In this document: positions 1 through 64,000 of the stretch, in pieces | How positions within the stretch are numbered: position 1 is the stretch's first letter | Layout: each line of letters opens with the position of its first letter | Origin: Psilocybe cubensis | Taxonomy: Eukaryota | Direction: 5' to 3' | Assembly (NCBI GenBank): GCA_017499595.2 | Contig: CM038998.1 | Coordinates: 3,224,001 to 3,288,000 of the forward strand | Length of the DNA stretch: 64,000 bases | The notes under the pieces: generated by a model | Seen by the model: only the letters and a program-made list of their open reading frames with translations | Database searches by the model: none | Told to the model about the DNA's origin: nothing | Position numbers and translations under genes: made by a program

Positions 1-418
1 TATACTAGCTAAAAGGCCTGTACGCTACCGAAATCGTGGGGAGTGGAATAAGCATCCAAATGTGTCTACATTAGTACAGTGCGATAGGGATACCCAAAAG
101 TGTGGAGGGTCTGTAATCGTAATATGCGTCCGTCGCAAAAGGGAAGGGGTCTCGAGCCAGAAAAAGGTGGGTGGGTGGTGAGATCGTGAATACAACTTGT
201 CCCTTCATAACAACGCAGTGATAGAGGTGGCTCCTAAATGGTCTTCTAGACATATGTCAAAAAGCATAAGTCGTGTCGTCTCAACAAGTCTCGTATATCC
301 GCTGAATATTCTTGACAAAGAATGTTCAAGAACTAGTCGCTTCCTACCCGCAGCGGAAAGGTAGGACCGTCGTGGCACAAAAGGGAGAATCCAGCAAGAG
401 CAGGGCGGAAAGTGTGGA

Positions 419-2948
419 CTACCATCGTAACATCTCACCATACATATTTGGCCTCTCACCCCGAATATATGACTCAAAAATGCGCTTTAGCACTGTTGCC
501 CAACCTAAATCTACTCGAACATCCTCGGCACTGTCTTCAAATTCCGCGTCTGAGTGATGCTGATGAGCTTTCGGTGATGTTGCAGAGCGACGAAGGGCTC
601 GACGGGCGGTGCGCTCGCCTTCCGCAAATCGTGGTCCCAGATCGGGCCAATTACGGGTAGGGTCGAAGGGTTTCCACCTAATACAATAGATCAACATGTT
701 TAGTAGACAGCTCGGGCGCGAAGGCTACATTGCCACGACATTGACGCACCAAAAGTTATGGAAGTGATAAGAATAGGCACCTCTGAAGAAGCCTTCGAAA
801 CCTAATGCTTGAGGAGCGGCGCTGTCAGTCGAGGGTGTGTCAAAGAAATGTTCAAAACTAACAATAGAAACATTTTAACTTTAGCGTTGGAATACATAAA
901 AAAAGGTCAGACCTGACCTTGTGAAAAAAGGTTGAGGCGGCCGCATATGTTGATGGTCCTCAGTTATCAGCCAAGCAGAGTCGAACAGTGCATCAGGCAG
1001 ACGCATTAACAAACCCTCAAGATGTGCCTCTTTGGTGTATTTAGAAACTGTCATCGGGTGAAAATCCAGATTGTTTTTCAATGCCGTCCGGAAGAGAAAT
1101 TTCCCAAGCGCTGAATTCTTGTTTAGATGTAATACGGCGGTATTATACTTCTCCAGTCGCGACCACCGATAAGCAAATGCGCCTTTCCAGCCCCAGAGCT
1201 CTTCCCAGTCTCGCAGAAATATGGTATCTGCGTCGAGATAGATACCTCCAAAGCGATGACATAGGACAAAGCGGGCCATATCCGATAGGATAACAGACAA
1301 CCGGTCATAACTTGAAAGGGATTTCGAACCAGCACGGTTAATCATGTCGTCCTCTCTCGTCGCCGTTGAAAGATATGCGGTGGCATTTTCATCAGGAATA
1401 CCTGGATTCTCGTTCAATTTGTGGGGTACAGGGATGACATACCCGGCCGAATTGAAGAGATCTCTGGACCGCCATTCATCCTTCAATTCCGGCACACCGT
1501 CCAATTGCTCGGTTGTATTCCACATTTTAAAATGTATGATGTCTTTAAACCGGGGATGGAGAAATGGTGATGCCCATGGATTCGATTTTAGCTGGTCGTA
1601 CATGTCTCTATAGGCCGCGGGATTCGGTACAGCAGCTGCAGGACCAGGATTAATCCATAGCCAAAACTGCGGTCTGCAGACACCGTTGGAAGGGTATTCG
1701 TTAAGGTGTAATCCAGTATTTTGAGTGAACAGGAACGAGAGAATGGCAAGATATGGTTTATCCGTGAATGGTCCTGTCCAGAACATATGAAATATACGTG
1801 GATTTTCAGGATCACATTGGGAAGGAGCGGTGGACGCAGGGTGATAAGGAATGGGATTTGATAATTCGATAGGAGGTGTTTCCCACTCTACCCCCCGCCG
1901 TTTAGTTAACCCGCTGTCTGGGTCAGCATTGGGGTCTTCAGTTATGGTTACTTGAGCTTTGCCATAGCTCGGTCCTGTATCCTCATCCAATCCGCGAGCA
2001 ACTAGAGCGCTACTTGAGTTGCTGAGTTGCTCAATGTATATATACTTCCAATCGTCCATATTTCCTCGCCTAACTCTTCTGCCGTTATCGAGACCAGCGC
2101 CGACGCGCAGCACTTCTAAACAATCGCGTACAAACTGAGACCTTAATTAGACCATGCCAACGAGAGGAAGCAGAGCCGCAGCACGCACCTTCTTCTCCGA
2201 GAAATCGCAATGTTCCATCACGACGTCTAAATCGGCAACACTCCCCGGCACTGGGCGTGGTGGGTATGCGATGTTTTCAGGAGAACTTTGAATATCCAGA
2301 TAGATTCGTTTCGAGCCTGTTCCTCGTGTTTCTGTCACATATGGTCCTTGTGGTATGTTTGAAGACCGCCTTGGAGGTAGCGCAGGATTGTCGAGAGGAG
2401 TTCTAAGTCGTAGTTGTTCAGGTACTAGAAAGGAGCTTGACATCTAGCAAAAGTAAACCAGAGCAAAGATCATACTCACTTCTTTGCCGACTTGGATAGT
2501 GACCACTTGAAACCTCCCACTTCCATATTCGCTGCAAATCCTCCCTCTTGAAAATGAGAGTCGGTGGATCTGTGGTGAATGGCCCAGGCCACCGTTTAGC
2601 ATGCGTCCCGAACCTCTTCCCTAGTGCAAAGACGAAAAACATAAGAAAGAGTATTGAGATGCATAGCACGAAGGAGCCTCTTTTGCGGCCAAACCGCGAC
2701 ATGCTGAAATGGTGCAACCGCCGAGGGTTAATGAAGAAGATGCGCAAGCGTCGAGTTGGGAAGCCAGGTATTCGTAGTGAGACATGAATCCACCACGGGG
2801 ACTGATGGATTCTGTTTGTTGCGGCATATTTCTCCTGCACGGCGGAGGACGAGGAATAGACTGGAAGAGGCGCATTGCTGAAAGAAAGACGGCCTCGATG
2901 GTGGCCGTTCTGGCGTTGTGGTTTTGGATAGTAGGCAGATGTTGCCAT
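419..2948 (-). CDS. Glycosyltransferase family 32 (DxD, OCH1/SUR1-like) type II membrane protein, multi-exon
   Basis: ORFs 2418-2954, 2147-2443, 881-2113 and 419-697 join across GT-AG introns. N-terminal TM helix (FVLCISILFLMFFVFAL) and motif SDMARFVLCHRFGGIYLDAD. Confidence 0.8.
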
Positions 2949-3318
2949 GAGCAAATATATGTGCTATATATTGCACAGGGCCGACAAGAAAAGCCAGAGA
3001 CTCCGTACGGTTATGAAAAGACACGGGTTAAGAGGATTTATGAATGCAATGCTGGTCTGACCGCCAGCACGGTTTGTTTTCGAAAATTCCGTCCGTGAGA
3101 TATGATGGAACCCGCAAATTTACCTCCGTTTGGCAGCAATACCATTCCTCCGCGTGAAGAGAAATATAAATACTTCAACGGGATAGCACTCAGCCGTGCT
3201 CAATATCTTTCACTCGAAAATGTTGTTTTAAATCTATATTCATACCGTGGAAAGAAAAGTGGCTACAAAGAAAAGCACGTCTATCATACAATTTTTGCAC
3301 TCTTGGCACATCGGCCCT

Positions 3319-5551
3319 TTAGGCGGAACCAAGTGGTTGCAGCTCCAAATCAGCACTATCGGTGGGCACGGAGAGCACGCGGAGAGTGTTAGTGTGACCA
3401 AGACCACCTTTCCAGCCTTGTACAGCAACGATGGTGGATCCGGGGGTGATGATGTTGAGTGCAAGTGCACTGCGCAAACCGAATCGGATTCGGTTGTCGA
3501 CCTAAAATTCTGTTTAGTATGGTTTAAAATCACAAAGAAGAAAACTAACGTCAGTTTGCCATTGGTGAGTCTCGATGCCTCTGGGTTCAGGGTACCAGAA
3601 GGGGTAGCATCCTCGGTGCAAGTGAATTTGCCTGGAGGTCTGCTGGTTGCGGGTGACTGTATACAATTTATCTTCAGCACTTTGCGGTGTCAAGCAAAAC
3701 GGAACTAACCAGTGATGATGGGTACAGAAGGGCGATATTTAGAAACGAGGCGTGCAGTGTTTCCACTTGTTGAAAGAACAAGGATGGCACTAGCGCCTTG
3801 CTCGGAGGCAGCAGCAACAGCAGCCATTGCCACTGTCTCGGCAGTCTCGGTGGGTCGGGGTTGAATCGACCTGATATCGTCGTACAAAGGAGGGTAGCAA
3901 ATCGCGGCTTCAGCCAAAAGGCAAGTCTCAGCCATCATTAGAACTTTGAGTATGGTTCAGTGTTGATTGAGAATTTGTCTGAGAAAAAAAAACTAACCAG
4001 ATTGAATAGGGTAATTACCCTTGGCAGTCTCTCCGGACAACATAACACAGTCAGCACCGTCGAGAACGGCGTTGGCAACGTCGCTGACTTCAGCACGAGT
4101 GGGCCTTGGGTTATACTAGGTAAAGACTTTAGAAAAACGCAAAGGAGTTCGGTTTTAGGTGGAATTACCGTCATGGACTATCAACTAATTAGTATTGCGG
4201 CAAGTAAGATTGTTGAAAGGGACATACTTCAAGCATTTGAGTAGCAACAATGACGGGCTTTCCAACAATATTGCACTTTGCAATCATCATCTTCTGCGCC
4301 AGGAATACTTGACTGGCAGGGATTTCAATACCGAGATCACCACGAGCAACCATGACACCATCGGTTTCCTTCAAAATCTCATCAAAGTTGGCAACACCTT
4401 GTTCATTTTCGATTTTGACGATAATTTTGATGTTAGCACCATCAGGTCCGAGGACTGTGCGAATATCGCGGACATCCTGTCCGCGCCGAATAAATGATGC
4501 GAAGATCATGTCGACGCCGTTCTTGACACCAAACTGCAAATCAGCCTTGTCTTTTTCTGACAGAGCAGGGAGATCGACATCAGTTTTGGGAAGGTTGACT
4601 CCCTTGCGAGAGGAGATGTTTCCGGAATTCAAGGCGCGAACGCGAACGTTAGGCCCGTCGATCGACAAAACCAACAGGGAAAGAATTCCATCGTCGACAT
4701 AGATGAGTTTCCCGGGAGCACTAACTTTAGGGAGGTTAACCTAGCTAACGTGAGTTTCCCAAGATACATGTAAAAATGTGCAACATACGTAGTCAAGCCA
4801 CATAATCTGGTCATCGCAAAGCTCGCTGTATTTGGTGTCGGTAGTGATGGTGAATTCGTGGCCAGCGGCAATGGGCCACTATCAGATAATCTTAACATAT
4901 GAACACGGAAGTATTTGATCGAGAGTGACGTACGTCTTTGCCCTCCTTGGTCAGGCCCGTGCGAATCTCAGGTCCTTTCTACAAACTACGTCAGTGATTG
5001 CTCCGCGGAAAATGATCAGGCCCAGAGTTAAGACTTACAGTATCGAGAGCAATGGCTACGGGGCGTCCTGTGGGGTCGGCTACATCCAGAGTGAGCAAGG
5101 AAATCATAGATACAAGAGCGTAACACGCACCAGCAACCATCTTCCTGGTGTTATCAATGACGCTCTGGTGGTACTCATATGAGCCATGGGAGAAATTCAT
5201 GCGAACTTAAGTGTGGGCGTTAATCGTCAAACTGATAAAATTAAGACTTCGTGCGCACCAACATTAACGCCAGCGCGTCTGAGCTCAGCCAATTTCTCGA
5301 TAGAATTAACCTTGGGGCCTTGCGAGGAGTGAGAATGAAAAGGACTTTTGCCATTGGGGATGAAACACACCGATAGTGGCGATAATGGATGTCTGAAAGA
5401 ACGGTGAACAGATGAGATGTTACCTACTAGCATTCTCAGGCATACATACCTTGCGTTTGTGCTTGTTGGTGTCGCTGGCGAGCGGGGCGTGCTCAGTGCT
5501 CAGAGTCGAGTTCCATTCGAGTTGAGAACGAATTCCGTCAGTGGGGTACAT
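3319..5551 (-). CDS. PYK1: Pyruvate kinase, multi-exon
   Basis: Motifs [78 protein letters not shown] at 5551, TAA at 3319-3321. Confidence 0.95.
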
Positions 5552-7668
5552 GGTGGATGGAGAAAGGATGTCTTGGAGATGAAGGACGAGGAGACTATAG
5601 AGAGCGGAGGTAGAGGGGGAAAAGGTGAAAAGTTTTTGTGAAGCGTCTGGTTTTTGTTGCAATCGCTAATCGATAAGATGCGGTGCACGTTTGAGCAAGG
5701 ATCAGGCCTAATTATTTAATTGGGGCCCTTTTTATATCGGCCGTGGTGTTCGTATCTCCAATACACTGTGACGGACAAACTCAGACTGTCTATAACTTGT
5801 CTCTAGTCCTCAACGTTCACAATGCTTTCAGCTCTTTTATTCGTCGTTCCCTTTTCTTCCAGGCTTGCACGCATGTAATAGTGCTGCAGAATCTTGTCAG
5901 AGACAATGTTCGTTGGCCGCTTTTTCGTCTGAATATCTGCCAAGTATAAGCAGAGTACCAACAGTATTCCTCAAATATCTCCGCCCCACCCAATCGCAAT
6001 GCAAACATTCCATTAATCAGAATCTTCCTTATATACGCCGTATGTGCGTCGCGCTCTCCACAGGAGGGATACTTGGTACTTTACGTTGGATCGCGGTAGA
6101 TTGTTTTACTACTCTCCCCAAAAGATTGCTAGACGAGTAATAATTGCCAATTCATACCCAAAAATCGGCCAAAATCGTATGCAATCGTATATGCGGAGTC
6201 TTTAGTCAACACCCCTCTCGACAATTGCCACTCAATCGACTCGGACAAACGCATCCGACGAACCCTGTGTAACGAGGCGTAACGGTACCCGACGACACGG
6301 TGGTACCAGGTAGTCGATGTTCGTGCCTAACACCACTGTTGGGTCCGACTACACCGCCATTGTGCATTGCACATTGCACCAATGCCAATTCTCTTATTTT
6401 TATTACAACCTCTCTTTTCTTGAGGCTTTCTAGTCTCCGAAACCCTCAAATAGATTTTACCCTCCGTTCTCACCAATTCTAATTCCCACAGGAAGGCACC
6501 CTCAAAATGCCTCTGTCCAGCATCTGGCAGTCCGGAGACCCGCTCCTTGTCTCTTCCTTCAAAGTGCGTAGATCATGTCCGTCGCCGCCACATGTTTCTC
6601 AACTTGGGACTATTGGATTGGGCTGTATGGAACACCCTATCGTTAAGTGGGCATATTCAGACAGCGTTTAATCTATCTTATCGGTCATACTTTTTCCAGT
6701 AGTCAAAACTTACGTCCCGAAATTGTTGAAGAATTTGCTTTGATGTACTGCATGCATTTTGTTTGTTCGGCTGCCGTCCCGCCGCTTGACACGAAATTTT
6801 GCATTCCACAGCAAATGTTGCTACCTACGAAAGGGACCCAGGTGACTGCCATAGAAAGGTAACATAGGCTACTATGCTACATTATCCTCTGGGATGGTGA
6901 ATAATGAGTTCATCTCATGGTGGCGGATTTACAAATTGTTTGGTACGTGTTGTTTTAACTTATGACCTTTTTGGAGTACTTCACATTGTTGTAGTCTGAA
7001 AGGTCACTGCACTTTTTTCTTTGTGTGGATTGGCCGGACGACAGCTGCCAAGATGGTCCAGCGAAGATTATCTTAATGATGATGTTCTGAGGGCGAACAT
7101 AACTATTCTGTGCAGTCCAAAAATGTGTACGATCTCGCTATACGACAATCTCCTATCTACCTCCAATGACCGACTATTTGCTATTCTGACCGCCGCGCGC
7201 CGTACAAGAGTCCGGGACACCTGTCCCTGATTTTGCTGGATTGGTATAGCCTATACGGTAACACGATATATCACCGCATCCACGGTAGTCAAGGTATAAT
7301 CTTAAGTCGGCCATTGGACTGGAAATGTACCATTGGCATCCCAGGGGGCACTGTACTATGCTTCCTGAATGAAACGTACGGGGAAGTCAACTTTGCCCAA
7401 AAATGAAGATGAGAGCCGCATGGCGAGTAGGCTTAACGACCCGAATACGAACAGGCAGTGCTGGTGCCAGGTGATCATAATCCTATCAATCATGATGTGA
7501 AGAGTAGAAGGTTATACAAAGCCTGAAAAAAATAAGCTAGCGAACATTTTTCCTTGACTGCAAAATCACAAAGATATCGTCATGTGCGAACAATAATTAA
7601 TAAAGAAAACAGGAGACCATACAATGCGATATCGACAACGCTAACTAAATATACAATATTACATCTGC

Positions 7669-10427
<2,759 letters not shown>

Positions 10428-11803
10428 GACGGGAAATGGATGCAGGTGGTTTTGTTGCAGGTTGTTAATTGCAAAACGCGTGTTGGACGCGATGCTGACA
10501 TAATGGTCGAAAAAGAATACTTGCACAAACACCGAAAAATTTCCCACGCCCTCGCCTCCGAGCCTGTAAGTCAGGCATTCTAGTGTTACTTCCTTGATCT
10601 TTTTTGCACTTCATTATCTAGTGTATGAAATTCGTACCCTATCATGAAAGTCTATGCTTATTACCTGATCTCTGTCTCTGTTCCACAGTGCCTTAACCCC
10701 GCCCATAAATTTGTCGCGTTTCATTGAATTCAGTCACCAACGCCTCTCTACCTTCTTTCTGATATAACAAGTCTATGCGTGATCACCTTCACCAACCCAT
10801 GACATTAGGACTATGGGGTCTTGGGCATTCCCATGTGACTCGATATCGACTTTTATCGGAACGAGGAGTCGTTGGAGATTTCTGATTGACCACACACGTC
10901 AGAGTGCGATTGCTGCGATATTTCTGATATACGACTCGCGCGTGCGACGCTGTCCGGACTTCGGAACCTCGGTCTGCCAGCTGGTCTATGGTTTTCGTGG
11001 CCTCTGTCATTTGATCATTTGGCACCATGGTGTGATTCACATCATATTCTTGTTCGCGTTTTTGAACTCAATTAGTCGTTACAGAGCTCATGGGAATCCG
11101 GAGTTAAAAGGTACAAGTCAAGTCAGTGGACGGTCCATTTATGTCACTGTCCAGCCGGTCCACTTTCAAAAGCAGTCTGTCCTGCCGAGGATAAAGTTCA
11201 TGCTTGTAAGAACTTACTGTCGAAGGCTAGGGGAAACCTCTGGATGAACAACGTCCAAGTGTCGACCGTGATGACTATATTTCTCTCAATTGGAATTCGC
11301 CACCGGATAATAGCTTTATAGCAGATACGTAGAAGCCGAGGTTATACTCTTCATCATTTCGGACTTGACGTAGACAGCTTCTACTCTAGAATTGTTCCAT
11401 GCCAATAAAAATTTTTTGATGTGAGAATGCCAGAGGCAAATTTTGAATTGATACATCTTCGCCTCAAATGGGACCTGACGACCACAGCACAATAGTAAAG
11501 CATAGTGAAACCTACGTATGTGTACAACAGAAAACGAAGCTAGATAAAATGAGTGTAAAGTTCTATCAAAGACTGTCGAGAGAGAACTGTAGCTAAAATA
11601 AAGGTAGTTTAAAGAGCGTCAGGCAACAGGTCGCCACATAGTCAGAGTTAAAAGGTGCTTGTCGGATCAAGGCCTTGTGTGGGCAGTAGACAATTTTGGT
11701 GCTCCCCTAGCGAAGTAGAATGTGTTATAGAAATGACTGGCGGGAAAGATGAGAGCAGGTTTAATCGGTTGAGGTCGCAGAGCGTACCTAACGTCAGGGA
11801 ACC

Positions 11804-12425
11804 CTAGGCCTGGCTTTCTGTCCGTCTCCAGTCGACATTTCCCCGAGCAACGCTGTCTGACCGTCTCCAATCGACGTTGCCACGAGCATCATTCTCTGAC
11901 CGTCTCCAATCGACATTTCCGCGAACTTCATTCCCTGACCGTCTCCAATCAACGTTTCCCCTAGCATCGTTTTCTGACCGTCTCCAATCAACGTTGCCAC
12001 GGACATCGTTCTCTGACCGTCTCCAGTCGACATTGCCTCGAGCATCGTTCTCAGAACGCCTCCAATCGACATTTCCCCGAGCATCATTCTCTGAGCGTTT
12101 CCAATCGACATTGCCTCTAGTATCGACCTCTGAACGTTTCCAGTCAACATTTCCCCGCGTGTCGATCTCTGACCGTTTCCAGTCAACGTTTCCCCTGGAC
12201 TCGTTCTCCGAACGTTTCCAATCGACATTGCCCCGGGGGATTTCTGACCGTTTCCAGTCAACGTTTCCCCGAACAAGGTTGTCGGCCTCGGGAACCTGCA
12301 AATGTGAAAATAAGTTAGTGTAGAAAGGTATACAGAGAAAGGATGACACATACGGGGGCAGCCGCTACAGTCGAGGTCAAAAGGAATAACGATATAGCAG
12401 CTAGGTAACGTGAGTTGAACAGCAT
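11804..12425 (-). CDS. Secreted Kex2-processed repeat protein (KEP) precursor, 187 aa, 12 x GNVDW
   Basis: Exon 1 (12425-12354) encodes a signal-peptide-like MLFNSRYLAAISLFLLTSTVAAAP. A 58-nt GTATGT...CTAAC...CAG intron (12353-12296) follows. Exon 2 encodes 12 repeats of (spacer)-R-GNVDW-(K/R)R. CATAAAAA lies about 60 bp upstream of the ATG. Confidence 0.9.
11820..12275. repeat. 39-bp coding tandem repeat (12 units, one of 36 bp) inside the KEP gene
   Basis: Recurring TCCA(A/G)TC(G/A)AC(A/G)TT motif with about 39-bp periodicity. Confidence 0.95.
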
Positions 12426-13893
12426 CGCTGTAAGAGAGGGAAGGGGTGGAGTTAGTGATGGGGAGGATACTACGGGTCATTGCTTTTTATGCGTGGTTAA
12501 AACCAGATCAAGTCCGTTGATCCCATGTATTGGGACCTGTTGAGATTCGGTGAGTGGGGAGTCGAGCCGTCTTTCCGCATCTGGTATTTTGGGTACCTTG
12601 CGATTAAATTCACATGCAGGATCTGTTTTTGTCCTGTTCGCAGCATGTGTCCCTCAGTGACAGGCGTCGGGATTAAACCTCCCGTTGCTGAATCGCTGTT
12701 CGTGCCCCCGTGGCGTTGCGCGCATGGTTCCATCATGAGGGCTGTAATCGAGAATTTTCCAGTTACGTGCCAGAAAAAAGCCTCATCTTGTAGGGCGATA
12801 CAGTTGTTAACGGTCATTGACCGCATCCCAGACGGAACTGCGGAGACTGGAAATCTCGGGACCTGTGAAACCTTTGATAGCGTCAACTTTCCCAGATCAA
12901 ATGGTGTGCCTTGAATGTGTACTTACTTACCAGCTCTCACACTTCCCTTAAATCAAGGTGCTTCCCTCTTGATCGTCTTACCCTGCGGATGGATTAGGAT
13001 GGTGCCTTCTTCGTAATTTCGGCTCTTTGAACAACCTTTAGCAGAGTAATAGAATGTAAAAATATCACTCTGTACCTCGTCCCACTCCCAACTCTATTCA
13101 CTATTCTTTACAAATGTCCGTGGCCATCCAATGACGCCGTCACATTACCCATGGTGGGCACTCCCTCCGCAAGGTAATAGACGTCAGAGTCCGTCTCAAA
13201 TGTTCTAATAGAACCTGTCACGTCAAAACTGCAAAACTCTCTCAAAAACATGAGAACATACCAAAAACAAGATGTCTTCAAGACGACGGTCCTAGGATAC
13301 GGATACTTAATCTGGGGTGTAGTCGGTCGTGAAAGATAACTATCTGCTTCAGGAAATTCTTCACTCGGATGTCTTTCGGCACAATGTCTGGTTCTGGAAA
13401 TAGATGGACCTAATCCAAAGGAGTGGTTAACAATCAGAGCAATGGTAAGTATGAATAGTTTTAAACTCGACTTTTTTTGTTTTCAAGACGAATCGGTACA
13501 TTGTTTCCCTGCTGTTTCCGTGACCTGGAGTACAGCCAAACCGAGTCAGTGGAGGCAACTGCATGGATGACAAATTGACACTTTAGAGATGATTTATCTC
13601 AACATGAAACGACGTCTGGAACCGGGGCCCCTTCTCACACTAGAAGCTACCACCCATAATAGACCAACCCATGCAGACTTGATATCAACAGGACGAAGAA
13701 CTGTGTGGACTACCACAGACAGCTTTGTTTATCACGTATCTTTGCGTATAAAAAGCGCTTCGGCAAGTTAGATTACAATCCCTACCTTTAAAGTACGAAC
13801 ATCGAACAAAATCATTGTGTAATTAGCACAGAATGACGACCGGATCATGATGTCATGTTGGCTTTACATAGTGATACAGATAAGACGCATAAA

Positions 13894-15971
13894 TCAGTCC
13901 TATTGAGATACATTTAGTGATAAACGAGAATACCGTTGAAGAGCGGATACTTACCCAAAGCTTGATGAGGCCATCCCATGACGCCGTTATCACTTTGGAC
14001 TACAAAGGGCGAAGGTTAGTCTTGTATCGATGCGAAGAAGTACCACTTACACTTTCGTGAGGTAGCCATTCATGGGCGATGACAACTTTGGAATGGGCTT
14101 TTAGTCGGGATTTAATGCGCCCTGTTTTCCAATCCCAAAATACAACATTGCCTTCGCCATCTCCACTACTGATCCATTTTCCATCCGGAGAGAATCCGAC
14201 CTGACACGCATAGCCAGCAACTGAATGACCAGCGAAACGCTTCTTGCGATTCTGCCGGAAGTTATCCGTACTGTAAATCAGTATCTGATTGTCAAGAGAC
14301 TGTGCGGCGAAATATTTCTCTGAAAATAGAATTAGTTGATATCTCGGTAGCGACTTTTGCAGAAGACAGGAGCATACTCGATGGATGAAGAGTGACGGCT
14401 GGCATGGAATGCATGTGAGGTTCGGCAATATATTTGATGACGACTGGGATATCGAAATCCCATGCACGGATCGTTTTGTCGTCAGATGTCGTCACAAAGC
14501 GTCGATTTTCGTCAACAAAAGTGATGGTGTTTACAGGTCCAAGATGTTGGTCGTATTCTTGTGTTATTTCGCCTGAATTCATATCATACTGAGAAAGGAG
14601 GGTCAAGCCCGGAATCGCATTGAAATATATGTGGAGACCTCACCTGAATGATTTTCTTGTCGGACATACCGGCGAGGAAGATATTCTGTTTATCTTCATC
14701 GGGGTGAAAGCGGATAACATATGGTATTTTACCATTGCTAAACCGCTTCAAGCACTGGCCAGTTTCTGTATCCCACAGTTTCATTTGGCGATCATAACCA
14801 CATGACAAAAATTGCCGCCCATCGTTTGAAAAAGAAACATCCTTGACCGCTTTAGTATGACCATGGAATGTTCTCAAACAATTTCCGTGGGTATAGACGT
14901 CCCAAAGCTAATAGAGTGATTAAATGAATTGTTCAAAAGCCATTAAAAAGGGCCTACTTTGATTTTTGTGTCCATAGATCCACTCAATAATAGATGTCCT
15001 GTTTCGGGGAAAGTGCGAATAACTGAGACTCCCTGGGTATGTCCAGTCCAGGTATGTATGCAAACTTTTGGAATGAAACAATCCTGTGAGCCAGCTTCCT
15101 GAAGCAGGTTTGGTGCTTCAGCAACAGGCGGTGACATATAAGTCCGGCCTTGGTAATCTGTCATAGATTTGCCATGGAAAACAGAGGTTTCTTGGCCTTC
15201 TCCGCGTTTTGGCTTTGGCTTTTTGCCAACAAATTGAGGTTCTGGCTCTTCTTCCTCTTCCGCCTCATCATCATCTTCACCAGTGCCTTCCAATCCAGAC
15301 AGGAAATGTTGTTGTGGCTCCTCTCCCTCCCACGTAGCCCAAGGTCCAACATAAGCGCCCTCACCATCAACGACGGACAAGTCGCCTTTCTGCTTTCTTT
15401 TCCGTTTGAGCTCTCGCTTTTGGTCTCTTGTAGCGCGAAGAGTATCAATGGTTGAAAAATTATTAGCTTTTGCGTTTTCCAGGGAGCCCAAGACAGCGGG
15501 CGCGTTTGGATCAATGGAAGGATTGGCAGAGTAGCCCAAAATGGAATGGGTGAGATGTTGGGCACGAAACGCATGCTCTGACATGGACTGCTCTTCCACA
15601 TGTCCAGCAAGGGCATTTTGGTTCATGAATCGTCCTCTGTCTCCAAAAGGATTCTCTGGTCCTTGGATTGGAAGAGTCAAATCCTTGTATGGGATATTCA
15701 CATTCATTTGCGTATCACTCGGCCGAGTAACCAAAGAAGTCATGTTTAGAGGATCCTGATATTGCAATCAGCGAGATGCTTGACGCGATAGCGAACACAA
15801 ACACTTTACCTCTGCTAGAACATGTGGGGCAGCATCCCTCGGGGCAGACTGGGCCGGTCCTTCCTCAACGCGCAACTTCTTTGCGCTTGGGAGAGAAGAT
15901 AGGCCAAAAGCATCCTTGGAAATGGATCCTACATCCTCCTCGTCAGAGGAGTATGCTATAGAAAGCGACAT
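13894..15971 (-). CDS. CDC40: Pre-mRNA splicing factor Prp17/Cdc40 (WD40)
   Basis: [67 protein letters not shown]. Confidence 0.92.
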
Positions 15972-16155
15972 TATACTTGGTGTTTGCCAGTTGATCGCGT
16001 TAACCTATTGTCAAGCAGTCACGTCACATTAGAGAAGTCAGTCATGCTATGTGACAACGTGACCATCATACAGCCTCACTGTGCAGCTGCTTTCCTGGTT
16101 CCGAGTGAGCAGCGCCCCAACCTTTCCTCTGGCATGATTCGGTGACTCGTCCACC

Positions 16156-18520
16156 ATGTCAGAAAGAAATACCAGCAAGCCCTGGACAGAAGAAGAAGGT
16201 TTTTTTTTACTTTTCTTCCAGTTAATCACGCTCGATGTTTTATCTCTTTTACAGATCAGCTCTTGCGGCAGGCCGTTGCTCACTATGGTGAAAACGACAA
16301 CTGGAAAAAGGTGGCAGAGGGAATACCTGGTCGAACCAACAAGGCCTGCAGGAAGGTGATTCCGCTGTATTCTTTCAGAACACGAAATCAATATTCATCC
16401 GGCAATCGTTCTAGCGGTGGCTTCACTCTTTGCAGCCCAATGTCAAGAAAACCGCCTGGACCCCTGACGAAGATAAAATGCTGGTGGATCTTCACGAGAG
16501 CTATGGGCCAAAGTGGTCTGCCATAGCCCGTCAAATTCCAGGCCGAACTGACGACGCCTGCTCCAAACGCTACAGGGAAGCCCTTGATCCCTCACTTAAG
16601 AAGGATCAATGGACCCATGAGGAAGACGTACTTCTCATGGAGACCTATCATCGCATCGGCGGAAAATGGGGAAAAGTTGGTCAAGAACTTCAGCGCAGTG
16701 GCCTAGGTTGCAGAAACAGGTGAATTTTCCCCACTTTTCACATAGCGCCAGCGCTCATCAAGAAGTAGGTGGCGCCTATTGGAACGTAAAAAGGCATCCA
16801 AGGCGAACCACCACATGAGCTCACGCACGAGCCCCGTGCATACCATCACCCCTCACGAGACCCCCGTGATTGTAGAGGAACCACTACCCGTTGCACAGTT
16901 CCAAGAAGCACCTGCCCACGTACAATGGCCGCCATATTATCCTCCTGAAGCCTATCCAACTTTCCCTGTAGATGGGGAAAGTAGCGGGGATATTGTATTC
17001 CGTGAACCCAGCCCGGAAGTTGTACAACAGCCTGATCCCAAAGTCGCACCGTTTCAGTTTTCTTCGTCGTCTCTTCTCACCGCTCTATCTGATCCGCCAA
17101 GGCCGCACGCTCCGCTGCCTCCTATTAGTGCTGTCAATACTCCAGAACTCGTGCAATACGACATTCCTAATGAATCTGAAAGACAGCCATCTCTTTCTCC
17201 TCTGTCTCAATGCAATGCCATACCCGACATGAACGACATCCTTATGTCATTGGAAGATTACACGCAAGGCTCTATTGCACAGCTACCTTCGGAAAATTCT
17301 GCGTCCCAAATAACCTATGACATTGAATCCTACAACAAATTGCCTCAATTCACATTCGGTGATATCTACACTGCCTCGCCTTTCACTATTCCTACAGAAC
17401 TTTCGCGACCAGAACATTATAATTTCAAACCCGTTCATATTCCCAAGTTGTTCGACTCTCCTCATAGCATCTATGGCGGAGTTTTATACGAAGAAACATC
17501 ATCAGCGTCGTCAACTCCATATGTTTTGTCATCCTCTTTGTCCCCTACCTCAAGTCCGCTTCCAGCGACACTCTTAGATCTGCCTAACTCCGAACAGCCT
17601 TCCTCAAACTCTTTACTATTTTCGCCAGCGGACGGCCCTCGAACGACCTCGATGTCGGCAGGTATCCGCCGATCAAGGAAAAATACATCGAGAAAAAACA
17701 AACCGATCATCAAGGTCCAAGTTACCACTCGGCTCTCTTCGACGTTGCCCCTTTCTAGCGAGTACGTGTTCTGTATAGCCCCGTTAGATAAATTTAACTC
17801 AGCTCATTACTTGTAGCCCGAATATCCGGCCATATGCCTGTGGACGACCTCAGTGTTGGCCCAATACTGCAACTACCAGTTCCAGCTGTTTTGCTACGTC
17901 TGGGGAACTCCTAGATCACAGCAAAGAGCAACACCCAGACGAGGATGCGTCGGAGAAGCCGTATAGATGCGCCCTAACAGGCTGCGGAAAATCTTGGAAG
18001 GTATGCAAACTGCGTTTATTGCAAAGAAGAATGTTTCTGAAAACGACATTTTATTGATGTAGTCGATAAATGGGCTGCAATACCATTTACAAATGTAAGT
18101 TTTACCGCTTCTTGTCTTCCCTCGCTCATATTTTTTTTCTTTTCTTAACAGATCCACGGCTCATTTTGCCACTGCATTGTCTTCAAGGTTTTCTGCACAG
18201 CTGCCTTCGACGCCGGATGTCAACACACCTTCCACGTTGGAGGGGGAAATAGAAGATTTGGAACCGGAACGCAAGTATATGTGCCCCCAACCTGGCTGCT
18301 TCAAAGCCTATCGCCAACCCAGCGGTCTGCGTTACCATATCAAATTTGTTCGTACTTTTTTGTGAATATGTCGATGTATTCATTTAAAGCACTTGTACAG
18401 GGTCATCCTATTGACATTCCCACACAACTTGCAGTTGTTCCGCCAGCCTTGGAACGCCAAATTCCTATCAAAGCTAAGAAACTCCGCGCAAAGCCACCAC
18501 CTGAACCTGTGGCGAATTAA
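16156..18520 (+). CDS. Myb-repeat transcription factor with C-terminal C2H2-like zinc finger(s)
   Basis: Three Myb repeats (KPWTEEE..NWKKVAEGIPGRTNKACRK, AWTPDED..PGRTDDACSKRY, QWTHEED..RSGLGCRNRW), an S/P-rich middle, and CPQPGCFKAYRQPSGLRYHIKF-GH. Confidence 0.8.
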
Positions 18521-18883
18521 TTCTTCTACTGACCATTTATTATTATTTTCTTTTTGGAAATGTGTTTGTTAATGCTGTTTTCACTAGACAACGGACATCA
18601 GATGGATTTACAATGACTATTTGATATAGTCTACATTTGTATCCTGTTTTTTTGTTTTTGTTTTCTTCGCGCTTGTGGGATCTAACGCATTGATTCTCGT
18701 TCTCTTTTTGTGCTGCATTTAGTCGTGTATTGTTACTATCAGTTAATATTTTTTCTCCTTCAAATTCATTCTATCCTTTTAAACTTCTGTAACATTGTTT
18801 GTTGGTGATTAAACTGTATGACTATAAACCAATGTAGGCCAATGACCCCAGAATGTCAAATGGTATTTAAACATCTTAAACCA

Positions 18884-20128
18884 TCATCTACGACCTGCAG
18901 CTGCACCAAATTGCTCCGCTCTGTTTGAAAATGAATGGGCATCACTTCATATGTCAAATTCTCTATTAATGACTTACAGTTGCCGCAAGCTGGGATCTGC
19001 CATGATCTCCTCCATTGAGGGCATGTTTCCTGATTGTACACGGCTCATCTAGACAGAGACAAATCAGGGACCAAGTTTGTCTGAAATTATCTCCCAAAAT
19101 ACCATATTTGCGACTCCTGGGTTCTGCATGAGGCTGGCAAGCCCACCATTTGCTGCCATCTGTTGGGCCATGGCCATGAGTTGTGGGTTGTTCATCATGC
19201 TGGCAAGGTCTGGCATTCCACCCCCACCAGGACCGCCGCTACCGCCCAGATTTCTTAACATATCGGCCATTCCACCTAGTCCTGGACCCCCAGCCCCTGA
19301 GGCTCCGCCTGATCGAGTACCAGACACCGTATCGTCGCTGTTGTCGCTGTCTATGCGGGCTCGAGCGTTCTGAAGGCCCGTTTTCAAGCTTGCGTTAGAA
19401 GGCTCTAGTTTCAAGCCACGTTCAAAAGCACTCGCAGCGGCTTTGAAATCACCAAGAGAGTATTGCGCATGTCTGAATAATATCCAAAAACGAGATCAAC
19501 GACACTAGTGTTGGACGGAAGTTTGAGCACGCACCCCAGTCTATGGTATGCCTTTACGAACTTGGAATCTACAGAGATCGCTTTTTCAGCATCTCCGACT
19601 GCGGCGAGATGATCGCCTTTGCTCGAGTGCGCGGCGGCTCTGTTGGAATAATAGACGGGGTTGGTAGGATCAAGTGCAACAGCTTTGTTGTACGATTCGA
19701 TAGCAGCATCGTACTCCTTGCTGGACATCTGCGCGTTGCCTGTTTGCTTGCATTTCTCGGCCTGTGCTTTATCTTCAGCTGAAGGGACATTAGGTTTGGA
19801 AGTGGACGCGGACGCAGGCGACGACGACTGAGCAGAGGAAACCTTATCGCGAGTTTTGATATATACATCAAATATACTCTGAAGAGTAGCCGGTTTCACA
19901 GACAGTTTTTGAACTTGCTCCTGGTTGGAAGGATCTACTCCAAATGCCTCTCCGATACATTGGACTACGGCAAGATGGAATCAGTCTTGCCTAACCTGGA
20001 TTTTAATCATAAAACGTACTAGCAACCTCAAGACTCTCCTGATCATCTGCCTTGACGGTTCCATCTTGAATAGACTGGTTAAGAAACTCGATAATAGAAT
20101 ATACGAGCTTTTGCTGTTTCTCGGACAT
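18884..20128 (-). CDS. SGT2: Small glutamine-rich TPR co-chaperone Sgt2/SGTA
   Basis: N-terminal dimerisation domain (DDQESLEVA..QCIGEAFGV), TPR (AEKCKQTGN..YYSNRAAA) and an M/Q-rich STI1-like C-terminus. Confidence 0.9.
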
Positions 20129-20265
20129 GATAATCGACACGCAAGGGATATGTTGTAACTGGACGTAAACAAGCGACAACAAGTTGCAATTGCGCGTTAA
20201 ACAAAAATACTCATTCATCCTTCTGCCTCTTACCTTACATTTCGAACCTTCCCTTTTGCCTTGCC

Positions 20266-21894
20266 ATGTTCTGCGCGATATCTGGAGAGCCTCCCCAGAC
20301 ACCTGTCATCTCCAAAACCTCTGGGCATCTATACGAGAAGCGCCTCATCACAAAATACATCAACGAGAATGGAACTGACCCAATAACGGGGGAAAAGTTA
20401 GAGGAGGCAGACCTCATTGAGGTTAAAGCTTGTACGTCGTTTTCTACTTTATTTATTTGTATCTTTCTTAAGTTGGGATGCAATCTGCAGCTCCCAACTC
20501 TGCAGCACCTCGTCCCCCAACACATACATCGATCCCAGCCCTCCTTCAGCTACTTTCAAACGAATGGGATGCAGTGGCTTTGTCCATGTATAACCTGGAG
20601 CAGAAATACAACGCAACTCGGCAGGAACTAAGTTACGCACTTTACTCACAGGATGCCGCAAGCCGTGTGATCGCACGTCTCATTCGAGAGCGCGACGCAG
20701 CACGAGAGTACGCCTTTTTGGGTTTCCGCCGACCATCGAAACTAATGTACTTCGTCCTTTAGGGCTCTTGCTAACGTCTCAGCTTCAATGGGAATTGCGC
20801 CTACGGCTTCGGCGCCTACTGAAGATGTAGAAATGGTTGAAGATGCAGGTCTTCCTGCCAGTGTTGTTGCAAAAATCGATGAAGTACATCAAAAGTTAAG
20901 TGCTTCGCGTAAGCAGCGAAAGAATGCCCCCCCTCCAGGATTTGCGGCTTCTGCAGACGTGAAAACCTATGTTGCCACTCATACTGTCCCTTCTCTCCAT
21001 TCGGCGTCTCCCGCTGGCATCACCTCCTTGGCTATTTCACAAACCAACCCCTCGCAATTTTTGACTGGTGGTAACGACAAAATTGTCCAACTGTACGATC
21101 AAAACACCGATAAAGTATTGGCTTCCCTCAAAGGACACACAAAAAAGGTCAATCATGTTGCTTTCCGTGAACAGGAGGGCGAAAATACGCTTTTACTTTC
21201 GGCTGGTGCAGATAAAATTGCCAAAGTTTGGGCCCACGATACCAGCTCCGGCGAATATCTCCCTAAATTGACGGTCCGTACTCACAAGGGCGAACTGACT
21301 GGCTTGGCTGTCCACCCAACTTCGACCTTGTTCGCTCTCTCTTCGACTGATAAGACGTATTCGCTTCACGATTTAAACACTTTCACTCAAGTCTTCCGGT
21401 CTACTCCATTCGATGACCCATTCACCTCTCTCGGTATACATCCGGATGGAACTTTGATTGCATTGGGTACCCCTACGTCAACGATTCAAATTTATGATAT
21501 ACGAAGTGGTTCCATTGCTGCCGTTTTGACACCCACCGACTCTTCGCCGTTCACTGTACACACCCTTGCTTTCTCCCAAAATGGCTATCATCTACTAGCC
21601 CCCGACTCTCTCTCCTCCGTTGCAGTTTGGGATCTTCGTTACCAAACACTGGCCAAGAGCATCCCTCTTGGTGACGACTGCAAAGTCAATCATGTCGCAT
21701 GCGATCTCAGTGGACAATTCCTTGGAGTTGCAACTAATCAAGGTGCCAGAATATTTGCCCATAAAACATGGAACGATCTCCTCACTCTTGAGGAAGGGGG
21801 AGAGATTACAAACCTCGCCTTTGGGCCCTACAGTAAAGAAATATGGGGGGTGACAGGTAGAGAAGTGAGGACCTGGGGCTTGCCTGCCAGCTAA
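20266..21894 (+). CDS. PRP19: Pre-mRNA processing factor 19 (U-box, coiled coil, WD40)
   Basis: [62 protein letters not shown]40 repeats. Confidence 0.95.
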
Positions 21895-22313
21895 ATATTT
21901 TTCGTCGTTTTGACGTTTGTAACATCGTGTGGTTTACTTTTTTTATTCCTGCGTTTCTTCTACATACAATTAAATATACATATACTGTGTTCCGTGCGCT
22001 TACCGCGAAAACAAACCGTCATTTGACCTGACGATGTGTCAACTTGTTTTTGAATCTGCACAATGTTTAAAGTGAGATATACAATGTGTGAATCATGGTA
22101 TTGTCATTGCAGTCGTTGGAGATACATGAAATGGTTGTGTAAAATGCACGGGGGGTAACGCCCAAAATGATGTGATGTGAATGTGAAGTAAATAATAGTT
22201 ATAACAAAGAAGAATGAAGGGCGCAGAATTCATACATATGAATTACAGTAAATGATACACTGGGTATGCGTGAAAAGTCATCTTGTCAAACCGAAATGAA
22301 AAGGGTAAAGATT

Positions 22314-25108
22314 CTAGGACCATGTCGAAGGACCGACGAAGCCAGAGTCGGGCATCGCTTTGAAAGGAATACCATTGGCATCTGCGGTATTTTGCCATAC
22401 ACTGCGAAATTAAGTTAGCTTCAAGCTTTCAAGAGGAAAAAAACAGAAACTCACGTATTTCCCCACCAGTTGAGTTCAATTCCGCCTGTCTTTGGGAGAC
22501 CAAATGCGAAAAACAAAACGACCATCGCAAATACGGCCCCTGCGTCAAGAGCGGCAGAAAGAATGTAGTTATAGCGCATCCACCACCTGAAATGGAAGCG
22601 GCGGATAACGTAGTTGAAGATAAAGCCGGCAAGCACCCAGGATGCATAATTAATTCCGGAAGCGGGAGGCATGGCAGCGAGACCAGCAAAGAAGACGGGG
22701 ATATTGACATATCGGTAAAACGACAAGGGGAAGCGGCGAGCGAGGAAGTAGAATGGGATGGGTGCAAGGATACCGACAGGGAAGAACCAGAGCAGGCCAG
22801 AGTAAGGCGCGCCTGGGCTGAAGAGACGACGAGGACCAACGGCGCCCCAGATGACAGAGGCGCTATAGAAGGTCGTCGAACCCGGGCAGCGGAATCCCTG
22901 TTTTTGACCGGGAGTGCAAATATCTTCGACGTTGTTCAACATCCAGTCTTGAATGAGAGTAACCCAGATGCACGCCACGATGGACGCGACAACCTGAATC
23001 ATAAACATGATTCTAGGGGGGATCTTCATGTAATGTCCAAGTTTAAGGTCGCCAGCAAAGTTAACGGCTTGATTGGAAGTAATGAAAGCAATGGTCTTGA
23101 AGATGATATTCGCAATAGGTTTTCCGGGAAGCATATAACCAGCGATGAGTTCGTGCATGACCTGGGTCGGAACTTGTTGGTTGGTGATGGCTTGGAGCAT
23201 GGCGAGAGGGATGGCGAGGATCGAAGCAAGGATGATACCGACAACTGCAGCCCAGATTGGCAATTGAGTGGGAACAATCTCGATGGCGGTGCAGAAAAAG
23301 GCGAAGGCTATTATACCGACGAGACCATACCACCAGGCAGGAACCTCGCGATACGCCAACATAAGGCGCGAGTGGACGTCTCGCTCGTCTTTCAAAGAGC
23401 TTCGGAATCGTCGCACGATATCCTTGCGGAACCATACTAAAAGAATGAAATGAGTTCAGACATATCTTAATAAGGGTAAGACGTACGGAAAGTGTGAACA
23501 AAGACAGCGGGGAAAGCGGCAAATGCGATACCGTACGCCAAAGCCAGTGTGGTTGTCAAGAAGACAGGTGAATAAGCTTGATATTTTGCGAGATCAAAGA
23601 CACCGTCGGTAATGATCTGAATAGCTTGATACGGTGCTCCAGTGTTGTCGAAAGTTACTGGGGCGGATATTGGGAAGAATGCTGAGTTCCAAACGTTGGT
23701 AACTAATTAATGCGAATGAGATTAAAATTAAAGATTGACAGAGAGGCAAAAGGGCGACTTACAGTAAAGGATTGGAGCGATAAACCAAAACATGATAATA
23801 AATGCAACACCAGTGTTCATTTGAGACCACCACTGAGTATTTTATTGAGAAAATGTAAAAGTAAGCGAACAGAAGCAGGAACTCACGGGTGTGACGAGAG
23901 GACTACCAATGAAAGCGATCATTGACCAGTCAAAACTGAGCATACTCATACCCAAACCGGTGTTGGTACCAAATAACGCATTGACAACAATGTTGTTGGG
24001 TGCAATCCAGCAAACCCAGTTAAACATGCTGAGGGCGGTAAACAGGAATCCGGGAATCCAGTACCAAATGAAGCTGCAAATCATGGCAATGACGAAGAAA
24101 CGTTCGCGGGTGATGTGGCCGCGATCACGCTTTCCGTAATTTTTATGAAGCGTGTTGAACAAGGCGGAGTTGACCAAAGCACCAGGCCAGATCATGCTCG
24201 AAGGCCATACAACAAACTGGCGAAGAAGACCACCCAAAGAGAATCCAATGATTTGTGACCCGAGAGCGAGGAGAATCTGATAGCTCATGGGAGTTTTTTG
24301 GCCATAGAAGACCCGCTGACTGAGGACTACTTCGGTGGAGTAGGCGCCTCCCCATACAACATTGGCCATGACAGTGATACAAACGTGCTCCTTGATGGTG
24401 AATGGTCCTGGGTTGAGTGACCACTTGTAGCCAAAGGTATTGAAGACGGTGGTCGGAAGGATAGCTGCAAGACCGCGTCCCAAAGGAAGAGATACAAGCT
24501 GTGCAACGATTCCTGTGATGTAGACGGAAGGATCTATGAAATTGTCAACTGCCATAAGCCTGTCGCAAAGAGAAAGCACTCACATCTCATAGAAAAGATT
24601 TGGTTGAAGCCAGAAGTCAAAAGCGATAAAAGGATACCCAAGAACCACATCCGGAAGGTATTAACGGGCATGGTAGGATCATCAACACTGGCCACAGCTG
24701 CTCGAACTTCTGGATATGGTGATTCACTGCGGTAGAGGTTAGTATGCAAATATAATGAATAGACAACATAAATACGTACTCATCGAATTCAATTGCCGTT
24801 GACACCCTAGATTCCGCTCTCGACGTTGAGTAGTGAGAATCAGCATCGGAGTAGTCGAGCTTCTTCGAGTCTCGTTCGTAGGGAGGAGTAGGGCCGTGCT
24901 CGTTGTCAGATACAAACGAAGGGGGGTAATTCTTATGGAGATCGAAGTTAGGATCGTTCAAATGCTCCTGGATAAACTTGGACTGAAGATCGTCATCAAA
25001 GATATCCTGTGGGACATCGGGCGCAGGGCGGATGCGCAAGCTAGAGGTATCGACCCGCTCAGCTGCAGAAGAATAATGTGTGCCTTCCTCCAGTTTGTAG
25101 GCGTCCAT
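22314..25108 (-). CDS. OPT-family oligopeptide transporter (Isp4/Opt1-like)
   Basis: SPYPEVRAAV, NPGPFTIKEH, DLKLGHYMKIPPR, WWMRYNYILSAALDAG. Confidence 0.92.
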
Positions 25109-26750
25109 GGTGTCAATATGGTACGGAGGAAAAGTTGGCAGAAGAAAGAAGGGAGGGGGTACCGCAAGGGGAGGATGGCGGGGTAGTGAATTTTAAAAAC
25201 AGTGCGGGCTTATGAGGGCACGGCGGGTTGAGGCGCATGAGAGAGGCCATAAGATTACATTTCCTGACAGAACCCAGTCTAGCGATGGAAGACAGGACCC
25301 AGATTGCCCGAACAATTAGACAATTAGAACCAATGAGATTGGTTCCGCCTCGGATATTTTGAACTTTAATTGATTCCCATGGTCCCTCGCGATACTCCTT
25401 TGACCAGGAAAACTAATGGGTGGCTGAATGAAGTACAGTTTTGGCAGTAAATACCTATAATCGACCTAGAAAGACGCAGAGAGAGAGGTAGAAACAGTTG
25501 GAAAGACAGACGATAGAGAGAAAGAGGAGATCTATGTGAGATAAGTGAAGGAGAAGCGGTTCCCGACGCTATTGTGTTCGAGCGCGCGAGTCCGGGAGTG
25601 GTTCCATTTCGGGACGCGTTTGGTCAGGTGTTCCCCTTTTCTTTTTGTTCTTCGCCATCACCACATATCCGATCATCTTCCCACATCCTACGTATACTTT
25701 CTACCAAGCTTTATGAATTCAGATCTTATGGCAGTTGGCCACTAGATATCATGCCCTGACGTCTCTACCTATTATCTCTCTTCCCTACGTCTTTTGTTAG
25801 ATCCGCGCTCGGCTTTATCAACTTTCACCTTATTATACATTACTGCTACCTAGATGCCTTGAACAATGCGGAGTGCAAATCTTACTACAACTAGCGAGCT
25901 AGAACTTGTCTTTTCACTCCCAGTAGATATCTGTTTTGTTCAGTGACTCGTACTGTAACAGGTACATCCGAGATGCGGTTTGTATCATATGGACGGCGTA
26001 TTTACGCAACTAAAGCTAAGCATTCACAATCGTTGGCCTTGAGATAAATTTTTGCAGGGGTGTTGGTAGTATTGCGAAAGGGCGTCGGTACATGGCTGTA
26101 TAAGTGTCACTAACGATTACTTTCATTAATTCTGACCACCCAAAATGTATTTATGGCCTCCGACTTGATTTTACTGCTTTTTTGGAAAATCTAACTTTTG
26201 ATATCACTTCCAACCCATACTCCAGTTACTTTGGATTTCTGACTGGCATTCAGTTTCGCATTGAAACGAAAATATACGTGCTGGAATTACATACCTCAAT
26301 TTGATGTTTTTGACTCCGTACATTACAGCAGATCAGTCGATCACATAAAATGCGTGGTTTTCTCGTGCTCTTATAACATTGACTGACATTGATGTTTCAT
26401 TTCCTTGTCCTCACATCTTGTTTGATTGCTCCTTCTATATGTCTCTTTTTTCGAATTTGCTCGGGCCTCCGATGAAGTTCGCTAACTCAAGTATCACAAG
26501 GTCCAAAAGCTTTGAATCACAGCTTTTGGGTTAATTCAGCGTATTTATATTGTTATCGAGACAGGTCAACTTTATGCTACCTGTTCGCTTTTTTAAATTT
26601 CCATTCACAGTAACATGTCATCTATGATAGGCGCTGAAGCGCTGAGCACTGGCACACAAACGACTCACAGGGCACGATCTGGCACGATCATGATCGTCGG
26701 ATGCTATTATGCTAAAGCCCATCTAATCTAAATTTATGCCGTACTAAAGT

Positions 26751-26791
26751 GCCACAAAACCGTTTTGTGGCCGGAGATAAGATAAGATAAG
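26751..26791. promoter_or_regulatory. Perfect 10-bp palindrome GCCACAAAAC-C-GTTTTGTGGC followed by three tandem GATAA motifs
   Basis: Read directly in the OPT-TauD divergent intergenic region. A regulatory role is inferred. Confidence 0.4.
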
Positions 26792-27545
26792 ACATTCATC
26801 GTTCAGTGCTTGCAATTGCAATTGCGTCGTTCTTAAAGTTCCAGTTCTGATACTCCTACCTTCATCCAGGTATCTAACTGCCAACTGTCTGTTTAATAAT
26901 GGTTAAGGAAGCACCTTGCAGCAGTGATAGCTTTCGGGAGTTTGACTCTCGCTGTCGTTGATTAAAATTTAAAACTCTTGAGCGCTCGAGCCAGCTCGAG
27001 CAGACTGACTCTGGCTTCAAGTGTATTTTGGCACTCACCAATGACCATATTCAACTTTAAAATCACATCAGAATAGGTGCAATAGAATTTGTTTTTCCTT
27101 CCATAAGCATACATTTGATGAACTTTTGAGAGCAATCTGTTGATATACGTCCCCGCAACCAGCTTGTTATGCCACTTGATTTGTGATTATGGTTCATTGG
27201 CTCCTGGCGAATTTTGCTATGAATAAGAAGTGAATTGCTCGGAATGAACATTTGAAAAAAGGTCCTTCGCAACATTGCATTACACCGTACTGACTGAACA
27301 TTAGGAGTGCATGCAGGGCTGAGAGCGGTCCGTGGAACTTTAACGTGCATATAATTGGAGATTTTTGGAGTCTTGCGCATGACAAGCCGAAACGGGGCAT
27401 TATTTTCAGCTGTATTCTCAGTATACGACAGGATTGCGTTTTTCGAAGCCCAGATGACGAAAAATGCCTTAAACTGTAGGTATATAACTCAAAGACATGG
27501 CATTACCCTTATATCTCGTTGAGTATATTCATCTATAACTTCAAA

Positions 27546-28925
27546 ATGACTACCATCATTGCCTCAGTGACTGAAGCTGAACAAGGACACGGTGTAGCTA
27601 CTCTCAAGTTGCGGCCTCAGGAAGAGAATAAAGGGGAGGAGCCGCCATACAAATATGCACATCTTCTCCCCCATTTTTCTGCTGATCGTTACCCACCTCT
27701 TACACCTTTTGAGCACGTAGATCCTGGTCATCGTGCTCTATCGCACCCAAACCCCCGTTCATTCCTAGATAGCGCGAGTAGCGTGGACGAGCTGACTCCA
27801 CATCTCGGGACTGAAGTCGTTGGTGTGAACCTTGCAGAGCTGGATAGTGCAGGCAGGGATCAAGTGGCTTTAGAGGTTTGTCAGCCCTCTCGGTACAAGT
27901 TCCGTTTTCTAATGCGAGGTAAAAATAGGTAGCGCGAAGGGGCCTCATGGTTTTCCGTGATCAAGAGGATTTCATTGATCGGGGTCCCGAATTTTATCGT
28001 GAATGGGGGAGTCATTTCGGACGGTGAGGCTAAAGCCTGTCCAGTACAAAGCACTTGGGTTACTTACATTCACCTAGTTTGCATATTCATCCCACCTCGG
28101 GACATCCAGAAGGTTTTCCAGAGATTCATTTGGTCTACAGGTATGAGCGTGCAAGTTAAGAATATCCAGAGTCTGATATGGAATGCGCGCCAGAGATTTA
28201 AAGAAATCCTTCAACTTTGAATATGACGATGCTGTTACACCCACAGTTTGGCACTCAGACGTTTCATATGAGCTGCAACCTCCCGGTTTAACAACATTTT
28301 TCCTTCTTGCACAGCCGAAAAGCGGAGGTGATACCCTTTTTACTTCGCAGGTGTCTACATTGAAGAAACTGTCTCCTCAATTTGTCGCTTTCTTGCGCAC
28401 GCTAAAAGCACTCCACTCGGGTTTCGAGCAAGCAGAATTTTCTCGTGGAGGCCGCCGAGGTGGCACTGTCCGTCGTGAGCCCGTCGAGCATATACATCCT
28501 GTGATTAGGAAGCACCCAGTGACTGGAGAGGAAGCTCTCTACGTCAACCGACAATTTACCCGACGCATCATTGGCCTCAAGCGCGAAGAATCAGGTCCGT
28601 GTCGAGATACCTTTGACTGAGAGTCTTATTACCAATGCGTTGTCCGTAGCTGCTATCTTGAACTTCCTATATGATCACATCGACAGGAGTCCCGATAATC
28701 AGGTTCGCATCAGGTGGCGGCCTAACACAGTTGTGCTGTGGGATAACAGGATTACCGCTCATGTATGTCAGAATCTCGAGTGTACAGCGGTTTCTTCTTA
28801 CAATTTTTCTTCAGTCTGCCATTATCGACTTCAAGGAGAGCGGTGAAGCGCGTCACGGTGCTCGCATCACACCCCAAGCAGAACGTCCCATTCCAGCTCT
28901 CGATGGCCTTGACCTTTCATTGTAA
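27546..28925 (+). CDS. TauD/TfdA-family 2-oxoglutarate-dependent dioxygenase (Jlp1-like sulfonate dioxygenase)
   Basis: WHSDVSYELQPPG, GGDTLF, HPVIRKHPVTGEEALYVN, WDNRITAH. Confidence 0.9.
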
Positions 28926-29310
28926 TCTGTTTAGTGTATTAATATGTATCAAAAAGCGTACAACGTACGGTGTGGTTGAATGTCATATTCAACATTCTGA
29001 TGGTTATTCGCAAACCCCATGCAAGTTCAATGAAAATTTGGTGTTTTAGTGCGCTTCGTTCAGATTTAAAGTGTTTGCGGACTATGTCTCATGGCCGATT
29101 ACCCATTTTACAAAGAAGCGAGAGAAAAAAAAAGGTCGTCTTTTATCACAGGGTTTTATCTGAGTGTAAGGGAGGCGGCCCGGCCCATTGACTACTAGTT
29201 CTAAACGTAAACCTCGGTAGGCTCCGACGTCATGACCAAACCTTCAACGATCAATCTTCACATTCTCCGTTAAAACGATTTCTTCTCATATACTCGTTTT
29301 ATAAAGAGGC

Positions 29311-31119
29311 ATGTCGCCGCTTTATGCCATATTTTGCACAATATGTGTCACTGTACTGAAAGAAATGAACACGATCGTCGATGAGCCTTACATGGTGCAA
29401 TTATTTCTGTGACTTGTACTCGTGCAACGCCTATTCATTGACTTGCTGGTTACCTCAAGGACGAGCCTTTCCATATTCCACAGGCTCAGGCGTACTGTCG
29501 CGGGGAATTCTCCTCATGGGACCCTAAGATTACCACTCCACCTGGACTGTAAGTTAGTCACATTCGGTGCTTCTTACATTTGGAAAACAGCAGTTTACAC
29601 TTCTGCAGATACCTGGTCTCCGTGTTCATGAAACGGGTGTTTCTATTCAAATGCAATATCTCCATGTTGAGGCTTACTCCCCTGCTGACTCTGATGGCCC
29701 TACCACTCGCGTTAACGCGTCTGGTCAGTTATCACAAGCGCGAAAGACCGCCAGCTTCCATACTGTCACCCCTTCCGGAAGCCGTTGTAATTGCGACATT
29801 TCCGATAGCGTGGTTCTTTGGCTTTTTGTATTACACGGAAGTTCCAAGCCTTCTCCTCGTTGTATGTACTGTTGTGGCAGCGTTCGAAAATAAACATTGG
29901 CTGGCAGCCTTGGTGTGTTTCCCAAGTTTTCATTATGGCGTTTGAGAGCCTGACGATCAGTAGCTAGGTGCTGTGAGCTGCACCTTCCGACAGACAAACA
30001 TTATATGGGTGCTATATGCATATGCTTCAAGCCAGCTTATGTATTTACGGTTCAGAAGACCAATTTCTGGCAAACCTGCATTAGCCAAATTACATGATCC
30101 ACCTGCCCTTGAAGCTGGCCCCGGTATGTAGGCAAGAGGCCTGTTGCTTCCTTTCATATTAATTTTGCATAATATCCAGGAGACCTGTTACAGTTGGTCA
30201 CGACTGTGCCTAAGGTCTTGCCGGACATCCTGTTTGCATTCATCCCCTACACGTTCGTTCTTGCCATCTTTGGCGCCTTCGTCGTCTGGAATGGTGGGAT
30301 CGTATTGGGTACGTTATTAGGCTTTTCGTTTTCTTTTGGTTTAAGCTTGTTTGTTAGGTGATAAATCGAATCACATACCCTCTTTTCATATACCCCAATT
30401 ATATTATTTTGTTACAGCCGCTACATTCTTTGGATGGCCGACTCTCATTTCTGGCCCAGGGGGTCCAATGGAGTTGTTCTCAAGCCTGCGGGCACGCATG
30501 TTTGGCAGCAAAATGTTTGTGTGTTATAGCTTCTCATTACAATGCTGACCGATGGTGTGTATAGACGTACTTTAATTACGATGGTTCTTTGTGCCATCTT
30601 CTCTGTGACCATTAAGTTATTCACGTCTGTTCTGTTTTGTATCAACAATTGGATTGCGGTTTATTCATATTTCGTTTCAAGGATTCATCACCCCTTCCTG
30701 CTTTCCGATAACAGACACTACACGTTTTATGTGTGGCGTAGAATCTTTATGCTGCATCCTTTGGTCCCTTTTCTGTTGGCTCCTATTTATCTGGCATGTG
30801 GATGGGCATGGTTCTTGCGGATCGGTGGGTCAAAGCATATACTCATTTAGCCAATCAATTAAAACATTTTGTAGGCCGTGAGCAAACACTGATGCAGTCT
30901 TTGGTGTTACCTGTTTGTGTAATCCCAACCCTTCTGCCAACCCCTTTACTGGAGCCACGATATTTTTTGATCCCTTACATACTACTTCGCTCACAAATGA
31001 GCGATACACCAGAATGGGGAATGATCTTGGAAGGAGCATGGTATATAGCTATTAACGCTGTTACAATGGGTGTTTTTTTGTACCTTCCCCGAGAAGGGGT
31101 TGGTCGATTTATGTGGTGA
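29311..31119 (+). CDS. ALG10: Alpha-1,2-glucosyltransferase ALG10/DIE2
   Basis: [78 protein letters not shown]. Confidence 0.92.
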
Positions 31120-31313
31120 TGAGCAAATAGGGACAAACGGAGTCGGGATCGGTTGAGGCTGGAAAAGGAAGGAGTGGCTTTGAACTTGGATTCCACCACC
31201 ACAATTTCGGTTACCGTACTACTTTGTAGGTAACGACGCGTTTTTCATCGACGGCGACGTGCCCCTTTCTTTTTCATCTCATATCTATCAAAACCCTATA
31301 TATTTGTCTTGAA

Positions 31314-33416
31314 ATGCCTGACGATTCTAAATCAAACACAAGTCCAAAGTCGAAGCCGGTCACAAGAAGCTCCATTCGGCAGTCTCTCAATCTAGCATCT
31401 GTTGGTAAAGCTTTTGCAGATGCAATAAGCAAGGATGGGAGGGAGGCTAGTAAAAACGCTAAGAAGATTAAAGATACTTCAAGACGTAACAGCTCCCTCG
31501 TCTCATTACCACCGGCTCCTCGTGCATCCATGGGCGACGCAAGACCATCCTCACAGAATTCAAAGAGAACATCAACCCCAGACTCCAAGCCAATTTCTCG
31601 AAGGCGAGTCTCTACATCTAACCAACGCGCATCTCCAGAGGAGCCATCTCCTAAACCTAGCGAAAGTGCCACCCCACAGCCGATAGCACCTATTACACGC
31701 ACCTCCACTCTCCGTCCCCGGAATATCAATGGCGCCTCTGCGTTGCCAAAGTATCGACCAAAATCTGCCGTTACCGAAATTGTAAAACCACCTTCTCCGA
31801 CAAGGGCTGGCACCCGTCGTCGATTCAGCGCGTCGGACGATGAAAAGAAGGAACAGTTGAAACCGACGCCATCCGTCTCTCCAGCAGAAAAGACCTCACG
31901 CCCAATCAGTCCTCTTCCCCAAAGAGCTGCACTGAAAACGAACCTCACGAACTCTGTCAATGCTACGCCTCCAGCGACTCCATCTAAAACCAAGCTAGCT
32001 ACCCCAGGGTCTGCCAAGGGTTCTCCTTCGAGACCCGCCAAGATCGTCAAAACTACTCAAGCTACCACCACTATTTCTAGGCCACCATCCTCTAGTTCAT
32101 CATCTCTCTTAGCACCTCCAGTTGCTACTTCGTCTATTCTTCCCAAGTCATCCACTCCGAAAGGGTCAACGCCTAAAGCTACAGGCCTCAAGGCCAAACT
32201 TGGATTATCGCGTTCTGCACAAGATAAAGCCAAACTGACTAGTGGTTCAACAAATGTTCATAATCCACCAAGTAGAGATTCGCCTTCGCCACTTGCCCAA
32301 CGTACGAGAAAAAATGTCAAGGCACCTACCCCTGCATCCTCTAGTTTATCTGCACAATCCAGCAACATGTCCCACATCTCAGAGGGCAATAGCGAAGACG
32401 AAGATAGCGACGCTGACGATGTTGCCTTGCTCCTTGCTCCTGTTGCGGCCATTACTGCACCAACACCTGCCATGCCCAAAATAACAACTAGTCGGCAACG
32501 TCTCGTACCACAAACGCCTACTAGGGTCAACCTCCCTTCTCGAGGCAACATGTCATATTCATCTCCTCTCCCACCTGACGCTGGGGAGAAGACATCAGGG
32601 CATCTTAGACCTCCACCGCGCGAAACAGCCAGTCAACGCGCGATGCGCGGGTCAATCATGTCATGGGAACAACTTGCAAATGAGCAATCTGTGTCATTAG
32701 GAGAGGATGAATTCGGACGTATGCTCTCGGAAATACCTGCTCCCTTTCGTTCTGGAGCGGCCTCCCCAAGCTTAAGCTCCCATATTGACATGCCTGAAAG
32801 TCCTTGTTTGAGCGCAATTGATTCTCCTGGCGGATATGGATCGATTTCACAAGTCTTGCTTCCGGAGGTGACTCCCTCTCCGGCGATACACCAAAGTCTC
32901 GCACAAAGCCGATTCAATTTATCCCCAGACACAGCTGCCATGGATGCTTCGACTTTAACACTTCTACGCCTACAATTGGCTGCTGCCGAAAATACGGCAA
33001 AAGAACGCCTGTTTCAGATTCAAGCTATGGAAGAAGAGTTCCACCATATCCAACAAGCGCATAACTTACAAATCGAGGAAATGCGAATGCAAATGCAATA
33101 CATGGAAACTCAATGGCGGGCAAGCGAGGAGCAGAATCCTCCAGTAGCTTTTCTTGAGGAACAAATTCAAAGATTGCGAGATGAAGCAGTTGCTGAGGCG
33201 GTCGCTCGTTGTCAGGAAGATGCCCGTATTGCCACTGGATTTACTATCAAGGCAGAGCAGCTGAAGCAGGAAGCATTGACTTCGGCACGGCTGGCATCTT
33301 CTAGCTGGGAAACATTCCATGAAGCTTGCGACATGGAATTGAGCCTGTTACAGGGGGATAAGGCGTTACTATCGGTTCTTTTAGCACAACTTGACCAGAT
33401 GTGTTACGCTTTTTGA
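31314..33416 (+). CDS. Uncharacterised 700-aa S/P/K/R-rich disordered protein with C-terminal coiled coil
   Basis: Single uninterrupted 700-codon ORF. No family recognised. Confidence 0.75.
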   Translation: MPDDSKSNTSPKSKPVTRSSIRQSLNLASVGKAFADAISKDGREASKNAKKIKDTSRRNSSLVSLPPAPRASMGDARPSSQNSKRTSTPDSKPISRRRVSTSNQRASPEEPSPKPSESATPQPIAPITRTSTLRPRNINGASALPKYRPKSAVTEIVKPPSPTRAGTRRRFSASDDEKKEQLKPTPSVSPAEKTSRPISPLPQRAALKTNLTNSVNATPPATPSKTKLATPGSAKGSPSRPAKIVKTTQATTTISRPPSSSSSSLLAPPVATSSILPKSSTPKGSTPKATGLKAKLGLSRSAQDKAKLTSGSTNVHNPPSRDSPSPLAQRTRKNVKAPTPASSSLSAQSSNMSHISEGNSEDEDSDADDVALLLAPVAAITAPTPAMPKITTSRQRLVPQTPTRVNLPSRGNMSYSSPLPPDAGEKTSGHLRPPPRETASQRAMRGSIMSWEQLANEQSVSLGEDEFGRMLSEIPAPFRSGAASPSLSSHIDMPESPCLSAIDSPGGYGSISQVLLPEVTPSPAIHQSLAQSRFNLSPDTAAMDASTLTLLRLQLAAAENTAKERLFQIQAMEEEFHHIQQAHNLQIEEMRMQMQYMETQWRASEEQNPPVAFLEEQIQRLRDEAVAEAVARCQEDARIATGFTIKAEQLKQEALTSARLASSSWETFHEACDMELSLLQGDKALLSVLLAQLDQMCYAF

Positions 33417-33714
33417 TGACTTTTTTTTTGTTTCTGCGATTTAACTTTTTTTGTTTTGTTTTGAATTGATCAGATTTCAACATGTGGATCGTTTCTTGTT
33501 ACTTCCGATTTTTGTATTTCTAGACTTTTAGACACATTGGCAACATGTGTCATTCACATACCTTATTTAAGTCCATCGTAACTATCTGTAAATGTGGATG
33601 TTGATGATAACAATTATAATGATTTGAAAGCCATGAAATTGTTCCAATGCAAGAAAATACATAAAAGTAGTAATATCATACAGAAGATGGATGAATATGA
33701 ATACTATAATAATA

Positions 33715-36700
33715 TTAGTGATAGACGTCCTGAGCTTCTATGCATGCGTCGAGTAAGCATGCGAAGTTATCCATAGGCGAGGCCTGGCTGAGTCGTGACG
33801 ATAATGCAGTGAGTATCGCCGAACGACTAAAACAAGAAATCAGTTATATATCTTGGAATACAGAGGAGGATGTTAAGCATACTCGATAGGGCCATAAGAG
33901 ACCTCAACATCACAATCCAGAGAGTCAATAGCCATTGGCCATCGAGAAATAGTGTCAAATGAGAATAAAAAAGAGACGACAGCCTTGGCCTTCACAGATG
34001 GGAACATAACCATGACAGAAGCTTTGAACTGTGGTGGTGTAGAGTCTCCATGTTGAACAGAGATCTCCAAGGGAAATTTGACGTTCAGAAGCGTGAGCTG
34101 CAAACGTAGTCGAGCACACGATGACCAGTAATCTGCCAGTCGTTGAACAATCTACCTACAATTAATATGTTTTGTTCAGATGAAAGGTGACGGACACCTA
34201 CCTCGCGAACGGTCATATCGTCGCCTTCCACGATCAGCCGTTTGGCACAGTTCAAGAGGAAGGAACTGAGCTGAGGATAATCATCCTTGTATCTTGTCTC
34301 TGGCTTTCCGTGTCGAGTGATTGTCACTTTCTTGACAATCGGAACAAAATTTTTGCAAGGTATTGAGACTTGAAAAAGAGATGAATACACGTATTCAAAC
34401 AAGTTCGAGTTCACTTTAGTGATGCGACACCTATGGAGGTCTTCTAGGGCTTCTAGTTCGCCTTGTGAAAGAAAACAATGAGGGTCTTGTCAAAAGGATA
34501 GCATTGGGTAAATTACCTTTGAGCCTAAATACCTCCGCACGAGTCGACGTTTGCTTCATCCGCAACACTCGCTCTGCAGTGCTAATCGTTTGCTTGGCTT
34601 CCTGTGTCTGGGTATCGATTTCCTCCAGGCGTTCCTGAAGCCATCTGACCTGATCATTCCCTTCAGCAAGTTCTGCCTTTAGTGACTCAATTTCGATGCT
34701 AAACTAATTAGATCCCGATAGTTTGTTTTAATCAAAGGGGGCTTACTTTTGCTCTGCTATTGTAGCCTTGAGTTCGTTAAGGTAATCTTGATCGCAATCT
34801 TCAATTTCGGCCACTTCAGTCTGCTCCTTTTCCAGTTCACGCATAATGTCTTCGTATTCCTTCTCTAAAGCAGGAATAATACTGGTAATGACTTTCTTGG
34901 GTCCTTCTAACGCTCGGGCGTCCTAGGAAATTTTAGTTCAATAAGATACCGAAGGAGCCATAAATAACATTTACATTTTCCAGCGAAGTGAAGGCACTCT
35001 CTGCCGTCATTCTCAGGCCTTCAACCCATTGTAGTTTCCAGTCGTACCAATCCGATCTCGCTAAGAAGCGCGTATGTGTCCGTATAAGATTAAGTTGTTG
35101 CTTTGAAAAAAAAACATCAGTGTTTGGCTGGTAACGTCGAATATTTTACCCACGAGAAGTTCCGCTTGGCCCTCTTCATCTGCCCTGGCATACTCTACAA
35201 AAAGCTCCGGTGTAACTTTGGCGGCTTCCTCTTCAGTCTGCGCGAATACTGCTTTGCTTTTTTCCATCCAACCTTCTAAATCCTTTGACACTCTCGAATA
35301 GAGATCAAGCTGAGGAATATCAATAGCCATCGCAGTAAAATACTCGGCCAATGGAATTTCTGTGGTATTTCGAGGTTGTCGAATTGGTTGTTGTGAAGGA
35401 TGCATTGATCGTCTGGGAGCAGTCAATTCGTCCATGAATTTGACTCCAGTCATTGCAAAAAACTGTGTAACAGATATTGAGGGCTAGCACGAAGATTGTC
35501 AGTAAACTCAGAGACATATATCAGTAGTATATCCTACCACTTCTTCGTTCTCCTCTTCATATTCTGTCTGTTCAACACCTTCGCGCCAGTGTTGCGTAGA
35601 GTCTCTATCAATTTGCATTTTCGGTATCGGAAATTGGGTTTCCATGTTAGGTACCACGAGAGCTGGGTTGTTCTGTATTTCTGGTGAGGGATCTCTGGAC
35701 TCAATCACTGCAGTGGATTGGATGGACCCTGGAGAACTCTGGGCGGAATGTGTGGTATTAGGCTGCTCCACGTCTTCCTGCCTAACATCACCTGCTTCTG
35801 CAATCCTGTCTATAGATACCACGTTTGACGTTCCTACGACTTTAGCAGCGTCAAATCCAACTTCCCTGTTGAATCGCGTCCAAGCATCAGGAGGTGCCGA
35901 GCCCATACTCGCTCGGGCATGTGTAGAGCTATTTTGCGACGAGTTACCAGTGTTCAAGAAATCTTTGGTCGTTGAGGACTGCTCGAACCCAACAGCCAAA
36001 CTCTTTCTTTTAGCAAAATATCCAGAGGGTCTCCTCAGTGCAGTAGATGGACGAGATGGTGGCTCAGCTGCGGCGGTCGATGTCGAGAATGATCCTTTCT
36101 TGATAGGCGAAAGCAATTGGGAAGAGTCAGCTTCAGTAGCAGATGATGAAGGCAAACTCGAAGAATTTTTGCTCGATTGAGAAGTGACGGTAGAAAGGTC
36201 TTTTGTCAAGGCTTGTCGTTTGGCTGGGCTGGGTTGGTCACACTCATAAATATCATTCTCATCCTGTGGAGAAGAACGCGTTCGCTTAACGGCTGGGCTT
36301 GGTGAAGTTGCTACCTTTTTGGGTGACTTTCTAGCGACAGGAGGGGCGAAAGCGGCTGAAAATGTGGGTTTAGGCTTCAGTTTCGAGGCATCACTTGACT
36401 TGGTAGGAGAAGGGGCTCTAGGAGTGAAAGAAAATGGGACGGAGGGCTTCGCTGATGGTGCGGAGATCTCAATTGAAGGTTTTGGTTTGGGGTCCTGGCG
36501 CGGTGGTTGGAATACAGACGATAATGTGAGTTTTCCGGTGACGTTTTCAGAAGAGGATGAGGAGGACTGAGGAACAAGAGAATCACGCGAAACTGGCGCT
36601 ACAATATCGCCATAAATTTCGGATTCGTCCATATTAGAGTCTTGGTATCCTAAACTTATACGTGAATTGCGAGCAAGGCTAGCTCGGCCCATGACTACAC

Positions 36701-37885
36701 TGAGATTTAATGTTTTGTTCCCTTCTTCCGGATTGTCGTCCATGTCCAAACTATCTTCTGTACTGGTAAATGTATCATCTTGACCATGACTTGCTTGTTG
36801 CTCTGCTTTTTGAGAGGCTGGCAAAGAATCGCGGGCACGTCTTAATCGTTCCATAGCATCGTCCAAGTTCATATCCCCTTCCTGTGTCATTTCATCCTCT
36901 GAACTGAGCTCGGGTTCAGAAGGATTATTGCCTGAATGTGTCATCTGTTTGAGTGCAAGCCAAGCTTCATCTTTCTCTGCTGGCTTTAGCGACTGTCCGA
37001 GAGGTATCGTAAATTCCATTGCCATCGACTGTTCGGATTGCTCAGATGTCGCTTCTGACTGAAAGGATTCATTTGCATTATCCGAACGCGTTTCGTCTGC
37101 TTCGTTGAATTGCTGCTGCGAAGGTGACTGCAGCTGAGAAAGAGGTCGACGGCCAGCAATTGAAAGAGAGTGCTTTCGGGCAAAGTCTCCACGTATCGCT
37201 TCAGTCACATCCATATCCGCGTCTTCATAGTCCTCATCTTCTTCGTAATCAAACTCTTCATCAAGAATGGCTGTCCCTCTAGCGGCCATCCCTCCAGGGA
37301 TAACTGCAGTTATATCCATATCCTCGCTTCCGGCTACAGAATAACGGATAGAGCTACGCCTTCTCCGAGACGTTTGGCCAGGATAATCGTTTTCGTTCGA
37401 GATATTTTGTGCCTGAGATGGTTCCGGTGAGGCTGGATCCGAGCTGGGAGTAGAAGATTCGTTGGTGTTATTTGTTTCAAACATGCGGACATGTGAATGA
37501 GCAGCGAAGCTAACGCGTCTACCTAATGATTTGCGGGTAGTATTGTCATGCGTTATATCCATCGACCGGGTGATGCTAGAGTCATCTCCAGTTGACGAAG
37601 GCTGCTGGTTCGTGGGTTGAGAGGACGAGTCGACATTCAGGGTGTTGATAGAAGCTTTAAGAATACTCTTCCGCGGAGCCTAGTTCGATGGAGTGTCAGA
37701 ATAACAGACCATACGCGTTGAACAATACATACAAGAGAGCGTCGTGCCTTGGCCAATGGGCTCAGCGTGGCACCTGGAACTATACTATGTGCTCGCCGTC
37801 TACCCTTCGGCACAAGTGAAGGCAAGTTCTGGTTTGGTACCGCGATGGACCGCCGGCGGTTGGGAGATACTTTCTTTGGCGCCAT
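33715..37885 (-). CDS. SPC105: Kinetochore scaffold Spc7/Spc105/KNL1
   Basis: N-terminal SILK and RRVSF PP1-docking motifs, MELT-like MDIT/MDVT/MEFT repeats, and a C-terminal Spc7 domain (FFAMTGVKFMDE, WYDWKLQW). Confidence 0.88.
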
Positions 37886-38376
37886 GTTATACCCTACAGA
37901 GACCTATACACGTCAGAGGGAGATAAAAAGCAAGAAATAAACAGAGATCCAGATAGATGCAGGGGGGAATGTGGAAAGTGGCAAATAAACAGACGCGTTG
38001 AATTGTCGTCGATATCGCGGGTGCAATTGATTATATCACGTGATGTAGTGGAAACTAGATATCTTCGAATACAATTTAAACATTGTGTTAATAACGTATG
38101 AGTATAAGATTCCAGGTGGGTTATAAAGTCTCCAAAAATGTTTATTGAGATTCACACAGAAAAGCGTTGTCAAAATCCGCATTTTCTGATTATTTGGTCT
38201 ACTGCATCTCCTAACTAAACGCCGTCATGTGATTATAGACGCGTTCATCACGCGCATGTTCGTCCCGCGTTACGGCCATCATTTCCTGATTGAGAAATTA
38301 CTACATGCCAGAAAGATAGAGTGACTGTGCCACCGATTCAACTTTCATCGTTTCTCATTCACAACATCCTTCCACT

Positions 38377-41300
38377 ATGTCGGGTAAACAAACAGCGACG
38401 AGGGCATCAGCAAGAACCAAAGCTACAGCAACAGCAACAGCAACTGTCATTCCAATTGCGACGAGAACAACTAGGGCACGGACTGCCACTGGCAAGAATG
38501 CTGCGCTAGTTGTTGCCGACGCATCAGCAATTCCAGCACCCGTCAAAAAGACTGCCGGAAGAAAGCCTCTCACGAGCAAGGACAACTCCCTTGATATTCC
38601 TGCACCTACTACCAAATCTAAAGCAAAGGTTGCTCCTCCTGTTCGAAAGGGAAAGTCAGCAAATGAGGATTCTGAAAGGGAACCTATCATGGTGAGCTTC
38701 ATTTTGTGGCGTAAAGTTCACTACAGTTAGCTTTGTCAAGGCATTCCTTCGTATAAGGCCACGCATGGGAGAGGAAGGGCCAGCAGCGTCACCTTATTTG
38801 ACCCCACTATCAGACACAACTGTGAATATGACAGATCCCCATGACTCTCAAAGTGGTCGCTCCAAATATCGATTTTCTACAGTGACTCCTTCGTCGCTGT
38901 ACACATTTTCTCATGTGTTTCCTCCAAATACCACACAGTCTGAATTCTTCACCAAAACCACGCTCCCCCTCGTGAAGGACGTCTTGGTTGGTCAAAACGG
39001 CCTTTTGTTTACTTACGGTGTCACGAATTCTGGTAAGACGTACACTGTGCAAGGCGGAGAAGATAAAGGAGCTGCAGGCATCTTACCCAGATCTTTGGAT
39101 GTCATCTTTAATAGTATTGAAGGGTTGCATGGTGATGGACGTGTAAGTTAAGATATTGCATTGACACAACAAGTTCTCATGGATTTCTTAATCTCAGTAC
39201 CGACCCGTTCGCTTGCATGGGGTAGAACTGTCCGATGATCTTGATTCGACGGCGCCGCCAATTATGCCTGAGCCTGCTTTAGCCGATGTTCTGGGATCCT
39301 TCGACACATATGACACGGAGTTTGATATTGACCCGACAGTCATCTCGGTGGATCGCAACCATGAGTATACGATCTGGATTTCTTATGCAGAAGTATACAA
39401 CGAGAAGGTATACGATCTCCTAGCCTCTGTCAAAGATGAAACCAATGCACCCCCCGATGGCGGACGCCCACGACCAACCGGAGGAAAATCTCTTTTTCTA
39501 ACAAGACAAGCTTTACCTTTGAGGCCATCCCCAGCCTCCGATTCAGCTGATACCGATGTTGGTGGAAAATATATTGCCGGTCTTCGTCAGTTCCGCGTTC
39601 ATAGTGCTGCACAAGCGAAGGCACTTGTCAAACTTGGCCAATTGCATCGTCGTGTCTTTGGCACATTGGCAAACAGTGAGAGCAGCAGAAGTCATGGGAT
39701 GGTCATCATCAAGGTTGTGAGAGGTCATAGAGGCGAACGAAATGTATTTCTTCCCATTTTACGAAAACAGTATGAAGAACTGAATTGAAAATAAATCAGG
39801 ACCCAACTTCACTGCAAATTTCCAGACTAACTCTCGTCGACCTTGCAGGGTCTGAACGCACAAAACATACCCACACAACAGGTGATAGGCTCAAGGAAGC
39901 AGGGAACATCAATAAATCTCTCATGGTCCTTGGACAATGCATGGAAGTCATGCGTTCTAACCAGCGGAAAATCGCAATGAGTCTCTCCAGCGACTCACTC
40001 AAAGAAGGGCGTGTCGATACAAGAGATGTCAAAAAAGGCTTGGCCGTTGTCCCTTTCAGACACAGTAAACTGACTGAAGTGTTAATGGATTACTTCGTGG
40101 GAGACGGTAGGACGGTATGTGGAACTGGTCATAGGACAAATAAAGGCATTCTAACCCTCTCGCTTGATTAGGTTATGATTGTTAATGTCAATCCATACGA
40201 TACCGGTTACGACGAGAACTCGCATGTAATGAAGTTTGCCGCTCTTGCAAGAGAAGTTTACGTTACACCAGCACCAGCACCTCTCCAGAGAGTGCCTGCA
40301 ATAGGCCCAGGTGCTATGCATGGCAAGAAAATAAAGAGTTTAGGACCTCTCACCCTGAGTGATCCCGATATTGCCCCTCGTCCATTCACAAGAAAGGTTA
40401 CTATTTCAATGAATGGTCCCGAACATGGTAAAAAGCCTGTGGAAGCCATCCTCGAAGTCCGCGAAGGTGCTTAGAATGTTTATGTTAACAAATACATAGC
40501 TGATTATATATTTGCAGATGATGAACCGCATGAAGAAATCAATAAAGACCAGGATGATGATGAGGACTATCCTATCAATCCCTTAGTCGATGCCCTATTT
40601 GATGAAGTGGAACATCTTCGCCTTCAGGTATGTCGCATTTTACCGATACTAGTTTTTTAATAATATCTCACTGTTTTACATCAGCTTTTCGAATCTGAGA
40701 TGAGATGCGCTCTCATTGAAGCCGAAACACGCGAAGAAGTGATGAGAGAAATGGAGGAACGAATGAGGATGATGGAAGAAATGTACTCCAGGAGATTGAT
40801 GAGCGAAGTGAGTGATTGTCAATCCAGTTTACATTCCCTTCTGACGGGAAAAACTGTAGCTAGAACGAAATGAACAAAAGACAGATGCTAAGATTGACAT
40901 GCTACACCAATCTGGCTTGTTCGGTAGCCCGACGAAACCCTCGCGCTATATTCCTGTGGATGAAGACCTCTCCGAAGAGGAGGATGTAGAAATGAGTTTG
41001 GCAAGTAATCTGCTTTTCTCTATGTATTATTGAGCACTTATCAAAAATGCAAGGTTGAATATGGTGAAGAAGAGCCTTCGGACGATGAAAATGATGATCG
41101 TTCAATGTCACAATCGCCTCTTGCGGCGAAGACAAATAAATTACCAAGGAAATCTAGTGTCGCCCCTCGACCTATTATTGAAAAACGGGCTTTTGTTCCT
41201 GACCCTCCTATGCTGCCTTCAGATACTGAGGATGCACAGCTGACTGAAACCGAAGAGAGTGATGGAGAGACGCCAAGTGCAGCTCCTTCACACACTACTA

Positions 41301-41791
41301 CAGCAACCAAGTCAAATCTGGATGATGAGGGCGATGACGATGACGATTATACTGAAGAGGAGGGGGATGAGGATGAATGGGAGCCCCCAACTAAGAGGCA
41401 GAAAGAAACGAAACCTCCCTCTCCCCGTGTATCTCCTCCAGCCTCTTCAAATCGACCTAGAATCTCCAAATTAACGAAAGGCGTAAACAAATTACAAATC
41501 AACGACCAATCCGCTGGTAACCTCCTCTGCTTTTTCCATTCAAACAAAACATTGATTATCTTTTTTGTCTCACAGATTCTGATGAGGATGACGAATTGTC
41601 ACGTCCTGTGGTGAAAAAGAAAAAAAGGAAAGCCAATGCTCAATTTTTATATGCACCACCATTTACTTTTTATCCACCACAGAATAATCTCCAGTAAAAC
41701 TGTCATGACAGAAGAAGACATCGAAAGGGAAGCATCTAATGCAGAGAAACAGATAGCACGAGGGGGTACAATGCGTCGTTTCGGCAAGTAG
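38377..41791 (+). CDS. Kinesin-6 family (MKLP/KIF20/Klp9-like) motor
   Basis: AFLRIRP, P-loop YGVTNSGKT, EVYNEKVYDLL, NSESSRSH, VDLAGSER, VPFRHSKLT. A long insertion follows the P-loop helix, as in kinesin-6. Confidence 0.88.
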
Positions 41792-42145
41792 TTGCAGTCA
41801 AGACACTTGAATTTACTCGGTTATTACTGTTCGATGTTATCTTTCTGTCATTTGCAATGTTGTTTGGATTTTAGCCAAACTAGTTTAACTTGTAATGCTC
41901 CGAGAACTCTCTAAGTACTCAAATGACGCGGCCTGAGGAAGTTAGTAAGTTACAATTTGCATGTAAAAGGTTGGTTGTGTGAACTGCGAGAGGGTGCGTG
42001 GGGCTCACGCGTCGCCATCAGTGCGACCAAATAACACGTCAACAACGCCGTTAATTGGACCGTCAAATATTCGGCACCTGCCACTAGCTACTTAGAACTC
42101 AGTGCTCGACCCTGAGCTACGGAATTCATTTCTCTTCTCGCCAAA

Positions 42146-43626
42146 ATGCCGAAAGACACCAGCAAAGGGGACACCCAAGCTTCAAGTGTACCAGACGTGT
42201 TAGCTGTCGAATCCACTGTCACTGTTGAACGAAATACTTCGGCGCGTAGTGCCACAAAGGCCTCAACACTAACTGAATTGTGGGGGAAGAAGACGACGGA
42301 AACGACTAAAACTGCAACGAACGCAACTACGAAAACTAAAAAGGCCGCAGCATCTACAAAGTGAGCCTTTGTTAAAAGCCGCCCTTGTATATTGCCTCAC
42401 TTTTTCCATCCATCCTTTAGGAATCCCTCCGCTGAAGAAGCTCAGTCTAATGGCTCTACAAACCCACCATCCTCTTCCACAGGCGGTCCCTCGAAAACAT
42501 TGGTTGCTCTCACTCGAGCTATTCTAGACTCCCTGGAAAAAGATACGATGGAGGAATCATGGCGCAACGTTCTTGCTGCTGAGTTTCAGAAGTCCTATTT
42601 CACCGCAGTGAGTTTTCCGTAAAATTAAAGGGAGAAAAACGGTTTTTCACCCATGCGTAGCTGAAAAAATTCCTTCTAACCGAGTGTACTTCCTACACTG
42701 TATACCCAAGCGGTAACAAATGATTATACACATGATTGATTTAGGACTAATACAGTTTGACAGTGGACAACATCTATTCGTGGTCCCGATTGACACCTCT
42801 CGACCGAGTCAAGGTCGTTATACTGGGACAGGTTAGCCAATGCCATTAAAATGTGTGTATATTTCCTTAAGCAATTGTGTTCAGGATCCATATCATGATG
42901 TAGGGCAGGCTCATGGTAATTTATTTGAAATCTTTGTCTCTATGAAATTAAAACCATCCCCAGGCCTATCATTTTCGGTGCTTGCTCCCACAAAACCACC
43001 CCCATCATTAAAAAACATATACAAGCAGTTAGAGGCTGACTTTCCTGGATTTAAAACTCCAAAATCTGGGTAAACCTGATTCATGTTGCCAACTTGATAA
43101 AAAAAATTGAACCCAACTTCCTCTTGTTTTTTGATAGGGACCTAACGCCTATAGCCAAACAAGGTGTTTTATGGCTCAACACCAGTTTGACTGTTCGCGC
43201 ACACAATGCCGGATCGCATGCAAAGAAAGGATGGGAAATCTTTACCACTCAAGTAATCCGCGCAGTCCTTAATCGTAAAAATGTCAAGCAAGGTGTCGTT
43301 TTCATGGCCTGGGGTTTACCGGCTCAGAAGACATTTACCTCTATTGGTATAGACCAAGTGCGTAGTTTTTGTCCGGTTTAACACTGGTCGATTCTAACAA
43401 TGGTATAGACAAAGCACCTTCTGCTTCAGTATGTTTATTCTGCACCGCGAAATATATTAACAGCACCATTCATATGTTTCTACTTAGGTCTGCCCACCCT
43501 TCCCCTCTTTCCGCTCACAGAGGATTCCTTGGAAATGAACACTTCCGTAAAGCAAACGAATGGCTGAACGAGAAGTACGGGAAAGAGGCTGAAATCGACT
43601 GGATGGTACTGTCCTCAAATTTATAA
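42146..43626 (+). CDS. UNG1: Uracil-DNA glycosylase (family 1)
   Basis: [41 protein letters not shown]. Confidence 0.93.
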
Positions 43627-43738
43627 GCTTTTGATATTTTACATTGGTGTGCGCCGGTGCATAATCTATACCTGTCTATACCCTATTTAATTTGCGCTTA
43701 TTTACCAGCTGTATATATATATATCCTTCTACCGATTC

Positions 43739-44848
43739 TTATTGAACTTTATGTATGCCTGAGGTGTCTGATTCTATAGGTTTCCACTCCGCAGCGAGAC
43801 GCAATTCTCCGTCCGGGCATCCACTCAACGGCCACCATTTCCGACTTGATTCATCTTGTGCTACTAAAAGTTCGTCAAGACCCAGGGTCAGATGTCCATA
43901 AACAATGGTTTTAACACCCTCATAACGTTCGGCGACTTTGATGACGATTATAGTAGATGACTTTTCAAAGCATACGAAATCAAACACTGAATTCCATATT
44001 GGAAAATCAGAGCAATAGGAGGGCTCCGTGATATGGAATGGGTTGTCGCTCCAACCAAAGCTAGCTATGGCGATTAGTTTTCTTGCCTTTCTTGAGTAGG
44101 TGGACCACTGGAGGTTCTTTGCACGTTGTATTCGAATTGTTACAACTCCAACCTCTGAACAGACATAAGTTGAGTACTCTTTCTGTGGCAAGTAACCAAG
44201 CTCACCGACCGCTTATGCTAGAACGGGTGATTGCTTTGGGGTTTGAAACGGGGTAATAAAAAATGTCAAAAAGTACAGTCCCTCTATTTATTTTGGCCTT
44301 GTTGCAGATAGAGGATTCTTGACCAGCCCGCACTGGTTCATCCTGTAGGAGAACGAGAGGAAACAAACAATGGCCGATAGTTGTGGTTCTAAAAAATTTG
44401 TGATGATTCAGGATTTTTAAATCCAATTTCTCTTGCAGAGAATATAATATGATATATGTTGATTCTGAGAACCAAGTAGGCGATTGACTATCAAAATGTG
44501 TCAGAATCATTACAGATCTAGACTAACAGCAATACCCTACGTTCTAGGTTTTTGGGTAGTGGATTTCTTTTCGGAGCGACCTTGAACACCGATGGAAACA
44601 GAGGGACGAGGATTTAGAAATCGTCGTTTGATGTTGGCAGCTTGTATCACCACACGAGCGATTCCAATTGCATCTGGATGTGGAATTTGTATGCTTGGTG
44701 TGATAGATACATAGCGATGGCTATTTTCCCCTCGAAAAAATTCAATAATAAAGGTGTAGATAGACCGTATCTGACAGCTACTTAAGCATCCACGCCATGA
44801 AGTGGAAACCAAACATACGGAGAAATTTTCCCGGATTTTCGATGCCAT
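43739..44848 (-). other. Diverged partial tricalbin paralog (two C2-like domains); gene or pseudogene, 5' end undetermined
   Basis: Three spliceable ORFs align by eye to the C2A-C2B region of the neighbouring tricalbin, e.g. WWPLSGCPDGELRLAAEWKPI vs WFPLSGCKTGRVRLSAEWKPL. Confidence 0.7.
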
Positions 44849-45486
44849 GAGTTGGGCCCTGAACAGTATAACGAGAGAGAATTCTTTGCATGGTGACAGG
44901 GGAAAGGCCTATGACTTTTAAGATAGAAATTAAAATAGAAGAATGAAAACATCGTGCTTTCCGCAACATAACTATGAAGGTAGTCTGCAGCATGTAGCAT
45001 CAATCTAGAAATATCTTCCTACCAAAGCAGATTAGGGTAAGAGACAAACCCTCTCCGGATCCAATGTGTAACCTGAGGGCGGCCTAAGAATATAATATCC
45101 TCGAGTAATAACCTTTTTGAAGAATAGACAATGTCAAATTTCATACAAATTGACAAGACACAGCGACAAATATTTCAATGAGTCGGTGGGTCGGAGATCA
45201 TGAATGTAGTCATGAGTGCTTCAGAAAGCGAAACTGGTTCAAGGACTGGGTAACTTTCAGATACTTTAGCTTCGCTAAAATTCTCGCCAAGGGCGAGGCA
45301 TCGATTGGAAAGAGTGACTCGTGTGTGTTGCATGTTAAAAGCACACCTTTCGTCCGGTGCCCCCAAGTATATTTGCCTTTTTGATTGTGAGTATTAATCT
45401 CGGGAGCCTTTGAAATTGATCCGGGTGTAGAGTATTTCGAGTACCCAACATTTACCACCTTGAAACTTCTCCTCCATTATATATCA

Positions 45487-46482
45487 ATGATACCCACTCC
45501 AAATCTATCACACTTAAAGCAAAGTGATTATGATCTTATATACGAACCTGCAGGTAGCATACCAACCTGATCTTTCATCAGTAACATGGACATCTGAACA
45601 TAACCAAAATAGAAGACACATTTCTGCTTCTTGACGCGCTCGAGGTTGATGCAGACAATCTGAAGAACTCAAAGCCAAGGGTATGCCTAGAGGTTGGGTA
45701 CGACCCCTAGAATGAATGGCGCATTGTACTCGCTGATTTCTCTCAAGGTCAGGGTCAGGATGTGTCACTAGTTTCATCGCAAATATTCTCGGTCCTTCCG
45801 TGCGTGCGTTTCCGCTTGCTGCCAAACATCTACAATTCGCTGACAATTTGTACAGTTTATCTATGCACTGACATAAACCCACATGCATGCCAATGCACTC
45901 TTCGAACGGGCGTGCAAAATCATGTTGGTAGCTTTGATCGTACTCTTTATTCTCTGGTCTTATCCAATATTGACTTCATAGGTTGATATTCATGTTGTGA
46001 ATGGCTCGTTAGACGAGCCATTTCAACAACGATTATCCCGCAAAATTGACGTCATTATATTCAATCCTCCATACGTTCCCACTTCTGAAGAAGAAGCTAT
46101 GATCGCTCAAAGCTCTCGTAACATTGGGGGTGCCTGGGCTGGTGGCTCAGATGGCATGCTGGTCACAAATGTTCTTTTGCAACGTATCGAAGTACAAATT
46201 TCGTTATTACATCAGTATTTCAGCCCCGATCAACTAATTTTTACGCAGGCATTATTATCGCCAAACGGACGGTTTTATCTCGTCGCTTTGAAACAAAACG
46301 ACATCCCTAAAATATTGCAAACCATGGAACAACGATTTCAACTGTGTGGCGAGGTACTTATCCTCACTCTTTCCTCATTATACAAAGTTAATCTTTGATA
46401 GATCGTGTTGCAACGACGTGCTGGTCGGGAACACTTGTTTATAATCCGATTTCTAAGGGGAAATAAGACACTAAATCAATGA
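45487..46482 (+). CDS. MTQ2: eRF1 glutamine methyltransferase Mtq2/N6AMT1 (HemK2)
   Basis: MIPTP..IYEPA-EDTFLLLDALE, CLEVG-SGSGCV, DVIIFNPPYVPT, AWAGGSDG, RRAGREHL. Confidence 0.92.
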
Positions 46483-46680
46483 AATAGAATCGGGCATTAG
46501 CACAATTTAAAACGCAATGCGTTCCTACAAAGTGACGATTGAAAGCATAAATTATTACAGTAAGCTACGAATAAGTCCTGATGAAGACATGATAATGAAT
46601 GAAAGTAAATAAAAAAAAGTGAGAAAGTGCCTATAAAAGCCGGTACGAGTCCACAGAGAACTAGTTAATAAAGGTTTTGA

Positions 46681-49600
46681 TCATGAGTCGTCATGCTCGT
46701 TAGGGCGTCGTCCTCGTATGCTAAAGCGCGAGGGAGATGAAAGAATAGATGTCGTCCTCGTCATCTGCTCTCCAGAATGTGTCGAAGCACTACTGCTTAG
46801 GTTCGGATTGGATGATGCATCGAACTCGAAGCGCAGTCTGACAAGTCCTCCTTGTCGCAGTTCGACAAAGACATCTGCTGACGAAATACCTACTGGCTTG
46901 ATGTGACGCCAGATCTGCAAAGCAAAGTAGAAAATCAGGATGGGTAACTCAAATTATGAAACAATGAAGATTCCTACATCGATTTCTCCCTCGCCAATCT
47001 CTTTATCTTTCCCAAGAGTTTTGTGATCGTGAAGCCAGATGAACATTTTGGGCGTCATAGCAGACGCTGCAAAAATGAAAGATTCGTTCCTAAAACAATG
47101 AAGTAATGATCAGAGTACCGCAAGATACACAACGGCAATAAAAGCTCACCATTCTGGCGAATCGGTTTTGCCGGTATGCTTTGTTTTGTGCTCCTTATCG
47201 CCCAAGCGGACCGTGGCGTAAGGTTTGACGTCGTGGTGAGGAAGGTCTTTAGCATCCAGCACAGTGACTCGGAGAGTGCCTGGCTCATTGATGGCGACAG
47301 CTGCATGTCCATTACTTTCGGATGATGGGAAGTTTGCATGCCCCGACTGCATATGATCAGACACGCCAACCGGCTGAGAAGCTTGTCCAGTGGGCAAGTC
47401 CGCAGGCACACCGGCAGCTTCTTCTACCACGTCCTTGTCCCCTCCGCTGCGTTTGAATACACCAGTGACACCATGGAAAACACCCTTTCCGGCGTTAACG
47501 GGCAAGCCACCCAGAGTGGTCATCGCACGTCCAGCGGTAGTAAAGGTCGAAGTGTTCTTCCTCGATTTGGCAATGATTTCAGGCTGGAATACTAACCGCA
47601 CGCGGATTTGACCCTTTTCGCCGTGTTTCTGGCTGACGAGGTTGAGAGTGCGTTCTTGAGCCAGGAAAGGTTCGATGTCAGAAAGATCAATTTTAGCTGT
47701 TCCCAAGCTCTTGGCCTGTTCTATCTGGTTCCAATCAAAGAGCTCGAGTGAAAAGTCCGCATTGTATCGTGAAGGCTACAGCAAAAATGCACATCAGACG
47801 ACAAAGTTTGTTTACAGCGCAAGAGATACGCACCACAGAGACTTCAAAGTGTTCATTCCATTCGGGAGTAACTGTCTTCTTTTTAGTCTGGGACTTGAAA
47901 ACCTTTTGGCCATTGAGTTGGAAGACAGCATAAGGATCAGATTTTCCTGAACAACAATATTAGAATCCTAGTTATACACGCGACGAAACTCCACACATAC
48001 CTCCTCTGTCAACACCACGGATCTCATGGCCATCAATAAGATCAACACGCAGAATGCCTTGGTCTGAATATTTCAGGTCAAGATGCAGGTCTGAAGCTTG
48101 AAGACGATATCACATACTGTTGACACTTTCGCGTGGCTCCAGCTTGACGGGAACAGGGATATAGCGGGCCTCGACGGTCACAGATGATACATTCTTGCCA
48201 TCCTCATCCATAAGCTCATAGGTACGTGGACCCGACTGATCAAGTTAAAAAAAGTCAGAAAATGCATAAAGGAACTTTTTTTGAAAAAACGCACCATGGT
48301 TGCTTGCAGGAATGCTTTTGAATCGCCCTTCCATTCTGCAACGATATCATCCTTCGAGTTTTCGTCCGCCTCGTTCAAACGGAGCCAGACGCGTCCAAAG
48401 TCGACTTCCTTGACAAACCCTTCACCGACATAACCGAACTGGGCGTGCACACTGCGAGCCTTGACAGTGCTGAAGCATGGCCAGTACCCATCGTCAAGAA
48501 GCACTTCCACACGCCCCTTCTTTGCAAGTCTACCAGAGATCACATGGAACACAATAATTCCAGATTCTACACGAAAAAAACGAATGAGAATCAAGTTACA
48601 ATGTAAGAAAAACAAAAACGAAAAAGCTCACGTTGGGCAAGCAATTCCTCGTCGCTCATCTCGACAAATACTTCCTTCTTCTCTGGCGTAGAAGTCGCTG
48701 GCGTCGCTGGAGTAACAGGTGTAACGGGACTGGTCGGTGCACTCCCTCCAGAGTTCCTCCTTGCCGAGTCCGTTCCATTCGACTTCTGGGATTTCGAGCT
48801 CTTGGTCGATTGCCCAGAAATGCTCATCGAATCCGACGACTTGGCAGGCTTGACAGGGCTCTTCGGGTCGGACGTGATCGTCACACCCGGAGGAACATCG
48901 TGTCCGTCCGAAGACGAAGAGTCCGTCACGTAGCCGCCGTCGTCGTCGCCTCCCTGCTGACGCGCAAGCTGTCCCGCTTCAGTGTTCTGCGTCTCGAACT
49001 TGTGGAATTTGACGTTGAGCGTGGGGATGAATTCTGCCGAATAGTAGAGTGTTCCCTTGTGCGCGTTACCCTTGTCGAGACGTATAGGGTCGGCCATGGT
49101 CTTGACACCGCGTGATTGATAGCGGTGTTGTACGTCGTCTGGTGTTTCTGTAGCCAGGTCGGACACATGGAGGTCGACAGAGCCTAGTGATCGGTCTTTT
49201 GTCAAGTGTTGATAATCCATGCATTCGAGCATGAGAGTCTAAAAACAGGTCAGAAAGTGATTTAAATAATTCAAGAGGGAATGTTCCTAACCTCCTTCAA
49301 AGTGTGGACTTTACTCAAGCCTCAGTACGTTGTATTCCCCCCAAAGAAATGATAAAAGCTCACCAGGAATGTAAATAATCTGGTCCCAGACAGGATTCAA
49401 ATCTTCACGGAAATCAGCAAGGGGTTACTATAAACAGAACAGAACAAGCGCTCACTGTTATTGATAACCTCGGTTCTACCCTTTGTGACATTCTGTACTT
49501 GCACTCGGACATAAGGATCACTCTTGCCGCCCAGCGTGGCTTCTACGTTCCTAGAAACGCAAAAAATGCAATCAGCAACACAGTTCGACACCAAAACAAA

Positions 49601-52305
49601 CAAACAAGACAAACTCACTTTACATCAACCGCCTTGTCAATTACCAACTTGACGACACCAATGGGCGGTGCATACTGCTCGGAACCATGGAGCGCACCCG
49701 CCATGCTAAGCGGCTTCCACTCGGCCGACAACCTCACACGACCGGTCTTGCACCCGCTCAGAGGGAACCAATCCTTCCCAGCCTGACCACTCGACGCAAG
49801 CAGATCCTGCAGGGCAATCGTCATATAACCTACAACCGGGTCTTTCAAAAAGTCGCGGTCGTCGATAGCCTTGATGGTGACCGTCGCCGCGTTCTTGTCC
49901 GTGCATAGGTACTCGTATGAGGCTTCCCAGACGGGGTTGTTGGTGTGCTTGAAGCATGGGGTAGAATAAGCCGCGGATCGAGCGCCGTTGAGGTAGACTT
50001 TTGCGAGGGGGTTCAGATCGCCAGATAGCGACTTGGTGTGATCCAGCTCCTTGGCTTGATGGATAACCAGGCGCACAATGCCAACAGCTATTAACAAAAT
50101 CAAATACATCAGCGCGAACCAGAGTAAACACCCAGAAATACACGCACTGGAATCGAGCAATTCCTCTTTGCCCTCTTCAACTTCAACGACAGGATAGTAG
50201 TTGACATCGTAGCGCAATTCACCGCGTTCCTTTCCGTCCTTCAACAGTGGAGACACGAGATCCTCTTGCGTTGAATCCTCCAGCAATTTAGCTAATTCAA
50301 AGGTGGCAGAACCCATCAAAGTGTTCTTGCGGTGATCATTGTAATCAAGGACATTGAGATCCAGACGGTCCTTCAAGGAGTTGATAAGAATGTATTTAGT
50401 CTCCATCCATGTTGGGTTGTACCTATATCAATTGATAGATAAATTAGTACGAGAAGGCAAATATCAACAAATGGCGAAAAGAACGTACGTGTTTTTCTTG
50501 TACTTCGTCGCAGCCAGTTCAGCGCGGTTATTGATGGTCAAACTGACGTAAGGATCCGGAGTGCCACCACCGATTTTGGTGCCCGTGATTCCACGCGCAG
50601 AGCGCACGATAACCTGGATAACACCAATAGCAGCATCCAACGGTTTACCCGAAAGCATCTGCTCCAAGTTCAAGCTGAACACATTAGGGTCATACATCAT
50701 CGGCCCAAGCGTCGCGTGCGTCATATCTCTAATGAAGCTCGAGAGCCCTGGAATCTAGACCATTTTACGTCATTTTCAGTAATAAGGCCCAATAAGCACA
50801 TTCATGGAACGACGTACATTTGCAATATCGAATCCGAACGTTTCTCCACCGATAGGCTTGAGCACATATCCAATGACGGGTTTTTCCAAGAAACAAATGT
50901 CCACGACCTGGACGTGGGGGAAGTTGGACATGAGCTTCATGCGAATTCGCAGAAGCCCACTAAATGAAATGTCTTCCACTAGAATAGGCAGCGCCGCAGT
51001 CGCCAGACCCTTACCCAACCGCACTGAGAGCGTAATCTTCGGTTTAACCTGATCTAGAATCTGCCTCTCAGTCATCTCCGAGGTGTCTTTAGGGGTAAAC
51101 GATAGCCCCCAGTCCATCATTACAATGTCCTCTTCCGTTTTGGGGAAGGTGCGGACTTTGTCGATGCGCGGCGCTTTAGTGCCCAAAGTAAAGTGGGTCA
51201 ACCTCAGCGAATCGAGGAAGGCAGGTGTGTTGGTGCTCAGGATTTGGTCAACAGAAGAGACGATAGTTTGCGAGAGCACGGGCTCGTACATGAGCCAGAA
51301 CCGGTCGAGAAAGTTGTTTATCCAGTCAGCGGTCTCGTGCTCGGAAGCGAGACGCGTTTTGACGAGCTCGCGTTGAATGTCGTCGCGTGCGTAGCGTCTG
51401 ACACGCTCCATGGAGGTTGAGTAATATGTATTGCAGACGGCGAGCACGATGAAGAGCCATCCCCAACCAAATCTGAAGACGGTGAGGTAGTGTGTAGCCA
51501 AGACAGCCTAGATGGATCAGAAAATATATGAACGCGGCGTAGACAAGTGAGGTGGAAACGAGGCAAGTGGGGAGTGGGACAAGCTATTGATCAGCTTGGC
51601 ATCTTATGACGAGACGAAAACACGCACGAAGACAATAATGCCAGCATTATGATACCAGGTGCCGTAATACTGCTCTGAGAGGAACCTGTCGAGGATCCCC
51701 TTGTCCCGTTCCTCGCCCTCGGACAAGGGTGGATTGTCAATACCTGACATTTGCCGCCAGCCGACTTTGTACCAGTCAGGAATGACATATGGGCCTTTGT
51801 TGAAGGAGCCAGGGATTTCGTCTGCGGCCTCGTCCTGGATGTCCTGGGCAACTTGGTCTGTATCTTTGGCCGTGACGATGGGTTTCTTTTCGTCTTCACC
51901 ACCTGCGTCTTCAATGACGATGGTAGGCACTGCTGGCTGGGGCGACGGTGCAGGCTCCATTTTGAGCTCTAGAGTAGAAACACATTCAGTAAACGTGTAG
52001 ATTGGAATGTCGAGACTGTGGGCTGCGGAGCAAATGAAATAGTAATATGGAGGCACCGCACAAAAGTCAAACAAGAGAGGGGCTACAGCAGACGAGCGAC
52101 GAAGAAACGAACAGTACTTGCCTGTCTGAATGGGTGGTTGGGTCCTGACACTTTGCAGGTCCTCTTTACCCTTGCCAGCTTGTGCGCCCTTTTCCTGGGG
52201 GGAGGCGTCTGGGTCGAAAGAGTGGACAGCAGCGCCCTTTTCGGCATCCTTGCCCATAATAGCGTCCGGGGCGTTGTCTGCTACGACGTTGAGAAGAGCA
52301 GACAT
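46681..52305 (-). CDS. Tricalbin (SMP + multiple C2 domains, ER-plasma membrane tether)
   Basis: TM hairpin (FRFGWGWLFIVLAVC), SMP domain (ETADWINNFLDRFWLMYEP..FTLGTKAPRI) and several C2 domains (GGTPDPYV, GKSDPYVRV, KSDPYAVF). Confidence 0.93.
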
Positions 52306-52795
52306 GGCGGCGTAGACGATAGGAAGGGGCGATAAGGAAGGGTGAGAAACAGGAAGACGCGAATAAGAAGAGGTCGAGTGTGTGTGCTAAGTTAAGATGG
52401 TGTGCTACTACTTCTCTCGGAAAACGGACGGTTGACGCACGTGAGGAGGCGCGGCGTAACAGCCTGTCACCCCCCTCACTGTAAATGTGTCACGCTGACC
52501 GTCGTCTTCCATTTTGGGAAGGCGTGATGGTCGATCGTCACCTCGCTTTACGCATGTTTCGTACTCAACCTATTGCTCCCCGTTGCCTCTATACCTCTTT
52601 TATTCGCTTCTCCGTCTATCGTTACCGCTTTTGCTAATTTCTCTTAATTACAGATGCAACTATGACCTCATTTCCAAAGGCTTTGAATTGCCAGCAGCAG
52701 CAACATCAACAAATCCGATCAGGAATCTCTATGGACCTACGCTTGTGTTGGCTCTCATCTTTGTCTTGACAGTCCTCGCTCTTCTTCCTGGGGCA

Positions 52796-54479
52796 ATGGA
52801 AGAACTTCAAAGCATCAATAAGTCATCAATTCTGTTGGAGGTTGATGTTGAGAAAGGGCCGCCTCAGTCAGATGCAAGCAGGCTTCCGCTTCCCGCTCAG
52901 TCCAAAGGAGGTTCAGGGATCACGGTTTGCTACGTCGATGTGTGAGTCTTTCTGTTTTTACTTATATATTCCATTTCTAATGTAGTTTTATAGTTTTAAT
53001 ATGAAGAAAGCTGATTTGGTAGACCTGTGTCGCCAATACAAGCTTCCTGTTTCCGGTACAATCAAGGTTCTTATCGAGAGATTACAGGAGTTTAGTGGTC
53101 AGCGAGAACAATGGGACCGGTTAGCCTACTCTCTCTGTGCTTTCCTTCTAGGTGTTTATTATAGCTAATCTATTCCTACAAGACTCACTACAGGTGTTGC
53201 TCGTCGTTCTCATCTTGGGTTTAGCACCCATTCTTCTACAAAACCAACAGCCAGCCACAAAAAGTCAGTGCAGCGTCGTGAAAAAATGTTTTTGGAGTCA
53301 ACAAATACAGAAAATGGCAATCCGAAATCTCTTCCATCTATTCTATCAACGGCAGTTCAGCCCTCTCATCAATGGTGTCAAACTCGTCGAGCTGCCGATC
53401 TTGATTGGGTACGCATGTTGTATATTTGTTTAGTTGCCCTACAACTCATACTAAGCCCTCATTTGATGCTACAGGCACGTTATATTGTCAATTTATACCC
53501 ATATCGTAGAGAAGAAACTAGGAATAGGTTGGCAGAGCGTGATGCGGCACAATTTAATCAGAAACGACTGGTAAGTAGTAAACATTCTTATTATTGTTTT
53601 ATCATTAATTGTATCTATATATCTAGTTCTCAAGCTCAAATGACGATGACGTTAAGGCTGGGATTGAGATAGCGAATGGCCATCTCTTAAAAATTGTCAA
53701 CTGGGTTGAAGCTGGGACTACTTCTCCTCATCCAACTCCATCGCCCTCTCATCAGCTTCAACCAAGCACATCCCACTTTTCGGTGGCAGCTACTAAGGAT
53801 TTGCAAAATTCTCAAGGTCATTCAATTTCTGCTTCTACCACAACCACTCCTACTCGCACAGTAACTATGGCTAGTGGATCTATTACTTTTTCATCATCCG
53901 ATGTTCCACCACCACCCGCTGTTTCATTTGCTTCTGATATTCCTGGATTGAATCGCATGTGGGACGATACAAGCATTTATTGGGATGGATATTCTGTGCT
54001 TACAATTAAGGGAACGGCCATTCCTATTGTATACTGGAAGGAGATATACACCTCTAAGGGTAGTGTTGAATGGAAGCCGAAGCAGTGGGAGTCACTCAAA
54101 GGGAAATTTTTTGATTGGAAGGTAACTGGCTAATGTTCATTCTTGAATCTTGATGAATATGTTTTGACCGCTTTTTGCTCAGATTCTTGTCCATCAATGG
54201 CGACAAGGATCTCCCGAAGATTTCTGGGCTAAATTCACCAAAGACGGCAAGATACTGGGCTATCGTCAAATTCTTGATCAACTCGCTGAACAAAGAACTG
54301 CTCATGATGCACTTTTTGCACAACAGATTATGCACGAGTATGGTAATCAATTTTCATCTATTTTTTCTTATGTTAAGAATGGGACAAGACATGTCAAGAC
54401 AAAACCTTGTCATATTATTAAGCAGTACCGTAGGATGAAGGGTCTCATTAACGAAGACGACAATGATGAGGATAATTAG
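52796..54479 (+). CDS. SAP-domain protein with Trp-rich C-terminal domain (element gene, copy 1)
   Basis: Spliced exons give MKKADLVDLCRQYKLPVSGTIKVLIERLQEF (SAP-like), then PPPPAVSFASDIPGLNRMWDD..IPIVYWKEIY..W..W..FFDWK-ILVHQW..FWAKF, ending TAG at 54477-54479. The start codon is tentative. Confidence 0.7.
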
Positions 54480-54528
54480 TTGATTATGTTTTTGCTCCAA
54501 TATCTTACATCAATTATATATAATTTTA

Positions 54529-56212
54529 CTATGCACAGTGACATGTTCGTCCACACATAAAGCACTTGACTGCAGGTGGTTTATCAGAATTAAAAAAGTC
54601 TTCTCGACGCTGTGTTGGGTTATCATTCCAAGATATTAGATATCTCACAATAGTGAGATTAGAAAATTCAGTACTCCATCCACCCCATTCACAAATAGTG
54701 CGAATAGACCAACGTCTTTCTGATGAAAGGTATTGGCAACCACCACGACGGAAAGAGTGTGTTCCATATGGTATTGGATCAACGCCAATATCAAGAAGAT
54801 TGTTTCGGAACAGCTCAAGAAATTGCTCTGATGTCTATTTGAATGAGAAATAAGTAGAAGCATTTGTATAAATAGCATACCATGGGTATGTTATCAGCCG
54901 ATGGCCTATCCCCAGATGCAATCTTTCGAAAAATGTAGCCATCGGTAATCTCGCTTGCATCAAGCCAATTTGCCATTGCACGAACAGGACAAAGATGAGC
55001 CTCATTTTCTGCTAGTAACCGCAGATAAAATGGCTTAATTCCTAAAGAAATATATATTAGAATAGACTTCAAATAGTTTAAAAAAGTTTTACCGCCATGC
55101 TGATGTGTTTTGCGAAATGGTAGTGTAAGAACCAGTCCAGGTGGATTCATCTGATAAACAATATGTTCACGTCGGATTTTCAATACCTCATCTGATCGGA
55201 GTAGACAGAGAAAAGCAATTGTATAAATTGCCTCAAGAGCGCGTCGGGCTAATCCTCCTCCCCAATGGTTGCTATCTTGTTCTTTTCTAGACCCTGGAGC
55301 ATAGGGTTTGATATCATAGTTTTCGGATTTATGATTTTCATCATAAAGAGCTTTTAGAGTAGCTGAGGTGATTGCGCGTGCACTTGTTGGTGTTTCACCA
55401 TTTCGAATCTAAAAAGGAGATATATAGTCAAAACTACAGCCAATCAAGCAATTTGAGTGCAACTTGAACATTACCTTCCGAGCACGCAAACTCATCATGT
55501 ATGTTGCTACGGTGTCGGATACTGATGGATTTCCTATCATTTTACCCGTAAGCTCATTTCTTCTCCACCTATCTGAGCCTAAACCAAGTTCACGTCCAAA
55601 AAGATATGTCATAGACGCTCTCATCTTTTGGCCATGTACATAGGAATCACGGACAACATGTGTTGGCTTTAAAGTTCCATCAAGATAAATATCATCGCAT
55701 CTAGAAAATACGGTAGTTTGAAAAAAATTCCAATAGAGAAAATCAATAAGCTTACTTGTCCATAATCCATGCCGCAATGAAAAAAGGTGCATCGTCGGGT
55801 GGATTGCAACAAGCAAAATCTTCACGTTTTTTAATCATGTTCTTGCTAATCAGAAACTTGATACATTGCTTGATAAGACTAGAATAAAAACAAAATAAGC
55901 GCACTATTTAGAAATGAAGACAGGATAGTATTACCGCTGATAATCAGCATCAGTTTTGTCTGTGACTCCTTTAGATGCACCAGTAATTGTATCTCGCCAC
56001 TTGGAAGCTGTTGGATTGTGGCTATCTAAATCTTCACTAGAAAGATCATGAAGTGACAGATTGGGCAGAGTCTCTGTTTCACCGTCGAGATCGTTTTCAA
56101 CGTCTTCTGGTATAAATGGTTCATTTTCAATAGTAGGAGAAGGACTGCCAGATATAATGGAGTTTAGACCGGCATAGATTGAGTTTGAGGGCACCACCAT
56201 TGAGGAAAGCAT
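54529..56212 (-). CDS. Tyrosine recombinase (Crypton-like), six exons, copy 1
   Basis: Catalytic set read in frame across introns: FLCLLRSDEVL (R), LPFRKTHQ (K), YGTHSFRRGG (HxxR), CEWGGW (W), TIVRYLIS (Y). Also HLCPVRA and a C-terminal CFMCGRTCHC. Confidence 0.9.
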
Positions 56213-56427
56213 AGTAGGGATTAGATTTAAGAAATTGTAGCGGAAAGGAGTACACTGATTAGAATATATACTTTTGTAAAGCTTACTGCGGACAAAACAG
56301 ATAGGAGTAGTAGACTCATTTGAAACACATTGTAAGAAGGCAATTTACAGCAAGGAGGCGATCTAGTGGCATTATGGTGAAGACACGCTCAAACACGTAA
56401 AAAAACAAATATAAGCCATACCTAATT

Positions 56428-58028
56428 CTAAATACCCTCCATCATATTACTTGGAATCCATGCACGTAGCTTTGGAAGACAATTTTGAATCCAAGAATCG
56501 ACACTTGATTGATCAAATCGAGGATTTTCTTGAGCCGCTCGAAGCCTATTAATGCCATCTTGAATAATGTCTTTTGGAAAATCAATCTTGACACGTAATT
56601 CCGGAGAGCGCTTGCTAGATTGTCGCTTCCCAACAATTTGGCCAAAAAACATGTGGCCATAATAATGAAAGCCAATATCCCGAGCTCGAGCAATTTGCAT
56701 TGCCGACCTAAGTGCAATTCCAGGAAGAATGCTGTTAGACAGGTGGCGTAACATAACCACAGCATCTGTACCCCATACGAAATGATCTTCGGCAAATAGC
56801 ATCATGGCTGGAAGAGATAGTTGACGAGAAAAAAGAACTGGAATGAGATCATCGGATACAACAGGATGGAGATAATAGCTTAGTATATCGGAAGAGGGAA
56901 AGTCTGCCGGAAGATTGTGGGCCAAAGATGGGCAGCGGCGAGGTAAATGAAATGAAGAATTGCTATGAGCTTCACTTATTAGCTGGCTTCGCCATTCATG
57001 TAGGAATTGTTGCTGTGCTTCTTGACTGTAGTTGTTTTCCTTAAGGCCACACGCTAGTGATCGACCAAAACCAGCTTTTGCAAGTCCAAGTGCTGTTTCA
57101 ATGCCACAGCCTTTGACTCCACCCTTAATAAAAAAAAGTTATAATACAATTAATAGAAAGAATAAATTGGAAAATTACAGGATTGTAGTCGCCACCAACC
57201 AATAGTGCAATAAGAACCATATCCTCGCTATTCATCTGAAGAGCTTGAAGAATATCAGATGATCGATATACAACCACCTGTTCATCATCGGACACATCTT
57301 CATCGCTATTAAAATGCCATATTAAAATTTAGATTGAGTTGAGCTAAAAGTGTACTTACATTCGCAAGACAGTTGTGGTACCAAATACAATACTATCAGA
57401 GTCTTCTGTAAGAACGGCATCGAGATAGTCCTCCTTTGTAAGTCTGGCAAGCTCCGCTTCAGCTTCACCAGGTGCCTATTCCCATAATATGTATGAGCCG
57501 CCCAAGCCTTAGGCTACTGCAATAACCAATAAAGAACATACCTCACACCAAATAAAACCGTAAGCATCTAACAGCGATTTGAAATCAGCTTCAATCCAGT
57601 GGCGATTTCCCCTTATGTTCTTTTTGCGCTTTATACTTGGTTTGTTGGGGCCATCAAAGACAAAGATGGGCAGAATAGGAAGCGAGTATAGGCGGCTACA
57701 GCGAGCATTTAGAGTAGCAAGCTCCATATTCTTTGTAGCACCGTGTCGGTAGCATGCACGGTAAATCCACCCCCTATTGTCAATAACACCGAATCAATTT
57801 ATGTTTTTGAAAAAGAAATCAACAATATATACATACATTGCATCAACACCAAGCCTATATCCTCGGGTTCCTTGACGGTTTGACATAAATCCATCCTCAA
57901 CAGCCAGACGTTGAAACGAGGCTCGTGTTGCTACAGGGTCTAGTAGCTACATAAATCCAATCTGTCAGCAGCTACGTGCAAGAGTCATAGAAAGTCATAC
58001 GCACCTTCCACAGGCCTTTAACGCCCAT
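56428..58028 (-). CDS. XPG/Rad2-family structure-specific nuclease, GEN1/Yen1-like, copy 1
   Basis: MGVKGLWK, RLGVDAMGW, PIFVFDGPNKPSIKR, APGEAEAELA, VLTEDSDSIVFG, and the H2TH motif LLVGGDYNP-GGVKGCGIETAL. The acidic catalytic residues appear intact. Confidence 0.85.
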
Positions 58029-58954
58029 CGTATGGAGGCTAAACGAAAGCTAGATCAATAGCGGACAAAAGATAGATATAAGATAAACCCACCCGAAATG
58101 TTTTGCAAATGTCTAAGCATCAATGTCTGTGAACAGAAACGCATACAGACCACGATAATGAGCCAAACTATTACAAAAGGGGTATTATTTGAGCAAAGAT
58201 TGTGATCTACACAAAAAACTCAAGAGTTCTAGCTGTAATTTAAAATAAATCATATTAATTTTGTAAAAGCGGAGTAGTAGAACAAATGCACGGCAATAAA
58301 CACCTCATGCTAGCCATACAGAAGCGCCTCGGCCCAGGGATGATCCTTAGTTTCTTCTGTACGGCTAGCATGTGGTGCCTAGCAGACACGGCAATATAAT
58401 AGAATAATATTTTTCAGTACTTGAAAAGCACAACCATAGGCCTGTGTACGTGTCTGCATGCATGCGAAGAAAGGATTTGAGGTGGCGGCAGTGATGCAAG
58501 GAAAGATGATGGATGGTGTGAATGTGTATCTATAGCTTATACTCAGTAATACGAATAAAATCAAGAATCAAAGAAGAGGGCACTGGCAGCCTAGTGTATG
58601 CCCAGGCATGAGTATTCCTGGGCTGCCATTGTGCGACGAAAAGGATGGGGGTATTCCATAATAAAGTATCAGAACACACCTAGATTCCAATTCTATCCTC
58701 TACGTAGCACCCTAAATCAAACAATCTAGCTTGCGCTGCAGGGCAATTTGCATGACTAAACGGCTCCGTTGAGCGACAACACTGCAAAAAAAATGCTAAG
58801 ATACTTACCGGAGTGAGCCTCTTGACCAACCTACGAGACAGACGTATCTCATAAATTATAGCACCACACAGCTGATGGAGGGAGATGTGCATGGATGGGA
58901 CGCAAGGAGGAGGTGCATGAACGGGAGAGAGCAGGAATCATCGATTCAACCAAC

Positions 58955-59065
58955 ACGCGTGCCAGCACTACACGTGATTGGACGTGCTGATTGTAATTCA
59001 CGCGACTCCTGTAAATTCACGCGACTCCTGTAAGATTCACGCGACTCCCTGGTTAAAACACGCGT
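58955..59065. repeat. Three direct repeats of ATTCACGCGACTCC flanked by two ACGCGT sites
   Basis: Repeats at 58996-59009, 59015-59028 and 59035-59048, each closely preceded by TGTA. ACGCGT at 58955-58960 and 59060-59065. Confidence 0.85.
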
Positions 59066-59927
59066 TACGCACGTTGTATATGGCAGTGTCGTGCCTCGGC
59101 AGCAGGCATTAGTGTAGTACGTGAGATAACAAGGTGTGAACGTCATTCTCTCACTATGAACTGTCTTTTTTTACAGTAGAACTGTCTTTTATTGGCCCAA
59201 TTGAGGTAAGCTTGATGCCGTATTTGCCTTCTGATCGTCATTTCTGAGCCTTGGCTCAATTTCGTAGTTTCCAATCTCGCCAATTAGTCAATACGTTAGT
59301 CACACCAATCCACGGCAATCCACCCTACGTAAAAAAGAATGTTTTATTGTTCAATTCTACGGTTATGGTGTGTAGTGCGGCATTGAACCTTAAGCTTAGC
59401 CAAACTCAAAACCCACTGCCCTCCTGCGAGGAATTTCTCTATGGAACGGGTCCCTTGAACGTGCTCCAGCAAACTCTAAGTTTTTACAGAAGGTCAGAAT
59501 CTGAGTCGTAATAATATGTCATATTAGTTAGATCCGGTAAACTACAAATCAGCACGAATATGTAGCTTTAAAACAAGCCTTGTTCCCCCTCTCCTTCTTT
59601 CCATCTTTCTGCGTCCGTCGTCGGTGTCAAAGCATCTCGAAAAAAATGCCTGTTGCAATTGATTCATCCGCCCTAGTATGGCAGTGAGTAGGGTTTTATG
59701 TACTATCTGGTCGCAAGCTTGCTCCATGCTTTTACTGTTACTTGTGCCCTCAGAACTTTTCGTTTTTCTTGCTGCTGCCATCCCGAGGCCCTCCACGGCG
59801 ACGCCGTTTGAACCCGTTTTGAGTGATCGAGGGCACCTCGGCACACCTCTCGTGCGAGGGTTGTGCGAGGGTTAGGGTCGATCGTAACGCTGTGACCGAT
59901 GGCGCCGATCGCTTTGTCAGGCTGTGC

Positions 59928-59981
59928 CAACCGTCTTTCTGCTCGGTCGCAGCTGTACTTCTCTCGGAAAACGGACGGTTG
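59928..59981. repeat. Inverted repeat CAACCGTC-N38-GACGGTTG centred on the copy 1/copy 2 junction (putative recombination site)
   Basis: Arms at 59928-59935 and 59974-59981. The symmetry centre is 59954/59955 and the junction is 59955/59956. Confidence 0.65.
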
Positions 59982-60342
59982 ACGCACGTGAGGAGGCGCG
60001 GCGTAACAGCCTGTCACCCCCCTCACTGTAAATGTGTCACGCTGACCGTCGTCTTCCATTTTGGGAAGGCGTGATGGTCGATCGTCACCTCGCTTTACGC
60101 ATGTTTCGTACTCAACCTATTGCTCCCCGTTGCCTCTATACCTCTTTTATTCGCTTCTCCGTCTATCGTTACCGCTTTTGCTAATTTCTCTTAATTACAG
60201 ATGCAACTATGACCTCATTTCCAAAGGCTTTGAATTGCCAGCAGCAGCAACATCAACAAATCCGATCAGGAATCTCTATGGACCTACGCTTGTGTTGGCT
60301 CTCATCTTTGTCTTGACAGTCCTCGCTCTTCTTCCTGGGGCA

Positions 60343-62026
60343 ATGGAAGAACTTCAAAGCATCAATAAGTCATCAATTCTGTTGGAGGTTGATGTTGAGA
60401 AAGGGCCGCCTCAGTCAGATGCAAGCAGGCTTCCGCTTCCCGCTCAGTCCAAAGGAGGTTCAGGGATCACGGTTTGCTACGTCGATGTGTGAGTCTTTCT
60501 GTTTTTACTTATATATTCCATTTCTAATGTAGTTTTATAGTTTTAATATGAAGAAAGCTGATTTGGTAGACCTGTGTCGCCAATACAAGCTTCCTGTTTC
60601 CGGTACAATCAAGGTTCTTATCGAGAGATTACAGGAGTTTAGTGGTCAGCGAGAACAATGGGACCGGTTAGCCTACTCTCTCTGTGCTTTCCTTCTAGGT
60701 GTTTATTATAGCTAATCTATTCCTACAAGACTCACTACAGGTGTTGCTCGTCGTTCTCATCTTGGGTTTAGCACCCATTCTTCTACAAAACCAACAGCCA
60801 GCCACAAAAAGTCAGTGCAGCGTCGTGAAAAAATGTTTTTGGAGTCAACAAATACAGAAAATGGCAATCCGAAATCTCTTCCATCTATTCTATCAACGGC
60901 AGTTCAGCCCTCTCATCAATGGTGTCAAACTCGTCGAGCTGCCGATCTTGATTGGGTACGCATGTTGTATATTTGTTTAGTTGCCCTACAACTCATACTA
61001 AGCCCTCATTTGATGCTACAGGCACGTTATATTGTCAATTTATACCCATATCGTAGAGAAGAAACTAGGAATAGGTTGGCAGAGCGTGATGCGGCACAAT
61101 TTAATCAGAAACGACTGGTAAGTAGTAAACATTCTTATTATTGTTTTATCATTAATTGTATCTATATATCTAGTTCTCAAGCTCAAATGACGATGACGTT
61201 AAGGCTGGGATTGAGATAGCGAATGGCCATCTCTTAAAAATTGTCAACTGGGTTGAAGCTGGGACTACTTCTCCTCATCCAACTCCATCGCCCTCTCATC
61301 AGCTTCAACCAAGCACATCCCACTTTTCGGTGGCAGCTACTAAGGATTTGCAAAATTCTCAAGGTCATTCAATTTCTGCTTCTACCACAACCACTCCTAC
61401 TCGCACAGTAACTATGGCTAGTGGATCTATTACTTTTTCATCATCCGATGTTCCACCACCACCCGCTGTTTCATTTGCTTCTGATATTCCTGGATTGAAT
61501 CGCATGTGGGACGATACAAGCATTTATTGGGATGGATATTCTGTGCTTACAATTAAGGGAACGGCCATTCCTATTGTATACTGGAAGGAGATATACACCT
61601 CTAAGGGTAGTGTTGAATGGAAGCCGAAGCAGTGGGAGTCACTCAAAGGGAAATTTTTTGATTGGAAGGTAACTGGCTAATGTTCATTCTTGAATCTTGA
61701 TGAATATGTTTTGACCGCTTTTTGCTCAGATTCTTGTCCATCAATGGCGACAAGGATCTCCCGAAGATTTCTGGGCTAAATTCACCAAAGACGGCAAGAT
61801 ACTGGGCTATCGTCAAATTCTTGATCAACTCGCTGAACAAAGAACTGCTCATGATGCACTTTTTGCACAACAGATTATGCACGAGTATGGTAATCAATTT
61901 TCATCTATTTTTTCTTATGTTAAGAATGGGACAAGACATGTCAAGACAAAACCTTGTCATATTATTAAGCAGTACCGTAGGATGAAGGGTCTCATTAACG
62001 AAGACGACAATGATGAGGATAATTAG
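60343..62026 (+). CDS. SAP-domain protein, copy 2
   Basis: Same sequence as 52796-54479. Confidence 0.7.
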
Positions 62027-62075
62027 TTGATTATGTTTTTGCTCCAATATCTTACATCAATTATATATAATTTTA

Positions 62076-63759
62076 CTATGCACAGTGACATGTTCGTCCA
62101 CACATAAAGCACTTGACTGCAGGTGGTTTATCAGAATTAAAAAAGTCTTCTCGACGCTGTGTTGGGTTATCATTCCAAGATATTAGATATCTCACAATAG
62201 TGAGATTAGAAAATTCAGTACTCCATCCACCCCATTCACAAATAGTGCGAATAGACCAACGTCTTTCTGATGAAAGGTATTGGCAACCACCACGACGGAA
62301 AGAGTGTGTTCCATATGGTATTGGATCAACGCCAATATCAAGAAGATTGTTTCGGAACAGCTCAAGAAATTGCTCTGATGTCTATTTGAATGAGAAATAA
62401 GTAGAAGCATTTGTATAAATAGCATACCATGGGTATGTTATCAGCCGATGGCCTATCCCCAGATGCAATCTTTCGAAAAATGTAGCCATCGGTAATCTCG
62501 CTTGCATCAAGCCAATTTGCCATTGCACGAACAGGACAAAGATGAGCCTCATTTTCTGCTAGTAACCGCAGATAAAATGGCTTAATTCCTAAAGAAATAT
62601 ATATTAGAATAGACTTCAAATAGTTTAAAAAAGTTTTACCGCCATGCTGATGTGTTTTGCGAAATGGTAGTGTAAGAACCAGTCCAGGTGGATTCATCTG
62701 ATAAACAATATGTTCACGTCGGATTTTCAATACCTCATCTGATCGGAGTAGACAGAGAAAAGCAATTGTATAAATTGCCTCAAGAGCGCGTCGGGCTAAT
62801 CCTCCTCCCCAATGGTTGCTATCTTGTTCTTTTCTAGACCCTGGAGCATAGGGTTTGATATCATAGTTTTCGGATTTATGATTTTCATCATAAAGAGCTT
62901 TTAGAGTAGCTGAGGTGATTGCGCGTGCACTTGTTGGTGTTTCACCATTTCGAATCTAAAAAGGAGATATATAGTCAAAACTACAGCCAATCAAGCAATT
63001 TGAGTGCAACTTGAACATTACCTTCCGAGCACGCAAACTCATCATGTATGTTGCTACGGTGTCGGATACTGATGGATTTCCTATCATTTTACCCGTAAGC
63101 TCATTTCTTCTCCACCTATCTGAGCCTAAACCAAGTTCACGTCCAAAAAGATATGTCATAGACGCTCTCATCTTTTGGCCATGTACATAGGAATCACGGA
63201 CAACATGTGTTGGCTTTAAAGTTCCATCAAGATAAATATCATCGCATCTAGAAAATACGGTAGTTTGAAAAAAATTCCAATAGAGAAAATCAATAAGCTT
63301 ACTTGTCCATAATCCATGCCGCAATGAAAAAAGGTGCATCGTCGGGTGGATTGCAACAAGCAAAATCTTCACGTTTTTTAATCATGTTCTTGCTAATCAG
63401 AAACTTGATACATTGCTTGATAAGACTAGAATAAAAACAAAATAAGCGCACTATTTAGAAATGAAGACAGGATAGTATTACCGCTGATAATCAGCATCAG
63501 TTTTGTCTGTGACTCCTTTAGATGCACCAGTAATTGTATCTCGCCACTTGGAAGCTGTTGGATTGTGGCTATCTAAATCTTCACTAGAAAGATCATGAAG
63601 TGACAGATTGGGCAGAGTCTCTGTTTCACCGTCGAGATCGTTTTCAACGTCTTCTGGTATAAATGGTTCATTTTCAATAGTAGGAGAAGGACTGCCAGAT
63701 ATAATGGAGTTTAGACCGGCATAGATTGAGTTTGAGGGCACCACCATTGAGGAAAGCAT
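62076..63759 (-). CDS. Tyrosine recombinase, copy 2
   Basis: Same sequence as 54529-56212. Confidence 0.9.
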
Positions 63760-64000
63760 AGTAGGGATTAGATTTAAGAAATTGTAGCGGAAAGGAGTAC
63801 ACTGATTAGAATATATACTTTTGTAAAGCTTACTGCGGACAAAACAGATAGGAGTAGTAGACTCATTTGAAACACATTGTAAGAAGGCAATTTACAGCAA
63901 GGAGGCGATCTAGTGGCATTATGGTGAAGACACGCTCAAACACGTAAAAAAACAAATATAAGCCATACCTAATTCTAAATACCCTCCATCATATTACTTG

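Follow-up and report, generated by a model that had tools for sequence, protein, structure and literature searches.

Cryptons, as described in the accessible text of PMC3212892, carry a tyrosine recombinase (YR) gene with introns, lack long terminal repeats, end in 4-6-bp terminal direct repeats and are proposed to move as a circle. Two Crypton groups have an accessory C48 peptidase gene in common, which closely parallels the arrangement reported here, and the main text of that paper mentions neither XPG nor a nuclease gene. Of wider interest is how Crypton-type elements gain copies, and how they integrate where element and target have next to no homology. Starships (PMC10104507, PMC11162782, bioRxiv 10.64898/2026.09.21.753150) are likewise mobilised by a YR and, in the available portions of these reports, show a short target core, no footprint, intact cargo and tandem insertions; their circle has been demonstrated, and a circle bearing the junction integrates with the YR alone (bioRxiv 10.64898/2026.09.21.753150). 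In phaeovirus EVEs, too, an element that integrates by a YR has its own gene for a Holliday junction resolvase, discussed in the accessible text of PMC13236599 in connection with concatemer replication intermediates. In fungal DNA transposons of heterogeneous Agaricomycotina lineages a single accessory enzyme, TET/JBP, is present or absent (available text of PMC12730594). On the enzyme side, the nearest described system is GEN1 of Chaetomium thermophilum (5CO8, 5CNQ, 6GRB; PMC4695337), whose active form in the accessible part of that paper is the N-terminal 1-487 fragment.

We analysed a window of 64,000 nucleotides (the whole stretch) of Psilocybe cubensis contig CM038998.1, in which a candidate GEN1/Yen1-type nuclease gene lies on the minus strand at 58028-56428. 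The splice model has six exons (58028-58005, 57946-57837, 57773-57542, 57475-57360, 57305-57179 and 57123-56428) separated by GT-AG introns of 54-66 nt, and its product of 434 aa, with no internal stop, is identical to database protein P0001, a Psilocybe cubensis entry that its source labels a GEN-like flap endonuclease. The first-pass annotation had described intact XPG-N and XPG-I acidic motifs, and these hold up: both domains match Pfam above cut-off (XPG_N E 1.6e-8, XPG_I E 1.4e-19), and all seven residues of the acidic active-site set tabulated in PMC5499597 are kept (D43, D85, E126, E128, D147, D149 and D200). The N-terminal motif that it quoted is also present in the spliced protein. 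GEN1_C gave no Pfam match in the 434-aa nuclease and was matched in its clade relative P0202.

The best solved relative of the nuclease in a PDB sequence search was fungal GEN1 (E 4e-47, versus about 1e-17 for Rad2/FEN1), a value at which the likeness, judged from the sequence, is not due to chance. An AlphaFold2 model (pLDDT 89.5, pTM 0.90) retrieved fungal GEN1 chains as its top six fold matches, with TM-scores over the query of 0.72-0.75 compared to 0.54 for XPG and 0.51 for FEN1; the fold alignment with 5CO8 spans 447 columns. The helical arch is short, with 41 residues from D85 to E126 exactly as from D79 to E120 in the solved fungal GEN1, versus 72 residues for the human FEN1 arch span D86-E158 (PMC5499597 table). 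The protein also has a free N-terminal G2 and a wedge aromatic, Y49, that aligns with F44 of the solved fungal GEN1, and three C-terminal strands in the model (363-370, 378-383 and 423-427) form a chromo-like section. Sequence and predicted fold thus assign the protein to the GEN1/Yen1 type and not to the FEN1, XPG or EXO1 types, with a catalytic core and a chromo-like C-terminal section and without a regulatory tail. It shares with C. thermophilum GEN1, as described in the accessible text, the arch length, the wedge aromatic, the unmodified N-terminus and the three-strand C-terminal section in addition to the best sequence and fold match, and corresponds to the active 1-487 fragment (PMC4695337); by sequence and model comparison it differs in being a natural tail-less, multi-copy, element-borne paralogue in which GEN1_C is unmatched. 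The kept residues predict a catalytically active enzyme.

The YR gene follows in the same orientation (56212-54529, minus strand; six exons, 469 aa in the splice model), its start 215 bp past the nuclease stop codon, as the first-pass annotation had approximately stated. Its motifs R, K, HxxR, W and Y were read by eye; the family profile matches Cre weakly (E 0.001), and the fold of a homologue, P0086, matches Cre with E 7e-10. We found 254 relatives of this YR, and among the 120 listed all named ones are from Agaricomycetes. A spliced nuclease-YR fusion in the window copy was considered and set aside, as no route was found with the donor patterns tried. Convergent with the YR is a SAP-domain partner gene (52796-54479, plus strand; splice model of ~461 aa, start codon uncertain; Pfam SAP E 1.6e-8). 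The conserved C-terminal domain of its product gave no family match, and an ESM Atlas search with the C-terminal part returned a best score of 0.79 and no lead. Across loci the SAP gene is much more constant than the nuclease, and is convergent, divergent or upstream in different ones.

To the other side of the nuclease extends a 1.9-kb right arm (58029-59955) without a recognised gene, presumably the promoter side of the nuclease and YR. A 14-bp repeat occurs there in three copies at 58996-59048. Five ACGCG sites lie at 58955-59065, ~1 kb upstream of the nuclease, three of them inside the 14-bp direct repeat; we take them to resemble yeast G1/S promoter boxes. A common cell-cycle promoter was rejected, the cluster not having been seen in the other elements.

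These genes belong to an element of 7,547 bp, hereafter element A, of which copy 1 (52409-59955) is repeated exactly, with zero mismatches, by copy 2 (59956-64000, continuing to window-equivalent 67502). Within the window copy 2 contains the SAP gene (60343-62026, plus), the YR gene (63759-62076, minus) and the 3' tip of a second nuclease gene. The left host junction has the core TACTT (52409-52413, plus), and the head-to-tail junction (59918-60013, core 59956-59961) equals the predicted circle junction. Around it, within 60 bp, lie two 8-bp inverted pairs (59928-59935/59974-59981 and 59918-59925/60006-60013), which may be binding arms. The genome holds five near-identical copies of element A: a dimer on C1, a dimer on C4 and a single copy on C5. 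One C4 copy carries two substitutions, and the nuclease genes are identical in all five. Judged from the assembled sequence, a dimer created by the assembly is unlikely because the C4 dimer has different flanks and two substitutions in one copy.

Host and head-to-tail junctions have 5 bp in common on C1, 6 on C4 and 5 on C5, and a fourth element A site, in run X7, begins at the same base, which gives the common core ACTT. The C5 site is empty in all four runs aligned, the joint skipping exactly 7,547 bases with five letters that fit both sides; 26 raw reads of run X12 cover it. Runs X12, X8 and X10 have almost no depth over element A, and run X7 has it at another site, at about single-copy depth and with 51 substitutions. 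Because of these junction and empty-site data we read the repeat as a core common to element and target and not as a target duplication, the pattern expected if a YR integrated an excised circle. The circle-type junction is present inside the dimers, and the single-copy run X7 has no junction row (contigs only). The YR is the sole integrase of element A, which has no RT or DDE gene and no long terminal repeats; neither an origin nor a replication gene was found in it.

Element A is accordingly Crypton-like in the broad sense, and it is not a CryptonF: its YR (searched as the four window YR exons, P0086, P0090 and P0168) matches neither NDC10_II nor GCR1_C, and it has a separate SAP gene. It differs from Starships in being a 7.5-kb basidiomycete element with an internal YR, no DUF3435 match and a circle that is predicted from junctions, where theirs has been demonstrated. 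The phaeovirus elements, in the accessible text, encode an A22-like resolvase and their own replication genes, whereas element A would be a three-gene transposon with a captured host GEN1. TET/JBP is another enzyme in DDE-type elements, and the available text of PMC12730594 mentions none of XPG, GEN1, Crypton or tyrosine recombinase. Across the accessible text of PMC3212892, PMC13465315, PMC12730594, PMC10799480 and PMC11162782 we found no mention of XPG, and in the freely accessible full-text literature searched we found no paper on a GEN1/XPG gene in a Crypton-like element.

The surroundings of the copies can be described briefly. To the left of the window element lies a host gene (47149-52305, minus) with several C2-like domains, tricalbin-like by eye, and the insertion is ~100 bp upstream of its start. 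The single C5 copy (G000:C5:2048724, L001:1501) sits 92 nt past the stop codon of one gene and ahead of another. From motifs read by eye, we take the former to be telomerase reverse transcriptase-like and the latter glutathione peroxidase-like. An RNA-like contig spans the empty C5 site, and the insertion may change the 3' end of the telomerase reverse transcriptase-like transcript. The runs listed as carrying element A include no RNA run, and the RNA-like run that was aligned is without it. Elsewhere in the window, at 11739-12283, about eleven degenerate 39-bp tandem units overlap an open frame.

An XPG_I search of the genome gave at least 18 matches at at least 17 loci (both lower bounds), five host-type and 12 others. 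Three of the host-type loci we take, from their translations, to be RAD2-, EXO1- and FEN1-like. The other two are host YEN1 (G000:C10:2165594), whose last frame is of 873 aa and which adjoins a tuberin-like gene, and a second long GEN1-like gene (G000:C2:2050481, L050-L051) with its own well-supported orthologue clade; both lie among ordinary host genes. The latter sits between genes named by eye as RAD54-like and KAE1-like. The nuclease of element A is therefore not the Yen1 orthologue of the genome, host YEN1 lying elsewhere and in a separate clade (SH-aLRT 98). Host YEN1 extends 637 aa beyond its core and has 6 full CDK consensus sites in this tail, versus 0 sites in the 434-aa protein. In yeast (and not in mushrooms), loss of the CDK sites leaves Yen1 constitutively active and nuclear, with more crossovers, according to the available text of PMC3988869. 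A further XPG_N match at G000:C7:2973018-2973290 has no XPG_I match.

All 12 of the non-host GEN1-like loci found (at least 12 exist) lie within ~3 kb of a YR, and the YRs belong to three families: element A accounts for five copies, X for two, Y for three and D for two. Elements X and Y, whose YR matches NDC10_II and whose core is AGAAC, stand in the order X-Y-X-Y on C10, and a lone Y lies on C11. The array (G000:C10:492051-524850, L037-L041) consists of CryptonF-like elements with a period of 16,394 bp at 99.99% identity; it is a hetero-dimer joined at the common core and later doubled. Elements D, on C6 and C11, have a YR ~30% like that of element A, with a weak match to DUF3435 (E 0.012, under cut-off). 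Since their 3,072-bp nuclease module is 92% identical and their YRs are only 72-75% identical, the sequences point to exchange of the module between elements. Tandem arrays occur at four loci and in two YR families, so the elements do meet their own copies. Another element of 6 kb, with ~450-bp terminal direct repeats, lies at two loci, G000:C5:2034952-2041345 and C8:2522638-2528961, at 97.8% identity, the C8 copy directly upstream of the nuclease-less YR relative.

Beyond this genome, in four of the 223 nuclease homologues one gene model comprises the nuclease followed by a YR (two A-type, two D-type). These models, in which annotation may have fused neighbouring genes, place the pair in further genomes. 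One of them combines a nuclease of the element A clade with a D-type YR. Three of the seven element-borne nuclease types are broken: that of X lacks the exon bearing the first aspartate, that of D_C6 has one stop and that of L094 two. The first-pass proposal of an element-borne nuclease of Yen1/GEN1 type is upheld.

We placed the homologues in a FastTree tree of 210 rows (202 of the 223 proteins, which passed a coverage filter, and 8 models) and in an IQ-TREE quick search with 58 chosen rows. The element-borne nucleases fall in two short-form clades, one with A and L088 (SH-aLRT 99) and the other with X, Y, D and L094 (SH-aLRT 97), outside both host YEN1 (98) and the second host gene (100), so that the phylogeny suggested in the first-pass annotation does separate element clades from host ones. 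The two short-form clades may or may not be sisters (support 0.79), under a model susceptible to long-branch attraction. In these clades the median length is 484 and 474 aa, against 854 aa on the host side. The full set of seven acids is present in 21 of 26, 48 of 55 and 64 of 69 ungapped rows of the three groups, respectively. The clades span several genera; that all short-form proteins are element-borne would be an extrapolation from the minority whose genomic context is known.

In guide-based models, introns at codons 8, ~122 and ~161 are common to the element-borne nucleases and both host genes, a match that shows capture as genomic DNA. In such models a further intron, at codon 44-45, occurs in A, D, Y, L088 and L094 and in neither host gene; because it is found in both short-form clades, it favours one old capture of a host gene over repeated recent ones. 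A recent capture from host YEN1 was rejected (43% identity, saturated dS, separate clades), as was a viral origin, viral contigs having given distant FEN1-like matches alone (best E 5e-15). Between D_C6 and D_C11 the nuclease has a dN/dS of 0.28 (95% bootstrap 0.15-0.53) despite the stop in D_C6; the YR exons give 0.03-0.12. The selection check proposed in the first-pass annotation could thus be answered in part: purifying selection on the nuclease is indicated by this one young pair of family D, the sole measurable one, the other four of five comparisons being at or near saturation.

A metagenome scan with the YR alignment retained 80 of 344 loci, 69 of them distinct at 95% identity. The nuclease, sought by tblastn and an unfiltered HMM search on contigs that are short and leave element ends undefined, was present in 2 of the 80, L088 (intact-looking) and L094 (two stops), in both upstream of and co-oriented with the YR. 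The count stayed at two when only loci with longer DNA ahead of the YR were taken, 21 having 1.5 kb or more and 16 having 2.2 kb or more, so that 14 of the latter 16 are without it. A homologue of the SAP gene was found in 49 of the 80. In P. cubensis itself, no nuclease was found within 30 kb around each of the two closest YR relatives (C7, 69%; C8, 56%), and the SAP gene was present. In the metagenome relatives, pieces upstream of the YR resemble, by eye, casein kinase I (L088:2909-3256), histone H3 (L111:1396-1791) and ubiquitin (L107:1852-2178), which suggests that host gene pieces have been captured there.

A natural deletion was found in the sister family. Element Z on C13 equals X minus bases 4330-5969, the nuclease segment, with the 5' flank of the nuclease kept, and is 89% identical to X over the YR, which in Z likewise matches NDC10_II. 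It forms a trimer of 6,378-bp units that are 99.9% identical (G000:C13:2119917-2139054, L259-L261). A 1.7-kb fragment of Z lies at C8:32214-33950. Because the nuclease-less Z formed a trimer, tandems do not need the nuclease in cis, where it is dispensable; Z may have been supplied in trans, from Y, from A or by the host enzyme. The first-pass suggestion that the nuclease defines an unusual transposition mechanism is not supported: most related YR elements lack the gene, an outcome that the first-pass annotation had itself named as refuting, and the nuclease-deleted Z still amplified. The pairing of nuclease and YR, which recurs across element families, looks like an optional helper and not a core mechanism.

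We tentatively favour, at somewhat less than an even chance, a role of the nuclease as an old, selected and optional resolvase that removes the branches which replication and recombination leave around circles and tandem copies. In an agaric Crypton-like transposon of this kind, the YR, probably with the SAP protein, would carry out the strand exchanges that recombine the short core of a putative excised circle with the same core in the target (ACTT, 4-6 bp common). An ancient genomic capture of a fungal YEN1/GEN1 would have retained the junction-cutting core together with the chromo-like domain, while the tail with its cell-cycle control sites was lost. The predicted enzyme would then cut four-way and fork-like branches during replication and homologous recombination, presumably at times other than the brief anaphase period to which the host enzyme is confined, and as a result circles would be freed, copies would segregate and crossovers would be favoured. 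We count for the branch-clearing role the GEN1-type features of sequence and fold, the 6 CDK sites in the host tail against 0 here together with the yeast CDK-site mutants (accessible text of PMC3988869), the position of all 12 non-host loci beside a YR, the four joined gene models, the acids kept in the clades, the dN/dS of 0.28, the module swaps between YR types and the tandem arrays at four loci. Against it stand the Z trimer and the three broken nuclease types; replicating circles are hypothetical for an element in which neither an origin nor a replication gene was found, and loss of the tail may also have removed a nuclear import signal.

The nuclease might instead act during integration, finishing as an optional rescue those reactions in which the YR stalls at a Holliday junction on 4-6-bp targets, with nuclease-less relatives using host YEN1/MUS81 or a supply in trans. 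The 4-6 bp common to target and circle junction at four sites, the strict adjacency to YR genes and the finding of the defective X only beside an intact Y would all fit, and in bacteria CTX phage and Endo III offer a precedent in which a half-reaction junction is acted on by an outside factor (available text of PMC3442271). We nevertheless hold such a rescue to be rather unlikely, since Starship circles integrate at short cores with the YR alone (bioRxiv 10.64898/2026.09.21.753150), Xer recombinases keep nucleases away from their junction (PMC3442271), a resolvase would by itself give no direction, one nuclease clade pairs with different YR types and the junction sequences are clean, with no sign of a second enzyme. 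A more specific hybrid route, in which the YR makes the first strand exchange at the 4-bp core and a captured, cell-cycle-independent GEN1 then resolves the junction, so that no matched overlap is needed and nuclease-less relatives borrow host YEN1 or a nuclease in trans, strikes us as distinctly unlikely; if true, it would be the first eukaryotic transposon found with a dedicated integration-step resolvase, and would permit wide-target integration. At the opposite extreme, obligatory two-enzyme transposition, in which the YR could not complete integration without its own nuclease, would explain the co-orientation, the 215-bp gap and the four joined gene models, but the 14 of 16 informative relatives, the C7 and C8 relatives and the Z trimer, all without nuclease, make it very improbable.

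Two further explanations assign the nuclease no part in movement. As cargo beneficial to the host, an extra unregulated structure-selective nuclease would aid DNA repair in its carrier, which agrees with its dispensability in cis for movement, with purifying selection, with the DNA-repair homologues carried by a Starship (accessible text of PMC10104507) and with the suppression of mus81 damage sensitivity by YEN1-ON (PMC3988869, in part). We consider this unlikely: all 12 short-form loci found stay inside YR elements, with none found domesticated, element A is absent from other strains, and YEN1-ON is itself harmful under MMS (same source). That the nuclease is a neutral passenger, free of any selected function, in a slot ahead of the YR that readily captures genes is suggested by the casein kinase-, histone H3- and ubiquitin-like pieces that occupy the same slot elsewhere (by eye) and by the frequent decay and loss of the nuclease; it becomes quite improbable in view of the intact frames and catalytic residues retained despite long branches (host YEN1 is 43% identical), a dN/dS below 1 and the codon 44-45 intron, which points to one old capture.

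A young, strain-variable element of 7.5 kb that occurs naturally with and without the nuclease allows a direct test of how Crypton-type elements gain copies and integrate at such targets. Many of the "PIN domain-like" GEN1 paralogues in mushroom annotations are probably element cargo, and natural tail-less GEN1 enzymes of this kind could raise the crossover rates of their hosts.
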